Shown here piece by piece: positions 1 through 64,000 of a stretch of DNA of 64,000 nt (its first letter is position 1; each line of letters opens with the position of its first letter). Under the pieces are notes generated by a model that worked only from the letters and a program-made list of their open reading frames with translations, had not been told where the DNA came from and searched no databases. Origin of the DNA: Acidimicrobiales bacterium (GTDB lineage: Bacteria; Actinomycetota; Acidimicrobiia; Acidimicrobiales; JBBSGY01); contig JBGAQY010000007.1 in assembly GCA_044220495.1 (NCBI GenBank), forward strand, positions 11,112-75,111, read 5' to 3'. The position numbers and the translations under genes were made by a program.

Positions 1-1
1 G

Positions 2-475
2 TCGCTCGGGTGTCATATCGAGGAAGTCACCAACAACTAGGTTGCGCGCAAAGCCGCCCGCTCTTATTACATCGGCGTTTGATTCAAGCACTTCGATGCA
101 ATCGACCTCACAGCCGTACTCGCGTAGCGCTTTCGCGATCGCTCCCTGTCCGGCCGACGGTTCGAGAACGTGCATTCCCGGCTTCAGATCGATTGCAGCA
201 ATCAGTTGTTCGACGAGGCGCGGCGGCGTTGGGAAGTATCCAAAGTCTTGCGCAGTTGTGATCTGTCCTGTGAGAAGCATCTGTTCAATCGCTTCACTGG
301 GATCGCTGGGAAAAACGTGAGCGCCTAGTCTGCGATTCCACTTTCCGCCGGCCGCCACCAACGCTTTGTTGACCTTGACGTAGACGTCGCGCTCTAACTG
401 GTCGGGCAAATAGACGTTGTTGCCTTCTATGCGGACTTTGTCTAGAACGGCGAGTGCAGTGACGTCGACTCTCAT
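2..475 (-). CDS. SAM-dependent (probably N6-adenine DNA) methyltransferase, N-terminal part; runs off the window start
   Basis: Hand translation from ATG at 475: MRVDVTALAVLDKVRIEGNNVYLPDQLERDVYVKVNKALVAAGGKWNRRLGAHVF...QDFGYFPTPPRLVEQL...MHVLEPSAGQGAIA. Contains motif X (YFPTP) and motif I (LEPSAGxG). Absent from the ORF track because its stop lies outside the window. Confidence 0.8.
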   Translation of the reverse strand, partial: MRVDVTALAVLDKVRIEGNNVYLPDQLERDVYVKVNKALVAAGGKWNRRLGAHVFPSDPSEAIEQMLLTGQITTAQDFGYFPTPPRLVEQLIAAIDLKPGMHVLEPSAGQGAIAKALREYGCEVDCIEVLESNADVIRAGGFARNLVVGDFLDMTPER

Positions 476-600
476 TTAGTAATCACTCAGCGAGTCTCAC
501 GGGCCGCGCTTTTCCGACCAAATCTTGTGAATTTCGTGCTCTGCGAGCCGCACCACTCAGGCCGGAAGACAAAGTTGGGGCATTGGGTAGAGTGCCTGAC

Positions 601-1014
601 ATGGATTTCGAAAAGATTCGCCAGACCCTCGAAAGCGAAGAACAACGCCTGACTGCGATGAAGAGCGAGCTGCGAGAGAGCAGCGAACTCGATAGCAGTG
701 AGCAGTTCGAGAGTGGTGGCGAAATCAGTACGGTCGATCAACACTCAGCTGACTCTGCGAGTGAAGAGAGCCAGCGAGCCGTCACGTTGTCGATGCTCGA
801 ACAACTCGAAGCAGAACTCAACGACGTTGAGATTGCGCTTAAGAAACTCGACGACGGCACTTACGGAATCTGCGAAGCGTCGGGCGCGAAGATCCCCGAA
901 GAGCGTTTAGAAGCAGTGCCCACTGCGCGCTACACCGTTGAAGAGCAAGCCAAGCGCGAGAACGGTAACCGTCCGCACATCGAGTCAAGCGGCAACGCAG
1001 CGACACCCCTCTAA
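601..1014 (+). CDS. TraR/DksA family transcription factor with a degenerate zinc finger
   Basis: Coiled coil with DQHSADSA tip and C-terminal LDDGTYGICEASGAKIPEERLEAVPTARYTVEEQ. Start at ATG 601 or GTG/TTG 583. Confidence 0.85.
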   Translation: MDFEKIRQTLESEEQRLTAMKSELRESSELDSSEQFESGGEISTVDQHSADSASEESQRAVTLSMLEQLEAELNDVEIALKKLDDGTYGICEASGAKIPEERLEAVPTARYTVEEQAKRENGNRPHIESSGNAATPL

Positions 1015-1018
1015 CAGC

Positions 1019-2464
1019 ATGCGAAAGTGGCTCTTTGTCGGTGGCATTGGTGCCACTGCGGCCACAGCAAGTGCCGGTGTTGCACTGCGTGACCCACAAC
1101 GACGCGTTCATGTCGAACGTTCTTTGCGCGTTTGGCGTTTAACGGCGCGTCGGGGTTGGCAATTAGCTGGCTTGAAGTTGCGCGGTCATCGCGCCGACGA
1201 AGAGCGCCGGGCCGCGCTTGAAGAACAGTTTGTGATTCGCAGTGCAGAAGATGTTGCGCAAGTTCTTGGTGGCATGAAGGGCGCCATCATGAAGGCCGGG
1301 CAGATGTTCAGCTTCATTGCTGACGGGTTGCCCCCAGAAGCGGCTGCTGCACTCGCAACTCTGCAAGCCGACGTGGCTCCGATGTCACCAAGCCTTGCGT
1401 CACAAGTTGTGCGCGAAGAACTTGGCAAAGATCCTGAGCACATTTTCCTTGAGTGGAACCCCATCCCCATTGCTGCTGCATCGGTAGGTCAGGTGCACAA
1501 AGCAGTCTTGCGTGACGGACGAATCGTTGCTGTAAAAGTTCAGTATCCCGGCGTTGACACTGCAATCACCAGCGATCTCGACAATGCGCAAATGCTCTAC
1601 GCGATGTTTTCGCAGTTTGCCTTGCCGAGTCTTGATGTCAAAGCAATGGTTGACGAAGTTCGAGCGCGCATGGCTGATGAGCTCGATTATCGAATCGAAC
1701 TGCAATCACAACAAGAGTTTGCCGAACACTACGCAGACCATCCGTTCATTCGCATTCCCAATGTTGTGCCTGAGTACAGCGCGCGTCGCGTGTTGGTGAC
1801 TGAGTGGGTCGACGGCCTTAAGTGGCAAGAGTTTCTCGACACAGCCGGTGATGATCAGAAGCAAAAAGCAGCTGAGGTGCTCATGCGTTTCGCGCAGGGT
1901 TCGGTTTATTACCAACAGATGTTCAACGGCGACCCGCACCCGGGTAACTACAAGTTTCACGCTGATGGCACCGTCACGTTTCTCGACTTCGGTCTTGTAA
2001 AGAGATGGACCCAGAGCGAGATCGACGAGCTCAACCCCGTGCTCGATGCCGTTATGCAACAAGACGCGCAATCGCTCTTCGACAACATGTTGAAGTTGCA
2101 CTGCTTGCCTCGTGACTCTGATCTCGACCCTGCGAAGGTTTTGGATTACGCAAGCACGCCTTACATTCCGTTCTTGCAAGACGAGTTTCAATACAGCCGC
2201 GACTTCATGCGTCAGGCCCTTGCCAAGGTCATCGATATGGATGGCAACTACAAAGACCTTTTGAACCAACTCAATCTGCCTACCTCTTATGTCATCCTCG
2301 ATCGGCTTGTTTGGGGCTTGGGCGCGCTGCTTGGCCACCTCAATGCAAAGAACAACTGGCGCGGCTTGTTGGAGGAGTACCGCCACGAGGGTGCGCCAGT
2401 CACTGAGCTGGGCCGACAAGAGGCTGAGTGGCGTGCGCAGCGGGCCCACAGGCTTGTCAACTAA
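1019..2464 (+). CDS. AarF/ABC1/UbiB family atypical kinase
   Basis: MKAGQ (KxGQ), ASVGQVH, VAVKVQYPG, ELDY, DPHPGN and LDFG motifs. Confidence 0.92.
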   Translation: MRKWLFVGGIGATAATASAGVALRDPQRRVHVERSLRVWRLTARRGWQLAGLKLRGHRADEERRAALEEQFVIRSAEDVAQVLGGMKGAIMKAGQMFSFIADGLPPEAAAALATLQADVAPMSPSLASQVVREELGKDPEHIFLEWNPIPIAAASVGQVHKAVLRDGRIVAVKVQYPGVDTAITSDLDNAQMLYAMFSQFALPSLDVKAMVDEVRARMADELDYRIELQSQQEFAEHYADHPFIRIPNVVPEYSARRVLVTEWVDGLKWQEFLDTAGDDQKQKAAEVLMRFAQGSVYYQQMFNGDPHPGNYKFHADGTVTFLDFGLVKRWTQSEIDELNPVLDAVMQQDAQSLFDNMLKLHCLPRDSDLDPAKVLDYASTPYIPFLQDEFQYSRDFMRQALAKVIDMDGNYKDLLNQLNLPTSYVILDRLVWGLGALLGHLNAKNNWRGLLEEYRHEGAPVTELGRQEAEWRAQRAHRLVN

Positions 2465-2473
2465 ACAGGGGCG

Positions 2474-3046
2474 ATGGTTCTCGACATCGTGCAGGCGGGC
2501 GACCCCGTGTTGCGAGAGCAAGCGGCGCTCATCGATCCTGTTCACATAGGCACGCCTGAGTTCAACGAACTCATCCAGTCGATGATTGAAACAATGCGCG
2601 ACGCGCCAGGCGTTGGTCTTGCTGCTCCGCAAGTTGGTCTCGGCATTCAGTTAGTTGTGATCGAAGATCGTGAAGAGACGATCGAGTCGATAGACGAAGA
2701 GCGCCGTGAGGCAGCAGTGCGCACAGTCGTTCCGTTGACGGTTCTGATCAACCCAACGCTGGAGCCGATCGGCGACGAACTAGCCACGTTCTACGAGGGT
2801 TGTTTGAGCGTGCGTGGCTACGCAGCTGAAGTGTCGAGATTCTTTCGTGTGCGAGTCAAAGCACTGAACGAACACGGCGAAGAAGTCACACTCGAATGGG
2901 AGGGTTGGCCGGCGCGCATCTTGCAGCACGAGATCGATCACCTCAACGGCAACCTCTACGTCGATCGCATGGATTCACGCACGTTGTTTGCAACGGCATA
3001 TGAAGAAGATGACGATGACGAAGCAGACGAAGACCCGGACGATTAG
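2474..3046 (+). CDS. def: Peptide deformylase
   Basis: GVGLAAPQVG, EGCLS and QHEIDHLNG motifs. Confidence 0.95.
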   Translation: MVLDIVQAGDPVLREQAALIDPVHIGTPEFNELIQSMIETMRDAPGVGLAAPQVGLGIQLVVIEDREETIESIDEERREAAVRTVVPLTVLINPTLEPIGDELATFYEGCLSVRGYAAEVSRFFRVRVKALNEHGEEVTLEWEGWPARILQHEIDHLNGNLYVDRMDSRTLFATAYEEDDDDEADEDPDD

Positions 3047-3585
3047 TCGAGAACTTCGGAATCTTGAGTGCGCTCGATTGCCTCGTCGACCTCTAAACCT
3101 TTGGCGATGAGAAAACCGCGGGCGCGTTCGGTCTTTGGATAACGCTCGACGACGCGCCAGAAGTCTTCACCATGCCCGTGAATGCCTAGATGCACCAGCT
3201 CGTGGATGATCACGTAATCGATCACCCAACTTGGAAACTTGGCGACATGAGACGAGATTCGAATGGTGCGTGTTTCGGGCGTGCACGAACCCCATCGACT
3301 GTTCTGATTCTCAGCCCACTTGATGCTGGCGGGAGTCTGTAGTTGGTATCGCCCGGCGAGTTCGACCGCTCGCTGTTCGAGGTCTACTGCGCTCGCGTCA
3401 CGACGATTTTCGTATCGACGCAGGAGGGTCTCGACGTATTTCTCTTCTTCGGCCTTGCTTGCTGACGCCGGGATCGAGATGCGCACGCCGTCGGCCGTTG
3501 GGCGGAGCTCGACGGTCTTCTTACGGCGGGTGCTCCGCACCACCTCAATGCGCATGCCAGAAAAATTACTGGTCGCCCGTGACAT
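3043..3585 (-). CDS. M48/YgjP-like (DUF45) zinc metallopeptidase
   Basis: SRWGSCT...YVIIHELVHL...HGEDFW pattern. Confidence 0.85.
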   Translation of the reverse strand: MSRATSNFSGMRIEVVRSTRRKKTVELRPTADGVRISIPASASKAEEEKYVETLLRRYENRRDASAVDLEQRAVELAGRYQLQTPASIKWAENQNSRWGSCTPETRTIRISSHVAKFPSWVIDYVIIHELVHLGIHGHGEDFWRVVERYPKTERARGFLIAKGLEVDEAIERTQDSEVLD

Positions 3586-3691
3586 CGTGGCGGAGGGCTG
3601 CCGCCACCAGGGCGTTTCATCCGACGATTTTGGCTCGCGAACGTGCTGGTCAACGCATTAGGTGGCGATCAGTCGTAGTGTGGCGGGCGCC

Positions 3692-4243
3692 ATGAGTAAC
3701 CCAACGCTCGAAGAGCTCACCGGTCCTGAATTTGCGAGCGCAGTCGAGTCGCTGCCGCTCGACGAGCTGCGCCGCCGCCGCACGGCCTGTCAAGACGCCG
3801 AAGAGGCCTTGTCGCTGCAACGGCGACTCGTGCAAGGTCGTCTCGACATCGTGCAAGCCGATCTGTATCGACGCAGTGGTGGATCAGACGATGAAGTTGC
3901 GAATCTTGTTGCGTCACTTCCTGACATTTTGGTTGAGCACGGTGATCGTCATCTCGGTCCAGGGCGCCTGACCTCTGTCGAGAGTGGCTCAATCGCTCTC
4001 GGTGCAGATTTCGAGAAGCTTGTAGATCGTCTCGATGAAATAGTTGACGGCGCAAAGCTTTCGAGTCTCGACAGCTACGACGAATCAGACGTACGTCGAA
4101 TAGCGGACGAACTCGACGAACTCGAACGTGGCATTTCGGTCAAGCGTCATCAACTGCACAAACATATAGATCGATTTCAAGAAGAAGTGGTTCGTCGTTA
4201 CAAGACCGGCGAGGCCTCTGTCGAGGGATTGCTCGGTTCGTAA
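3692..4243 (+). CDS. rsiG: RsiG/AmfC family c-di-GMP-binding anti-sigma factor
   Basis: LDELRRRR...EEALSLQRRLVQGRLD matches E-x3-S-x2-R-x3-Q-x3-D; a second copy ERGISVKRHQLHKHID has Q replaced by H. Confidence 0.8.
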   Translation: MSNPTLEELTGPEFASAVESLPLDELRRRRTACQDAEEALSLQRRLVQGRLDIVQADLYRRSGGSDDEVANLVASLPDILVEHGDRHLGPGRLTSVESGSIALGADFEKLVDRLDEIVDGAKLSSLDSYDESDVRRIADELDELERGISVKRHQLHKHIDRFQEEVVRRYKTGEASVEGLLGS

Positions 4244-4282
4244 CTGCACTGCAAAACAAAGTGCGCTGCGACCGAAAGAGCG

Positions 4283-4316
4283 AACAATCGTGAACTGGAT
4301 CTTTCTCGATTGTTTT
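4283..4316 (+). terminator. Possible intrinsic terminator after rsiG
   Basis: Perfect 8-bp inverted repeat aacaatcg/cgattgtt followed by a short T run; the loop is long (16 nt). Confidence 0.35.
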
Positions 4317-4354
4317 GACCTACGCCGCTTGCCCAACTAGGTTGCTCGACCAAG

Positions 4355-4428
4355 ACGGGCTTGGAAGAACAGCACGCCTCATTCGTTCGGGGAAGTGCGA
4401 ATGAGGTGCGAGCACCTTCCAGGCCCGT
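4355..4428 (+). other. Long nested intergenic stem-loop of unknown function
   Basis: acgggcttggaag pairs with cttccaggcccgt, and cgcctcattcg pairs with cgaatgaggtg; the mismatches are G-U on the + strand. Confidence 0.55.
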
Positions 4429-4588
4429 TGCTTTGTTCTTGAAAGTGTTTCTGAAGTCAATTCTTGGTGGTTTGTTACTAACCAAAAGCGTTATCTGAAT
4501 TTGCCTGCCAGCGATGCGTTTTATTGAACGCTTGCCGCGCCCAACTAGATGGGCGGCGTCGTGGCTCAACTGATCGGACAATTTCGTA

Positions 4589-5698
4589 GTGACTTTTCTT
4601 GTCAACAACAAGCGCGCACGGCTGTTTGGGTGTGTTGCGATGCTGTTGTCATCAGCATTCATGGCGGCCCCTGCGGTAGCTGCTGATCAACCCGGCCCCA
4701 AAGCATCGATCGACGAACTGAAAGCAAGCGACGCCGAGCTAACGGCTGCTCTTGCTGATCTCGATGCACAGGTTGCCAAGAAGCAGATTTCATTGCGTAG
4801 CGCGCAGCAAGCTCTTGACGCAGCCAACACCGCTCTCGCCAACAGCGACTCGGCAATGGCACAAGCGCAAGCCCGTATTGATCAGCTGCGTGGCGCTGCT
4901 GCGCAACGCGCAATCGATCAATACATGTACCCACAAGATGATCCGATTGGCCGAGTCTTGGGTTCAGACGGGTTGGCCGATGTCGGCCGACGCGCTGCTT
5001 TGCTGCAAGAAGTCAACGGACGCGATCGCGATGTCATCGACCAGTTGGGTGCGGCACGCTCTGATCTCGAACGCGAACGCAAAGCAGCGACTGCTGCACG
5101 TGCAATCGCCGACCAGCGACGCGCAACTGAGCAAGCTGCTCTTGATCAGTTGACGAAGACGCGTGATGAAAAAGCACGACTCGATAAGTCGTTGCAACAG
5201 CGCATCGAAACCTACGCAGCTGAAGATGAAGCTGGCGCAGCAAGCACCAAGACGACGACTTCTGGTCGTGCATCACGCGGTGGTGCTTCGTCGGTTGACG
5301 ATCGCATCTCGGCTGCCGGCATGCGTTGGCCTCTGCAGGGTCCGATTCGTTCGCCGTTTGGGCCTCGATGGGGTCGTATGCACACCGGTATCGACATTGG
5401 TGGCACTGAAGGTGCGCCGATCTATGCGGCCAAGGCCGGCAAAGTTATTTCCGCCAACTACGACGGCAGCGGTTACGGCAACCTCACAAAGATCGACAAC
5501 GGCGGCGATCTCGAAACTTGGTATGCGCACCAAAGTCGAATTGCAGTCTCGGCCGGCCAAACTGTCGAAGCAGGCGAGCTCATCGGATATGTCGGCCATA
5601 CCGGCCATGTCGTCCCTGCCAACGCAAGCGGCGCCCACCTGCACTTCGAGACCCGCATCGGCGGCTCGCCGCGAAACCCTCAGCAATACCTGCCGTAA
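4589..5698 (+). CDS. Secreted M23 peptidase with an N-terminal coiled coil (murein hydrolase or activator type)
   Basis: Signal peptide (..AAPAVAA), long coiled coil, HTGIDIG and HLHFE zinc motifs, TWYAH; start codon uncertain. Confidence 0.92.
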   Translation: MTFLVNNKRARLFGCVAMLLSSAFMAAPAVAADQPGPKASIDELKASDAELTAALADLDAQVAKKQISLRSAQQALDAANTALANSDSAMAQAQARIDQLRGAAAQRAIDQYMYPQDDPIGRVLGSDGLADVGRRAALLQEVNGRDRDVIDQLGAARSDLERERKAATAARAIADQRRATEQAALDQLTKTRDEKARLDKSLQQRIETYAAEDEAGAASTKTTTSGRASRGGASSVDDRISAAGMRWPLQGPIRSPFGPRWGRMHTGIDIGGTEGAPIYAAKAGKVISANYDGSGYGNLTKIDNGGDLETWYAHQSRIAVSAGQTVEAGELIGYVGHTGHVVPANASGAHLHFETRIGGSPRNPQQYLP

Positions 5699-5766
5699 CG
5701 CCTGCTGCCAACATTGCTCACCGACTCCACCGTCGGTTCGATGGATCGTTCCACTAGCGTGACGCC

Positions 5767-6549
5767 ATGCTTTGCATAATCGGCGGCGGAAAAATGGGTG
5801 AAGCGCTACTTGCTGGTCTTACGGCCCACGGTCGCGAGGTCACCGTCATCGAACGTGATCCTGCTCGTCAGGAGTATCTGAAGATGCACCCCGCTGGCTA
5901 TCAAATCTCTGAGAAGCCTGTGCCATGCGAAGGCGCAATCATTGCGGTGAAGCCCAAAGACGTTGAGCTTGCGATAAGCGACGCGGTGACTGGTGGGGCA
6001 CAGCGCATCTTGTCGATCGCCACCGGCATAACGCTGGCCAAACTGCATCAAGCTGCTGGTGGTCGCGTGCCCGTCGTGCGTGCAATGCCCAACATCGGCG
6101 CGTTGGTTGAGCGTTCAGCCACGGCGATTTGTGGCGGATCGACTGCACACGAAGAAGACCTCGTGTGGGCTGAGTCTGTGTTGTCATCAAGCGGACGTGT
6201 TGTTCGCATTGCTGAAGATCAGATGGATGCCGTTACCGGGCTGTCGGGCTCGGGGCCGGCGTACTTGTTCTTGATTGCCGAAGCGATGATCGACGGTGGT
6301 GTCGCAGCAGGGCTTTCGCACAACGCAGCAACCGAACTGACAATCGAAACGTTTGTCGGCGCTGGTGCATTGTTGGCGTCAAAGACGCGCGCTCCGGCAC
6401 AATTGCGCGCTGATGTAACAACGCCAGCTGGCACGACCGCTGCTGCATTGAGACGTCTCGAAGATCGCGGTGTTCGCGCTGCGATTGTCGATGCAGTGTT
6501 GGCAGCGACGGCGCGCAGTCACGAACTCGGCTTGCCGCAGCAGCACTGA
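5767..6549 (+). CDS. proC: Pyrroline-5-carboxylate reductase
   Basis: IGGGKMG, RAMPN, TGLSGSGPAY and VTTPAGTT motifs. Confidence 0.96.
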   Translation: MLCIIGGGKMGEALLAGLTAHGREVTVIERDPARQEYLKMHPAGYQISEKPVPCEGAIIAVKPKDVELAISDAVTGGAQRILSIATGITLAKLHQAAGGRVPVVRAMPNIGALVERSATAICGGSTAHEEDLVWAESVLSSSGRVVRIAEDQMDAVTGLSGSGPAYLFLIAEAMIDGGVAAGLSHNAATELTIETFVGAGALLASKTRAPAQLRADVTTPAGTTAAALRRLEDRGVRAAIVDAVLAATARSHELGLPQQH

Positions 6550-6559
6550 CGCGCATTCG

Positions 6560-7369
6560 ATGACGAAGCAGTACCAAACGATCTCGTTTTTGAGCGATTA
6601 CGGATTGCGCGATGAGTTTGTGGGTGTAACCAAATCAGTGATCCATTCGATCGCTCCACACACCACTGTCATTGACATCACTCATGAAGTTCCGGCTTAC
6701 GACGTTCGTTCTGGATCACTCACGCTTGTTCGCGCGGCGAACTACTTGGTGGCTGGCGTAGTGATTGCTGTTGTTGATCCGGGCGTGGGATCGGCGCGGC
6801 GCGCGATTGCTGTTGAAGTCGGTGACGGCGAAAGCGTGCTCGTGGGCCCCGACAACGGGCTTCTTGCCCCAGTTGTGTCGCTCATCGGAGGGCCAACGCG
6901 GATCGTCGAGCTTGTCAACGAGAAGTACCAACTGACGACCGACGCAGCAACGTTTGCTGGCCGCGACATTTTTGGTCCAGCTGCCGCGCACATTTGCAAC
7001 GGAGTTGATCTTGCGGAGTTTGGTCCGTCGATCGACGCCTCAGAGTTGATGCCCGCGGTTGTGCCCTTCAGTGCCGTGTCGAACGGATCACTCGAAGCCG
7101 ACGTGTTGTGGGTCGATCGTTACGGCAATGTGCAACTCAATGTCACGCCGAATCAGCTGAGCGATTACGGCGATCGCATTGTCGTGAAGATGACGAGTGG
7201 GCCCGTCACTGCAACACGCGCTCGAGCGTTTGCTGATCTTGCTTCAGGCGAAGCGGGATTACTGATTGATGCAAGCGGTCTCGCCGCGTTGGTGCTCAAT
7301 CAAGACTCGGCCGCTGCTCGTTATTCAGTTGCCGAGGGCGACAGTGTTTCGCTTCACCGCCCGCTGTAA
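6560..7369 (+). CDS. SAM hydrolase / SAM-dependent halogenase family protein (DUF62)
   Basis: FLSDYG, DITH, VVDPGVG, GPDNG, TFAGRDIF and DRYGN motifs. Confidence 0.92.
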   Translation: MTKQYQTISFLSDYGLRDEFVGVTKSVIHSIAPHTTVIDITHEVPAYDVRSGSLTLVRAANYLVAGVVIAVVDPGVGSARRAIAVEVGDGESVLVGPDNGLLAPVVSLIGGPTRIVELVNEKYQLTTDAATFAGRDIFGPAAAHICNGVDLAEFGPSIDASELMPAVVPFSAVSNGSLEADVLWVDRYGNVQLNVTPNQLSDYGDRIVVKMTSGPVTATRARAFADLASGEAGLLIDASGLAALVLNQDSAAARYSVAEGDSVSLHRPL

Positions 7370-7379
7370 CTTCCGAGAA

Positions 7380-8096
7380 CTAGCCCTGGGTTGCGATCGA
7401 ACCGACTTCAGCCAGACCTTGCACAATGCGAGCCGACGGGGTCGGAAGCACGGGGGCTGGGGCTGGAGCAGGAGCTGGGGCCGCAACGGCGGGGGCCGGA
7501 GGCGGTGCAGGCTGAACGGCCTTGGCTGAGCTCGAGACAGGCTTGGGCTTGGCTGCTGGCTTAGGGGCAGCAGTCGGCTTTGGTGCTGCAGGCTTGGCGG
7601 CGGCAGCAACCTTGGGGGCCGGGCTCGACGAAGCCGAGCCACTCGATCCGCCAGCGCCTGGGTAGGCAGCGAAGACGTGTGAGGTGTAGATGCGGTTGTC
7701 GCTGCCAACGGCAACGCCTACGCCGATGCTGTTGAACGAGCCCTCGACCATGTTGCGGTAGTGGCCTGAGCTGGCGACGAGGGCGTCAAAGATGGCGTCG
7801 ACGTCTCCGCCGGTGCCCACGTTCTCGCCGACCTTGGTCCAGTTGCCCGGAACGCTGCCGAGAGCGGGGTTGTGCGAAATCTTGTTGGCGGCGGCCATTT
7901 TCTCGGCCCACGCCTGAGCGACGCCTGACAGACGACCGTCGACGCTGAGAGCGCCGAGGCCCTTTGATGCCCGCAGGCCGTTGATCTTGGAAACAAACTC
8001 GCCTGAAGTTGCTGCTGATGCTGGTGCTGATTGAAGGATGGAAACAAATAGGGCAATGGCAAGTGCCACAAATGCGATAGAGCTTCTTTTCTTCAA
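7380..8096 (-). CDS. Secreted CAP (SCP/Tpx/Ag5) domain protein with a Pro/Ala/Lys-rich linker
   Basis: Signal peptide; INGLR, SHN, GENVG, SSGHYRNM and IGVG CAP motifs; AGGAGG Shine-Dalgarno 7 nt before the TTG start. Confidence 0.9.
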   Translation of the reverse strand: MKKRSSIAFVALAIALFVSILQSAPASAATSGEFVSKINGLRASKGLGALSVDGRLSGVAQAWAEKMAAANKISHNPALGSVPGNWTKVGENVGTGGDVDAIFDALVASSGHYRNMVEGSFNSIGVGVAVGSDNRIYTSHVFAAYPGAGGSSGSASSSPAPKVAAAAKPAAPKPTAAPKPAAKPKPVSSSAKAVQPAPPPAPAVAAPAPAPAPAPVLPTPSARIVQGLAEVGSIATQG

Positions 8097-8136
8097 ACTT
8101 CAGCCTCCTGGTGATCCCACTTGGAGGCACGAATGC

Positions 8137-8229
8137 CCCATTCGGTAGCCCGGCTGCCATGAGGGAAGATCCCTGTAAGGCCCTTGGCTTTGCGCCTCAC
8201 CGATTTCTCGGTGGTTGCCGTTTCGTGGG
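8137..8229 (-). ncRNA. Class I cyclic-di-GMP (GEMM-I) riboswitch aptamer
   Basis: Minus strand CCCACGAAACGGCAACCACCGA-GAAA-UCGGUGAGGCGCAAAGCCAAGGGCCUUACAGGGAUCUUCCCUCAUGGCAGCCGGGCUACCGAAUGGG. It shows P1 CCCACG/CG..UGGG, a GNRA-capped P2, GCAAAGCC, a tetraloop-receptor-like CCUUA..AUGG, and G20/A47/C92 equivalents. Confidence 0.85.
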
Positions 8230-8246
8230 TGTTTGTTGTGGTGGCT

Positions 8247-8273
8247 TTATCGGAGTTTCCCGAGAAGTCTTGA
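8247..8273 (-). promoter_or_regulatory. Putative sigma28/WhiG/FliA-type promoter for the riboswitch-CAP transcript
   Basis: Minus strand TCAA-N15-TCCGATAA versus consensus TAAA-N15-GCCGATAA; ends about 17 nt before the aptamer. Confidence 0.5.
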
Positions 8274-8442
8274 GGGCCGACTTCAAACCGTCACGTTCTG
8301 AACCGTTCAACAAGATCACGAATTTCTAAGAAATCCCTGGTCGACGTGCCCTCTTGATCGCTAAGCACCGAGGCCTCGTTAACATGGCCGCCGTGCCGAT
8401 TCGTAACGTGTTCTCCACAGACAGTGACGAGGGGCACCCACA

Positions 8443-9705
8443 GTGTCGGTAGTCATGGTCGGTTTGAGCCACCGAAGCGCGGGCCTCGATCTCGTTGGCA
8501 AGGCAGCAGTTGCGCCCGACCACATGCCCGAGTTCCTTAAGCGCCTATTGAAGAGCGATCACATCACCGAGGCTGCTGTGCTGTCGACGTGTATGCGCAC
8601 CGAGGTCTATGTCGACGCCGTTCGTTTTCACGGCGCAGTCGCTGACGTCCGCCTGGTTCTCGCCCAGAACGCCGACGTTCCTCTCGAAGAAATCACCGGT
8701 GAAACCATCGAGCTGTTCGATGACGCCGCCAGCCGACATCTATTTAGAGTCGCCGCCGGGCTCGAATCAGCTGTCGTTGGCGAGGCCGAGATCTTGGGTC
8801 AAGTGGCGCGAGCGTGGAGCTCCGCCCGTGAAGTCGGAGCGTCGCGTCTCGTGCTCGGGTCGTTGTTCCGTCACGCCGTGCGAGCCGGCAAGCGTGCCCG
8901 TCACGAGACGGCCATTAGTCGAGGCATCACGTCAATCGGCCAGGCCGCTGTCGTAATGGCCGAACGCGCCGTGGGGGGATTGGCCGACAAGCGCGTACTC
9001 ATCCTTGGCGCCGGAGAGATGGGCGGGGGCATGGGTGCAACTCTCAAGGTTGCTGAAGGCGTCGGCGATGTTGTCGTATGCAACCGCACACAAGGGCGTG
9101 CTGAAGAACTCGCTACTGAGATTGGTGCACGGGCGATTCCGTTTGACGAGTTGTTGAGTGAGCTTCAGTTTGTCGATGTCTTGTTGACATCCACAGCTGC
9201 CGAGCACGCTGTTCTGAGCGCTGATGACGTGCGACGGTCGATGCAAGGGCGGGCCCAACGGCCGTTGGCGATTGTCGACATGGGTTTGCCGCGAGACGTT
9301 GAAGAATCGGTTGCCGAGATCGACAACGTCACCGTGCTTGATCTGTCTGATCTCGAGTCATTTGCTGACGTTGGCCGCAGTGAAAGGTCCAACGAAGTTG
9401 CAAGTGTCGAGCAGATCGTTGATGCCGAAGCGGTTGCCTATGCGCACGACATTTCAGCGCGATCGGTCGTTCCGGTAGTGCGTGGGTTGCGTGATCGCGT
9501 CGAAGAGATTCGTCTTGCTGAGCTAGAGCGTCGTCGCACGCAGCTCGACACGCTGAGCGCCGAGCAGCGCGCCATGGTCGAAGCACTCACACAAGCAATG
9601 CTTGCCAAAGTTCTGCATGGCCCAACTGTTCGCCTCAAACATGCGGCCGGCACCCCTGAGGGCGAACGCATGGTCGAGGCCGTTCGCAACTTGTTGGATC
9701 TGTAA
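8443..9705 (+). CDS. hemA: Glutamyl-tRNA reductase
   Basis: GLSHR, STCMRTE, GLESAVVGEAEILGQ and LGAGEMG motifs. Confidence 0.95.
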   Translation: MSVVMVGLSHRSAGLDLVGKAAVAPDHMPEFLKRLLKSDHITEAAVLSTCMRTEVYVDAVRFHGAVADVRLVLAQNADVPLEEITGETIELFDDAASRHLFRVAAGLESAVVGEAEILGQVARAWSSAREVGASRLVLGSLFRHAVRAGKRARHETAISRGITSIGQAAVVMAERAVGGLADKRVLILGAGEMGGGMGATLKVAEGVGDVVVCNRTQGRAEELATEIGARAIPFDELLSELQFVDVLLTSTAAEHAVLSADDVRRSMQGRAQRPLAIVDMGLPRDVEESVAEIDNVTVLDLSDLESFADVGRSERSNEVASVEQIVDAEAVAYAHDISARSVVPVVRGLRDRVEEIRLAELERRRTQLDTLSAEQRAMVEALTQAMLAKVLHGPTVRLKHAAGTPEGERMVEAVRNLLDL

Positions 9706-9709
9706 GTCG

Positions 9710-10624
9710 GTGTCTTCTCGCAAACTTCGTGCTGCCACGCGCGGGAGCATCTTGGCTTTGTGGCAAACCAATCATGTTGCCGAGTTGTTGGGTGTAGAAG
9801 TCGAAAACGTCGTCGTACAGACCCTGGGCGACACCACGCAGAAGACCAACGCGCCTATTGAGTCAATGCGCGGCCAAGGTGTTTTTGTCAAAGAGGTACA
9901 GGCTGCAGTACTAGAAGGACGAGCCGACTTTGCGGTGCACTCCGCCAAAGATTTGCCTTCAGATACTGCCGACGGTTTGATACTCGCCGCCGTGCCCGAA
10001 CGTGGCGACCCTCGCGACGCGTTGATCGGTTGCGCACTCGAAGACCTACCGGCCGGCGCCCGTATTGGCACGGGGTCGGTGCGGCGACGCGCACAACTTG
10101 CGTTCTTGCGGCCCGACCTGACGTTTGCCAACTTGCGCGGCAATGTCGATACGCGAATTGCCAAGGCTGGCGATTTCGACGCCATCGTCATGGCCTACGC
10201 GCCGATACAACGTCTTCAACGAACCGACGTGACAGCGCACGTGTTGTCGCCGGCGACGATGTTGCCGCAAGTCGCGCAAGGTGCACTTGCCGTGGAGTGT
10301 CGCGAAGACGATGAAGAGACAATCGAGCTCTTGCAGTCGATTGAGCATGTCTACAGTCGCATTGCTGTCGACGCTGAGCGGGCCTACCTTTCACGCCTCG
10401 GTGGCGGATGTGACTTGCCCGTCGGTGCGCACGCGACCGTGAGTGCGCACGGCGAGATAGCAATGCGCGCGCTCTTGGCTTCTCTCGACGGGCGCATTGC
10501 GTTGAGAGCGCGCGGCACGGGCAATGATCCCGAACAGCTCGGACGCAAGTTGGCTGAGCAACTCTTGTTTCGTGATGGTGGCTCTGAACTGTTGTTGAGC
10601 CACAAGATGTGGCACAGCTCTTGA
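9710..10624 (+). CDS. hemC: Hydroxymethylbilane synthase
   Basis: TRGSILALWQ, GVFVKE, VHSAKD, LRGNVDTR and LGGGC motifs; GTG start at 9710. Confidence 0.96.
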   Translation: MSSRKLRAATRGSILALWQTNHVAELLGVEVENVVVQTLGDTTQKTNAPIESMRGQGVFVKEVQAAVLEGRADFAVHSAKDLPSDTADGLILAAVPERGDPRDALIGCALEDLPAGARIGTGSVRRRAQLAFLRPDLTFANLRGNVDTRIAKAGDFDAIVMAYAPIQRLQRTDVTAHVLSPATMLPQVAQGALAVECREDDEETIELLQSIEHVYSRIAVDAERAYLSRLGGGCDLPVGAHATVSAHGEIAMRALLASLDGRIALRARGTGNDPEQLGRKLAEQLLFRDGGSELLLSHKMWHSS

Positions 10625-11370
10625 AATCTCTCGACGGCGTTTCAGTAGTCGTTACGCGTGCTCGCCATCAAGCGGGCGTTCTTGCTGACCTACTAACTGC
10701 TGAGGGTGCGCGTGTCACGACCATCCCACTAATTGAGGTTCGACAACCGAGTGACAACAGCGTTGCTCTGTTCGATGCCCTTTCTCACATGGGCGACTAC
10801 GACTGGCTCGTCTTTACGTCGGTCAATGCAGTGAGCGCCTTTTTCAATGCCGTCGAGGGGTCAAGGTCGGCGCTGCTCATTTCGCCTCCTCAGTTCGCCG
10901 CCATTGGCGAAGCGACGGCAAGAGCATTGTCAGAAGGTCAGATCGAACCCGACCTTGTTGTCAAAGACTCGACGGGCGCAGAGTTTGCTGCTGCGTTTCC
11001 AGAAGGCATGGGCCGCTTGTTATTGCCGCAGTCAGAGCGGGCGGGCGATGTGGTGAGCGACGCGCTAGTGGCGAAGGGTTGGAAGGTAGAGGTGGTGCCT
11101 GCCTATCGGGTCGTCGACGTGATGCCCGGGCCCGACGAGCTACAAGACATAAGAAAGAGCGATGTCATCATTTTCACGTCGCCATCGACAGTTGAGAGTT
11201 TCGTGGCAACGGCTGCGATTGCTGATGTTCCGACGCCAAAAGTTGTGGCTGCCATCGGGCCGACCACCGCTGAACGTGCACTTTCGCTGGGCATCTCTGT
11301 AGATGTCGTGCCTGATCACTACTCCGCCGAGGGTTTGATACAGGCGCTCGTGGCTTTTTGGTCGTCATAG
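10609..11370 (+). CDS. hemD: Uroporphyrinogen-III synthase
   Basis: VVVTRA, WLVFTSVNAV, AAIGEAT, FTSPST and AAIGPTT motifs. Confidence 0.93.
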   Translation: MAQLLKSLDGVSVVVTRARHQAGVLADLLTAEGARVTTIPLIEVRQPSDNSVALFDALSHMGDYDWLVFTSVNAVSAFFNAVEGSRSALLISPPQFAAIGEATARALSEGQIEPDLVVKDSTGAEFAAAFPEGMGRLLLPQSERAGDVVSDALVAKGWKVEVVPAYRVVDVMPGPDELQDIRKSDVIIFTSPSTVESFVATAAIADVPTPKVVAAIGPTTAERALSLGISVDVVPDHYSAEGLIQALVAFWSS

Positions 11371-11439
11371 GCCAAGGCGCCATAAGGCCGGCGTCTTGGC
11401 CGTGCGTGTCCTTTTCGCGCACCCTCTAAGCTCGGGCCC

Positions 11440-12420
11440 ATGTTTCCTGAGCGTCGAATGCGACGACTGCGCCGTACGCCGGCTTTGCGCCGAATGGTGG
11501 CCGAAACCCACCTGCGTGTTGATGATCTTGTAGCCCCTCTGTTTGTTCGTGAGGGCATCGATCAGCCCAACCCGATTTCGTCGTTGCCCGGTGTCGTGCA
11601 ACACACACGCGAGACCTTGGTGAAAGAAGTGCACGAACTGGCCGAGCTTGGTGTGCCGGCCGTCATCTTGTTCGGCATTCCGAGCACTAAAGATGCAACG
11701 GGTTCGCAGGCGTGGAATCCCGACGGCATCATGCAACTTGCGCTCAAAGATCTGCGTGAGTCAGTTGGTGATCGCATCGTCATCATGGCCGACCTTTGTC
11801 TTGATGAATACACCGACCACGGGCACTGCGGTGTGCTCAACGACAATGGCGATGTCGATAACGACGCAACGCTTGAGCTCTACGGCATGACTGCAGTTGC
11901 CCAGGCTTTTGCTGGTGCCGACTTTGTTGCTCCTTCAGGAATGATGGATGGTCAAGTTGCGGTTATTCGCGGCGCACTCGACGAAGAGGGCTTCGACGAC
12001 ACGGCGATTCTTGCTTACTCGGCGAAGTACGCGTCAGCTTTGTATGGCCCATTCCGTGAAGCGGTCGACGTAACGATTGCCAACGGCGGCAACCGCAAGG
12101 GCTACCAACAAGATCCTGCCAACAAGCGTGAAGCAATTGCCGAGATTGCTCTCGACATTGCTGAGGGTGCCGACATGGTCATGGTCAAGCCAGCCCTTAC
12201 TTATCTCGACATCGTCGTTGCCGCTCGCGAGAGCGCGGAAGTGCCCGTTGCTGCGTATCAAGTGAGCGGTGAGTACGCAATGATCAAGGCCGCTGCCGAG
12301 CGTGGGTGGATTGATGGCACAGCTGTTGGTCTTGAACAACTCACGGCGATCAAGCGGGCCGGCGCTGATTTGATTCTCACTTACCTGGCCAAGGATGTGG
12401 CGACCGCTTTCAATGGCTGA
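11440..12420 (+). CDS. hemB: Porphobilinogen synthase
   Basis: RMRRLR, CLDEYTDHGHCG, SGMMDG, YGPFR and MVKP motifs. Confidence 0.97.
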   Translation: MFPERRMRRLRRTPALRRMVAETHLRVDDLVAPLFVREGIDQPNPISSLPGVVQHTRETLVKEVHELAELGVPAVILFGIPSTKDATGSQAWNPDGIMQLALKDLRESVGDRIVIMADLCLDEYTDHGHCGVLNDNGDVDNDATLELYGMTAVAQAFAGADFVAPSGMMDGQVAVIRGALDEEGFDDTAILAYSAKYASALYGPFREAVDVTIANGGNRKGYQQDPANKREAIAEIALDIAEGADMVMVKPALTYLDIVVAARESAEVPVAAYQVSGEYAMIKAAAERGWIDGTAVGLEQLTAIKRAGADLILTYLAKDVATAFNG

Positions 12421-13681
12421 CGAACGCACCAATCTCTCGTTGTTCGAGCGAGCCAAACGAGTGATACCCGGTGGTGTCAATTCGCCGGTGCGCGCCTTCA
12501 ACTCTGTCGGTGGAAATCCATATTTTGTTGAACGGGCCGAAGGTGCCTTTGTTTGGGACGTAGAAGGTCGCAAGTATCTCGACTACGTCCAATCGTGGGG
12601 TGCGTCGATCGTCGGGCACGCGCATCCGCAGATCATCGAAGCAATCACAGCGGCTGCGTTGGGTGGAACAAGCTATGGCGCGCCGACCGAACGTGAAGTG
12701 CTGTTGGCCGAGGCGATAACCCAGCGCGTGCAGGGCTGTGAAAGTTTGCGTCTCGTTTCGAGCGGAACTGAAGCAACAATGAGTGCGATTCGTGTCGCTC
12801 GTGGTTTTACTGGCCGCAGTCGAGTCATCAAGTTTGCTGGCTGCTATCACGGCCATTCCGACGCGTTGCTCGCTGGCGGTGGCAGCGGTGTTGCAACGTT
12901 GGGTCTGCCTGACTCGGCTGGTGTTCCGCAGAGCGCCGTCTCGAACACGATTGTTGTGCCTTACAACGTCGTTCCGCAGATCGGCGACGACGTTGCGTGT
13001 GTGATTGTTGAACCTGTCGCAGCAAACATGGGCCTCGTGCCACCCGTGCCTGGTTTCTTGAGTGGGCTGCGCGATGCGTGTACGGCGGCCGGCGCTTTGT
13101 TGATCTTTGACGAAGTCATAACGGGCTTTCGCATGAGCTATGGCGGTGTGCAAGACATCGTTGATGTACGCCCCGACCTTTGGTGTTTCGGAAAGGTCAT
13201 CGGCGGCGGGCTTCCCGTTGGTGCTTTCGGAGGTCGCGCTGATGTGATGCAAGTGCTGGCGCCACTTGGGCCTGTGTATCAAGCAGGCACGCTTTCGGGC
13301 AATCCGCTGGCAACGGCGGCCGGTCTTGCTGCCCTCTCGTTGCTCGACGATGCGGCTTACAAGATGTTGGTCGGGCGCGCTGAAGAGATCGCGAAATTGT
13401 TGAGTAAAGCAATGCTTGACGCCGGTGTTGCTGCGCAGGTTGTGCAATACGGGCCCTTGCTCGGCCTCTTCTTTTCGCCAACGCGTGTGCTTGATTACGA
13501 CGACGCACAGATCGCCGCAAGCAACGGACTCTACAAGCGCTTCTTTCACGAAATGCTCGACCGCAACATCGCCCTGCCGCCGAGCCCCTACGAAGTGTTC
13601 TTTCCGTCACTCGCGCATTCTTGGGATGACATAGAGCGCACGGGCGATGCCGCTGCTGCAGCGGCCGCCACGTTGTCGTGA
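12413..13681 (+). CDS. hemL: Glutamate-1-semialdehyde 2,1-aminomutase
   Basis: IPGGVNSPVRAF, SSGTEATM, FDEVITGFR and FGKVIGGG motifs. Confidence 0.97.
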   Translation: MADERTNLSLFERAKRVIPGGVNSPVRAFNSVGGNPYFVERAEGAFVWDVEGRKYLDYVQSWGASIVGHAHPQIIEAITAAALGGTSYGAPTEREVLLAEAITQRVQGCESLRLVSSGTEATMSAIRVARGFTGRSRVIKFAGCYHGHSDALLAGGGSGVATLGLPDSAGVPQSAVSNTIVVPYNVVPQIGDDVACVIVEPVAANMGLVPPVPGFLSGLRDACTAAGALLIFDEVITGFRMSYGGVQDIVDVRPDLWCFGKVIGGGLPVGAFGGRADVMQVLAPLGPVYQAGTLSGNPLATAAGLAALSLLDDAAYKMLVGRAEEIAKLLSKAMLDAGVAAQVVQYGPLLGLFFSPTRVLDYDDAQIAASNGLYKRFFHEMLDRNIALPPSPYEVFFPSLAHSWDDIERTGDAAAAAAATLS

Positions 13682-15153
13682 CAGCGCTGCTCTCGGGTAA
13701 GCGAGGCCAGATTGTCGTCTTGTTTGCAATCTTCCTGCTGGCTGCCTACTTGGGCTTTCACCACATCGGCAGCAAAAGCTTGTGGGATGACGAGGCCTTT
13801 AGCGTCGCCGCTGCGCGTTTACCGCTGTCAGACCTTTGGACGCTGAGCACCGAGAGAGATCCGCACACATTTGCGTATCACTTGTTCTTGCACGCGTGGA
13901 TAGCTGTGGGTGGCAACGGTGAGACTTGGGTACGTGCTCTTTCCGTCGTGTTTTCATTGGCTGGTGTCGCGTTCTTGTGGCTCGCTGCGCGCCGACTGTT
14001 TGGTGTCGTCGAGGCGCATCTATCAGCGTTGCTGTTGGCGATCACGGCGTTCTTCATTCAGTACCAACAAGAAGCGCGTCCCTATGCATTCGCGCTCATG
14101 CTCGTCTGTCTTTCAACATGGATGTTTGCTCGCGCTGTGCAAGCGCCGGGTAATACCAAAGCGTGGATTGCGTGGGGAATTTCGGCGGCAGCGATCGCTT
14201 ACTCACACCCATTTGCCTTGGGTGCGGTTGCCGCTCAGGCTCTAGCTGTCGTGTTCGTGCCAAAACCGCGACCGACATGGCGTCAACTGCTTGGCGCGGT
14301 CGTCGCGTTTGTGCTGGTCATCTCACCGCTAGTTGGTCTGCTTGTTGTCGGTAGCGCTGAACAACTGAATTGGGTTGCCAAGCCCGACTTTGGATCCATC
14401 GCTGGCGCGCTCTATTTAATGAGCGGACACATGGGTGCGGGCGCAACCTTGATTGTCGTGTTGACGTTGGGGTGGTTTGTTGTAGAGCTGATCCGCCGCC
14501 GTAAGCGCGAAGAGTCAGCGGCAACGTGGTCGAGTGTGTTCGTACTGTTGTGGATCGTTCTGTTGCCGGCAGTGCTAATTGCGGTTTCGTTCGTCGAACC
14601 CGTTTTGGTGCCTCGCTACCTGATCCCATGTCTGCCAGCTGTCGTGGTCGCCGTTGCAGTGACGATTTTGCGATTTCACGACCGTTTGCTCATGGGTGTC
14701 GTGCTCGTTGCGCTACTTGCTTCATCGCAGGCAGGGCGAAACGGCTATTACTCGCAAGACAAAGACGATTGGCGCACGGCCGCCAACTTTGTTGCCAAGC
14801 GAGCGCAGCCCGGCGACGGAATTTTGTTCTTGGCTGATCATCGACTGCCGTTCGAGTACTACTACTCACAGTTTCGAATAAGCAAAGACTCAGCACCCAC
14901 GCCGATCTCTCCGACGCGACCGTGGTTGTCGAAGTTGCCAGCGCATGAGCAGCGAGCCGATTTGAGTTCCACCGAAGCCGTAGAGCGCACCGCAAGTAAG
15001 TACAAACGCGTCTGGTGGGTGCTAATCGCAAATGATCCATATAACGAACCGGTAGTCGACGGGCTCGCTCAACAGTTCGGGCCGTCACGCGCCGAAGAGA
15101 TTTCACCAAACCTGGTTGTGCGCCTTTACGGAGAAACCGAGCTCAACAATTAG
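13678..15153 (+). CDS. Glycosyltransferase family 39 (PMT/ArnT-like) membrane protein
   Basis: SLWDDEAFS, HTFAYHL, QEARPYA and PRYL motifs; many TM segments and a C-terminal periplasmic-type domain. Confidence 0.85.
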   Translation: MTALLSGKRGQIVVLFAIFLLAAYLGFHHIGSKSLWDDEAFSVAAARLPLSDLWTLSTERDPHTFAYHLFLHAWIAVGGNGETWVRALSVVFSLAGVAFLWLAARRLFGVVEAHLSALLLAITAFFIQYQQEARPYAFALMLVCLSTWMFARAVQAPGNTKAWIAWGISAAAIAYSHPFALGAVAAQALAVVFVPKPRPTWRQLLGAVVAFVLVISPLVGLLVVGSAEQLNWVAKPDFGSIAGALYLMSGHMGAGATLIVVLTLGWFVVELIRRRKREESAATWSSVFVLLWIVLLPAVLIAVSFVEPVLVPRYLIPCLPAVVVAVAVTILRFHDRLLMGVVLVALLASSQAGRNGYYSQDKDDWRTAANFVAKRAQPGDGILFLADHRLPFEYYYSQFRISKDSAPTPISPTRPWLSKLPAHEQRADLSSTEAVERTASKYKRVWWVLIANDPYNEPVVDGLAQQFGPSRAEEISPNLVVRLYGETELNN

Positions 15154-15233
15154 ATGTTCGGAGTTCCCACAAGAACGTCATGGACCTCTCAGGGACATAT
15201 ATCCATGAGAAAGTCCATGAGCTCAACAACTAG
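15139..15233. repeat. 15-bp direct repeat flanking a 65-bp hairpin-containing segment
   Basis: gagctcaacaattag (15139-15153) and gagctcaacaactag (15219-15233); internal hairpin catggacctctca...tgagaaagtccatg. Confidence 0.6.
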
Positions 15234-15235
15234 AG

Positions 15236-16426
15236 CTAGGCAGAACGAGTCATGATGTCGGTGACGAATTCGTCGAGGCCAAGTTCGGCGAGGTAGTCAT
15301 GCGATGGCACGACTCCGCCTTCCCAAGAAGTGTTGTTCGCCGCGAGCACGTTGGTGACTTGTTCGGCTACGTAAACGGCGTGTGTTGGGCTGAGGGTGCG
15401 GTCGGGCAGCGACTCAGCATCATGGCTGCGCGCAACTGCCTCGACCAATGAATACGGCAAACCCCAAAGCGTGAGCAGGTACGCGCCGAGCTGCGCGTGC
15501 GGTGCACCGAGAACGTCGAGTTCGCATTCGACAACTGAGCGTCCGCTGCTTGTTACTTCCTCGCGCAGAGCAATGAACTCATTGGGCAGACATGAGAGCA
15601 CCGCCAGCAGACCGATGTCGTGCATCATTCCCGCGGCGAATGCGTCATGAACTTGATGGCGGTGAGACATCAGCGACCGGGCCATCTCGGCAACGGCCAA
15701 TGAATGTGTATGCATGCCTTCGATCGAAGTGATCAGCTCTGGTGAGGGCGGAGTAAAGGCACGAACGAGTTCAACAGCGGACAGCAGATTGCGCACGGTC
15801 GCAAGGCCTAGGTACGACACTGCGTGTTGGGCATTGCTGACGCGACGGTTGAGGCCGAAGAACGCCGAGTTCACTAATTGCAACAGCTTTGCGGTCATTG
15901 CCGTGTCGGCTTCGATCACGCGCGCAACATCGTCGAGTGAAGCGTCTGGTCGCGCCAGGATTTGATTCAACTCGAGAACACTTAATGGCGGGCTTGGCAA
16001 GGTCTCGATGTTTTGAAGCAAACCTCGCAAGGCTGGGCTGTTGAGTCGGTGTTGCAGATCGCGACTGCGAGCGATTGCTTCGTTGAGTACGCCAATCTCG
16101 AGTGGTGCGGCAAGAAACTGGTGAGCAACGGGCACCGATCGAAGCGCGAGCGGCAGGTCGCGAAAGTCTGAAGCAACAATGCGAATGCTCTCCGGAAAGC
16201 GCTCTTGCACGAGACTCAAGAAAGCAGCGCCATCGATGTTCGGCATGCGCAGGTCAGACACGACAATGTCGTACGCGCCGCGCGCCGCCATTTCGTCGAG
16301 CGCTTCTTGGGCGCCAGCGCAGAACAACATTTCCCACTCGTTGTGCTTCTCAGCGGTGAGACTTTGTAGCCGAGTGAGCGCGCGCTGGTCGTCGTCGACA
16401 AACAGAACCCGTGTTCTTGCGCTCAT
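15236..16426 (-). CDS. Response regulator with REC and HDOD domains
   Basis: VLFVDDD...VVSDLRMP receiver; LPSPP, IEADTAMTAKLLQLVNSAFFG and GMMHDIG HDOD motifs. Confidence 0.92.
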   Translation of the reverse strand: MSARTRVLFVDDDQRALTRLQSLTAEKHNEWEMLFCAGAQEALDEMAARGAYDIVVSDLRMPNIDGAAFLSLVQERFPESIRIVASDFRDLPLALRSVPVAHQFLAAPLEIGVLNEAIARSRDLQHRLNSPALRGLLQNIETLPSPPLSVLELNQILARPDASLDDVARVIEADTAMTAKLLQLVNSAFFGLNRRVSNAQHAVSYLGLATVRNLLSAVELVRAFTPPSPELITSIEGMHTHSLAVAEMARSLMSHRHQVHDAFAAGMMHDIGLLAVLSCLPNEFIALREEVTSSGRSVVECELDVLGAPHAQLGAYLLTLWGLPYSLVEAVARSHDAESLPDRTLSPTHAVYVAEQVTNVLAANNTSWEGGVVPSHDYLAELGLDEFVTDIMTRSA

Positions 16427-16600
16427 GGCCTCACCCCCCACTTCTGATGAACTCAACCGTCTGGGCACTGTCCGATTTGCGCCGTGACCTGGGAGTTCGC
16501 CTCGTCTTTATCGGTTTGGAGTGGGACATCTAAAGCTGACCGGGCTCAAGTTCGGTCAAGGTGCTCGTTAGGGCCAGCGATAACGACCAGAATGAGGCCA

Positions 16601-17674
16601 ATGACTGACTCGCCGCACACCCCGCCAGTACCTCGAGCCCTCGACCTAGCTGCTGCATGGGCCTGGCGCCTGGTAGTCGTGGCCTTCGGCGTCGTGACAA
16701 TCGCCGTCGTCCTCTATGAGTTGCGGATCGTGATGGTGCCCGTCTTCGTGGCGTTGCTCGTATCGACCCTGTTCATCCCACCGGTGCGCTACTTGCAATC
16801 GCGCGGGTTGGGGGCGGCTCCAGCAACTGCGCTCGTTTACCTGACCGTTGCGGCTTGCGCCGCCATCGGCATCTACCTCTTGGCATCGCCGGTTGCCTCA
16901 CAGTTCAACGACCTTGGCCCACAGCTGCAAGGCGGTATCGACAAGATGCAGAACTGGCTCACAACGGGGCCACTCGAGCTGTCGCAGGCCGACCTCGATA
17001 AATACATTCAACAAGCGCGCGAATCGGTTCAAGCCAATTCGAGCGGGCTGCAATCGGGCCTCATCACGAGCGCAACTTTGGTGGGCGAAGTGATCACGGG
17101 CATCTTGCTGACGCTCATCTTGAGTTTCTTCTTTGTCAAAGACGGCGACCACCTTGCGGCGGCGGTGATCAATCGTTTTCCACTTCGCCACCGTTCGGTA
17201 GCGAACCGCTCAGCGCAACGCGCGTTCCACATTCTCGGCGGCTACCTGCGTGGTGTGGCGATGACGGGCGTCGTTGATGCAGTACTTATCGGCATCGCGC
17301 TGGTTGTCATCGGCGTGCCGCTTGTATTGCCGCTCGTGATCCTTACGTTCTTCGGCGCGTTCTTTCCCGTCGTTGGTGCAACCGTTGCCGGCGTGTTGGC
17401 TGCCCTTGTTGCTCTCGTGAACGGTGGACCTGTCGACGCATTGTTTGTTCTCATCGCAGTTATCGTTGTGCAACAAGTTGAAGGTCACTTGTTGCAACCA
17501 CTGCTCGTTGGCCGTGCTGTTCGTTTGCATCCGGTCGTGATCTTGGTGTCGCTCGTGTCGGGCACGATCGTTGCCGGTCTGCTTGGTGCATTTCTCGCAG
17601 TGCCGATTGTCGCAGTGATAACCGGAGTAACGCGTGAGATCGAGGGCGAACGTCCGGCTGAAGTGTCGGTCTGA
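16601..17674 (+). CDS. AI-2E family transporter
   Basis: FFFVKDG, FFPVVGA, VQQVEGHLLQP and LHP motifs; multi-TM. Confidence 0.93.
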   Translation: MTDSPHTPPVPRALDLAAAWAWRLVVVAFGVVTIAVVLYELRIVMVPVFVALLVSTLFIPPVRYLQSRGLGAAPATALVYLTVAACAAIGIYLLASPVASQFNDLGPQLQGGIDKMQNWLTTGPLELSQADLDKYIQQARESVQANSSGLQSGLITSATLVGEVITGILLTLILSFFFVKDGDHLAAAVINRFPLRHRSVANRSAQRAFHILGGYLRGVAMTGVVDAVLIGIALVVIGVPLVLPLVILTFFGAFFPVVGATVAGVLAALVALVNGGPVDALFVLIAVIVVQQVEGHLLQPLLVGRAVRLHPVVILVSLVSGTIVAGLLGAFLAVPIVAVITGVTREIEGERPAEVSV

Positions 17675-17683
17675 AGCGAACGG

Positions 17684-18931
17684 CTAGCGCCCAGGCGCTA
17701 AACGCACCACAGTGGCTACTGCTTTGTATGCAGCTTCAGCAGGGCCTAACTCATCGGGGCGCAGCATGTTCGACATGATGCGCAATATCCAATCCATCAG
17801 AGTGCGGCTGTGCATGCCCGTGTTCACGAGCGTGCGCATGATCTCGGGGCGACCGATAACGCGCACAAACAAACGAGCGACTTTGTAATAAAGGCCGTAG
17901 GTTGCATCGAGCTGCGTTCGGTAGTTGGCAAGCGCGAGACCGTCGTTTGCCTTTAGCGCGTCGCTCACGCACTGTGCACCTAGTCGCCCGGTTTCGTATG
18001 CATACGCGATGCCTTCGCCGTTGAACGGATTAATGGCACCCGACGCGTCGCCGATCACGAGGAATGTTGGGCCAACGCTCGGGCCAACCGAGAAGGCCAT
18101 CGGCAATCGACCACCAGTTGCCGGCGCGCAAGCCGTTTCGGGGGAGATACCCCACGACTTTGGTGCGGTATCGACGAATGCTTCCATCAGATGGGTTGTG
18201 TTGACTGACTTCCACTGGTTGAAAGTTGACAACAAACCAACACCCACGTTGATGCGACCATCACCGACGGGGAAGATCCACCCGTAACCAGGCAGTACGT
18301 TGCCGTCGCGGTCGCGCAGGTCGAGATGGCTCTCGATCATGTCTTCGTTTGAGCGATCAGACTCGAAGTATCCACGAATCGCCATGCCGAGCGGGTAGCT
18401 CTTGTCGCGACTAGTACCGAGAGCGCGACCGAAACGACTGTTGGCACCGTCGGCAACGACCACGTACTTGCCTCGAACGTCGACGGTTTCGTTGAGCGCC
18501 TTTCGCTTTACGGTCGCGCCGACGACGAGCCCGTTATCGAGAACAGGTTCGAGCGCTTCGGTCTCTTGCCAGACGATCGCTCCGGCCTTCTCGGCCCGCT
18601 GGGCAACAAGGTGATCGAGATCGTGTCGTGTGACGACATAGCCGTAGTTGGGAAAGTCAGGATGCGACGGCCACTTGAGTTCGAGTGTCTTGCCAAATGC
18701 AATCGAACGCAATCCATCGAATCGGTGGTGACCTGACAGCGCGTCAGCCAAACCCATGTCGTTCAGTTGCTTCACTGATCGCGGGGTAAGGCCGTCGCCG
18801 CACGTCTTCTCGCGTGGAAACTTCTTTTTCTCGATCAACAGGACGTCATGCCCCGCTTCAGCCAGCCAGTAAGCGCAGGCTGAACCGGAAGGTCCACCAC
18901 CAATTACGACAACGTCGTGTTGCTCAGTCAC
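17684..18931 (-). CDS. Geranylgeranyl reductase family protein (MenJ-like menaquinone reductase)
   Basis: VIGGGPSG, REKTCGDGLTP, GYGWIFP and GDASGAINPFNGEGI motifs; lies near nuoA as in other actinobacteria. Confidence 0.9.
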   Translation of the reverse strand: MTEQHDVVVIGGGPSGSACAYWLAEAGHDVLLIEKKKFPREKTCGDGLTPRSVKQLNDMGLADALSGHHRFDGLRSIAFGKTLELKWPSHPDFPNYGYVVTRHDLDHLVAQRAEKAGAIVWQETEALEPVLDNGLVVGATVKRKALNETVDVRGKYVVVADGANSRFGRALGTSRDKSYPLGMAIRGYFESDRSNEDMIESHLDLRDRDGNVLPGYGWIFPVGDGRINVGVGLLSTFNQWKSVNTTHLMEAFVDTAPKSWGISPETACAPATGGRLPMAFSVGPSVGPTFLVIGDASGAINPFNGEGIAYAYETGRLGAQCVSDALKANDGLALANYRTQLDATYGLYYKVARLFVRVIGRPEIMRTLVNTGMHSRTLMDWILRIMSNMLRPDELGPAEAAYKAVATVVRLAPGR

Positions 18932-19006
18932 GTGGTAATCGTAGGCGAGCTCTGGGGCTTCCAAAGTGGTCGCACCGCTCGCCCTCTTGACCGTTACGCT
19001 GGAGCG

Positions 19007-19495
19007 ATGGAGTCGGAGTTTGACCACGAACTCAACGTCGTCATGGGCGAAGAAGAAGCCAAGGTTGCCATTGGCGACGACGCTTATCGCTCGGCGCCCT
19101 ACGCCACTTGGGTAGAGCTGCTCAAGACCTTCGTCGCTGAGAAGCGTTGCGACGACTGCGGCTCTCGCTTCGACACCGACAATCCCAATGAAGAAATTTG
19201 GGGATGGTTCGTTTACAACAGCGACAGCGAATCACCCTCAGAGTTCGACGTGCAGGCGCAAGACATAGAAGAGATCGAAGTCGTTGAGTTTTCGTGCCTT
19301 GCCTGTCTCGACTTGCCTGCCGACGAGCGCGACACGAGTCACCCTCGAACTTGGGGCTCGCTCACTTTCAGGCGACCGCCTACGGGCACCTTCCCGCTTG
19401 AATCAGACGACGAAGATGAGGATGCGGTCGACGGTTTTGGCGACCAGACACACCAGACTGACCAGCCCGACCAGACTGACCGCGACTCGTCGTGA
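19007..19495 (+). CDS. Hypothetical acidic protein with CxxC...CxxC (possible zinc ribbon)
   Basis: RCDDCG and SCLACL; GGAG before the ATG; 4-nt overlap with the next gene. Confidence 0.7.
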   Translation: MESEFDHELNVVMGEEEAKVAIGDDAYRSAPYATWVELLKTFVAEKRCDDCGSRFDTDNPNEEIWGWFVYNSDSESPSEFDVQAQDIEEIEVVEFSCLACLDLPADERDTSHPRTWGSLTFRRPPTGTFPLESDDEDEDAVDGFGDQTHQTDQPDQTDRDSS

Positions 19496-19950
19496 ACGAC
19501 GACCTCCAGAACGAACACGAACCACGTTTTGCAATCGATGTATTTCGCATTGGCGTTGTGGTTGCTGGCGTTGTTGCTGCTGTTCTGCTGACGTTCGTTG
19601 GCGCCAGTGTTCGCGTCGATGGGGCTTCTGTCAATTGCGGAACGTTTTGGTCGAGCACTGAGTCACTGGCGGTGACGATGCAAAAGCCTTGCGATTCGGC
19701 CAAGGCAGTGCGCGTTGGTCATGTTTTCAGTGTGTTGGGTCCTGCAATCGCTTTTGGGGCCATGGCGTTGATTGACGCTCGGCTGGCGCGAGCGATCATC
19801 ATCGCCTGCGTCGGGTTGATCATCATGAACACCGTTCACTTTTTCGGCGAGTCGGGTGAATTGCTCGACATGCTCGTAACCCTCGCACCGCTATCTCTGG
19901 CTATCGTTTTGGCCAAGCAAAAAGCGCAGATCACGTTCCGACGGGAGTGA
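19492..19950 (+). CDS. Hypothetical membrane protein (about 4 TM, with a CG...C loop)
   Basis: Hydrophobic segments; start and stop coupled to both neighbours. Confidence 0.7.
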   Translation: MNDDLQNEHEPRFAIDVFRIGVVVAGVVAAVLLTFVGASVRVDGASVNCGTFWSSTESLAVTMQKPCDSAKAVRVGHVFSVLGPAIAFGAMALIDARLARAIIIACVGLIIMNTVHFFGESGELLDMLVTLAPLSLAIVLAKQKAQITFRRE

Positions 19951-19951
19951 C

Positions 19952-20602
19952 ATGGCCACCTATTTGTCAATGCGCAACCAGCCCCCGCAGTGGGCCGACG
20001 AACTGCAGGCGATCCTCAAAGAGTTGACCGGCCTGACGGTCGCAACTTCAAGCGATAAGCCGGTCTCGATTGAGCTGACCGACGAGCAACGTGAATTGGT
20101 CACGGCGTGGACAGAACGCCACGGCGATCCCTTCGACGCAGTTTTTCGTCGCGACGATATTTTGCCGCCCAAGGTCAAGCCCATTGGTGTGACGCTAAAA
20201 GCCGGTGAGAAAGGTTCATTTCGGGCGCCGGGTGTTGCCGAAGAACTGCGCGATTCACTCATTGCGTTCGATAGCGTCAAACAGGTCGACGGTTCCACGG
20301 TCATTGAAGGGTTGGTGCAGCGACTCGTTCCCGACTCAGGTGTCATGGGTCGCATGGGTCGTTATCGTTTTCATTTGGCGATCGGCGCGTCTGATGGTTT
20401 CGAGGTTGTCGATCCGAAAGGTCTCGGCCTCTTGGTGCCTGCACTTGCGCACTACGACCCCACGTGTCGACAGTTCTATATGGGGCACCCAGCGTTCGGT
20501 TCACTGACTGTGACGACCGATGCGTCCGACTACGACATCACATTGGATGAACTGCCAACACAGGTTCGGCGTTGGCGTCGCTGGGCACCGCAACTCGCGT
20601 AA
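19952..20602 (+). CDS. Hypothetical soluble protein
   Basis: 216-aa ORF starting 1 nt after the previous stop; no family recognised. Confidence 0.7.
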   Translation: MATYLSMRNQPPQWADELQAILKELTGLTVATSSDKPVSIELTDEQRELVTAWTERHGDPFDAVFRRDDILPPKVKPIGVTLKAGEKGSFRAPGVAEELRDSLIAFDSVKQVDGSTVIEGLVQRLVPDSGVMGRMGRYRFHLAIGASDGFEVVDPKGLGLLVPALAHYDPTCRQFYMGHPAFGSLTVTTDASDYDITLDELPTQVRRWRRWAPQLA

Positions 20603-20763
20603 GACGCTTTTGCGACGCGCTCGGTGAAAGTCTCGGGCTCAGATCGCATACGCAACCCATCCGAGGCGATTAACGTGCACTTCGCCGGAGGCAAGGAGCC
20701 AGATAGCCGGCGCAACGGCTGCGACCCAGGCGAGGTGGGGGCGTAAAGCGGAGGTGAAAACAA

Positions 20764-21246
20764 TTGGTCGAATATCTGCCGCTGTTAGTGCTCGCCGTAC
20801 TTGCTCTTGTGTTCGCCGCAGCGTCCTTCATCGCGTCTGGCCTGCTTGGTCCAAAGTCGCCTAACTCTGCAAAAGAGGCTCCATACGAGTGCGGCATCGT
20901 TCCGCGACGCGAGATGGCTGAGCGCTTTCCTGTTCGCTTCTACTTGATCGCAATGATCTTCATCATCTTCGACATTGAAGTCATCTTTTTGTATCCATGG
21001 GCCGTGCGTTACGAAGCACTCGGTCTGTTTGGTCTCAGCGAAATGATTGTGTTCGGTATCGCTGTGTTCGTTTCGTTTGCGTATCTCATCAGTAACGGTG
21101 CACTCGACTGGGGGCCGCGCAAGCGCCTCGAGCAGCCGCAATCAGGTTCGTTGTTTGCATCGATCAGTCATGTGCCCAACCGTCCGACATCGCGCGGCGA
21201 GCACGCTGACGAGTCAGTCTCAACAAGACAGGTCGCCGAAGTTTGA
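20764..21246 (+). CDS. nuoA: NADH-quinone oxidoreductase subunit A
   Basis: PYECG and FIIFDIEVIFLYPWA motifs. Confidence 0.97.
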   Translation: MVEYLPLLVLAVLALVFAAASFIASGLLGPKSPNSAKEAPYECGIVPRREMAERFPVRFYLIAMIFIIFDIEVIFLYPWAVRYEALGLFGLSEMIVFGIAVFVSFAYLISNGALDWGPRKRLEQPQSGSLFASISHVPNRPTSRGEHADESVSTRQVAEV

Positions 21247-21261
21247 GAAAGAAGCACTTCG

Positions 21262-21822
21262 ATGGGAATTGAACAGCTCAACCACAACTTCCTCACGGGC
21301 AACCTCGAGTACCTCGTCAAGTGGGGCCGCCGCAACAGTGTGTGGCCGGCATCGTTCGGTCTTGCGTGTTGTGCCATCGAGATGATGAGCGCCGGTGCGG
21401 CCGATTACGACTTGTCGCGCTTCGGCATGGAAGTCTTCCGCCCTTCGCCTCGTCAGGCTGACTTGATGATTGTCGCCGGACGAGTGAGCCAAAAGATGGC
21501 TCCCGTTTTGCGCAACGTCTACGACCAGATGATGGAACCCAAGTGGGTCATCTCAATGGGCGTGTGTGCCAGCACGGGTGGCATGTTCAACAATTACGCA
21601 ATTGTGCAAGGGGTTGATCAGATCGTTCCGGTCGACGTCTACGCGCCGGGCTGTCCGCCCGGGCCCGAAACCCTCATCGAGTCGATCCTTACGCTGCACG
21701 AACTCATCCGTAACGGCGAGGTCATGAAGCGTCGTCAAGAGAGTGGCGCAGGTGCCGGCATTGTCGTCAAGCCACACCCGGGCATCAAGCCCGTTGAGCT
21801 GCGCGTAGGTGCAAAGTCATGA
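21262..21822 (+). CDS. nuoB: NADH-quinone oxidoreductase subunit B
   Basis: [15 protein letters not shown] and PGCPP motifs. Confidence 0.98.
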
Positions 21823-22367
21823 GCGAAACTGCCGAAAAGCATTTCACTGGCGCACCCGCGACGTTGTCGCACGGGCAAGAGGTTTTGCACGTCGAACGCA
21901 ACGACTATGTGCGCGTAATCACGGCGCTGAAACATGCTGGCTACAACGTTTGCGTTGATGTCACTTCGGTTGACTACCTAGACGCTCCCGAACGTGCCGA
22001 AGCACCGGGCGTTGTGCTGCAGCGTTTTGAAGTGATCGCGAATTTGTTGTCGCATTCGATGCACAAGCGCGTGCGAGTTCGCGTGCAGATCCCTGAAAAC
22101 GACACCACGTTGCCTAGCCTCTATGACCTTTACCCAGGGGTAGAGGCAATGGAGCGCGAGGTCTATGACCTCATGGGCATCGTGTTCAGTGGGCACCCCG
22201 ACCTCACTCGCATTTTGATGCCCGAAGATTGGGAGGGCCACCCTCTGCGCAAAGACTATGCAATGGGCAACATCCCCGTGCAGTTCAAATACCCCGAGGG
22301 CGTTTACGACGAAGCATCGACGCAACGCGGTTCGTTGAAGCCACCATCGAAAGCCGAGAAGCACTGA
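21819..22367 (+). CDS. nuoC: NADH-quinone oxidoreductase subunit C
   Basis: [36 protein letters not shown]. Confidence 0.97.
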
Positions 22368-23701
22368 TGACCACGCGCGAATCGTGGACGACCAAAGAGA
22401 CGTCTGAGGGCGGGCAAGAAATGCAGCTGCGCGCCGAAGAAAACGCGCTGCAGCTCCTTCGTGAAGAGGGCGGCGTACTCCGTCTTCCAGAAGGCGTGAG
22501 CCTCGACTCCAACGACACCAACGTTGAGTACACCACTGATCAAACGATGATCATCAACATGGGCCCGCAGCACCCGTCGACTCACGGCGTGTTGCGTCTC
22601 ATGATGGAACTCGACGGAGAAACTGTTATTCGTACCAAGCCCGTCATTGGTTACTTGCACACCGGCATGGAAAAGACCGGTGAAGACCTGACCTATGTGC
22701 AGGGCTCAACCAACGTGACACGCATGGATTACGCGTCACCGTTGGCCAACGAAACTGTCTTTTCGCTTGCCACCGAGCGATTGCTAGACGTCGAACTTCC
22801 TGAGCGCGCTACATGGATTCGCATGTTGATGCTCGAGCTCAACCGCATCTCGTCTCACCTGTTGTTCTTGGCAACAAACGGTATGGATGTAGGTGCGACT
22901 TCAATGATGATCTACGGGTTGCGCGAACGCGAGCAGATCCTGCGTTTCTTCGAGTCGGTGACCGGTTTGCGCATGAACCACAACTACATTCGCCCCGGTG
23001 GTGTAGCTGCCGACTTGCACGACGGTTGGAGGGCGCAAGCGCTTGCCATTTGCGACACGCTTGATCGTCGCACGGTTGAATACGACAACTTCTTCTCTGG
23101 TCAGCCGATCTTCCAAGAACGAACCAAGGGTGTTGGCGTCATCTCGGCCGAACAGGCGATCGGTCTTTCGGCGACGGGCCCTATCTTGCGTTCAACCGGC
23201 GTCGATTGGGATCTGCGCAAAGACATGCCCTACATGTTCTACGACCAGGTCGATTTCAATGTCGTTGTTGGTTCCGAGGGCGATGTGTTCGACCGCTACG
23301 CCATTCGTCTAAACGAGATTCGCGAGTCGGTCAAGATCGTTCGACAGGTCATCGATCGCATGCCCAAGGGTGATTACCGAGTGCAAGACAAGAAGATCAC
23401 GCCGCCTCCGCGCGGTCGTATCGACGAGTCGATGGAAGCACTCATTCATCACTTCAAGTTGTTTACCGAAGGCTTCAAGGTTCCGGTCGGCGAGGCTTAC
23501 GCAAGTGTTGAGTCGCCTCGTGGTGAGCTTGGTTGCTACATGGTTTCTGATGGCGGCGCCAAGCCATATCGCATGCACATTCGTGGTCCGAGTTTCGTCA
23601 ACTTGCAGACGCTTCCCACGATGATCAAAGACAGTTTGGTTGCCGACGCCGTTGTGATCATTTCTGGTGTCGACCCGATCATGGGCGAGGTCGATCGCTA
23701 A
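22367..23701 (+). CDS. nuoD: NADH-quinone oxidoreductase subunit D
   Basis: NMGPQHPSTHGVLR, RMDY, ESPRGE and DPIMGEVDR motifs. Confidence 0.98.
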   Translation: MTTRESWTTKETSEGGQEMQLRAEENALQLLREEGGVLRLPEGVSLDSNDTNVEYTTDQTMIINMGPQHPSTHGVLRLMMELDGETVIRTKPVIGYLHTGMEKTGEDLTYVQGSTNVTRMDYASPLANETVFSLATERLLDVELPERATWIRMLMLELNRISSHLLFLATNGMDVGATSMMIYGLREREQILRFFESVTGLRMNHNYIRPGGVAADLHDGWRAQALAICDTLDRRTVEYDNFFSGQPIFQERTKGVGVISAEQAIGLSATGPILRSTGVDWDLRKDMPYMFYDQVDFNVVVGSEGDVFDRYAIRLNEIRESVKIVRQVIDRMPKGDYRVQDKKITPPPRGRIDESMEALIHHFKLFTEGFKVPVGEAYASVESPRGELGCYMVSDGGAKPYRMHIRGPSFVNLQTLPTMIKDSLVADAVVIISGVDPIMGEVDR

Positions 23702-23747
23702 TGCTCGCCCCGATGCACGCTCAAGTTTCACGAGAGGTCTGCCGCTG

Positions 23748-24371
23748 ATGGCTCGATTCACCGCCGACAATCTCAAGATCGCGCACGAAACCATTGCGCG
23801 TTACCCGCGCAAGCGCTCGGCCACAATCCCTCTGTGTCACCTTGCCCAAGAGCAAGACGGTTGGCTTACCGACGATGCAATGGAACACATCGCCGAACTT
23901 GTTGGCTGCAAGCCCGCTGAAGTGCGCGGCGTTGCAAGTTTCTATGAGATGTTCAAGCTGCACCCGGTGGGTAAATACGTTGTCGGTGTCTGCACCAACA
24001 TCAGTTGCATGTTGCTCGGTGGCGAAGAGCTGCTTGAGCACTGCAGTTCAAAACTTGGTGTGAAGCCGGGCAGCACTACTAATGACGGCTTGTTTACGCT
24101 GGAAGAAACCGAATGTTTGGCGGCGTGTACTGAAGCGCCGATGTTGCAGGTCAACTACCGCTTCTTTCACAAGATCAGCCATGAGGGTTTCGACGCACTG
24201 GTCGACGACCTTGCAGCCGGCAAGAAAGGCGACGAGATCCCTCCGCACGGCACCTTGTCGCGCGTTCGTCAAGAGATCCCTACTGATCGAGCCTTCGGTG
24301 TGTTGTCAGTTGAAGACGCACGGGGCGCCGAGCGTCCTGCGCGTGCTGGCGAACCGGAGCCCGCAAAGTGA
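23748..24371 (+). CDS. nuoE: NADH-quinone oxidoreductase subunit E
   Basis: CTNISC...CLAAC [2Fe-2S] motif. Confidence 0.96.
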   Translation: MARFTADNLKIAHETIARYPRKRSATIPLCHLAQEQDGWLTDDAMEHIAELVGCKPAEVRGVASFYEMFKLHPVGKYVVGVCTNISCMLLGGEELLEHCSSKLGVKPGSTTNDGLFTLEETECLAACTEAPMLQVNYRFFHKISHEGFDALVDDLAAGKKGDEIPPHGTLSRVRQEIPTDRAFGVLSVEDARGAERPARAGEPEPAK

Positions 24372-25846
24372 ACGCCGACGACAAGACTCCCGATGAAGAA
24401 CCAAAACCAAAAAAGCGCGCGCCTCGAAAGGTCGCCGACAAGGTTGCCGCAAAAGTCGAAGCGTCCATTGACGCCGTCGAACACGCGGTCGAGAAAGTGA
24501 CCGGCAAAGGCAGCGCCACGAAGATTGTTTCGGCGCGTTGGGAAGTCAAGAACTCACACACGCTTGAGGTTTACAAGAAGACCGGCGGATACAAAGGCCT
24601 CGAAAAGGCTCTCGCGTCGACTCCCGAAGAAATGACTGCGCAAGTCAATGCCGCAATCATTCAAGGTCGAGGCGGCGCTGGTTTCCCCGCTGGTGCGAAA
24701 TGGGGCCTAATTGCTCCGAACAACTATCCCCGCTACCTAGTCATCAACGGCGACGAGAGCGAGCCCGGTACATACAAAGATCGTGTGCTGCTTGAGCGCG
24801 ACCCGCACCTTGTTCTCGAAGGCGTGCTCATTACGGCGTATGCCATCCGCGCTGAGCAAGCATTTATCTACATCCGCGGTGAAATGCCCTTTGCTCACGA
24901 GCGCATGATCAGCGCAGTCAACGAGGCTTACAAAGCCGGCTACGTCGGCAAGAACATCCTTGGCACGCAGTGGGGCATTGACGTTGTTGTCCACTGGGGT
25001 GCAGGTGCTTACATCGTCGGAGAAGAAACAGCGCTCATCGAAAGCCTCGAGGGCAATCGCGGTATGCCGCGTCTCAAGCCTCCCTACTTCCCGGCGGTCA
25101 AGGGCCTTTATATGCAGCCCACCGTCGTCAACAACGTCGAGACGATGGCCAACATGCCGTTCATTGCCGAGAAAGGTGGCGCTGCGTTCGCTGCCCTTGG
25201 CACTGAGAACTCTAAAGGCACGCGCTTGTTCGCGCTGTCGGGTCACGTCAACAAGCCAGGCGTTTACGAAGTCGAACTTGGTGTCACATCGTTTCGCGAT
25301 CTCATCGAGAAGCCCGAGTATGGCAACGGGATGCGTGACGGCAACGCGCTAAAGGCGTTTATTCCTGGTGGCGCATCAGCTCCGTGGTTTTACGAAGAAC
25401 ACCTTGATTTGCCACTGTCTGCGAAAGAGGTTGCTGACGCAGGTTCAATGCTTGGCTCTGGCGCCGTGATGGTGATGGATGAAACGACAGACGCTGTGCG
25501 TGCAGCGTGGCGAATCGTCATGTTCTTCGCGAAGGAAAGTTGTGGCAAATGTACGCCATGTCGCGAAGGCACAACGTGGTTGCGTCGCATCTACGAGCGC
25601 ATTCTTTCCGGCGCTGGTCGTCAGTCTGATCTCGACTTGTTGCTTGACGTGTGCGACAACATCACACCGGGGCTCGCGTGGCCGCCGAAGCAGACAACCA
25701 TTTGTCCGCTTGGCCCGTCGGCTGCATCACCAATTCTCAGTTCGATTCGCCGATTCCAGGGTGAATACGAGGCGTATATCAACGGCGCGACGCGCTCAGT
25801 AGACGAGCTCGCCCTTGCCGGCGTGCCTAGAGTGGCTGACGCATGA
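24368..25846 (+). CDS. nuoF: NADH-quinone oxidoreductase subunit F
   Basis: GRGGAGFP, DESEPGT, GAGAYIVGEETAL and ESCGKCTPCREG motifs. Confidence 0.98.
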   Translation: MNADDKTPDEEPKPKKRAPRKVADKVAAKVEASIDAVEHAVEKVTGKGSATKIVSARWEVKNSHTLEVYKKTGGYKGLEKALASTPEEMTAQVNAAIIQGRGGAGFPAGAKWGLIAPNNYPRYLVINGDESEPGTYKDRVLLERDPHLVLEGVLITAYAIRAEQAFIYIRGEMPFAHERMISAVNEAYKAGYVGKNILGTQWGIDVVVHWGAGAYIVGEETALIESLEGNRGMPRLKPPYFPAVKGLYMQPTVVNNVETMANMPFIAEKGGAAFAALGTENSKGTRLFALSGHVNKPGVYEVELGVTSFRDLIEKPEYGNGMRDGNALKAFIPGGASAPWFYEEHLDLPLSAKEVADAGSMLGSGAVMVMDETTDAVRAAWRIVMFFAKESCGKCTPCREGTTWLRRIYERILSGAGRQSDLDLLLDVCDNITPGLAWPPKQTTICPLGPSAASPILSSIRRFQGEYEAYINGATRSVDELALAGVPRVADA

Positions 25847-28386
25847 GCGCCTCACCCGAGCCCACGGCAACGAAAGAAACCGTCACGATCAACCTCGACG
25901 GCAAAGACATCGAGGCAAAGCCAGGTGAGCTTGTAATTGCTGCCGCTGAGCGCGCTGGCACTTACATTCCGCGCTTTTGCTACCACTCGCGGATGGAGCC
26001 CGTCGGCATGTGCCGCATGTGTCTCGTCAACGTTGAGGGCCCGCGCGGCACTTCGATGCAAGTTTCGTGCATGCTCGCCGCGTCCGAAGGCATGAAGATC
26101 GACACCAAAGCGCCCGAAGTGAAAAAGGCGCAAGACGGTGTGCTCGAGTTCTTGTTGGTCAACCATCCTCTTGACTGCCCCGTTTGCGACAAGGGCGGCG
26201 AGTGTCCGCTGCAAGATCAGACGTTGGCGTTCGGTCCCGGTGAAACGCGTTTCATAGAAGAGAAGCGTCACTTCGAGAAGCCGATCGACATCAGTCCGCT
26301 TGTGGCACTCGATCGCGAACGTTGTGTGTTGTGCGATCGCTGCACGCGCTTCTCAAAAGAAGTTGCTGGCGACCCGCTGATTCACTTCCAATCACGTGGC
26401 AATCAGACCCAAGTCAACGTGTTTCCCGATCACCCCTTCTCGTCGTACTTCTCGGGCAACACGGTGCAGATCTGTCCGGTTGGCGCTCTCACCGCAAACC
26501 CTTACCGGTTCAAGGCTCGCCCGTGGGATCTTGAGCAGGTCGAAAGCACGTGCACCTCTTGTTCAGTCGGTTGTCGCGTCGCTGTTCAGTCGTCGGGTGA
26601 CGAACTCACTCGCTATCTGGGCCTCGACGCTGAACCCACAAACCACGGTTGGATGTGCGACAAGGGCCGCTTCGACTTCGAGGCGTTCAACTCACCGCTT
26701 CGCCTTGATGCGCCGAAGATGCGCAAGGGTGCCGGCGACAACGATGAACAGGTCGAAGTCAGTTGGGGCGAAGCCCTCGCTGCCGCTGGCAAGGCAATCA
26801 AAGCAGCTGACCCAAACCGTATTGCCGTTGTCGGTGGTTCGCGTTTGCCCAACGAAGATCAGTACGCATGGGCCAAGCTCGCAAAGTCGATCATCGGCAC
26901 TGATCATGTCGACGCGCAGCTAGGTGATGGTTTGCCGGCGCCGGCACTTCTCGGTGTCCCGCGCGCAACAATCGACGAAGCATGCGCGGCCAAAGCAGTC
27001 GTGCTTCTTGCTCCCGACCTAAAAGAAGAGTTGCCCGTCCTTTATCTGCGCCTTCGCGAAGCGGTGCTGAAAAAGGGCCTAAAGGTCGTCGAGATCACGC
27101 CACAAGCGACTTCCTTCACGCCACTTGCTGCGCACACGTTGATGTACCGCACGGGCGATGCAGCTCTTGTCGTCAGCGCGTTGCTTGGTAAGACGGCAGT
27201 TGGTCCGACCGGCGAGATCGGTGGCGTTGTCGGTCAGCAGATCGAGGCGGCGGGCGCAATCTTGAAGTCAGCTGGCGACGTTGTTGTCATTGCTGGTCGT
27301 CAGTCAGTCGCCGAATCTGGCCAAGGCGTGGCCGATTCAATTGGGCTTTTCGCCGAGTACAGCAATGCGCGGGTGCTTCCTGCGTTGCGTCGAAGCAATG
27401 TGATGGGCGCACTCGACATGGGCCTTGCTCCCGGCGTTCTGCCTGGTCGCGTTTCGCTCAAAGAGGGTTCCGGTTGGTTTGCTCAGCATTGGGGAAGCGT
27501 GCCCAAGAAGGCGGGGCTCGACACCAACGGCATCATGCGCGCGGCAGCCGGCGGCGAGATCGACGTTCTGATTTTGTTGGGTGCCGACCCGATTCTCGAC
27601 TTCCCTGATCGCGAGTTGGCGCGCGAAGCGCTCGCAAATGCGGGCACGGTTATAAGCGTCGACATTCTTCCAAACGAGTCGGTTCGTTCGGCTGACATCG
27701 TTTTGCCCGCTGCCAGTTACGCCGAGCGTCCAGGCACAACGACAAATATCGAGGGTCGTATCACAACGCTTGGTCAAAAGGTGACGGCACCTGGCGTCGC
27801 ATGGGCTGATTGGATGATCGCTAGTGAACTGGCGCAGTCGCTTTCGGCAGATCTAAAGCTCGAGTCACTCGAAGACATCTGGCACGAGATCGAGTCGCTT
27901 GCACCTTCGCATTCAGGCATCACGCGTGACGTGCTGTTGCATCGCAACAACCGTGATGGAGTCGTTGCACCGCTGGCTAACGCTGCGGTTCTCGCGGGCG
28001 GCAAGTCGGGCCCGCCGCCGATGCTCAGTTATCGAGTAAGCGAACCAAGCCCAACTGTTCCGGTCGACAACTACGTCGTTCGTCTTGTGACCGGGCGCAA
28101 ACTCTATGACCGGGGAACTCTGACGCAAACGTCACCGAGCCTTGCTGGTCTTGCTGGGCAACAAGATTTGCGCGTCAATCCCGCATTGCTCGCTCCGCTC
28201 GGCATCAAGAGTGGTGGCGATGTGCGCATGCGCAACAACAAAGCGAATGTTGTCGTAAAGGTCATTGCTGATGACAACGTGCCGCGCGGCGTTGCCGTGG
28301 TTCCGTTCAACCTCGCAGGCACCGACATAGCGACCTTCCTTGATGGCAACAGCGCGGTGAACAATGTCTGGATTGAAACGCCATGA
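25843..28386 (+). CDS. nuoG: NADH-quinone oxidoreductase subunit G
   Basis: CRMC, HPLDCPVCDKGGECPLQ, CVLCDRC and CTSCSVGC Fe-S motifs. Confidence 0.97.
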   Translation: MSASPEPTATKETVTINLDGKDIEAKPGELVIAAAERAGTYIPRFCYHSRMEPVGMCRMCLVNVEGPRGTSMQVSCMLAASEGMKIDTKAPEVKKAQDGVLEFLLVNHPLDCPVCDKGGECPLQDQTLAFGPGETRFIEEKRHFEKPIDISPLVALDRERCVLCDRCTRFSKEVAGDPLIHFQSRGNQTQVNVFPDHPFSSYFSGNTVQICPVGALTANPYRFKARPWDLEQVESTCTSCSVGCRVAVQSSGDELTRYLGLDAEPTNHGWMCDKGRFDFEAFNSPLRLDAPKMRKGAGDNDEQVEVSWGEALAAAGKAIKAADPNRIAVVGGSRLPNEDQYAWAKLAKSIIGTDHVDAQLGDGLPAPALLGVPRATIDEACAAKAVVLLAPDLKEELPVLYLRLREAVLKKGLKVVEITPQATSFTPLAAHTLMYRTGDAALVVSALLGKTAVGPTGEIGGVVGQQIEAAGAILKSAGDVVVIAGRQSVAESGQGVADSIGLFAEYSNARVLPALRRSNVMGALDMGLAPGVLPGRVSLKEGSGWFAQHWGSVPKKAGLDTNGIMRAAAGGEIDVLILLGADPILDFPDRELAREALANAGTVISVDILPNESVRSADIVLPAASYAERPGTTTNIEGRITTLGQKVTAPGVAWADWMIASELAQSLSADLKLESLEDIWHEIESLAPSHSGITRDVLLHRNNRDGVVAPLANAAVLAGGKSGPPPMLSYRVSEPSPTVPVDNYVVRLVTGRKLYDRGTLTQTSPSLAGLAGQQDLRVNPALLAPLGIKSGGDVRMRNNKANVVVKVIADDNVPRGVAVVPFNLAGTDIATFLDGNSAVNNVWIETP

Positions 28387-29654
28387 CCAACTTGTTTGCC
28401 GCTGCGACCGGAGCCACGCAAGCAACGGGCGACCCGCTGTTTGCCGACGGCGTTGACCTTGCGGTCGTTTTGATCGTCGGTCTAAAGGTACTGGTCACCT
28501 TTGTTGCACTGATGGTCGCCGTTCTCTTCATGGTGTGGTTCGAACGCAAAGTCATTTCTGACATGCAAAACCGAATTGGCCCCGACCGCGCCGGTGGCAA
28601 GTTCGGAACGTTGCAGTCATTAGCCGACGGCATAAAGCTTTTCTTCAAAGAAGACCTTTTGCCCGAGCGCGCTGACAAACGAACATTTCGACTCGCGCCA
28701 TATCTCGCGCTCGTGCCGGCATTTTTGGCATTTGCCATTGTGCCGATTGGCGGCACTGTCACGATCTTTGGGCATGAGACTCGCTTGCAACTCGCTGATC
28801 CTCCAGCGGGCATCTTGTGGCTGCTTGTCATGTCGTCAATTTCGGTTTACGGCGTAATGCTTGCCGGATGGTCGTCGGGCTCGAAGTATCCACTTCTCGG
28901 TTCGGTGCGGGCGTCAGCACAGATGGTCAGCTACGAAGCCGCGCTTGGGTTGTCAGTCGCTGCTGTCGTGCTTGCCAGTGGCGCGCTTGAAACAAGTCAG
29001 ATCGTCGCCAGCCAAGCGGGTCCTTTGCATGCAGGTTGGTGGAGCTGGCTGCACAACTGGCACATCGTCGGTCTTGCTCTCGTGCCGTTCTGCGTGTTCG
29101 TGATTGCCGGCACGGCAGAGCTCAACCGTCCACCGTTCGACCTTGTCGAGGCAGAGTCTGAGCTCGTGGGTGGTTTCCATACCGAATACTCCGGAATTCG
29201 ATTCGCCATGTTCTTTCTCGCTGAATTCATGAACACGGTGACGATGTCAGCCATCATCGTCACGTTGTTCCTCGGTGGTGGCGACGGGCCCACGTGGAGC
29301 TTCTTGCCCGCCTGGTTGTGGCCAATCATCTGGTTCATCGCCAAGCTCGGCGTATTTCTCTACGCATATGTGTGGATTCGCGGCACCCTGCCTCGCCTGC
29401 GTTACGACCAACTGATGGATCTTGGTTGGAAGATCCTGATTCCGCTCAGCCTCGCTTGGATATTGATCCTTGCCGCATGGCGGCTCGAACCTCGCTACGG
29501 CCTGTTCACTATTGCGGGCATGGTGTTTGCTGCCATCGTTCTTTACACGTCGATGGAAGTTGGTCGCCAGCGTCGCGAACTCGACCAACGCGACGCGTTT
29601 GGCACACCAACAGGAGCCCCCGCGCCCGCCACTAACGAAGCGAGTGTCTCATGA
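28383..29654 (+). CDS. nuoH: NADH-quinone oxidoreductase subunit H
   Basis: MQNRIGP, DGIKLFFKE, RPPFDLVEAESEL and RLRYDQL motifs. Confidence 0.98.
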   Translation: MTNLFAAATGATQATGDPLFADGVDLAVVLIVGLKVLVTFVALMVAVLFMVWFERKVISDMQNRIGPDRAGGKFGTLQSLADGIKLFFKEDLLPERADKRTFRLAPYLALVPAFLAFAIVPIGGTVTIFGHETRLQLADPPAGILWLLVMSSISVYGVMLAGWSSGSKYPLLGSVRASAQMVSYEAALGLSVAAVVLASGALETSQIVASQAGPLHAGWWSWLHNWHIVGLALVPFCVFVIAGTAELNRPPFDLVEAESELVGGFHTEYSGIRFAMFFLAEFMNTVTMSAIIVTLFLGGGDGPTWSFLPAWLWPIIWFIAKLGVFLYAYVWIRGTLPRLRYDQLMDLGWKILIPLSLAWILILAAWRLEPRYGLFTIAGMVFAAIVLYTSMEVGRQRRELDQRDAFGTPTGAPAPATNEASVS

Positions 29655-30280
29655 AGGTCGCCAACTTCTTCCGAGGCTTTGGCATCGTTCTTCGCCAGAC
29701 CTGGAAAAAGAAGATCACCATCAAGTACCCCGACCACAAGCGCCCCAAGCCGGCGCGCTTTCACGGTCGACATGTTCTCAACCGTTACGAAGACGGCATG
29801 GAGAAGTGCATCGGGTGCGAATTGTGCGCGGGTGTGTGTCCTGCCCGCTGCATTTACGTTCGTGGCAAAGACAACCCAATCGACTCACCGGTTTCGCCGG
29901 GTGAGCGTTTCGGGTTCGTCTACGAGATCAACTACCTGCGCTGCATTCACTGCGACATGTGTGTCGAAGCGTGCCCGACCGAGGCGATCACCGAGTCAAA
30001 ACTGTTCGAGTTCTCCTTTACGAATCGTGACGACGCGATCTATACGCAAGACCAATTGATTGTCGACGACGACGGCAACCCACAGCAGATGCCGTGGGAG
30101 CGTTGGTACGAAACTGAGATCACGCCCACCTCGGCATGGATGCGAGCAACTGCTCCATCGGGTTCGTCACAGCACGTGGGCACTTCACTTTGGTCGTCTG
30201 AGCTCGGTTATGGCAACCGTGCGGCCGAAGACGGGCAGAACTCCGATACTGACGAAACAACTAAGAAGGCGTCGAACTAG
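29651..30280 (+). CDS. nuoI: NADH-quinone oxidoreductase subunit I
   Basis: CIGCELC...CP and CIHCDMCVEACP motifs. Confidence 0.97.
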   Translation: MKVANFFRGFGIVLRQTWKKKITIKYPDHKRPKPARFHGRHVLNRYEDGMEKCIGCELCAGVCPARCIYVRGKDNPIDSPVSPGERFGFVYEINYLRCIHCDMCVEACPTEAITESKLFEFSFTNRDDAIYTQDQLIVDDDGNPQQMPWERWYETEITPTSAWMRATAPSGSSQHVGTSLWSSELGYGNRAAEDGQNSDTDETTKKASN

Positions 30281-30933
30281 TGGCCATGGTCCTCAGTGCA
30301 GCGCACGCTCCTGACATTGCAGTGTTCGCCGTTGCGGCAACGATCATCTTGTTTGGTGCGCTTGGCGTGGTGTTGGCTCGCAACCCCGTGCACAACGCGC
30401 TCAGTCTCGTCCTGACGTTGTTTGGTGTCGCTGTGTTGTTCGTTGAGCAGGGCGCTCATTTTCTCGCTGCCGTTCAGGTCATCGTTTACGCCGGCGCGAT
30501 CGTCGTGTTGTTCTTGTTCGTCATCATGCTGTTGGGTGTTGATCGAACAGACTCTGTGAACGAAGGCTCGCTAAAGAGTCAGCGAGTCTTCGCAATTCTC
30601 TTTAGCGTCGCTACCTTCGCCGTCCTTGTTGCTATCGGTCGCGATTCTTGGGATGCAACCGGTGCAATGTCACAAGGTGGCTCGGCTTCGGGTGACGGGT
30701 CAAACGTTGCCAAGCTCGCCGACTCGTTGTTCACCGATTACTTGTTCCCGTTCGAAGCGACATCGGTTTTGCTCGTCATTGCTGTTGTGGGCGCCGTGTT
30801 CTTGTCGCGTCGTTTCGGCGCCGCATCAGCGTCAGCTCCGCTTATCACCGAGGGCGAACAGTCCGTTGACGAGTCTGATGTTGACGAGTCTGATGCCACC
30901 ACCGTTGAGTCATCAGAGGGTTCGCCGTCATGA
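30280..30933 (+). CDS. nuoJ: NADH-quinone oxidoreductase subunit J
   Basis: [20 protein letters not shown] and PFEATSVLL motifs. Confidence 0.96.
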
Positions 30934-31235
30934 GTTTGTCAATTGCGCCTTATTTGCTGTTATCAGCCGCACTGTTTTCGATCGGAGCCATTGGCCTCTT
31001 AGTGCGCCGCAATGTTCTGGTGATGTTCATGTGTGTTGAGTTGATGCTCAACGCAGTGAACCTCACGTTCGTGTCGTTCGCCCGACGACTCGACGACATC
31101 GCTGGTCAGTCGCTGGTTTTCTTCGTCATGGTTGTGGCTGCCGCCGAGGTAGTAGTCGGTTTGGGCATCATCGTTTCAATATTCCGTCACCGTTCGGGCA
31201 CCACCGCGGACGATCTAAACAACCTTCGAGGCTGA
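30930..31235 (+). CDS. nuoK: NADH-quinone oxidoreductase subunit K
   Basis: [11 protein letters not shown] and VAAAEVVVG motifs. Confidence 0.97.
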
Positions 31236-31238
31236 CGC

Positions 31239-33176
31239 GTGATCGAGCTCGCTTTTCTCATCCCTACATTTCCGCTGGTCGGGTTCTTGATTCTCGCCTT
31301 CTTCGGTAAGCGCATTGGCGACCCCAAGGCCGGTTATGTGGGTACAGCAGCGGTAACGCTGTCGTTTCTTGCCACTCTCATTGTTTGGCTTGGTGTTCTC
31401 ACGCACAACGGATTGCTGCGACAACACACGCAAGTTCTCTTCGATTGGATCACCGTCGGCGAACTTCACGTTCGTGCTGCGTTGTTGATCGACCAGCTGT
31501 CGGTGACGATGGCATTGTTCGTCACTGGCGTGAGTGCACTCATCCACCTCTATTCGGTGGGTTACATGAAGAAAGACCCTCGCTACCACCAGTTCTTCGT
31601 TTACTTGAACCTGTTTGTGTTCTCGATGCTGATCTTGGTGCTGGGCGACAACTTCTTGATGCTGTTCCTCGGTTGGGAAGGCGTCGGAGCGTCGTCCTAT
31701 CTGCTGATCGGTTTCTGGTTTGAACGCTCGTCGGCAGCCACTGCGGCCAAGAAGGCGTTCGTGATGAACCGCATCGGTGACGCCGGTTTGTTGCTCGGCA
31801 TGTTCCTTATCTTCCACGAGCTTGGTACGTGGGATTTTTACGGTGAGGGTGGCACTGGCGTGCTCGACCGATTGAACGAGATCCCCGGCGGCACGATTAC
31901 TGCGATCGCTCTGCTCTTGTTCGTTGGTGCCGTAGGCAAGTCAGCGCAGCTGCCCCTGTACACATGGTTGCCCGACGCAATGGAAGGCCCGACGCCAGTG
32001 TCGGCGTTGATCCACGCGGCGACGATGGTTACGGCAGGCGTCTACTTGATGGCCCGCATTGCGCCGATGCTCGAACTTTCTGATGTTGCTGCCAACACGG
32101 TTGCGATAGTTGGTGCGTCAACGGCGCTGTTCGCGGCCACCATTGCCTGCGCTCAAAACGACATCAAGCGTGTGCTCGCGTATTCGACGATGTCGCAACT
32201 CGGCTACATGTTCTTGGCGGTTGGTTCAGGCGCTTACGCTTTCGGCCTCTTCCACATGGTTACGCACGCGTTCTTCAAGGCCCTGCTCTTCTTGAGCGCT
32301 GGTTCTGTCATTCATGCCCTTGCTGACGAGCAAGATCTGAAGAAGATGGGCAACCTGCGCAAGTACTTACCGTGGACAGCACTTTGTTTCGGCGTTGGCT
32401 GGCTTGCTCTTGCTGGCATTTTTCCGTTCGCAGGATTCTGGTCGAAAGACGAAATCTTGCTCGCTGCCTACGAGAAAAACATTTGGTTGTGGGGCGTTGG
32501 CGCCGTCACGGTCTTGCTAACTGCGTATTACATGAGCCGCTTGTTCTTCCTGGCATTTTTCGGCAACGAGCACTGGCGCAAGGCGAACTCATCAAAGAAA
32601 GAAGCTGCAGCGCACTCGCACGAGTTGCACGGTGAGCCGCACGAAGCTCCATGGTCAATGCGTGCGCCGCTTGTCATCTTGGCGGTCGCCAGCGCCATAG
32701 CTGGTTTTCTAAACGTGTCGTTCGGGCCCTTCCGCGAAGTGTTCTCTAATTTCCTTGCACCCGTTGATGGGCTTGGCATTGAGCACGAACACATCGAGAC
32801 AGCCACCAAGGTCAATCTTGCTGGCATCAGTTTGGGTCTAGCCCTGCTTGGCATCTTGATTGCGTTTTTGGTCTTCAAGCGCTCACCGCTTTGGCCTGAG
32901 GCGCTTGAACCGAAGGTTCTCGTTCGTTGCTGGTTTGTCGACCCGCTCTATTCGCTGCTGTTTGAAAAGCCAGGTTTGCTCCTAGCGCGCTTCTCTTCAG
33001 CGATCGTCGACAAACAAGTCATCGATGGGGCAGTGAACGGCACTGCTAAAGGCACGGCCCTTGTCGGTGCCGGTCTTCGCAAGGTTCAAACCGGCTACGT
33101 GCGCAACTACGCACTCAGCATCGCAATTGGCACCTCGCTAGTGCTCGCATGGGCGCTTGTTCGGAGCGGCTCATGA
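31239..33176 (+). CDS. nuoL: NADH-quinone oxidoreductase subunit L
   Basis: GWEGVG and GKSAQLPLYTWLPDAMEGPTPVSALIHAATMV motifs. Confidence 0.98.
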   Translation: MIELAFLIPTFPLVGFLILAFFGKRIGDPKAGYVGTAAVTLSFLATLIVWLGVLTHNGLLRQHTQVLFDWITVGELHVRAALLIDQLSVTMALFVTGVSALIHLYSVGYMKKDPRYHQFFVYLNLFVFSMLILVLGDNFLMLFLGWEGVGASSYLLIGFWFERSSAATAAKKAFVMNRIGDAGLLLGMFLIFHELGTWDFYGEGGTGVLDRLNEIPGGTITAIALLLFVGAVGKSAQLPLYTWLPDAMEGPTPVSALIHAATMVTAGVYLMARIAPMLELSDVAANTVAIVGASTALFAATIACAQNDIKRVLAYSTMSQLGYMFLAVGSGAYAFGLFHMVTHAFFKALLFLSAGSVIHALADEQDLKKMGNLRKYLPWTALCFGVGWLALAGIFPFAGFWSKDEILLAAYEKNIWLWGVGAVTVLLTAYYMSRLFFLAFFGNEHWRKANSSKKEAAAHSHELHGEPHEAPWSMRAPLVILAVASAIAGFLNVSFGPFREVFSNFLAPVDGLGIEHEHIETATKVNLAGISLGLALLGILIAFLVFKRSPLWPEALEPKVLVRCWFVDPLYSLLFEKPGLLLARFSSAIVDKQVIDGAVNGTAKGTALVGAGLRKVQTGYVRNYALSIAIGTSLVLAWALVRSGS

Positions 33177-34828
33177 CAGCGCTACTTGGTGCCAGCACCT
33201 TCAACGACATGGCCGGCGGCTTTCCGCTTCTCACGCTTATCGTTCTCGTTCCCGTTGCCGGTGCCCTGCTGATTGCATTTGGGTCAACGATTGATTTCAC
33301 TCCACAGGGCAGTCGCACGATTGCGATCGTCACTGCTGGTATCGAGTTGCTGCTCAGCGCTCTGCTTGTCGTTGGCTTCGACAAGACCAACAGCGGCATG
33401 CAGTTCGTCAGCAAGCACGCGTGGCTGCCTAGCTTCGGCGTCAATTGGCAACTTGGTGTCGATGGAATCTCGCTATTCCTCGTCGCCCTTTCGTCGCTGA
33501 TGTTCCTGCTGATTATCTGCAGCATCAAAGGCAGAGAACGCGTGTCATCAATGTTCGCTTGGATGTTGCTGTTGCAAGCCGGCTGCGTTGGCGCCTTCTT
33601 GTCGCTTGATCTGTTCCTCTTCTTCGTGTTCTTCGAACTCGTGCTCGCGCCGATGTACTTCATGATTGTCGGCTGGGGATCTGAACGACGTCGTTACGCA
33701 GCGCTCAAGTTCTTCATCTACACGTTGAGCGGTTCGGCGTTCTTGCTGGTCGGCATCATGGCGCTTGTTTTCATCACGTCGTCGAAGAGCGGTCAGCCGG
33801 TAACTTTCGACTTGCTTGCCTTGCAGCAAGCCAAGGCCTTCTCGGTTACCGAAGGCCGTTGGCTTTTCGTTGCCTTTGCGATCGCCTTTGCAGTGAAGGT
33901 GCCGATCTTTCCCCTCCACACCTGGCTTGCCGATACTTACGAAGAGTCGCCTATTGCTGGTGTCGTTGCTTCTACCAGTGTCATGGTCAAGCTCGGCACT
34001 TACGGGTTTGTGCGCTTCTGTGTCGCGCTCTTTCCTGACGCAGCGCATTACTTTGCGCCAACGCTGTTGACTCTCGCCGTTATCGGCATGATTTACGGGG
34101 CCATCGTTGCTGCGATCCAAAAGGGGTTGAAGCGACTGCTTGCATACGCTTCGCTCTCGCACCTTGGTTTCATCGTTTTGGGTACTTTTGCTGGCACCGA
34201 ACAAGGCCTCACTGGTGCAGTCATTCAAATGGTCAACCATGGCCTCACGTCAGGTGGCCTCTTCTTGTTGCTGGGCATGATCTATCTGCGACGCGGCACA
34301 ACCGAGATCGATCGTCTACGTGGACTTCAAAAGTCAGCGCCCTTCCTTGCTGGAGTGTTCACGCTTGTGACGCTGGCATCGATCGGTGTTCCAGGCTTGA
34401 ACGGTTTCGTTGGTGAGCTGTTGATCTTGTTGGGCACGTTCGAGTCACACCGATGGTGGGCTGTCGTTGGTACCGGTGCCGTTGTCCTTGCCTCGGTTTA
34501 CATGCTGTGGGCCTATCAGCGCGTCTTCCACAACGACCCCGACGAAGACAACGTGATCAAAGAGATGACGCATGGCGAGCGCTGGTTGATGGCGCCGATT
34601 GTCGTTCTCGTTGTGTTCCTTGGTGTGTACCCACAACCTGTTCTCGATCGCATTCAGCCGGCTGCGCAGGTGATCATCTATCCCAATGCGCCAAGGGTCA
34701 TCAACCCGCATGAGCAAGCGCAAAGCGAGACTCAGCCCGCTACTCAATCAACGACGACAGAGACATCAGTGCCGAGCGAACCTGAACCATCGACAACGCC
34801 TCCCACGAGCAACGAGGTGCAGCAATGA
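33173..34828 (+). CDS. nuoM: NADH-quinone oxidoreductase subunit M
   Basis: GVDGIS, FFELVL, VKVPIFPLHTW and PGLNGFVGE motifs. Confidence 0.97.
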   Translation: MTALLGASTFNDMAGGFPLLTLIVLVPVAGALLIAFGSTIDFTPQGSRTIAIVTAGIELLLSALLVVGFDKTNSGMQFVSKHAWLPSFGVNWQLGVDGISLFLVALSSLMFLLIICSIKGRERVSSMFAWMLLLQAGCVGAFLSLDLFLFFVFFELVLAPMYFMIVGWGSERRRYAALKFFIYTLSGSAFLLVGIMALVFITSSKSGQPVTFDLLALQQAKAFSVTEGRWLFVAFAIAFAVKVPIFPLHTWLADTYEESPIAGVVASTSVMVKLGTYGFVRFCVALFPDAAHYFAPTLLTLAVIGMIYGAIVAAIQKGLKRLLAYASLSHLGFIVLGTFAGTEQGLTGAVIQMVNHGLTSGGLFLLLGMIYLRRGTTEIDRLRGLQKSAPFLAGVFTLVTLASIGVPGLNGFVGELLILLGTFESHRWWAVVGTGAVVLASVYMLWAYQRVFHNDPDEDNVIKEMTHGERWLMAPIVVLVVFLGVYPQPVLDRIQPAAQVIIYPNAPRVINPHEQAQSETQPATQSTTTETSVPSEPEPSTTPPTSNEVQQ

Positions 34829-36486
34829 CATCGATCGTCTCGCTTTTTGGTGCCACTGCGGCTGATGGTTCTGAGCTGGTGTTTCCTGACATTGCCTATT
34901 CGGCTGTCATTCCGCAACTGATTCTCATCGGCGGCGCACTCGTATTGCTGCTGCTCTCGTCGCTGTTCCGAGACAATGCCGACTCACGGGCTTACGCGTC
35001 TTACACAGCGCTCGTCGGTTTTGCCGCCATGGTCAGCGCGGTCTTTGTTTGGAAAGACGCCACAGACGTTGGTCCAACGAGTGCGTTTCAGGGCTCGATT
35101 GCTCGAGATCACTTCAGCCTTTTCTTCGTCATCACGATCAGCGTTGCGTTGATACTCAGCGCCGTTTTGGCTGAACGTTGGCTTAGAAAACACGACGAGT
35201 CTGGCCCCGAGTTCTACGTACTGTCGATGCTCTCGGCCGCTGGCGGAATGATGATGGCCGCCGCCAATGACTTGATTGTCGTCTTCCTCGGTCTCGAGAT
35301 TTTGTCGCTGGCGCTCTATGTGCTTGCTGCTTTCAACCGATCGAGTGAACGATCACGCGAGGCAGCGCTCAAGTACTTCGTGCTTGGCGCGTTTTCTTCG
35401 GCGATCTTCCTCTATGGAATTGCGCTGGTCTACGGCGCGACCGGCAGCACCAACCTCACAAAAATCGCAGCGTTCCTTTCTCAGAACACGCTGTTTGAAG
35501 ACGGCCTACTTGTTTCTGGTCTTGTGCTTCTTATCGTCGGTCTTGCTTTCAAAGTTGCCGCCGCTCCGTTCCACCAATGGACACCCGATGTGTACCAAGG
35601 CTCACCCACGCCGGTCGTTGCTTTCATGGCAGCAGTTGCAAAGGCAGCAGGGTTTGCGGCCTTTGCCAGGATCTTCATCGGTGCGCTCTATACGGCAAAA
35701 CTCGATTGGCAGCCCGTGCTGTTGGTGCTTGCGATACTGACGCTTTTCGTCGGCTCAATCGCTGCGTGCATGCAGCGTGACGTCAAGCGCATGCTCGCTT
35801 ACTCATCGATCAGCCACGCGGGTTACATCTTGCTTGGTCTTCAAACAGGCTCGATCGATGGTCTGAGTGGAGCTCTTTACTACGTGTTCGCATACACGTT
35901 TATGGCGATCGGTACCTTCGCCATCGTCAATTTTGTGGCGGGCGACGAAGATCGCATGCACGACATCGACGACTACAAAGGCGTTGCCGCTCGACACCCG
36001 ATTGCTGCCCTCTGTCTGGCGGTATTGCTGTTGGCCCAAGCTGGTCTACCGCCAACATCGGGTTTCCTTGCCAAGTTCTACGTGATCTCGGCGCAAGTCA
36101 AAGAAGGCGAATACGCAGTTGCCGTTATTGCAATGTTGGCTGCTGCAATCGCTGCTTACTTCTACCTGCGCATCGCATTCAAGATGTACGCCCCGGCCGA
36201 CGGTGTCGACGTCGACGCTCCAGCAGTCGAGCCGACGCCGGCTGCCGAGGCCATCACCTCAGAACCACATGCCGAGACTTCAGGTGGTGTTGCCACTGAC
36301 GTGTTGCCGTCACTCGAAGCGACAACGGCGAAGCCTGTGTTCATCGAATACGGCGCAACTTGGGTTGTGGTCGCCATCTGCGTTGGTCTCACTGTCGCCT
36401 TCGGCGTCTTCCCTCAAGACTGGCTCAACGCGATCGAGTTCGCGCGCAAAGCGGCCGAAGACATCTTCCCGACTGTGTCGAACTGA
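34825..36486 (+). CDS. nuoN: NADH-quinone oxidoreductase subunit N
   Basis: EAALKYF, FKVAAAPFHQWTPDVYQGSP and KRMLAYSSISH motifs. Confidence 0.97.
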   Translation: MTSIVSLFGATAADGSELVFPDIAYSAVIPQLILIGGALVLLLLSSLFRDNADSRAYASYTALVGFAAMVSAVFVWKDATDVGPTSAFQGSIARDHFSLFFVITISVALILSAVLAERWLRKHDESGPEFYVLSMLSAAGGMMMAAANDLIVVFLGLEILSLALYVLAAFNRSSERSREAALKYFVLGAFSSAIFLYGIALVYGATGSTNLTKIAAFLSQNTLFEDGLLVSGLVLLIVGLAFKVAAAPFHQWTPDVYQGSPTPVVAFMAAVAKAAGFAAFARIFIGALYTAKLDWQPVLLVLAILTLFVGSIAACMQRDVKRMLAYSSISHAGYILLGLQTGSIDGLSGALYYVFAYTFMAIGTFAIVNFVAGDEDRMHDIDDYKGVAARHPIAALCLAVLLLAQAGLPPTSGFLAKFYVISAQVKEGEYAVAVIAMLAAAIAAYFYLRIAFKMYAPADGVDVDAPAVEPTPAAEAITSEPHAETSGGVATDVLPSLEATTAKPVFIEYGATWVVVAICVGLTVAFGVFPQDWLNAIEFARKAAEDIFPTVSN

Positions 36487-36549
36487 CCCGAATCGATTTC
36501 GCTGGCAACTTCCCGAGCAAATCGGCGCTGCTTTGACTAAAAATGTGCA

Positions 36550-37770
36550 ATGGCAGAGGACGCGCCCAGGCCAATGCACACGTTGCCGTTGCCCGAAGCG
36601 GCCCGGTGGCTCAAGCTCGATGAAGGCGCCGTTCGTTCGCTGATCGAGGGCGGGTACTTCAAGAGCACTGGTGACAACATCGCGCTTCTCGACGTAAAAG
36701 CGTTTCTCGCCCGCAATGCTGATGGTGGCGTTGGCTCGGCCATTGGCGTCGCGGCAGCGGCTACCGACCCTCAAGCCCTGCTCGATGCGCTCGACGCACG
36801 CACCGATGAGTTGGCGACACAGGCTTACGACCGTTTCACACACGAGATTCCAGAAGCGATGAATTGGTCGCCTCGCCAGCGCGACACGTTCCTTCAGCAA
36901 GCCAAAGGTCGCTTCGGCGCCATCTTGGCAGTGATGGGCCAGGGATCCGAGGTTGATGCGGCCCTGCAACGCGATCTCGAAGAAGTTGGTGCCAACGCGG
37001 CTTGGGCGGGCAGTTCGTTGCCGCATCTGCTCATAGTTCTTCGCATCAGTCGCGATCTGCTGCTGCAAACAGCTATGCGGTTGTCTGACGAACGTGAGGG
37101 GCGGCTTAATGCCTCGCTTGCCGCCTTTGCTGCGCGCATGTTACCGGCAATCGATCGTCTGACCGATGCACTTGCCAACGGCTACTGGAACGCAATGGTT
37201 GAAAAGCACACCGAGCAACTCGATCGTCTCACCGGGCTACTTGAGCGCACGCCATACGGCGTCTACGAAGCCGATATGGACGGTGTGGTGCAATACGCAA
37301 ACCCCGCGCTGGCAACGTTGCTTGGCAAGACAGGCGAAGACCTCGAAGGCCAAGCTCTAACGCAGGTGTTCCAAACCAGCGACGGCGGCGCTTCGGTCGG
37401 TGCGTTGATTGCTGAACCTGCGAACGACATTGGCCAAGTGCGATTGAAAGTCTCCACTGGGCTCGGCGATGTGCCGCTCGACATCGACACAGTCGTACGT
37501 CGTGATCGCGAAGCGATTGTTGGCTTCGCTGGTGTTGTGCGCGCCGTTCCGCTCACCGAGAAACCAATTGGTGCCGAGTCGATGGTGCGTCACATCTACG
37601 AGTTGCGGCGATCGCTCGAAATTCTCACTGAGGCGGGCTCAGTGCTCGAACGACATTCCGACAAGATCGGGCCGGCGCAAGTTAAACAAGCCGGTGTGTC
37701 AGTGCGTCAGCAGGGCGACCGTCTGATGACGATTGTCGACGAGCTCGATAACGATCGTCGCAGCGACTAA
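36550..37770 (+). CDS. Hypothetical signalling protein: HTH-like, helical (RsbRD-N-like), PAS and degenerate DHp domains
   Basis: LPEAARWLKLDEGAVRSLIEGG resembles an excisionase/MerR HTH; LLERTPYGVYEADMDGVVQYANPALATLLG is a PAS start; HIYELRRSL...QGDRLMTIVDEL resembles HisKA. Confidence 0.75.
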   Translation: MAEDAPRPMHTLPLPEAARWLKLDEGAVRSLIEGGYFKSTGDNIALLDVKAFLARNADGGVGSAIGVAAAATDPQALLDALDARTDELATQAYDRFTHEIPEAMNWSPRQRDTFLQQAKGRFGAILAVMGQGSEVDAALQRDLEEVGANAAWAGSSLPHLLIVLRISRDLLLQTAMRLSDEREGRLNASLAAFAARMLPAIDRLTDALANGYWNAMVEKHTEQLDRLTGLLERTPYGVYEADMDGVVQYANPALATLLGKTGEDLEGQALTQVFQTSDGGASVGALIAEPANDIGQVRLKVSTGLGDVPLDIDTVVRRDREAIVGFAGVVRAVPLTEKPIGAESMVRHIYELRRSLEILTEAGSVLERHSDKIGPAQVKQAGVSVRQQGDRLMTIVDELDNDRRSD

Positions 37771-37773
37771 TTG

Positions 37774-39033
37774 CTAAGCGGGTGGTCGAGTGTCGAGGGC
37801 GGCCTCAGCTGCCTGCAGTAACCGAGAAGTACATCCGCTCATCTCGATCAACGGCACGACGCTCGTAACTATGTTTTCGGCCAGTTCGGCAAACGCCCTG
37901 GCCACTGGGCCTTCGGGTTCTCCGATCGCTACCGGAACTCCCGCATCACCACCGGCAGAAACCGATGGGTCAAGAGGGATTTGAGCGACGAGAGGCACGC
38001 CTGTGTTGCGGGCGAGGCGTTCTCCACCGCCAGCACCGAAAAGCTTGTAGGTCTCTCCGTGCGTGCACTCGAACGTGCTCATGTTCTCAACGATTCCAGC
38101 GACGCGCAGATAACCGCGGCGTGCCATGTCGACTGCGCGCGCAGCGACTTGTTGTGCAGCAAGCGCAGGTGTTGTGACGACCAACAGGTCAGCGCGCGGC
38201 ATCATGCGCGCAAGACCCATCTGCACATCGCCGGTGCCGGGCGGCATGTCGATGAGCAAGTAGTCCATCTCGCCCCATTGAACGTCTTCGAGAAAGTGTT
38301 GCAGCGCGCGATTGAGCATCAGGCCGCGCAGCATGATGGCTTCGTCGGCACCGGAGCCTTCAATCAAGCCCATCGACACGAGCTTTAGCGCGCCGGCGCC
38401 AATCGGCTTGATGACCGGATTGATCTTGCCTTTGTCGGCAATGAGTCGTTCGTCGACGCCAAGCAGATGGGGGATTGAGAAGCCCGCGATGTCCGCGTCG
38501 AGCAGACCCACTGTTAACCCGCGGGCTGCTAACGCAACGGCGAGGTTGGCCGTAACCGAACTCTTGCCTACGCCACCTTTACCCGACGCGATCGCGATCA
38601 CGCGCGTGTTTGGCGGAACCTGTGTCACGGGTGCTGATTCGCGCGCCTTCCAACGAGCGCGCGCCATCAACGCCGACCGTTCGTCGGGGCTCATTGAACC
38701 CATCTCGATCTTCACTTCCGTGACGCCTGACAATGATCCGACGCGGGTCGTGATGTCGTTGCGAAGCTGTGTGCGCAACGGGCAGCCAGCAATAGTGAGG
38801 GCAAACGTGATCTCGACAAGTCCGTCACTGCTGAGGGTGATGCCTCGCACCATCCCAAGGTCGACAACGTTGTCGCCGAGCTCGGGGTCGATAACCCCGC
38901 GCAGGGCCGACCGAATGCCCTCGATGTCGAGTGGAATACCTGCAGAAGCCACGATTGTTGAATCGTAATGGCGCCTGGCTTGTTCCCGACAGGGGGCCAT
39001 TTCGACGGGCTCTCGCATATCGAGTGTCGCCAA
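37774..39033 (-). CDS. mrp: Mrp/NBP35 (ApbC) Fe-S carrier ATPase with an N-terminal DUF59 domain
   Basis: VIDPELGDNVVDLGMV, GCPL, SGKGGVGKS, DMPPGTGD and ENMS motifs; the true start may be about 100 nt downstream. Confidence 0.93.
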   Translation of the reverse strand: MATLDMREPVEMAPCREQARRHYDSTIVASAGIPLDIEGIRSALRGVIDPELGDNVVDLGMVRGITLSSDGLVEITFALTIAGCPLRTQLRNDITTRVGSLSGVTEVKIEMGSMSPDERSALMARARWKARESAPVTQVPPNTRVIAIASGKGGVGKSSVTANLAVALAARGLTVGLLDADIAGFSIPHLLGVDERLIADKGKINPVIKPIGAGALKLVSMGLIEGSGADEAIMLRGLMLNRALQHFLEDVQWGEMDYLLIDMPPGTGDVQMGLARMMPRADLLVVTTPALAAQQVAARAVDMARRGYLRVAGIVENMSTFECTHGETYKLFGAGGGERLARNTGVPLVAQIPLDPSVSAGGDAGVPVAIGEPEGPVARAFAELAENIVTSVVPLIEMSGCTSRLLQAAEAALDTRPPA

Positions 39034-39078
39034 GTAAACTGATTTTCGTTCCTAGAGCCTTACGGAGGGCCAAAAGTC

Positions 39079-39429
39079 GTGAGCACCACCGAGACAACCC
39101 GCATCATCACCGTCACTGACTCGGCTGCGGCCAAGGTCGCTGAGCTGATCAGCCAAGAGAGCGATGCCGAGGGTTTGGCGCTGAGAGTTGCTGTTCGCCC
39201 CGGTGGTTGCTCGGGCTTCAGCTACGACATGTTCTTCGATTCAGAGATCGCTGACGACGACTCGCTCGACCAAGTAAACGAATCGGTCAAAGTGGTCGTC
39301 GACGCAGCAAGCGCCCAAATGCTTACGGGCGCAACGCTTGACTACAACGACGGTCTTCAGTCAACGGGCTTTCACATCAACAACCCCAACGCGAGCCGTA
39401 GCTGCGGCTGTGGCAACTCGTTCAGCTAA
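39079..39429 (+). CDS. erpA: A-type Fe-S cluster carrier (ErpA/IscA, HesB family)
   Basis: GGCSGFSY...NPNASRSCGCGNSF. Confidence 0.93.
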   Translation: MSTTETTRIITVTDSAAAKVAELISQESDAEGLALRVAVRPGGCSGFSYDMFFDSEIADDDSLDQVNESVKVVVDAASAQMLTGATLDYNDGLQSTGFHINNPNASRSCGCGNSFS

Positions 39430-39454
39430 CTGAGCGAGATCGCCTCTAGGGCGA

Positions 39455-39697
39455 TCAGCGCAGCGCCTGAGAGGCGCTTACGTAAGCAGACACCATCGAT
39501 ATGAGACCAATGGCGGCGACGGCGACGAGGTTCATTCCTCTAATCGGCTTGCCACTGATTGCCACATTGATGATGCTCACCGACGTTGCTACGAAGAGCC
39601 CCCAAGTGATTCCCCACAGCTTGGGTCGCTCGATGAATTTTTGAATTAGTTCGCCCAGCGCCGATAGTCGCGGTTCTGGACGCTCGATGACACTCAT
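39455..39697 (-). CDS. Small hypothetical membrane protein (2 TM)
   Basis: 80 aa with two hydrophobic helices; GGGGGAG upstream; fills an otherwise empty gap. Confidence 0.65.
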   Translation of the reverse strand: MSVIERPEPRLSALGELIQKFIERPKLWGITWGLFVATSVSIINVAISGKPIRGMNLVAVAAIGLISMVSAYVSASQALR

Positions 39698-39880
39698 TTG
39701 GTGATCGCTCCCCCAACCTATTGATCGCTAATAACTGTCTTCACCCCACGTATTAGCGATTAAAGGAAGCGGCAGGCTACCCGAGTTCAGCCGGCTATGC
39801 ATGGTAATTCGTGGCGATCGATTTTTGCGTCGACGAGTGTGTCGTTACCTGTGTTGTGGGCTGACGTAATCTCTGCGTCC

Positions 39881-40225
39881 ATGGCAGCACCCATTGGCCC
39901 TTACACCCCGGCTTATCGTGCCGGCGATTTTCTTTTTTGCTCCGGACAGATTGGTTTGAGTGGCGACGACCTCGTCGACGGGTTTGATGCGCAGGTCAAA
40001 CAGGCGCTCATCAACCTTGAAACGTTGCTCCGAGAAAACGATGCAACGATGAGCGATGTCGTTAAGGCGACGGTTTTTCTGACTGACATCGAGCATTTTG
40101 CGCCGATGAACGATCTTTACTGCGCAGCTTTTGGTGATCACCGGCCAGCGCGCTCAACGGTTGTGGTCGTTGCTCTACCGAAAGGTGCGCTGTTCGAGGT
40201 CGAGGCGATTGCTCATGTCTCGTAA
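39881..40225 (+). CDS. RidA/YjgF family enamine-imine deaminase
   Basis: IGPYTPA, SGQIG, MNDLY, PARSTV and EVEAIA motifs. Confidence 0.93.
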   Translation: MAAPIGPYTPAYRAGDFLFCSGQIGLSGDDLVDGFDAQVKQALINLETLLRENDATMSDVVKATVFLTDIEHFAPMNDLYCAAFGDHRPARSTVVVVALPKGALFEVEAIAHVS

Positions 40226-40673
40226 GCCCCCCGTTGAGTCTGCACCGCCCAGCGAGGCTGAGGTCGACGAAACAGACGTCGGCTTTCTTGCTGACGTTGG
40301 CGCTGACCTCAAACAGTTGGTGGGTGCCGCTCCATCAGGTGCGGTTGTCTTCATGGCCGGCCTGATCTTTGCGTTCTGGTCGAACTTCCGGATTGCTGAC
40401 TTTGCCGGCGCAGCATCAACTCGAGACGCAGAACTCATCCTCGAAGCGTTGCGAATCGTGTCGGTTGTTTTGTGGATCTGCGTCGCCCTGTGGGGTCGCC
40501 AAATCATGGTTGTTGCCCGCAACCGCGAAGAGACACAACGTCGACTCGAATACCAAGGCACCATCATGGAGACCATCGAAGAAAGTCTGCGTTCGCGACT
40601 GGTCATCAAAGACGAAGAAGTTGTGAAGGCACGCAACTTTTGGGATCGTCTCCGCAACGATCCGAAGCTCTAG
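40215..40673 (+). CDS. Hypothetical membrane protein (2 TM plus a C-terminal coiled coil)
   Basis: Overlaps the RidA stop; two hydrophobic segments. Confidence 0.65.
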   Translation: MSRKPPVESAPPSEAEVDETDVGFLADVGADLKQLVGAAPSGAVVFMAGLIFAFWSNFRIADFAGAASTRDAELILEALRIVSVVLWICVALWGRQIMVVARNREETQRRLEYQGTIMETIEESLRSRLVIKDEEVVKARNFWDRLRNDPKL

Positions 40674-40683
40674 ACCTCTGCCG

Positions 40684-41370
40684 TTAGCTTTCGTCGCTGG
40701 AGTGCCAGCGTGGTCTGCCGAAGATGTAACCGACAGAGCGCACGGTTTGAATCAACTGGGCATGCTCTTCTCCAAGCTTTGCTCGCAACCGACGCACGTG
40801 AACATCAACAGTGCGCGCTCCGCCGTAGTACTCGTAACCCCACACCTGGCGCAGTAGTTCTTCACGACTAAACGTGCGACCAGGGTTGGTCGCAAAATGT
40901 TTGAGCAGTTCGTACTCCATGTACGTCATGTCGAGCGGACGATCAGCAACCGCAGCTTGATAAGTCGCGAGGTTGAGCACCAGAGTTCCGTACTCGACGA
41001 GTTCGGGGCGACTTCCGCCGGTTGCGCGCCACATCATCTGCTTCACTCGAGCCTCAAACTCGTACGCGCGCATCGGCGAGATAACAAAGTCGTCGTAAAC
41101 ATCACGCATGACTTCGAGACTTGCTGCCTTCTCGGTCGGCACGACAAGCAGCAATGGTGTTTGTCGATCGCGTTCACGCATCGCGCGGCAGTACTCGATT
41201 GCGCTTTCAAAGTCGGGGCCGATGACGATGGCGGCTGTCCACCCGGCCTCGGGTGCGAGTCGGTCGCTTGTTTCGAGCGACGCAGCAGCCTTCCAATTGA
41301 CCCCCACCGACGACAGTGCGTCGACGACTTCAGTGGGAACCGATTCGGCAAAGACGACTACCTGTGCCAT
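40684..41370 (-). CDS. glnR: GlnR-like OmpR-family regulator with an atypical receiver
   Basis: VWGYEYYGGARTVDVHVRRLRAKLGEEHAQLIQTVRSVGY matches the GlnR winged helix; lies next to two glnA genes. Confidence 0.8.
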   Translation of the reverse strand: MAQVVVFAESVPTEVVDALSSVGVNWKAAASLETSDRLAPEAGWTAAIVIGPDFESAIEYCRAMRERDRQTPLLLVVPTEKAASLEVMRDVYDDFVISPMRAYEFEARVKQMMWRATGGSRPELVEYGTLVLNLATYQAAVADRPLDMTYMEYELLKHFATNPGRTFSREELLRQVWGYEYYGGARTVDVHVRRLRAKLGEEHAQLIQTVRSVGYIFGRPRWHSSDES

Positions 41371-41379
41371 GTGAAGTCC

Positions 41380-42708
41380 TTAAAGCCTTGGTAGGTAACG
41401 GTTGATTTCGAACTGACTGACTTCCGCTTCGTAGGCTCGCCATTCAGCGCGCTTGTTGCGGATGAACCACTCGAAAACGTGCTCGCCGAGAACTTCAGAC
41501 ATGAGCTTCGAGTTTTCGATCTCATCGATCGCTGTCGCCAATGACCCCGGCAACGTCGTGATGCCTTTTGCAAGCAAATCTTGTGTGGTGAAGTCGTAAA
41601 GGTTCTCAGTTGTCTCGGCCGAGATCTCGTAACCCTGCTCGATGCCGTCAAGACCTGCCGACAAGATCGCTGCAAACGCAAGATAGGGGTTAGTTGCGGG
41701 ATCAGGCGCGCGGTATTCGATGCGTGTCGACTCTGCACTCTTTGCGTGCGGCACATTGACGATCGCCGAGCCATTGTTGCGTGCCCACGCAACGTAAATC
41801 GGCGCCTCATATCCGACGACAAGTCGCTTATACGAATTGACCCACTGATTGGTAACAGCAGACATTTCGCGAGCATGACGAAGAATGCCGGCAATAAATT
41901 GCTTTGCAACGGTTGACAATCCGTTTGGATCGTTGGCGTCGTAGAACGCATTCGTTTCGCCTCTGTAGAGCGAAAAGTGCGTGTGCATTCCCGAACCCTG
42001 CACTCCCGAAAGCGGCTTCGGCATGAACGTTGCGTGCACGCCTGCTTCGTTGGCGAATTCTTTGACGACTAGCCGCATCGTCATCAAAGTGTCGGCCATC
42101 GTTAGTGCGTCAGTGTGCCGCAGATCGATTTCGTGCTGACTGGGCGAGTCTTCGTGTTGGTTGTACTCAACGGGGATGCCCATGTCTTCCAGAGCAAGCA
42201 CTGTTCGTTTGCGAATTGCGCCGCCCTTGCCTGACACCTCGAGATCAAAGTACGACCCCTGATCGAGCGTTTGGGGTGCGCCGGTCGGTTGGTTGTCGGC
42301 GAAATAGAAGAACTCAACTTCAGGTGCAGCAAAGAACGAATATCCGCTGTCTTGCGCGCGCTGCAATGCACGGCGAAGCACGTAGCGGGGGTCGCCTTCA
42401 AACGGTGTGCCGTCGAGGCGTGTGATGTCGCAGAACATGCGGGCGACGGGCTTGTCGACTTCTTTCCATGGCAGAATCTGAAAAGTTTCAGGGTCGGGTT
42501 TGGCGAGCATGTCGCTTTCTTGAATGCGACTAAAACCCTCAATGGCCGAGCCGTCAAAGCTCATGCCTTCCTCGAGAGCGTTCTCGAGTTCTGCAGCAGT
42601 AATGCTGAAAGCCTTCGATGTACCCAACACATCTGTAAACCAGAGTTGGATGAATCGAACACCTCGCTCTTCGACCGTTCTAAGTACGTAGTCCTGGGGG
42701 CGCTCCAT
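41380..42708 (-). CDS. glnA2: Glutamine synthetase family protein, actinobacterial GlnA2 type
   Basis: DYVLRTVEERGVRFIQLWFTDVLG, FDGSAIEGF and MPKP...GSGMHTH motifs. Confidence 0.88.
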   Translation of the reverse strand: MERPQDYVLRTVEERGVRFIQLWFTDVLGTSKAFSITAAELENALEEGMSFDGSAIEGFSRIQESDMLAKPDPETFQILPWKEVDKPVARMFCDITRLDGTPFEGDPRYVLRRALQRAQDSGYSFFAAPEVEFFYFADNQPTGAPQTLDQGSYFDLEVSGKGGAIRKRTVLALEDMGIPVEYNQHEDSPSQHEIDLRHTDALTMADTLMTMRLVVKEFANEAGVHATFMPKPLSGVQGSGMHTHFSLYRGETNAFYDANDPNGLSTVAKQFIAGILRHAREMSAVTNQWVNSYKRLVVGYEAPIYVAWARNNGSAIVNVPHAKSAESTRIEYRAPDPATNPYLAFAAILSAGLDGIEQGYEISAETTENLYDFTTQDLLAKGITTLPGSLATAIDEIENSKLMSEVLGEHVFEWFIRNKRAEWRAYEAEVSQFEINRYLPRL

Positions 42709-42861
42709 GGAAAAAGGTTAGTTGCGGTTTTCAATATTTATTGATCGGCCCTCCTCTTGGCCTGCCCTTTTACCTAGAGTTAATAAAACGAGTTGGCTAT
42801 GGCGTCCTGCGCGAGAGTGTGCGGGTCGACTCTGTGAGCCGGCAAAGCCTTAGGAGGGTTA

Positions 42862-44286
42862 GTGGACGAGTACAGCGCTGAGGGAGTTCTCAGCATGGTG
42901 TCCGGCGAGGGCGCTGTGATGGTCGATCTTCGTTTTTGCGACTTACCGGGAGTCATGCAGCACTTCTCGGTGCCAGCCCACCAATTGACCGAAGAGTCAT
43001 TCACTCTCGGTTTCGGTTTCGACGGATCTTCAATTCGTGGATATCAAGACATTCACGAATCTGATCTCATCTTGGTTCCAGACCCAAAGACAGCAGTGAT
43101 GGATCCATTCCGTGAGCACGCCACCTTGAGCATGCACTGTTGGGTGAAAGATCCGACAACGGGTGAGCTTTACAGTCGTGATCCGCGCAACGTTGCGAAG
43201 AAGGCCGAAGAATATGTGCGCAGTACGGGTTTGGCTGACACTGCCTATTTTGGTCCCGAGGTTGAGTTCTTCATCTTCGACGACGTTCGCTTCGGCCAGA
43301 ACAATCATTCGGCTTCTTACTACCTCGACTCGGTAGAGGGCACGTGGAACAGCGACAAAGAAGAAGGGCCGAATCTCGGCCACAAACCGCGTGATCGCGA
43401 AGGCTATTTTCCGCTGCCGCCGATGGATATGTTTCAAGACCTCCGTACTGAGATGGTCATCAAGCTCGAAGAGTTAGGCATCGATGTAGAGCTGCAGCGC
43501 CATGAAGTCGCGACGGCTGGTCAAGCTGAGATCGACATGCGTTACGACACGCTGCTGCGTATGGCCGACAAGGTCATGCTCTACAAGTACGTAATCAAGA
43601 ACGTTGCTTTTCAGGCGGGCAAGACCGCCACGTTCATGCCAAAGCCGTTGTTTGAAGACAATGGTTCAGGCATGCACGTGCATCAATCGCTGTGGAGCGG
43701 AGATGAGCCGCTGTTCCACGGCGAGACTGGTTACGCCAACCTTTCTGACACGGGCCGTTGGTACATCGGTGGGCTCATCAAGCACGGCCGTTCGTTGATG
43801 GCTTTCTGCGCGCCGAGCACAAACTCCTACAAGCGTTTGGTTCCCGGTTATGAGACGCCCGTAAACCTCGTTTACTCGCAACGCAACCGGTCAGCGGCCG
43901 TGCGTGTCCCACCGGACGTCGAAGGTGCTTCGGGTAAACGCATCGAATTTCGTTCTCCTGACGCGTCCTCAAATCCATACCTGGCCTTTGCAGCTTTGGT
44001 GATGGCCGGGCTCGACGGTGTTGCCAACCGCATCGAGCCGCCCGCTCCCGTTGACGATGACATCTTCAAGATGAGTGCCGCTGATCAAGCAAAAATTTCT
44101 CAGGTGCCGAGTTCGCTCGAAGAAGCTCTCTGGCATCTCGAGCAAGACAACGCATACCTCAAGGCGGGCGGGGTTTTCACTGACGACTTGATCGAAAAGT
44201 GGATCGAAATGAAGCGGAAGAACGACGTGGATCCGCTTCGACAGCGTCCGCACCCCTGGGAGTTCATGCTTTACTACGACATCTAG
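42862..44286 (+). CDS. glnA: Type I glutamine synthetase (GSI-beta)
   Basis: FDGSSIRG, HESD, GYFP, DNGSGMH, SYKRLVPGYE, NRSA and RPHPWEF motifs. Confidence 0.95.
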   Translation: MDEYSAEGVLSMVSGEGAVMVDLRFCDLPGVMQHFSVPAHQLTEESFTLGFGFDGSSIRGYQDIHESDLILVPDPKTAVMDPFREHATLSMHCWVKDPTTGELYSRDPRNVAKKAEEYVRSTGLADTAYFGPEVEFFIFDDVRFGQNNHSASYYLDSVEGTWNSDKEEGPNLGHKPRDREGYFPLPPMDMFQDLRTEMVIKLEELGIDVELQRHEVATAGQAEIDMRYDTLLRMADKVMLYKYVIKNVAFQAGKTATFMPKPLFEDNGSGMHVHQSLWSGDEPLFHGETGYANLSDTGRWYIGGLIKHGRSLMAFCAPSTNSYKRLVPGYETPVNLVYSQRNRSAAVRVPPDVEGASGKRIEFRSPDASSNPYLAFAALVMAGLDGVANRIEPPAPVDDDIFKMSAADQAKISQVPSSLEEALWHLEQDNAYLKAGGVFTDDLIEKWIEMKRKNDVDPLRQRPHPWEFMLYYDI

Positions 44287-44347
44287 AAAACGCGAGTTTG
44301 AGTTTTACTCCTGCTGCTTTCAATCGTTCTGGCGGGGGTGCCCGACC

Positions 44348-44380
44348 AAAAGCGAGGCTCTTTGTGAGCCTCGCTTTTTT
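44348..44380. terminator. Bidirectional intrinsic terminator
   Basis: aaaagcgaggctc-tttgt-gagcctcgctttttt between the convergent glnA and EEP genes. Confidence 0.85.
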
Positions 44381-44382
44381 CG

Positions 44383-45375
44383 TTACTGAGTGTCGACGAT
44401 CGCGAGGTCGACAAGCACCGCTCGGTGATCGCTTCCTGCTGCCTTACCTTCGCTGATGCTGGTTGGTTGCAGATCTCGAGTGACAACCACGTGGTCGAGT
44501 CGTATGTATCCGCCGAAACGTTCTCCGCCAAAGAACCCGACCGGCCATGTGCGCGCGTAACCGCGTCCGCGGTCGACGTGAGCATCTTTGAATCCTGCGT
44601 CCAGTAGGTCTCGGTAGGGCTTATGTGATGAGGTTGCGTTGAAGTCTCCTGCAGCAACTGCTGTCGACCCCGCTCGCTTCAGTTCGTCTTTGATCAAGGC
44701 AATGTCGCCTTGCCATTGCCATGGTTCTCCGGCGACGGGAGCCTGTGTATGCACGTTGATGAGAGTGACGCGTTGCCCGTCTTTCGTTACTACCGCTCGC
44801 ATCAACGGAAAGCCCGGGCTCGACAGAAGACTTTTGTTGCTCAGTGGATACTTCGAGAAGATGCCGAGACCCTTGACGCCGTTTGGCTCGACGTACTGAT
44901 CGGTGTACGAGTCAAGAGCTCCGCTCTCACGAAGTGGAACGAGTACCTGCCACGAGAGCTCCTGCAAGAACACGACGTCGGCATCGGCGACAGAGATGCT
45001 CTGAGCGAGGGCCGTGATCTCGCGATTGTCGAACATCACGTTGTGCGTGAGAAGTGTCAAGTGCGGCGCGCTCTTCACTTCAGACGGCAGGGCAGAAGCA
45101 GACCGCCAATCGGGTACTACCCAAGCCAAGTGACACACGATCAAAAGTGCGCTGACGATTGCCAAAGCCCGCGATCGCCACGCGATCGCTACGGCAAACC
45201 CCAGATACGAGATGAGTAACAGAAATGGAAAGATCGTCTCGAACGAAATTACGAGTCGGTAATTCTCGAAGCCCGCAAGCCGTGCAATTGCGAGCAGGCC
45301 AACGGGAAGGGTGCAGATCAGAAGGCCATTGATCACAGCGGTTCGCATCACCGAGGCAAAGGTCTTGGTGGTCAC
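44383..45375 (-). CDS. Membrane-anchored endonuclease/exonuclease/phosphatase family protein
   Basis: N-terminal TM helices; HNV, LQE, GDFNA, LDH and SDH motifs. Confidence 0.92.
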   Translation of the reverse strand: MTTKTFASVMRTAVINGLLICTLPVGLLAIARLAGFENYRLVISFETIFPFLLLISYLGFAVAIAWRSRALAIVSALLIVCHLAWVVPDWRSASALPSEVKSAPHLTLLTHNVMFDNREITALAQSISVADADVVFLQELSWQVLVPLRESGALDSYTDQYVEPNGVKGLGIFSKYPLSNKSLLSSPGFPLMRAVVTKDGQRVTLINVHTQAPVAGEPWQWQGDIALIKDELKRAGSTAVAAGDFNATSSHKPYRDLLDAGFKDAHVDRGRGYARTWPVGFFGGERFGGYIRLDHVVVTRDLQPTSISEGKAAGSDHRAVLVDLAIVDTQ

Positions 45376-45457
45376 GTCGCCCAGCGTGGCAGATTTCGCG
45401 CCTCACAATGAAGGGACGACCGACGCGGGCGCTTCGCAGTAGGCATACGCTGAAGCA

Positions 45458-47203
45458 ATGCCGTCGATCAGGGTTGCGCTCTGTCAGCTCAACACAGTTG
45501 TTGGTGACATGCAGGGCAACGTGAGCCGAATACTCGAAGCTTTGTCGCGTGCCGCCGAGTCGGGTAGCGACATCGCTGTGTTTCCCGAGTTGGCGATCAC
45601 GGGATATCCCCCTGAAGATCTCCTGCTAAAGCCGCACTTCGTGCAAGACAACCTCGACGCAATGATGCAGGTTGCGCACGCGACGACCGACTGCGTTGCA
45701 ATTTTCGGTTTTGTTGATCGCCAGCAAGACCTTTACAACGCGGCTGCAATTTGCCATCGCGGCGAGGTCGTCAGTCGTCATCACAAAAGAGTGTTGCCAA
45801 ATTACGGCGTCTTTGACGAAGCGCGTTACTTCGCTCCGGGCGAGCGGGCGTCGAAGCTTTATGGAATTTCTGGCGTCAAAGTTGGCGTATCGATCTGCGA
45901 AGACGCGTGGCACCCAGACGGTCCCATCGCCGAGCAAGCTGCCGGTGGTGCCGAGATCATGATCAATCTCAATGCGTCGCCTTATTACGCAGGCAAGCTC
46001 GCAATCAGAACGCATCTCTTGGGCACGCGCGCTGCTGACGCATCGATCCCGATCGTTTACGTCAACCAAGTTGGTGGTCAAGACGAATTGGTGTTCGACG
46101 GCGCCTCGTTCGTGTTTGATGCCGACGGACGCGTCGTCGCTGCTGCCGGCCAGTTCACCGAGTCTGTAACGATCGTCGATGTCGATGTACGTCCGAGCTT
46201 TCGTAAGCGATTGCTCGATCCTCGGGGGCGCAGCAAGGCCGACATGCTGCCAATCGTTGCCGTGAAAGGTGACGTGTCGCCGTTGCGCGACGAAGTGAAA
46301 TCCGCATCGCCTCGCGTTGCACCGCTGCATCCAACCGCCGAGATCTACAACGCGCTTGTGCTTGGTACCGCCGACTATGTGCGTAAAAACGGATTCACCG
46401 ATGTTGTGCTTGGGCTTTCTGGTGGCATCGACTCTTCGCTCGTTGCTTGTGTCGCTGTCGACGCGCTCGGCGCCGATCACGTTCACGGTGTCGCACTTCC
46501 GTCGCGATACTCGTCGGCTGCTTCAGAGGTCGACGCGCAGATGTTGGCTGAGAATCTCGGCATCGACTTCCGCATCATTCCCATCGAGCCGGGTCATGTT
46601 GCCTTTCACCACATGCTCAAAGAGTCGTGCGATGGTGATGTCACTGGCCTGACCGACGAGAACCTTCAGAGTCGTTTGCGCGGCGTGACGTTGATGGCGT
46701 TGTCAAACGAGTTCGGTTGGCTGCTCCTCACTACTGGCAACAAGAGTGAGGTTGCCGTTGGTTACTCCACCCTTTATGGAGACTCGGCTGGTGGCTTTGC
46801 TGTCATCAAAGACGTTCTCAAGACTCGCGTATATGAGCTCTGCCGTTGGCGTAATCGCGAAGCTATTGCGAACGGGCTCGACTCGATCATTCCTGAGAGC
46901 GTTTTGATGAAGGTGCCGTCTGCCGAGTTGCGTCCTGATCAGCGCGACGACCAGAGCTTGCCGCCTTATGAAGTTCTCGATCCGATCCTCCAGGCGTACA
47001 TCGAAGACGATCGCAGCATCGACGAGATAGTGACTCTTGGGTTCGAACCCGAAGTCGTTCAGTCGGTTGTACGCCTCGTTGATCTCGCTGAGTACAAACG
47101 GCGACAGACGCCCATCGGCGTGAATGTCACTCCAAAAGCGTTTGGAAAAGACCGTCGCATGCCCATAACTAATGGATACGTAGAGATCTACAAAGAGTCG
47201 TGA
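45458..47203 (+). CDS. nadE: Glutamine-dependent NAD+ synthetase
   Basis: Nitrilase domain (FPEL, ICED) plus GLSGGIDS, ENLQSRLRG and GNKSE motifs. Confidence 0.96.
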   Translation: MPSIRVALCQLNTVVGDMQGNVSRILEALSRAAESGSDIAVFPELAITGYPPEDLLLKPHFVQDNLDAMMQVAHATTDCVAIFGFVDRQQDLYNAAAICHRGEVVSRHHKRVLPNYGVFDEARYFAPGERASKLYGISGVKVGVSICEDAWHPDGPIAEQAAGGAEIMINLNASPYYAGKLAIRTHLLGTRAADASIPIVYVNQVGGQDELVFDGASFVFDADGRVVAAAGQFTESVTIVDVDVRPSFRKRLLDPRGRSKADMLPIVAVKGDVSPLRDEVKSASPRVAPLHPTAEIYNALVLGTADYVRKNGFTDVVLGLSGGIDSSLVACVAVDALGADHVHGVALPSRYSSAASEVDAQMLAENLGIDFRIIPIEPGHVAFHHMLKESCDGDVTGLTDENLQSRLRGVTLMALSNEFGWLLLTTGNKSEVAVGYSTLYGDSAGGFAVIKDVLKTRVYELCRWRNREAIANGLDSIIPESVLMKVPSAELRPDQRDDQSLPPYEVLDPILQAYIEDDRSIDEIVTLGFEPEVVQSVVRLVDLAEYKRRQTPIGVNVTPKAFGKDRRMPITNGYVEIYKES

Positions 47204-47485
47204 GCTTGGGTCGTTCAGCGTTAATTCAGCAACGGCGACGTCGTCATGCAGAAAAAGTGCTGGTCGCGGAAGAATTGCAAACTTGCCGGTGTTGAAACAA
47301 CCAGTTCAACGGTGAACCCTAAACGTGGTCGCGTGAGTATAATTTCTCACTCCGGTCTAGCCGGGGCTCCCCTGACCGGTACAATAGGGACTTCGTCGCT
47401 TCGGTTTCCAGCTTTTTCGGCAGATTTTGTGCCGTGTGTTTTTGGGAACGAGAAGAGAGCGTCGCACTAGAAGGGCTTTACTGAT

Positions 47486-48427
47486 TTGGCCAAAGAGCGT
47501 ATAGAGCGAGATGAAGAAGACCTTGTCCGTCTCTACCTCACCGACATTGGGCAGTACCCACTGCTCACCAAGGACGACGAGGTTCGCCTCGCCCAAGCCA
47601 TCGAAGCCGGCAACGAAGCTCGTGTCGCGTTCGAAGCGACGGCCAAGGCTGACCTAACTGCCGCCAAAAAGCGTGAGCTGCGCAAGCTCATGCAAGCCGG
47701 TGCCGATGCTCAGCGCACATTCGTTCAGTCGAACCTTCGACTTGTTGTTTCGATTGCGAAGAAGTACCAGGCTTCTGGTCTTCCGCTTCTTGATCTGATT
47801 CAAGAGGGCAACCTCGGTCTTATGCACGCCGTCGAAAAGTTCGATTGGCGTAAGGGCTTCAAGTTTTCGACCTACGCAACTTGGTGGATTCGCCAAGCAA
47901 TTACTCGCGGTATCGCCAACACTGGCCGCACTATTCGTCTGCCAGTACACGCCGGCGACACGCTTGCTCGGTTGCAGAAAGCGCGTGCGCGTCTTGAGCT
48001 CAAACTCGGTCGTCCAGCAACGCTTACCGAGCTTGCTGCCGAAGTCGAGATGGAAGAGTCAAAGGTCACCGAAGCTCTGCGTTTCGCAGCTGAACCGCTT
48101 TCACTTTCCGAACCACTGCGTGAAGATGGCGATGCCGAACTGGGCGACGTCGTTGAAGATCGTTCCGCCGAGTCTCCATTCGAAGTCGCAGCGACTTCAC
48201 TCTTGCCCGAAGAGATCACGCGCCTGTTGGCGCCTCTCGACGAGCGCGAGCGTGAGATCCTGCGTCTGCGTTTCGGTCTCGACCGCGGCGAACCCCGCAC
48301 TCTCGAAGAGGTTGGCGAATACTTCAACCTCACTCGTGAGCGCATCCGTCAGATCGAAGCCCGCGCGATGTCGAAGTTGCGTCACCCGAGCTCCGATACT
48401 GGCGCCCGCGACCTCCTCACCGTCTAA
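47486..48427 (+). CDS. Sigma-70 family factor, group-2-like (no region 1.1)
   Basis: VRLYLTDIG, NLRLVVSIAKKY, DLIQEGNLGL, KFSTYATWWIRQ and TLEEVGEYFNLTRERIRQIE motifs. Confidence 0.93.
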   Translation: MAKERIERDEEDLVRLYLTDIGQYPLLTKDDEVRLAQAIEAGNEARVAFEATAKADLTAAKKRELRKLMQAGADAQRTFVQSNLRLVVSIAKKYQASGLPLLDLIQEGNLGLMHAVEKFDWRKGFKFSTYATWWIRQAITRGIANTGRTIRLPVHAGDTLARLQKARARLELKLGRPATLTELAAEVEMEESKVTEALRFAAEPLSLSEPLREDGDAELGDVVEDRSAESPFEVAATSLLPEEITRLLAPLDEREREILRLRFGLDRGEPRTLEEVGEYFNLTRERIRQIEARAMSKLRHPSSDTGARDLLTV

Positions 48428-48530
48428 CTCTCGGGCTGAATTCGCCTGTCGCGGCGTTCTCGGCTCGTCGCTGGCCGTTGCCAGCGTCCTCGCCTGCGGC
48501 CTTGCGACAGACGAATTCAGCTCCGAGAGT
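48427..48530. repeat. About 104-nt imperfect palindrome (REP-like), starting at the sigma gene stop codon
   Basis: actctcgg-gctgaattcg-c-ctgtcgc ... gcgacag-a-cgaattcagc-t-ccgagagt, with an inner gctggc-cgtt-gccagc hairpin. Confidence 0.8.
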
Positions 48531-48581
48531 CCTCGCCCACCACGCGGCTGGCGCACGTCGAGGTCGTGCAGTCGGCTTGAG

Positions 48582-48970
48582 TCGGTGGTTCCTCGGACGG
48601 GTCGTTCTGGCTTCGCCAGTCACTCCCGTCCTACGCGCCCGGCTGCGCGCACGTTGCAGTTGTCCCTGGCGCGAGTCGGGCGGTTTGCGCGCTGACTTAC
48701 ATCGGTGGTTCCTCGGACGGGTCGTTCTGGCTTCGCCAGTCACTTCCGTCCTGCGACCGAGGCTGGCGCACGCCGGGGTTGCTCAGTGCGGCGCCTCGCC
48801 CGCACTTGCTTTCAACTACGCGAAAAGGTCAAAAAAGGCCTAGGTCCGGGCTGTTTCTGGTCATTTCGCGTGGTTGAAACGGGGTTGCTCAGTGCGCACC
48901 TCGGTGGTTCCTCGGACGGGTCGTTCTGGCTTCGCCAGTCACTCCGTCCTGCGACCCAGGCTGGAGCACG
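48582..48970. repeat. Three direct copies of a ~70-nt structured repeat in a mosaic (REP/BIME-like)
   Basis: tcggtggttcctcggacgggtcgttctggcttcgccagtcact(c/t)ccgtcct at 48582, 48702 and 48901, each followed by a ggctggcgcacg-like tail; cggggttgctcagtgcg also occurs twice. Confidence 0.9.
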
Positions 48971-48981
48971 CTGACAGCGCG

Positions 48982-49329
48982 CTAATCGTCTTTCTGCAGC
49001 AGTTCGTGAATCAGCGCCAGGATTTCCTCAGCGGCTTCGACGCTTAGGTCGGGGTCGGCTGCTAGGTGCGATTCGATGATTGCCGCGGCGCCCTCGTTTT
49101 GCAGTTCTTTTGAATGCACGAAGCGGTCTGCGGTTATGCCAAGCCAATCGATGATGCGCTCAAAGTCGGCTGCCCTTGGGAGCTCGCCGGCTTCGACGTG
49201 CGCGAGCGTTTCCATCGAAACGTCGCATTGATGTGCGGCGGAGCGCAACGTCAGATTGTTGTCGGTGCGGTGTTTGCGCACCAGCGACGGAAGTTGGTGA
49301 AGGCTCAGTGGAGCGTCGGGGCTGGTCAC
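48982..49329 (-). CDS. XRE-family helix-turn-helix regulator
   Basis: LTLRSAAHQCDVSMETLAHVEAGELP...IIDWLG. Confidence 0.8.
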   Translation of the reverse strand: MTSPDAPLSLHQLPSLVRKHRTDNNLTLRSAAHQCDVSMETLAHVEAGELPRAADFERIIDWLGITADRFVHSKELQNEGAAAIIESHLAADPDLSVEAAEEILALIHELLQKDD

Positions 49330-49338
49330 AACAAACGC

Positions 49339-50160
49339 CTACGAAATGTGCGATCGCAGGCGTTCGGCGAATGACTTCGATCGCCGGTTGAGGCGCCAGT
49401 AGGCAATGCCGAGACCAACGGCGGCGATACCTGACGTTGCCATCATCGCTGTCGCGATACGCATGCGCGTCTTGACACTTGCATCGCGCAACGGCATTGG
49501 ATGCGTGAATTGCACGATTGGCCACTTGTGCGCACGGGCCTCTCGTAATAATTCCTTGTCGGGGTTCACGGCCACCGGATGCCCGACGGCGTCGAGCATT
49601 GGAACGTCAGTGTGTGAGTCGCTGTACGCAAAGGATTTAGCGAGGTCGATGTCATTTGCTTTGGCCATCGCGCGGATCGCGTCGGCCTTCGCGTCTGCAT
49701 ATGCGTAGAACTCGACTTCGCCTGTATAACGGCCGTGCGCGTCGACGCATGCGCGTGACCCGATTGCCTCGTCTGCACCGAGAAACTCAGCGAGCGGTTG
49801 CACGATCTCTTCAGGCGATGATGAAAGGATCACGACTTTGCGTCCCGCCGCTTGATGTTCTTCGATCAGCTCGAGCGCTTCTTGGTAGATGATCGGCTCG
49901 ATCACTTGCGTGAGCGCTTCACGCACTATCCGTTCGACGCGCTCTTTCTCCCACCCACGGGTGATCGTAAGCAGTGATCGCCTGACCTTTTCCAACCGAT
50001 TGTGATCAGCCCCGAGCTGCAAGAAGATGAGGTGGCCAACAGCTACCCGAATCAGGAGTCGGCGAGAGATGAGGCCTTCGTCGTACAGGGTGCGGCCAAA
50101 TGCGGCGACTGACGCCTTGGCGATGACCGTCTTGTCGAGATCGAAAAACGCTGCTTCCAC
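49339..50160 (-). CDS. HAD-IB family hydrolase (Rv3661/CicA-like)
   Basis: AAFFDLDKTVI, K in ADAKA, YSDSHTDVPML and VNPD motifs. Confidence 0.92.
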   Translation of the reverse strand: MEAAFFDLDKTVIAKASVAAFGRTLYDEGLISRRLLIRVAVGHLIFLQLGADHNRLEKVRRSLLTITRGWEKERVERIVREALTQVIEPIIYQEALELIEEHQAAGRKVVILSSSPEEIVQPLAEFLGADEAIGSRACVDAHGRYTGEVEFYAYADAKADAIRAMAKANDIDLAKSFAYSDSHTDVPMLDAVGHPVAVNPDKELLREARAHKWPIVQFTHPMPLRDASVKTRMRIATAMMATSGIAAVGLGIAYWRLNRRSKSFAERLRSHIS

Positions 50161-50287
50161 GTCGTCACCTTAAGAGAAGCGATCGTGCCTGCGGGGCTGA
50201 ATTGGGAGTTGAATATCGTTATGTGTACTTTCATCCCATTTCATGGCTCAGATGGAGCCCCGACGGACGAAAGAGAAGGCCTGAGAC

Positions 50288-50956
50288 ATGATTGCCCTGT
50301 GGTCAGTAAAAGGGGGTAGCGGGACGTCTGTCTTCGCAGCTCAGTTGGCAGTAGCGCTGTCTCGATGGCAGCCCACCACCTTGGTAGACCTGGGCGGTGA
50401 CCAGCCGGCAATCCTTGGCGTCGACGATGCCGAGCTTGGCGTGCGCCAGTGGCTTCGCTCTGACCCTTCGGTTTCGCCTGATGCCCTCGATCGACTTTCG
50501 GTTTCGCTGAGCGACTCGTTCAATCTCTTTCCATCTGGTCCTCCGACGTCAGAGCCCGTCGATGCGACGCTTGCCAGCAAAAGGCTCGAAGCGGCCCTTC
50601 CTGCGCACGCAGTTGTAGACGTTGGCATCGTGCGCAGTCTCGACGAGTTGAGCGCGCAGATTGTTATGGCGGCGTCGACATCGCTGATGGTGTTGCGCCC
50701 GTGTTTCCTTTCGGTGCGACGGGCGTCGCTGTTGGCGCTCGATCCGGATGGCTTGGTGGTTGTTGACGAGCCTGGCCGATCACTTGACGCAAACGATCTT
50801 GCCGAAGTCATCGGTGTGCCCACGGTTGCGGTATCACCCATCGATAGCTCGGTTGCTCGCGCTGTCGATGCCGGACGATTGCTGGGCAAGCGTGCGCCGC
50901 GAGCGCGAGCGATCGACGACCTTGCTCGCACGCTGCTCGATGGTGCAGGCGCGTAA
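50288..50956 (+). CDS. Ssd/CpaE/TadZ-like ParA-MinD superfamily protein
   Basis: WSVKGGSGTS deviant Walker A and LVDL; directly upstream of tadA. Confidence 0.78.
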   Translation: MIALWSVKGGSGTSVFAAQLAVALSRWQPTTLVDLGGDQPAILGVDDAELGVRQWLRSDPSVSPDALDRLSVSLSDSFNLFPSGPPTSEPVDATLASKRLEAALPAHAVVDVGIVRSLDELSAQIVMAASTSLMVLRPCFLSVRRASLLALDPDGLVVVDEPGRSLDANDLAEVIGVPTVAVSPIDSSVARAVDAGRLLGKRAPRARAIDDLARTLLDGAGA

Positions 50957-51061
50957 ATTTTTTGATGCTCGATTTGGAAACCAACAAACGGCCTCACTAC
51001 GTTTCAATGCATCTCATACCAACCCACCCCTGACGAACCAGATCTCGATCACGTCGCAGGC

Positions 51062-52180
51062 TTGCGTCGACAGATTCACGCCTCGTTGCTAGACCCTTCC
51101 GTCGACTCATCGAATGTCGACGAAAGCTTCGTACGTCGCCTCGTGAACAACAGCGCACCACTGCTTGGTGCAGCGCAGGTTGATCGTCTCGTTGCCGAGA
51201 TCTTGTCGGACGTTCATGGTCTGGGCGCGCTTGATGAGTTCCTCGCCGACGACAGTGTCACCGATGTGATGGCGGTCGGGGGTCGTGGATTGTGGATCGA
51301 ACGCAACGGCAAGCTCACTGACACTCGCATCGCGGTGCAGGAGTCAGAGATCGAGCGTTTGATTGAACGGATTGTCGCTCCACTTGGTTTGCGGGTTGAT
51401 CGTTCGTCGCCGATGGTCGACGCTCGTTTGCCTGATGGGTCTCGCGTCAACGCTGTTGTTGCGCCGCTCGCTGTAGATGGTCCGTGCCTCACCATCAGGA
51501 AGTTCGGTGCGCGTGCGATCGGTATGAGCGAGATCGTTGACGACAGCGTTGGAGAGCTGCTGGCAACAGCGGTGCGCACGCGACGCAACATCTTGATTAG
51601 CGGAGGAACTGGTGCCGGCAAGACAACGCTGCTCAACGCCCTTGCATCAGTGATTGACACAAACGAACGCATCGTGACTGTTGAAGATGCTGCTGAACTT
51701 CGCCTTCCCTTGCGTCATGTAGTGAGGCTTGAGAGTCGTCCGGCAAATAGCGAAGGCATGGGTCAAGTCACGTTGCGCGATCTCGTTAGAAACGCTCTAC
51801 GAATGCGTCCGGATCGAATCATTGTCGGCGAAGTGCGTGGTGGCGAAGCGATTGACATGTTGCAAGCGATGAACACTGGCCATGAAGGATCAATGTCGAC
51901 GTGTCATGCAAACAGCCCGCTTGACGCGTTGCGGCGAATCGAAACCATGGTGCTGATGAGTGGAGTGAATCTACCGCTCGAGGCGGTGCGCCAGCAGGTT
52001 GTTGCTGCCATCGATCTTGTTATTCAGATTGCGCGCTTGTCGAACGGACAGCGTCGAGTTGTTGAAGTGGCCGAGGTCATCAACACCCACGAAGGTCCGT
52101 CTACCAGGGTGATTGCGACGAGCGAAGGCGTCGTTGCCGACCTACAACGTTTAGCTAGACGAGGTGAAGAGTCGAAATGA
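51062..52180 (+). CDS. tadA: TadA/CpaF pilus assembly ATPase
   Basis: [43 protein letters not shown] and [12 protein letters not shown] motifs. Confidence 0.95.
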
Positions 52181-53073
52181 CAGCAACGTCGATTGGCGTG
52201 CTTGCGGCAGTGGTTGTCGTACTAGTGGCAGTGGTTGTGCAGACGGCTGGGCCAGCGCGTGCTGCCCAAGCAACGCGTTCGCGTCTTATGCACAACAGAC
52301 CACACGAGAATGTGCAGTCGCCGCTGCGGAGGGTCTTACGCCGTTTGAGCAAACGTCTGTCGCCGGTTGACGACGAACGCATTCTTACGCTGACACTTCC
52401 GATTCTTGGTGCACTGCTAGTAGGGCCAATCATGATGGTGGCGTTCGTCGGTGCAGTGCCGGCGTTTGTTTTGGTACTTGTCGAGATCATCGCTGTGCCG
52501 GCGACGTACAAATACTTGCGTCAACGCGAGCGAGATCTCTACGAAGCCAGCGTTCCCCTTGCTCTCGATGCCATGGCTGCGAGCCTGCGTTCAGGAGCCG
52601 GCTTAGTGGTCGCAATGCACGACGTATCGTCGTCTCAGGTTGGCATGTCGGGCCGTGACTTTGCGCTCATGTGTCGTGAGATCGACAAAGGCCGTCGCGT
52701 TGTTGAAGCGCTCGACGCGTGGGCAACTAGGCGTCCGCTGCGATGTGTGCGACTCACTGCTGCGGCGATGGCGCTTGCGGTCGAAACTGGTGGCGCACAA
52801 GCAAAGGCGCTCGACGGGGTTGCTGCAACGGTTAGGCAGAGACTCGACGCTCGCACACGCGCGAAGACTGCTGCGACTGAGTCAAAGGCTTCGGCGTTTG
52901 CGCTGACGATTCTGCCCGCCGTCATTAGCGGACCAGTGCTCGTGCTTAGCGCTGACGCTCGCTACTTCATGTTTCACACGTCAGTGGGTGCGACGACTTT
53001 CGTCGTCGGTGTCTTGCTCGACGTTATTGGTGCGTTCGTCATGGCGCAGATGATTAGAAGGTCGTTCTCATGA
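52177..53073 (+). CDS. tadB: TadB-like T2SS-F platform protein
   Basis: ALDAMAASLRSG...ETGG...LDGVA T2SSF pattern. Confidence 0.88.
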   Translation: MTATSIGVLAAVVVVLVAVVVQTAGPARAAQATRSRLMHNRPHENVQSPLRRVLRRLSKRLSPVDDERILTLTLPILGALLVGPIMMVAFVGAVPAFVLVLVEIIAVPATYKYLRQRERDLYEASVPLALDAMAASLRSGAGLVVAMHDVSSSQVGMSGRDFALMCREIDKGRRVVEALDAWATRRPLRCVRLTAAAMALAVETGGAQAKALDGVAATVRQRLDARTRAKTAATESKASAFALTILPAVISGPVLVLSADARYFMFHTSVGATTFVVGVLLDVIGAFVMAQMIRRSFS

Positions 53074-53885
53074 ACACGGGTCTCAGTATTTCGCTCGGTG
53101 TCGGTGCGTATGGCCTTGCGATCTGGGGAGCACTAACGAGTCCGCAGGTAGCGCGTGTGCGAGCGTTGCGACGCTCGCCTGACCGTCCAAAGATCGTTTA
53201 CAAGCGCACTCCCGATCGCATTATCGGCAAGCACGTGAACCGATTGCTGCACTTGATTCCCGTCCTGAAGCATCACTCTTTTGCCGACGAGTCGATTGAG
53301 TTCATGGGGCGTGCTGTTTGTGTTTTGGTGTCGGTTGGTTACTTCTTTCCAAAGCTCTTGTGGTTGGCCATTGTCTGGCTTGCGTTCCAACCTTGGCTCA
53401 CTCATCGACGTCGACAGCGAGAGCGCATTCGTGACATCGAACGCGAATTGCCAATGGCGATCGACCTTTACGGCGTTTGCGTGTCGAGCGGTCTCAACGT
53501 GACGATGGCAACCCGAGCGGTGGCGCACCGAAGCATTGGCCCGCTGGCAGACGAGCTGAAGACAGCCTTGTCGCAAGTCGATCGAGGTCAACGCATGGCT
53601 GATGCGCTCGATGAGGTGGTTGCGCGTACGTGCGAGTCGGTACGGCCGCTCGTTGCCGGCCTCGCTGCGTGCGAGCGCTATGGTTCGTCGCTGTCGGCGA
53701 CTCTTGAGCGGTTAGCTCACGAGTCGAGACTTTCGCAAGAGTGGCAAGCGGAAAGAGCTGCGAAGCAACTTTCCATAAAGCTTCTCTTCCCGGTCGCGGG
53801 CTTGATATTGCCCGCCTTCGCGCTACTGACGGTAGCGCCACTGATAGCCAGCTCTTATGGGTCGCTGGCCTCTTCGCTTTTCTGA
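53070..53885 (+). CDS. tadC: TadC-like T2SS-F platform protein
   Basis: LPMAIDL...SSG...ERYG...KLLFP...LPAF pattern. Confidence 0.88.
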   Translation: MNTGLSISLGVGAYGLAIWGALTSPQVARVRALRRSPDRPKIVYKRTPDRIIGKHVNRLLHLIPVLKHHSFADESIEFMGRAVCVLVSVGYFFPKLLWLAIVWLAFQPWLTHRRRQRERIRDIERELPMAIDLYGVCVSSGLNVTMATRAVAHRSIGPLADELKTALSQVDRGQRMADALDEVVARTCESVRPLVAGLAACERYGSSLSATLERLAHESRLSQEWQAERAAKQLSIKLLFPVAGLILPAFALLTVAPLIASSYGSLASSLF

Positions 53886-53902
53886 AGTTTGGAGTTCCAT
53901 CA

Positions 53903-54148
53903 ATGTCAACGACTGTTATCTCAACCATTGCCGACGCGCCCACAAAGACGTGGGTGTCGATCAACAACCGTATTGCCAGCCGAACCGAACGAGGTTCGCA
54001 GACAGCCGAGTACGGCGTGACTGTCCTTGTGGCGGTTGCCCTTGCGCTTTGCGTTTTCGGATTGATTACCGGTGGTTTGCTCGACAAGGGCATCGGCGAC
54101 TTACTGCACGCTGTGCTTGCGCACGCAACAGCGCTCAGCGACCGCTAG
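53903..54148 (+). CDS. Flp/type IVb pilin-like protein (DUF4244-like)
   Basis: ERG|SQTAEYG: Gly(-1), Glu+5/Tyr+6, followed by a hydrophobic helix. Confidence 0.82.
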   Translation: MSTTVISTIADAPTKTWVSINNRIASRTERGSQTAEYGVTVLVAVALALCVFGLITGGLLDKGIGDLLHAVLAHATALSDR

Positions 54149-54150
54149 TC

Positions 54151-54558
54151 ATGCGAAAGAGTCAAGCGGGCTCGGCCACTGTCGAGCTCGCTCTCGCGCT
54201 TCCGATCCTCACCATCTTCTTGCTGTTGATCGTGCAAGTTGGTGTGGTGATGCTCGATCAACTTGCGGTTACACAAGCCGCGCGAGAAGGAGCACGGGCT
54301 GCCGCCGTCGACCCCAAAAACGGGGTCGGGGCGGCAGCGGCTCGGCGTGCGACAGGCCTTCCGTCTGAGCGCCTAGCGGTCGTCGTTTCGAAACCGTCGG
54401 GGTCACCAAAAATGGTCACTGTACGCACGTCATTTACGTCTCGTGTGGTGTTCCCGTTCACCCAGCGTGTGTTGCTCGAACCCAAGGTCGAAGGTCGGGC
54501 ATCGATGCTGGTCGAAGCTGAAATCGACCCAAGCACACCGTTCACGGCGAGCAAATAG
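54151..54558 (+). CDS. tadE: TadE family pseudopilin
   Basis: G|SATVELALALP...QAAREGARAA. Confidence 0.88.
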   Translation: MRKSQAGSATVELALALPILTIFLLLIVQVGVVMLDQLAVTQAAREGARAAAVDPKNGVGAAAARRATGLPSERLAVVVSKPSGSPKMVTVRTSFTSRVVFPFTQRVLLEPKVEGRASMLVEAEIDPSTPFTASK

Positions 54559-54576
54559 CAGCTACGGTGAGGAGCT

Positions 54577-54915
54577 ATGGACCTGGGTCTTGAAGTAACT
54601 GAGAAGAACGGGTACAGCATCCTCACCGTTCGCGGCGAAGTCGATGTGTACACCGCACCACGTTTACGCGAAAAGCTCGTTGAGCTTGCCGGCGAGGGTC
54701 ACTATCAGATCGTTGTTGATCTTGAAGGTGTCGATTTCTTGGATTCAACCGGTCTTGGTGTTTTGGTGGGTGGCCTCAAGCGACTGCGCAGTCACGAAGG
54801 TGATTTGCAGCTCGTGTGCACGCAACACCGCATCTTGAAAGTTTTTGAAATCACGGGCTTGACGAAAGTGTTTTCGATCTTCGACTCCGTCGATGCAGCT
54901 GTCGGCAGTCAATAG
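54577..54915 (+). CDS. bldG: Anti-sigma factor antagonist (STAS), BldG/RsbV type
   Basis: [30 protein letters not shown] and FEITGL motifs; syntenic with tad and topA. Confidence 0.85.
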
Positions 54916-54923
54916 GCATCGTC

Positions 54924-55361
54924 ATGCGTCTGGCCGAACTCGAGTTGCCTGCCACACCTGAGTTCGTCTCACTTGCGCGACTCGTTGTCTCTTCAATTGC
55001 TGACGATCGCTATGAGATAACCGACACCCAGCTCGACGACTTGAAGCTTGCGTTATCCGAAGCGTGCATTGTTGCGATGGCTACGCAAGATTCGTCGAGT
55101 CAAGGCAAGGTCACCATTGCTTGTGAGGGCACCAACGATTCACTTGCTGTTGTCGTCGATGGCAAAGGCAAGCACTTCGAACGGGCAACCTCGGGCCCAG
55201 CATTGGCAGACGGTTTGTTGACCGAAGCTCAGCAAAGCCAAGCAAGCCGGTTGGGTCTTCCCCTTATTGACACCCTTGTTGATCAAATCGCGATCGAAGA
55301 AGTGCCAACCGGAACCCGCTTGCGCATGACGATCTTTTGCGAGCGTGCCGAAGAGCTGTAG
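54924..55361 (+). CDS. RsbW/ApgA-like anti-sigma factor with a degenerate HATPase domain
   Basis: LPATPEFVSLARLVV, DDLKLALSEAC and LGLPLIDTLVD motifs; follows the STAS gene. Confidence 0.82.
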   Translation: MRLAELELPATPEFVSLARLVVSSIADDRYEITDTQLDDLKLALSEACIVAMATQDSSSQGKVTIACEGTNDSLAVVVDGKGKHFERATSGPALADGLLTEAQQSQASRLGLPLIDTLVDQIAIEEVPTGTRLRMTIFCERAEEL

Positions 55362-55378
55362 CGCTCTAGATAAACGAG

Positions 55379-56041
55379 CTAGTTAACGAGCTCTTCGAGC
55401 TCTGACTCAGACGGCGGCGGCGTTGTGGTTGCCTGCTTGGGTGTGCGTCGCGAACGTGCGTATTCGATGCCGACTGGGATCAACGACAGAACGATGATCA
55501 CCGCAACGAGCGGCAACAAATATTTGTCGACATTGAAGTCGTCGGGCAGCGACTGACCCAGCCCCCATCCCGCCATCGTGACGCCGCCACCCCAGAGGAT
55601 TGCGCCGATCACGTTGTAGGTGAGGAACTTGCGGTACTCCATGTGTCCGGCGCCAGCAACGATGCATGCAAAGGTGCGAACAACGGGGATGAAACGTGCG
55701 AGAACGATTGTCTTTGGTCCGTACTTTGCGAAGTAGTGCTCGGCCTTTTCGAGGTATTCCTGCTTGAAGAAGCGCGAGTCGGGGCGCTTGAAGAGTGCCG
55801 GGCCCGCCTTGCGGCCGAAGACATAACCGACCTGGTTGCCGGCAATGGCGGCGAGGGTAGCGCCGACCGCAATGACCCAAATGTTCAGTTTGCCCTGCGA
55901 GGCAAGCAGACCGGCGGTAAATAGGAGAGAGTCTCCGGGCAAGAAGAAGGCGAAGCAAGACTCAGAAAAGATGATGAGAATGGTCCCAATGGATCCGAAT
56001 GTCTCGATCAAGTGGCTGGGTTCGAGGAAATGCACGTTCAC
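55379..56041 (-). CDS. DedA/VTT family membrane protein
   Basis: FSES..FFLPGDSLLF, GNQVGY and LARFIPVVRTF motifs; start approximate. Confidence 0.92.
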   Translation of the reverse strand: MNVHFLEPSHLIETFGSIGTILIIFSESCFAFFLPGDSLLFTAGLLASQGKLNIWVIAVGATLAAIAGNQVGYVFGRKAGPALFKRPDSRFFKQEYLEKAEHYFAKYGPKTIVLARFIPVVRTFACIVAGAGHMEYRKFLTYNVIGAILWGGGVTMAGWGLGQSLPDDFNVDKYLLPLVAVIIVLSLIPVGIEYARSRRTPKQATTTPPPSESELEELVN

Positions 56042-56081
56042 AGGGTAGTTCGCCGAGGCGGGCATTCTTCTATGCAAGGGT

Positions 56082-58895
56082 ATGGCCAACGTGTCTAAGC
56101 CTCTTGTAATTGTCGAATCCCCAGCCAAAGCCAAGACGATCTCCCGTTTCTTGGGCTCCGACTTCATCGTCGAGTCGTCGATTGGCCATGTCCGTGACCT
56201 TCCGAGCGACGCCTCTGATATCCCCGCTGCCTACAAGGCAGAGCCGTGGAGCAGACTTGGTGTCGACGTTGAACACGACTTCAAACCGCTATACGTCGTG
56301 TCCAAAGAAAAGAAGCAACAGGTCACCAAGCTCAAAGCGCTTCTAAAAGACGCCGACGAGCTCTATCTCGCAACCGATGAAGACCGAGAAGGAGAAGCCA
56401 TTGCGTGGCACCTGCTCGAGGTGCTCAACCCTAAGATTCCCGTCAAACGGATGGTGTTCCACGAGATCACCAAATCTGCGATCGACAACGCCGTTTCAAA
56501 CTGGCGAGAACTCAACCGTCATCTCGTTGACGCGCAAGAAGGTCGGCGCATCCTCGATCGTCTGGTCGGTTACGAGGTTTCCCCGATCTTGTGGCGCAAG
56601 GTCAAACAGGGTTTGTCGGCGGGGCGCGTTCAGTCGGTTGCGACGCGCATTTTGGTCGAGCGTGAGCGCGCTCGCATCCGCTTTCGCAGCGCGGAGTTTT
56701 GGGATCTTTCGGCGACATTTGACGAGGTGCAAAGCCAACCGGCCACCCCGTTTTCCGCTCGCCTCGTAAGCCTCGGCGGACAAAAGCTCGCAACCGGCAA
56801 AGACTTTGGCGAAGACGGAGAACTTACGAAGCCCGGCGCTCTAGTACTCAACGGCGACCAAGCCGAGTCGCTCGTCGCTCAACTGCGCGATGCCACCTTC
56901 GCCGTTACGTCGGTTGACGAAAAGCCCTACACGCGCAAGCCATACGCGCCTTTCATTACCTCGACATTGCAGCAAGAGGCGGGGCGTAAGTTGCGCTTCA
57001 CTTCGCGTCGCGCAATGCAGGCAGCGCAACGCCTTTATGAGGGCGGATACATCACCTATATGCGTACTGACTCGACAACTTTGTCAGAGCAGGCGCTCAC
57101 TGCGGCGCGTGAGCAAGCGCGCTCAATGTACGGCCCTGAGTACGTGCCTGATGCTCCGCGTCGATACGAAAAGAAGGTCAAGAACGCGCAAGAGGCGCAC
57201 GAGGCAATCCGTCCGGCTGGCGATTCGTTCCGGTCGCCCGACGCTGTTGCCAAAGAGGTCGGGCCGGCAAGCGACGAGGCCAAGGTTTATGACCTGATCT
57301 GGAAGCGCACGATTGCGTCACAGATGGCTGACGCAAAGGGCCAGAGCCTCGCCGTTCGCATTGTTGGTTCACCCAAAGACGGTGAAGACGCTGAGTTCTC
57401 TGCGTCGGGTCGCACCATCACGTTCCCCGGGTTCATGCGTGCGTATGTCGAAGGTGCCGACGATCCCGATGCAGCGCTAGAAGATCGCGAAGTCGTGCTT
57501 CCTGAGATGGCGGTTGGTAACTCGCTTGGCCTCGCCGATGTTGATCTCGAAGGCAACGCAGGTCTTGCGGCCAAGAGTCACGTCACTTCGCCGCCAGCGC
57601 GCTTTACCGAAGCATCGCTCGTTAAGACGCTCGAAGAAATGGGCGTTGGTCGTCCGTCTACGTACGCGTCGATCATGAGCACGATTCAAAACCGCGGTTA
57701 TGCATGGAAGAAGGGCAGCGCGCTCGTCCCGAGTTTCGTGGCGTTCTCGGTTGTGCGATTGCTCGAAGAGCATTTTTCGACACTCATTGACTATGGCTTC
57801 ACTGCGCATATGGAAGACGAGCTCGACGAGATTGCCAACGGACAAGAAGACACCGTGCCGTGGCTGACCAAGTTCTACTTTGGCAACGGAAAACCCGGTC
57901 TCAAGTCGCTTGTGTCGAACGATCGCATCCAAGAGATCGATCCGCGCGAGCTCAACACGATTCCGCTCGGCGATGATCTAAAGGGTGAGCCAATAGTCAT
58001 TCGGGTTCGTTGGGGCGGCGCTGTTGTTGCTCGTGGCGACGAGATCGCAGCTGTACCCGAGGGCCTTGCTCCCGATGAGATCACTGTCGAAAAAGCCGAA
58101 GAGTTGTTCGAGCTTTCGAAAGAGCGCAACTTGGGTCCTGATCCTGAAACTGGTCTTGCGATCTATGTGCGCGCCGGTCGTTTTGGACCCTACGTTCAGG
58201 TCGGCGAGCTCGATCCTGATCCGAAGGCAAAAGAGAAGCCGCGCACGGCGTCGCTTCTGAAGTCAATGCGCCCCGAGACACTCACTCTTGAAGACGCTTT
58301 GAGTTTGTTGTCATTGCCGAGAGTGATCGGTGTTGATCCCACTGATAACGAAGAGATCACTGCGCTCAACGGCCGCTACGGGCCCTACATCAAGAAGGGT
58401 GCTGACAGTCGCAGTCTCGAGTCAGAAGAGCTGCTTTTCACGCTCACGCTTGAACAAGCGCAGGCGATCTTCGCCCAGCCCAAGACTCGTCGTGGGCAGA
58501 CGGCAGCAGCGCCGCTCAAAGAATTGGGGATGGATCCCAACAGCGAGCGTCCGATCGTCATCAAAGAGGGCCGGTTTGGGCCGTACTGCACCGACGGTGA
58601 GACGAATGCTTCGGTGCCACGAGCCGAGAGTGTTGAGTCGATGACGCTCGAGCGCGCCATCGAGTTGTTGGCTGACCGCCGGGCGGCTGGTCCCAAGAAA
58701 AAGAAGACAGCGGCAAAGAAGGCGACTGCCAAGAAGGCCACTGCCAAGAAATCGACCGCGAAAAAGCCAGCCAAGAAGACTGCGGCCAAGAAAACCGCAG
58801 CTAAAAAGGCTGGAACGAAGAAATCATCCGCAAAGAAGACGACGGCTAGCAGCGAAACCGATGCTGATGTCGAGTCTGAAGTCAGTGCCGACTGA
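56082..58895 (+). CDS. topA: Type I DNA topoisomerase with a Lys/Ala-rich C-terminal tail
   Basis: IVESPAKAK, ATDEDREGEAI, SAGRVQS, ITYMRTD and GRPSTY motifs; C-terminal repeats and a KKxAxK tail. Confidence 0.98.
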   Translation: MANVSKPLVIVESPAKAKTISRFLGSDFIVESSIGHVRDLPSDASDIPAAYKAEPWSRLGVDVEHDFKPLYVVSKEKKQQVTKLKALLKDADELYLATDEDREGEAIAWHLLEVLNPKIPVKRMVFHEITKSAIDNAVSNWRELNRHLVDAQEGRRILDRLVGYEVSPILWRKVKQGLSAGRVQSVATRILVERERARIRFRSAEFWDLSATFDEVQSQPATPFSARLVSLGGQKLATGKDFGEDGELTKPGALVLNGDQAESLVAQLRDATFAVTSVDEKPYTRKPYAPFITSTLQQEAGRKLRFTSRRAMQAAQRLYEGGYITYMRTDSTTLSEQALTAAREQARSMYGPEYVPDAPRRYEKKVKNAQEAHEAIRPAGDSFRSPDAVAKEVGPASDEAKVYDLIWKRTIASQMADAKGQSLAVRIVGSPKDGEDAEFSASGRTITFPGFMRAYVEGADDPDAALEDREVVLPEMAVGNSLGLADVDLEGNAGLAAKSHVTSPPARFTEASLVKTLEEMGVGRPSTYASIMSTIQNRGYAWKKGSALVPSFVAFSVVRLLEEHFSTLIDYGFTAHMEDELDEIANGQEDTVPWLTKFYFGNGKPGLKSLVSNDRIQEIDPRELNTIPLGDDLKGEPIVIRVRWGGAVVARGDEIAAVPEGLAPDEITVEKAEELFELSKERNLGPDPETGLAIYVRAGRFGPYVQVGELDPDPKAKEKPRTASLLKSMRPETLTLEDALSLLSLPRVIGVDPTDNEEITALNGRYGPYIKKGADSRSLESEELLFTLTLEQAQAIFAQPKTRRGQTAAAPLKELGMDPNSERPIVIKEGRFGPYCTDGETNASVPRAESVESMTLERAIELLADRRAAGPKKKKTAAKKATAKKATAKKSTAKKPAKKTAAKKTAAKKAGTKKSSAKKTTASSETDADVESEVSAD

Positions 58896-58975
58896 CCCAA
58901 TGAGGTTTCGGTAAGACCCTGAAATATTCAGCGAGGGTTCCCGCCGGTTTGGTTGCGGTTGCGTAGCCTTGGGAC

Positions 58976-60481
58976 GTGCCCACTCGACCCCAGACTCGCA
59001 AAGCAGTACACGCGTTTCGTGGGCCGCCGGCGGGGAACGAAGCTGTTGTTGACCTCAGAGATGGCAGCGCTCGTTCGGCTCGGAAGTCAAGAAGTCGAGG
59101 TTCGCGAGAGGGCGCCGGGAAGGAACAGTTGCGCGACATAAAGGTCTTTGGTTCTCCTGCGTTTCGCCGCTTGTGGTTCTCGCAGTTGGCGTCGTCGCTT
59201 GGCGACTGGATCGGCCTTGTCGCGATCACCGCAATCGCTAACCGCATAGGTGGTGGCGGTGTTGCCGGTCTTGGTGGTGTGAGTCTTGTTCTCGCCGCGC
59301 GTTTGGTACCCGGCTTCTTCTTCTCACCGATTGCTGGGGTTCTTGCTGATCGCTTCAACCGCAAGACGATCATGGTCTTGTGTGACTTTGGTCGCGCGAT
59401 TGTGCTGTGCTCGCTTGCGTTTGTAGACAACCTCATCAGTCTCTTCATCGCGTCGCTTGTGCTCGAGTTGTTGACACTCATGTGGTCGACGGCGAAAGAG
59501 GCGTCGGTTCCCAATTTGGTCAAGCCAGAGTTTCTCGCTTCGGCAAATTCACTTTCGATCGCTGCGGCATATGGCCCTCTGTTGATTGCACCAGGTTTGT
59601 TTGCGTTGCTTGCCAAGGTTCCTGAGTGGACAGGCAACTCGACTTGGTTTCATTCGCTCAATCTCAACAACGAGTCGGTTGCGCTTTACTTCGACGGTCT
59701 CACCTACCTGATTTCTGCGGCCGTGATTGCCACGCTTGCCATTCCTTCCTCAAAGCGTGTGCGTACAACTGAAGCTGGCACGATCAAAGGCGCGGGTGCT
59801 GGCTTTGCCCAAGCGCGCGAGGGGCTGCGTTATGTAAAGACGAATGCGCGTGTTCGTTCAGTGATGATTGGTTTGGCAACCGGCCTTATTGGTGGTGCCA
59901 TGGTTGTGCCCTTGGGCCCGAGCTTCTCTGACGTTGCTCTTGATGCCGGCAGTGCTGGCTATGGCTTGTTGCTGACGGGCCTCGGCACCGGTGTGGCGAT
60001 CGGTGTCATGGCGATCACACTCGTGCAAAAGCGTCTGAATGTTGACCGCATGTTCCTAGCTGCCATTTTTGGCTCGGGCGCTTCGCTGCTCATTGCGGCA
60101 AGCATGACTGGCCTTACTGCTGCAGTGATTTGTACAGGAATTCTCGGACTGTTTGGCGGTGGCGTTTACGTGCTTGGTTACACGAGCGTTCAGGTGAACA
60201 CCATCGACGAAATGCGCGGCCGAGTGTTTGCAACTCTCTACACCGTGACGCGCTCGTGCATCTTGCTCGCGCTCGTTGCGGCGCCGCTTCTTGCTGTTGC
60301 TTTTGGATCACTTGCCGACAGGTTGTGGGGCGGCGCCTTTGATCTCGGCGACATTCACATTGAAACGCAAGGCGTACGGCTCACATTCTGGTTTGGTGGT
60401 CTGATTTTGTTGTTGGCCGGATTGTTGGCGACTCGTTCGTTGGGTCGGGGCCTGAGAGAAAGCGCCGAGACCGAGGCTTGA
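58976..60481 (+). CDS. MFS transporter
   Basis: FRRLWFSQLASSLGDW, GVLADRFNRKTIM and EMRGRVF motifs; about 12 TM; start uncertain. Confidence 0.9.
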   Translation: MPTRPQTRKAVHAFRGPPAGNEAVVDLRDGSARSARKSRSRGSREGAGKEQLRDIKVFGSPAFRRLWFSQLASSLGDWIGLVAITAIANRIGGGGVAGLGGVSLVLAARLVPGFFFSPIAGVLADRFNRKTIMVLCDFGRAIVLCSLAFVDNLISLFIASLVLELLTLMWSTAKEASVPNLVKPEFLASANSLSIAAAYGPLLIAPGLFALLAKVPEWTGNSTWFHSLNLNNESVALYFDGLTYLISAAVIATLAIPSSKRVRTTEAGTIKGAGAGFAQAREGLRYVKTNARVRSVMIGLATGLIGGAMVVPLGPSFSDVALDAGSAGYGLLLTGLGTGVAIGVMAITLVQKRLNVDRMFLAAIFGSGASLLIAASMTGLTAAVICTGILGLFGGGVYVLGYTSVQVNTIDEMRGRVFATLYTVTRSCILLALVAAPLLAVAFGSLADRLWGGAFDLGDIHIETQGVRLTFWFGGLILLLAGLLATRSLGRGLRESAETEA

Positions 60482-61095
60482 CGACACGGGGCAAACTCAT
60501 TGCCTTCGAGGGCGGCGACGGCAACGGCAAATCCACACAATCGCGTTTGTTGGCAGAACGTATCGACGCAGTGCTTACCCGTCAGGCGGGCGGCACTCCG
60601 CTCGGTAAACAGATCCGCCAACTCACCCTTGACCCGTCGATAGAGCATGTCTCTGATCGCGCTGAGGCCTTGCTTTACATGGCCGATCGCGCTGAGCACA
60701 TAGACGAGGTAATCGAGCCAGCCCTTGCTTCTGGGCGTCACGTTGTCACTGATCGCTATGCGTATTCGAGCTTCGCCTACCAAGGTTACGGACGCGGCCT
60801 CGACGTTGAAGAGCTCCACCACATCGCTGATTGGGCAATGCGGTCGGTTTGGCCTGACGTGATCTTGCTGATCGAGGTTCCTTTTGAAGAGAGTGCAGCG
60901 CGTCTCAAACTTCGTGCCGAAGACATGGATCACTACGAGGCGTCGGGTGTTGCCCTGCAAGACAAGGTGCTGCGTGGTTACCGGGCGATGGCCGAGGCCG
61001 ATCCGAAACGCTGGCGAGTCATCGACGGCAGCGGACGGATCGAGGTTGTGTCTGAGCGTGTGTGGGCAGCTGTCGAGCCGTTCCTGAATAGCTAG
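60478..61095 (+). CDS. tmk: Thymidylate kinase
   Basis: FEGGDGNGKSTQ, LLYMADRAEH and TDRY..SSFAYQG motifs. Confidence 0.96.
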   Translation: MTTRGKLIAFEGGDGNGKSTQSRLLAERIDAVLTRQAGGTPLGKQIRQLTLDPSIEHVSDRAEALLYMADRAEHIDEVIEPALASGRHVVTDRYAYSSFAYQGYGRGLDVEELHHIADWAMRSVWPDVILLIEVPFEESAARLKLRAEDMDHYEASGVALQDKVLRGYRAMAEADPKRWRVIDGSGRIEVVSERVWAAVEPFLNS

Positions 61096-61145
61096 CCCCC
61101 CTTCTGTCGACTTTGTTTGTCGCTGTGCTGGGGCAAGATGGGGCC

Positions 61146-62177
61146 GTGCAAGATCCTTTTACGTCAGTTGTTGGTCAAGAGCGGGCTGTTGAGCACCTGC
61201 GAGCAGCTGCGGGTCGGCCGGTGCACGCGTATCTGTTCATAGGTCCGGCTGGTTCGGGCAAGCGCGTCGCTGCGAATGCGTTCGCAGCTGCGCTCCTGCA
61301 AGATGAGCGCGCGCTGCATGGCGTACACCCTGATGTTGTGACGGTTGAACGTGAAGGTGCGTCGATCAATGTTGCTCAGGCGCGCGAGATTGCTCGTCTT
61401 GCCGCGCGCAGTCCGATTGAGGGGCAACGCAAGGTTCTCGTGCTCACCGAGTTTCATCTGGTCGACGAGGCTGCTCCGGCTCTGTTGAAGACAATCGAAG
61501 AAGCATCGCCGTCAACGATCTTTGTCATCCTCGCCGACTCATTGACCAAAGAGTTGACGACGATTGCTAGTCGTTGCGTAAAGGTTGAGTTCGCTGCCCT
61601 TCCAGCTGAGTTGATCGAGCGAACCCTGCTGGCTGAAGGTTTTCCGGCTGAGCGTTCTGCCCTTGCTGCTGAGTCAGCCTTCGGCAATCTCGAGCGCGCT
61701 CGGTTGCTGGCGGCTGACGATGCGGTGGCGGCGCGTCACGAGCTGTGGGTAAACATTCCTTCGCGTCTCGACGGTACGGGTGCAACCGTTGCTCGCATAG
61801 CTGACGAAATTGCTGCGGCACTCGATCACGCGTCAGAACCTCTCGTCGCTCGGCAAGTAGTCGAGCAGACAGAGATCAAGGCAAAGTCGAAAGAGATGAA
61901 ACTGGGTGCCGGTGCCGCAAAAGATCTCGAGACGCGTCACAAACGTGAACAGCGCCGATTGCGCGCCGATGAGCTGCGCGCTGGGTTCGCCACTTTGGCT
62001 CAAGAGGTTCGTCGGCGCTTTGTCGATGCTGTCGACGCCCGTGCAGCTACGCGACTTGAAGGCGCATTGGCCGCGGTGACGACAGCTAATGAATCGTTGT
62101 TGTTCAATCCCGCCGAGTTGTTGTTGCTGCAGCGCATGTTGGTCGACATCTCGCTCTCGTTAGACGGTTCGAACTAG
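61146..62177 (+). CDS. holB: DNA polymerase III subunit delta-prime
   Basis: HAYLFIGPAGSGK, HPDV, ALLKTIEE and TIASRC motifs; follows tmk. Confidence 0.88.
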   Translation: MQDPFTSVVGQERAVEHLRAAAGRPVHAYLFIGPAGSGKRVAANAFAAALLQDERALHGVHPDVVTVEREGASINVAQAREIARLAARSPIEGQRKVLVLTEFHLVDEAAPALLKTIEEASPSTIFVILADSLTKELTTIASRCVKVEFAALPAELIERTLLAEGFPAERSALAAESAFGNLERARLLAADDAVAARHELWVNIPSRLDGTGATVARIADEIAAALDHASEPLVARQVVEQTEIKAKSKEMKLGAGAAKDLETRHKREQRRLRADELRAGFATLAQEVRRRFVDAVDARAATRLEGALAAVTTANESLLFNPAELLLLQRMLVDISLSLDGSN

Positions 62178-62184
62178 GTCTGCT

Positions 62185-63999
62185 GTGCAGCTCATCGATG
62201 GATCTCTCGTACTGAGTCCGACTGATCTGGCTGAGTCGGTTTTGTGCGACCACCTTGTTGCCGTTGAGCGTCAAGTGGCTTTCGGTGAAGTCCAGCGCGA
62301 TGGCGAACCAGACCCTGCACTAGAAGTTTTGTTGAGGCGCAGTGCTGAACACGAAGCTGAGTATTTGAAGTCGTTAAGTGCGTCTGGTCGTTCCGTTGTC
62401 GAGATAAAGACGCGCAGTGCTGGTCGCGCAGCTCTCGAGCAAGCCGAGCGGCAAACGCTTGATGCAATGCGAAGTGGTGTCGATGTCATTTACCACGCCA
62501 CGTTCTTTGACGGACGGTGGCGCGGACAGGCTGACTTTCTCGAACGTGTCGATAAGCCAAGTGATCTTGGTTCGTTCTCGTATGAAGTAAGCGATGCCAA
62601 GCTTGCGCGTCACGCGAAAGTCGAAGCGTTGTTGCAGATTGCCAACTATTCAGAGCACGTTGCTCGTCTGCAAGGGCGAATGCCGGCAGAGATGCATTTG
62701 ATACTCGGCACTGCCGAGCGCGTGACTTTCGACACGCTTGACTTTGACTCGTATTACCGATCGATCAAGCGCGATTTCGAGCAACGAGTTGAACAGCAGA
62801 CCGCCACCTACCCCGACCCCGTTGCGCATTGCGCCATCTGTCGCTGGGCTGACAATTGCGATGCGCAACGCGTCGCCGACGATCACTTGTCGCTAGTTGC
62901 CGACATGGGTCGACACCAAACACTCAAACTCAATGAGAGTGGGGTGTTCACGCTTGCCCAGCTCGCTTCTCTTGACGCGCCGTTTGTGCGCGGCATCAGC
63001 GAGAGCACGTTGGCCAAGTTGCATTCGCAAGCGCGTCTGCAAGCCGCTCAACGCGAAAGCGGAGTCGTTGCCTACGAATTGATCGAGCCCGGTGCGGGTG
63101 ATCGTGGATTTGCGACATTGCCTCCGCCGTCAAAGGGCGATCTGTTCTTTGACATGGAGGGCGATCCCTACGTCGGTGAGCGCGGTATTGAGTACCTGTT
63201 TGGCGTGACCGAACAATTCGATGATGGTCTTCGCTATCACTCGTGGTGGGCGCACGACACGGCGAGCGAGAAGCGCGCTTTTGAAGCCTTTATCGACTTC
63301 GTTGTCGAGAGACGTGCGCAGCATCCCGATCTGCATATTTACCATTACGCCCCTTATGAGCTGTCGGCCATACAACGACTGTCAGCGCGCCACGGCACGC
63401 GTGAAGTCGAGGTCGACGCGTTGCAACGCGAGAACGTGCTTGTCGACCTATATCGAATCGTTCGTCAAACCGTGCGTGTGTCGCAAGACTCCTACTCAAT
63501 CAAGAAGTTAGAGCCGCTTTACATGGGCAGTCGCGGCACCGAGGTTGTGGGTGGCGGCGAGAGCATCGTTGCGTATGAGACGTGGTTGGAAGTTGGCGAT
63601 CAGAAGATCCTCGACGACATCGAGCAATACAACCGCGACGATTGCGAATCAACGTTTGGTCTGCGCAACTGGCTAGAAGAGCGACGAGCCGAAGCGCAGC
63701 AGCAGTTCGGTGAACTTCCTTTTATTGACGAGGCGACAACGGCTTCAGCCGCAGTGTCGAAGCTTGACGAGCAGATAGACGAGCTCGACAAGCTGCTGTG
63801 TGCAGAGTTGCCTGAATCGGGCGGCTCCCATGAACAGCAGACAACTCGGCTGCTGGCGCGCTTGCTCGAGTGGCATCGGCGCGAAGCAAAGTCAGAGTGG
63901 TGGAATCACTTCAGGTTGCTTGACTTGAGCGACGCCGAGCTATTCGATGACCGAGATGCTTTGAGTGGTCTCGAATACGAGGGTGTTGTCGGACAGGTC
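62185..63999 (+). CDS. TM0106 family RecB-like nuclease with an RNase-H-like domain (normally followed by a helicase); runs off the window end
   Basis: Hand translation from GTG 62185: VQLIDGSLVLSPTDL...GQADFL...YEVSDAKL...LQIANY...LFFDMEGDP..EYLFG...HIYHYAPYE...YSIKKLEPLY...YNRDDCEST; absent from the ORF track. Confidence 0.88.
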   Translation, partial: MQLIDGSLVLSPTDLAESVLCDHLVAVERQVAFGEVQRDGEPDPALEVLLRRSAEHEAEYLKSLSASGRSVVEIKTRSAGRAALEQAERQTLDAMRSGVDVIYHATFFDGRWRGQADFLERVDKPSDLGSFSYEVSDAKLARHAKVEALLQIANYSEHVARLQGRMPAEMHLILGTAERVTFDTLDFDSYYRSIKRDFEQRVEQQTATYPDPVAHCAICRWADNCDAQRVADDHLSLVADMGRHQTLKLNESGVFTLAQLASLDAPFVRGISESTLAKLHSQARLQAAQRESGVVAYELIEPGAGDRGFATLPPPSKGDLFFDMEGDPYVGERGIEYLFGVTEQFDDGLRYHSWWAHDTASEKRAFEAFIDFVVERRAQHPDLHIYHYAPYELSAIQRLSARHGTREVEVDALQRENVLVDLYRIVRQTVRVSQDSYSIKKLEPLYMGSRGTEVVGGGESIVAYETWLEVGDQKILDDIEQYNRDDCESTFGLRNWLEERRAEAQQQFGELPFIDEATTASAAVSKLDEQIDELDKLLCAELPESGGSHEQQTTRLLARLLEWHRREAKSEWWNHFRLLDLSDAELFDDRDALSGLEYEGVVGQV

Positions 64000-64000
64000 A

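What the first reader, a model, noticed from the sequence alone, without database searches (positions are those of the whole stretch)
48427..48975. 550-nt mosaic of four related structured repeats sharing conserved internal-loop motifs
Three near-identical units fold as (cc)tcggt-GGTTCCTC-ggacggg-TCGTT-ctggc-ttc-gccag-TCACT-cccgtcc-TGCG-accga(gg). The preceding 104-nt palindrome has different stems but the same unpaired words (GTTCTC-gg, TCGT, ctggc/gccag, CCTC, cc-TGCG), i.e. conserved loops with exchanged stems. The intervening sequences are unequal (48 and 128 nt), one carrying its own long hairpin and a duplicated cggggttgctcagtgcg. No cas, RAYT or transposase gene is nearby. This points to a REP/BIME-like or MITE-like family recognised as ssDNA or RNA structure, possibly undescribed.
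Basis: partly seen in the sequence, partly recalled or inferred. Interest (0 to 1): 0.65.

Follow-up and report, generated by a model that had tools for sequence, protein, structure and literature searches.

The report
Gene-end cluster of small hairpin repeats
The 550-base stretch after a sigma-factor gene is a pile-up of three kinds of small non-coding repeats, and its big palindrome is one copy of an apparently undescribed miniature transposable element found across Actinomycetota, which in this genome sits on the stop codons of highly expressed genes.

Summary
The features are real, but they are three different things.

(A) 48426-48530 is a 105-nt palindrome with an asymmetric conserved core (GGCGTTCTCGG...CCTGCGGCCTTGC).
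- It has about 18 full copies in this 3.0-Mb MAG. Covariance models also find it in 15 of 151 genomes of the order and 33 of 401 of the phylum.
- Elsewhere it is the centre of a roughly 170-nt element with terminal inverted repeats.
- A filled versus empty orthologous site in two congeneric genomes shows that it is mobile and flanked by TA.
- In this genome, 17 of 18 copies lie in sense orientation 0-20 nt after a gene end. Twelve of those genes are translation, transcription or chaperone genes.

(B) The three "units" are a local tandem array found nowhere else. Their kinship to A is not significant (E 0.14-2.8).

(C) The "long hairpin" is a copy of a separate 70-nt palindromic family, with 25 full copies.

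No RAYT, no IS630-type transposase and no Rfam match were found.

G:T and A:C mismatches in the stems are equal, which argues against selection for an RNA fold on one strand.

Verdict: a new member of a known kind (MITE), with a stop-codon habit like the mycobacterial TRIT motif.

The parts
47486..48427 (+). Sigma-70 family gene (313 aa); its TAA stop (48425-48427) abuts the base of the palindrome
   Evidence: Pfam Sigma70_r1_2/r2/r3/r4; ORF list
48426..48530 (+). Family-A element: a 105-nt palindrome. 5' arm 48428-48452, asymmetric core 48451-48505 (GCGGCGTTCTCGG...CCTGCGGCCTTGC), 3' arm 48504-48530
   Evidence: CM R1 118 bits; CM R2 88 bits, E 3e-22; fold z -7.7; covariation in family alignment
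48546..48653 (+). B unit 1 of a local tandem array (hairpin part 48582-48640; 3' outer stem not kept)
48668..48773 (+). B unit 2 (hairpin part 48702-48762)
48761..48798 (+). First 37 nt of B unit 3, cut off from the rest by an 89-nt insert; holds the first copy of the 17-nt direct repeat (48774-48790)
48810..48879 (.). Family-C element: a 70-nt palindromic repeat, TTTCAACTACGCGAAA...TTTCGCGTGGTTGAAA
   Evidence: 25 full copies of exactly 69-70 nt (one of 94) plus 29 solo arms in the genome; fold
48880..48971 (+). Remainder of B unit 3 (hairpin part 48901-48960); begins with the second copy of the 17-nt direct repeat (48880-48896)
48982..49329 (-). Convergent small HTH_31 (XRE-like) gene; its stop lies 10 nt from the end of B unit 3

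Best explanation
The 550-nt tract is a gene-end landing zone between two convergent genes. It has collected three kinds of non-coding repeat.

- Its full form elsewhere is about 170 nt, with terminal inverted repeats.
- It inserts at TA (often C-TA-G or T-TA-A, which in GC-rich genomes lie mostly at stop codons) and duplicates the TA.
- It must be moved in trans by a transposase that I could not identify. A Tc1/mariner/IS630-like enzyme is inferred from the TA duplication alone.
- In this genome a shorter form, lacking the outer arms, sits with its 5' foot on or just after the stop codon of the upstream gene. It is almost always in sense orientation and mostly follows very highly expressed genes, so it is transcribed as a long 3'-UTR or intercistronic hairpin.
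- I infer, but have not shown, that this hairpin is tolerated or mildly useful there as a transcript-end or processing structure. The orthologous sigma gene of a sister genus has an ordinary U-tract terminator at the same place.

(B) The three 'units' are a local tandem triplication of a unit of about 110-120 nt. It may be a diverged offshoot of the core-plus-3'-arm tandem duplications that family A forms at four other loci. This is not demonstrably so.

(C) A 70-nt palindromic element of a second, more numerous family landed inside the third unit.

Shown: copy numbers, distribution, covariation, the insertion polymorphism, the gene context and the absence of RAYT.
Inferred: the transposase type, the RNA-level role and the origin of B.
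For: Copies and structure of family A in this genome:
- BLAST and regex find 14 copies of the 55-nt core, four loci holding tandem pairs of about 95-100 nt.
- CM R1 finds 23 hits, including diverged subfamilies.
- In the stems, 93.5% of cells are paired, against 72% in shuffles and about 40% when partners are slid. Nineteen pairs show changes on both sides.

Distribution:
- 15 of 151 genomes of the order (14 of 123 genera), with up to 17 copies per genome.
- More than 120 loci in MAGs labelled Thermoleophilia, Acidimicrobiia and Actinomycetes.
- 33 of 401 sampled genomes of the phylum.

Mobility:
- Elsewhere the hairpin is the centre of a roughly 170-nt palindrome ending CTAG...CTAG or TA...TA.
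- G136 has a 171-nt element between two adjacent genes where congeneric G077 has a 7-nt spacer. The element is flanked TA...TA, and G077 carries an 87%-identical TA-flanked copy at another locus.
- The rpsG-fusA spacer and the 3' flank of the sigma gene in sister genera lack the element. G001 has AAAAAAGCGCCCCTGCGGGCGCTTTTTTT after the orthologous sigma gene, which is 92% identical.

Gene context in this genome:
- 17 of 18 full copies start 0-20 nt after a co-oriented gene end.
- The upstream genes are L31, L15, S7, L11, EF-Tu (two copies), IF-2, RpoB, GroEL (two copies), sigma-70, a tRNA, LexA, SufC and three others.
- In other genomes the element is co-oriented with flanking genes 69 times and opposed 36 times (p 0.0017).

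B and C:
- B units are found only at this locus.
Against: - No autonomous element with matching ends was found. IS630-type DDE_3 is absent from 10 of 11 element-bearing genomes, and the one hit has no matching ends.
- In this genome only a minority of copies show clean TA...TA flanks. The common subfamily ends ...GGAGTT-CC at its 3' side instead. The short form may therefore be old and immobile, or moved differently.
- The inner asymmetric core is far better conserved across three classes than the terminal repeats. That is the reverse of what ordinary MITE decay predicts, and it is unexplained.
- The extreme sense bias and the enrichment after highly expressed genes in this genome are not explained by TA targeting alone.
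- The genome is a MAG. A second tuf copy next to one element is riddled with frameshifts, so repeat copy numbers, including the three B units, may contain assembly error.
Confidence: 0.68

Rival explanations
1. Family A is, in this lineage, primarily a domesticated RNA signal rather than selfish DNA. It would be a sequence-addressed 3'-end hairpin, like the TRIT motif of Mycobacterium. Its conserved internal loops would be read by a host factor (RNase III or another dsRNA-binding protein) to set transcript ends or to uncouple cistrons in highly expressed operons.
For: - 17 of 18 copies are in sense orientation, 0-20 nt after gene ends. Twelve follow translation, transcription or chaperone genes or a tRNA.
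- The core is nearly invariant while the stems vary with compensation.
- It occupies the place of a canonical terminator seen in the sister genus.
- No U-tract terminator lies in the tract.
- One copy, after a tRNA upstream of tuf, is kept in all three genera of the family.
- There is a 2:1 sense bias phylum-wide.
- TRIT overlaps stop codons and appears to be cut by RNase III (PMC3152330, PMC13714241).
Against: - G:T wobble cells (163) are no commoner than A:C cells (169) in stems of 146 copies, so nothing shows that the sense-strand RNA fold is what is selected.
- Most copies are lineage-specific insertions.
- One third of copies in other genomes are antisense.
- No expression data could be obtained.
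Confidence: 0.3
2. The elements are REP/BIME-like sequences mobilised by a RAYT (Y1/HUH) transposase acting on folded single-stranded DNA.
For: - The repeats are palindromic and extragenic.
- The otherwise regular stem carries conserved asymmetric bulges (a bulged T, TT, and a GTTCTC/TGCG loop) of the kind that ssDNA recombinases read.
- There is an orientation bias relative to genes.
Against: - PF01797 (Y1_Tnp) has no hit in the genome, while the same search found it in 6 control genomes.
- There is no GTAG/CTAC foot.
- The elements are 105-170 nt with terminal inverted repeats and TA flanks.
- The MAG is 97% complete, so a missed gene is possible but unlikely.
Confidence: 0.04
3. The three B units are an independent structured non-coding RNA or regulatory array, and not junk tandem DNA.
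For: - Each unit can form a three-helix hairpin.
- The units lie in the same orientation as the sigma gene.
- They share short loop words with family A.
Against: - Fold energies are barely better than shuffles (z -0.8 to -2.0).
- The differences between copies break pairs instead of compensating.
- No homologue exists anywhere in this genome or in 150 genomes of the order.
- There is no Rfam match.
Confidence: 0.05

Closest known systems
IS630/Tc1-mariner-derived bacterial MITEs (e.g. RUP of Streptococcus pneumoniae; Correia/NEMIS elements of Neisseria)
   Same: - Small (100-170 nt), non-coding and multi-copy.
- Terminal inverted repeats and TA flanks.
- Presence/absence polymorphism.
- Fold into long hairpins when co-transcribed. 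Correia elements are RNase III substrates (PMC13714241).
   Different: - No partner transposase was found.
- The best conserved part is an asymmetric internal core, not the termini.
- In this genome a short form without the outer repeats sits on stop codons, almost only in sense orientation.
TRIT ('Tuberculosis Rho-independent terminator') motif of Mycobacterium (Gardner et al. 2011, PMC3152330; RNase III processing proposed in PMC13714241)
   Same: - A conserved palindromic motif with many copies.
- A very narrow position overlapping or abutting the stop codon.
- Found in a phylum poor in U-tract terminators.
- Its sequence conservation is unexplained.
   Different: - TRIT is about 50 nt, largely symmetric, and reported only in Mycobacterium.
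- The present element is 105-170 nt with an asymmetric core and shows transposon-like insertion.
- Sequence homology could not be tested, because no TRIT sequence was available to me.
REP/BIME and REPIN-RAYT systems of Proteobacteria
   Same: - Extragenic palindromes at gene ends.
- Clustered mosaics of several repeat types in one spacer, as in BIMEs.
   Different: - No RAYT gene and no GTAG foot.
- Longer elements with terminal inverted repeats and TA flanks.
MIRU (mycobacterial interspersed repetitive units)
   Same: Tandem 40-120-nt units in spacers inside operons, touching the stop codon of the upstream gene. This resembles the core-plus-3'-arm tandem pairs of family A and the B array. The comparison rests on my own knowledge and was not checked here.
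   Different: MIRUs are not palindromic and contain small coupled ORFs. No such ORFs are evident here.

Membership tests
Bacterial MITE (Tc1/mariner-IS630 type) | Short, non-coding, many dispersed copies | tested here: met
   18 full copies and further partial ones in G000. Up to 17 copies per genome in others. No credible ORF in the element.
Bacterial MITE (Tc1/mariner-IS630 type) | Terminal inverted repeats | tested here: met
   The long forms end CTAGTGGYCCGTC.../...GACGGRCCACTAG or CTAGGAGACTGCTGA.../...TCAGCAGGCTCCTAG. The short form in G000 is a palindrome throughout.
Bacterial MITE (Tc1/mariner-IS630 type) | TA target-site duplication | tested here: inconclusive
   Met for the long form: the filled site in G136 and the second copy in G077 are both flanked TA...TA, and the short form L123 reads C-TA-[..]-TA-G. 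The empty-site spacer has diverged, so the exact target cannot be read. In G000, clean TA...TA is seen in only a few copies.
Bacterial MITE (Tc1/mariner-IS630 type) | Presence/absence polymorphism at orthologous sites | tested here: met
   G136 is filled and G077 is empty. The G000 sites after rpsG and the sigma gene are filled, while G001 and G002 are empty.
Bacterial MITE (Tc1/mariner-IS630 type) | Autonomous IS with the same ends encoding a DDE transposase | tested here: not met
   PF13358 is absent from 10 of 11 carrier genomes. The single hit (G054) has no matching ends. No pair of terminal repeats lies 1-2 kb apart. MAGs often lose IS copies, so this is weak negative evidence.
REP/BIME-RAYT | RAYT (Y1_Tnp, PF01797) gene in the genome | tested here: not met
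   No hit in G000. The search was positive in 6 control genomes.
REP/BIME-RAYT | 20-40-nt imperfect palindrome preceded by conserved GTAG/CTAC | tested here: not met
   Read directly from the sequence: the elements are 105 nt or longer and have no GTAG foot.
TRIT (Mycobacterium) | Conserved palindrome positioned on or next to the stop codon | tested here: met
   In G000, 17 of 18 copies lie 0-20 nt from the gene end, and several include the stop codon in the stem.
TRIT (Mycobacterium) | Sequence or covariance-model homology to the TRIT alignment | not testable with these tools
   No TRIT sequence or model is in Rfam, in the paper text or in its supplements. No named Mycobacterium genome could be addressed.
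Any Rfam RNA family | Match at or near the gathering score | tested here: not met
   Only chance miRNA-like hairpin hits at E 0.25-0.33 in the region. Nothing on 15 loci from other genomes.
CRISPR array | Regularly spaced identical repeats with unique spacers, and cas genes | tested here: not met
   Spacing is 120 and 199 nt. The neighbours are nadE, sigma-70, an HTH gene, a HAD hydrolase and Tad pilus genes.

The most novel reading that the evidence does not exclude
The asymmetric core (GGCGTYCTCG - variable hairpin - CCTGCGKCCTTGC, with a bulged TT and a bulged T in the 3' arm) is kept almost letter for letter in Thermoleophilia, Acidimicrobiia and Actinomycetes, while everything around it varies. 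It may be a functional module read by a conserved protein. On this reading the element is a mobile, sequence-addressed gene-end signal. This lineage would have recruited it, in sense orientation, to punctuate its most highly expressed operons (r-protein operons, rpoBC, tuf, groEL, sigma). It would be a transposon-borne counterpart of the unexplained mycobacterial TRIT.
Probability: 0.18. Interest if true: 0.7.

Novelty: new member of a known kind. Interest (0 to 1): 0.42.

Why it matters
Actinomycetota are poor in classical U-tract terminators, and how their transcripts end is an open question. The only conserved gene-end motif described so far, TRIT, remains unexplained.

The present family is phylum-wide and mobile, sits on stop codons and carries a strongly conserved asymmetric core. 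It offers many natural insertion and empty-site pairs, and one genome where it sits in one orientation after the most expressed genes. That makes it a convenient system for two tests:
- whether such hairpins shape mRNA 3' ends or operon stoichiometry;
- which protein reads them.

For annotation, recognising the family prevents these tracts from being called sRNAs, CRISPR-like arrays or ORFs.

Tried and rejected
- **Rfam.** Searched the window, the region at E up to 10, and 15 foreign loci. Nothing but chance miRNA-like hairpin hits.
- **RAYT/Y1 transposase in the genome.** None.
- **IS630-type DDE_3 in 11 carrier genomes.** One unrelated hit.
- **Terminal-repeat pattern scan for an autonomous copy.** It found only MITE-sized pairs (155-167 nt) and 98-nt deletion derivatives.
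- **B unit in 151 genomes of the order.** Only chance hits.
- **Is B a family-A member?** CM R1 gave no hit at E up to 1. CM R2 gave E 0.14 and 2.8. Alignment against shuffles gave p 0.04-0.11. Kinship is not established.
- **Strand-specific RNA selection, tested by G:T versus A:C counts.** No asymmetry.
The stem starts at or after the stop codon.
- **Plasmid and phage collections.** No match.
- **First orientation test with raw ORFs.** It was uninformative because its search window missed the outer repeats. I replaced it with a tblastn-based test.
- **Literature.** No description of this family was found. A 2024 MITE review does not mention actinobacterial MITEs.

Full report
**1. What is in the sequence**

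The tract 48427-48975 lies between two convergent genes. On the + strand is a sigma-70 gene (47486-48427; Pfam regions 1.2, 2, 3 and 4). On the - strand is a small HTH_31 gene (48982-49329).
- a 103-nt palindrome at 48428-48530;
- three copies of a 64-nt unit starting at 48582, 48702 and 48901;
- a long hairpin around 48808-48882;
- an exact 17-nt direct repeat at 48774-48790 and 48880-48896.

The palindrome folds far better than shuffles (-64.4 kcal/mol, z -7.7). The three units do so only marginally (z -0.8 to -2.0). Rfam has nothing here except chance miRNA-like hairpin scores.

**2. Three families, not one**

The window is part of a 3.01-Mb MAG of 109 contigs with 57.6% G+C. BLAST of each piece against it separates them:
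- The 64-nt units occur only at this locus.
- The 55-nt core of the palindrome has 14 copies on five contigs. Four of those loci hold tandem pairs with a 91-101-nt period.
- The arms of the long hairpin belong to a different, numerous family.

I call these A (the palindrome), B (the units) and C (the hairpin).

**3. Family A in this genome**

An alignment of ten own copies plus one from a sister genus shows three things:
- The words GGCGTTCTCGG and CCTGCGGCCTTGC are invariant.
- The apical stem covaries (GCTGGC/GCCAGC, GCCTAC/GTAGGC, GTTGGC/GCCAAC).
- The long outer stems differ from copy to copy yet stay paired. 93.5% of cells are paired, against 72% in column shuffles and about 40% when partners are slid. 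Nineteen pairs change on both sides.

A covariance model (R1) finds 23 matches. These include diverged subfamilies with GTTACC or GTTGAC in place of GTTCTC.

The gene context is striking. Of 18 full-length copies, 17 begin 0-20 nt after the end of a co-oriented gene, and the stop codon often lies in the foot of the stem. The upstream genes are:
- L31, L15, S7, L11, EF-Tu, GroEL, LexA and SufC, confirmed with NCBIfam;
- a second, frameshifted EF-Tu copy, a second GroEL, IF-2 and RpoB, identified by my reading of the translations;
- the sigma-70 gene of the window;
- a tRNA;
- three unnamed genes.

One copy is antisense, between an ORF and prcB.

**4. Family A elsewhere**

- R1 finds the element in 15 of 151 genomes of the same GTDB order (14 of 123 genera), with up to 17 copies per genome.
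All were in MAGs labelled Thermoleophilia (Solirubrobacterales, Gaiellales, Thermoleophilaceae, Miltoncostaeaceae), Acidimicrobiia, Frankiaceae or Mycobacteriales.
- A second model (R2), built from 75 of these loci, finds the element in 33 of 401 sampled genomes of the phylum.
- None of 15 such loci matches Rfam.

In most of these genomes the 105-nt hairpin is only the centre of a palindrome of about 170 nt. The outer 30-nt arms differ between subfamilies but end in CTAG...CTAG or TA...TA. G061 also holds 98-nt derivatives. In these the core has been lost between two direct repeats, and the outer arms are kept.

**5. Mobility**

Two congeneric genomes give a clean filled and empty pair.
- In G136 a 171-nt element lies between two adjacent co-directional genes.
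- In G077 the same two genes (78-82% identical DNA) are 7 nt apart.
- G077 carries an 87%-identical copy at another locus.
- Both copies read ...T-TA-G[TC]GG...CC[AG]C-TA-..., that is, TA on both sides.

Within the family of the window's genome, the element after rpsG is missing in both sister genera. The orthologous sigma gene of G001 (92% identical protein) is followed by a textbook terminator, AAAAAAGCGCCCCTGCGGGCGCTTTTTTT, and not by any A or B repeat. One copy, after a tRNA upstream of tuf, is shared by all three genera.

Family A is therefore a non-autonomous mobile element of MITE type. TA flanks point to a Tc1/mariner/IS630-like transposase, but this is inference only:
- PF13358 is absent from 10 of 11 carrier genomes.
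- The single hit has no matching ends.
- The genome has no Y1/RAYT gene.

**6. DNA palindrome or RNA structure?**

If the sense-strand RNA fold were under selection, G:U cells should outnumber A:C cells in the stems. In 146 distinct copies they do not (163 against 169). The copy-specific but complementary arms therefore look like a property of the DNA palindrome, for example correction between arms or the way the element is copied. They do not look like compensatory RNA evolution.

Two observations nevertheless ask for something beyond random TA insertion. Neither is explained.
- There is an orientation bias with respect to flanking genes: 69 co-oriented against 36 opposed in other genomes (p 0.0017), and 17 against 1 in this genome.
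- Conservation is reversed from what is usual. The asymmetric core is nearly invariant across three classes, while the terminal repeats vary.

**7. Families B and C**

The B units are a tandem array with a period of about 108-120 nt: 48546-48653, 48668-48773, and 48761-48798 continued at 48880-48971. Nothing like them exists elsewhere in this genome or in 150 genomes of the order.

Their likeness to A, the same short words in the same order, is not significant:
- R2 gives E 0.14 and 2.8, the same as hits in coding DNA.
- Alignment gives p 0.04-0.11.

B may be a diverged continuation of the core-plus-3'-arm tandem duplications that A shows at four loci. That is a guess.

The hairpin inside the third B unit is a copy (48810-48879) of family C. 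This is a 70-nt palindrome, TTTCAMCYACGCGAAA...TTTCGCGTRGKTGAAA, with 25 full copies and 29 solo arms in the genome. Together with 19 further bases it is bracketed by the 17-nt direct repeat. The origin of that duplication is unexplained.

**8. Comparison with what is known**

- The closest kinds are IS630/Tc1-type bacterial MITEs such as RUP and Correia elements.
- For the stop-codon habit, the closest is the mycobacterial TRIT motif. TRIT has 147 palindromic copies centred at about -8 from the stop codon (PMC3152330), and it is now proposed to be cut by RNase III (PMC13714241).
- Homology with TRIT could not be tested.
- REP/RAYT is rejected.
- I found no description of this family in the literature library.

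Earlier unchecked notes of this scan describe similar CTAG- or TA-seeking stop-codon hairpin elements in Gaiellaceae and other soil Actinomycetota. They agree with my reading but are not independent evidence.

**9. Caveats**

- The genome is a MAG.
- A frameshift-riddled second tuf copy warns of consensus errors near repeats.
- Gene calls outside the window come from my own crude codon-usage caller.
- GTDB group names are hidden. The class names come from NCBI record titles.

Noticed in passing
window 48810-48879, and 24 other loci of G000 (e.g. C7:15731-15800, C47:105084-105153): A 70-nt palindromic repeat family of fixed length. It has conserved arms of about 25 nt (TTTCAMCYACGCGAAAAGNCCAAAA) and a variable 20-nt centre. 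There are 25 full copies and 29 solo arms, all intergenic. It is probably a second MITE or REP-like family, and it may be the '74-76 nt' family noted earlier in this genome.
   Followed up: partly
G000:C94:88851-90050 (outside the window): A second tuf (EF-Tu) copy directly after fusA switches reading frame several times, while the other copy (C94:113596-114783) is intact. It is either a decaying paralogue or consensus error in the MAG where two near-identical genes were merged. Both copies are followed by the same family-A subtype.
   Followed up: partly
G000:C94:114989-115091; L092 (G001) 1201-1307; L002/L014 (G002) 272-376: A family-A-like hairpin immediately after a tRNA gene upstream of tuf is kept in all three genera of the family, unlike the other copies. 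The tRNA's 3' end seems to form part of the 5' arm.
   Followed up: partly
L227, L228, L229 (G061): 98-nt derivatives of the 167-nt element. The conserved core has been deleted between two 18-nt direct repeats (CCAGATGACGCCCCTGGC) and the outer terminal repeats are kept. They occur at three different loci and in two terminal-repeat subtypes.
   Followed up: partly
window 48774-48790 and 48880-48896: An exact 17-nt direct repeat brackets an 89-nt insert (19 nt plus the 70-nt family-C element) inside B unit 3. This is far too long for a usual target duplication. Its origin is unexplained.
   Followed up: no
window 8141-8229 (-): A c-di-GMP-I riboswitch aptamer (Rfam RF01051, 62 bits against a gathering score of 35).
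   Followed up: no
G000:C67:123534-123572: A 'minimal' family-A relic next to the infB copy. GGCGGCGTTCTCG is joined directly to CCTGCGGTC, with no apical hairpin.
   Followed up: no
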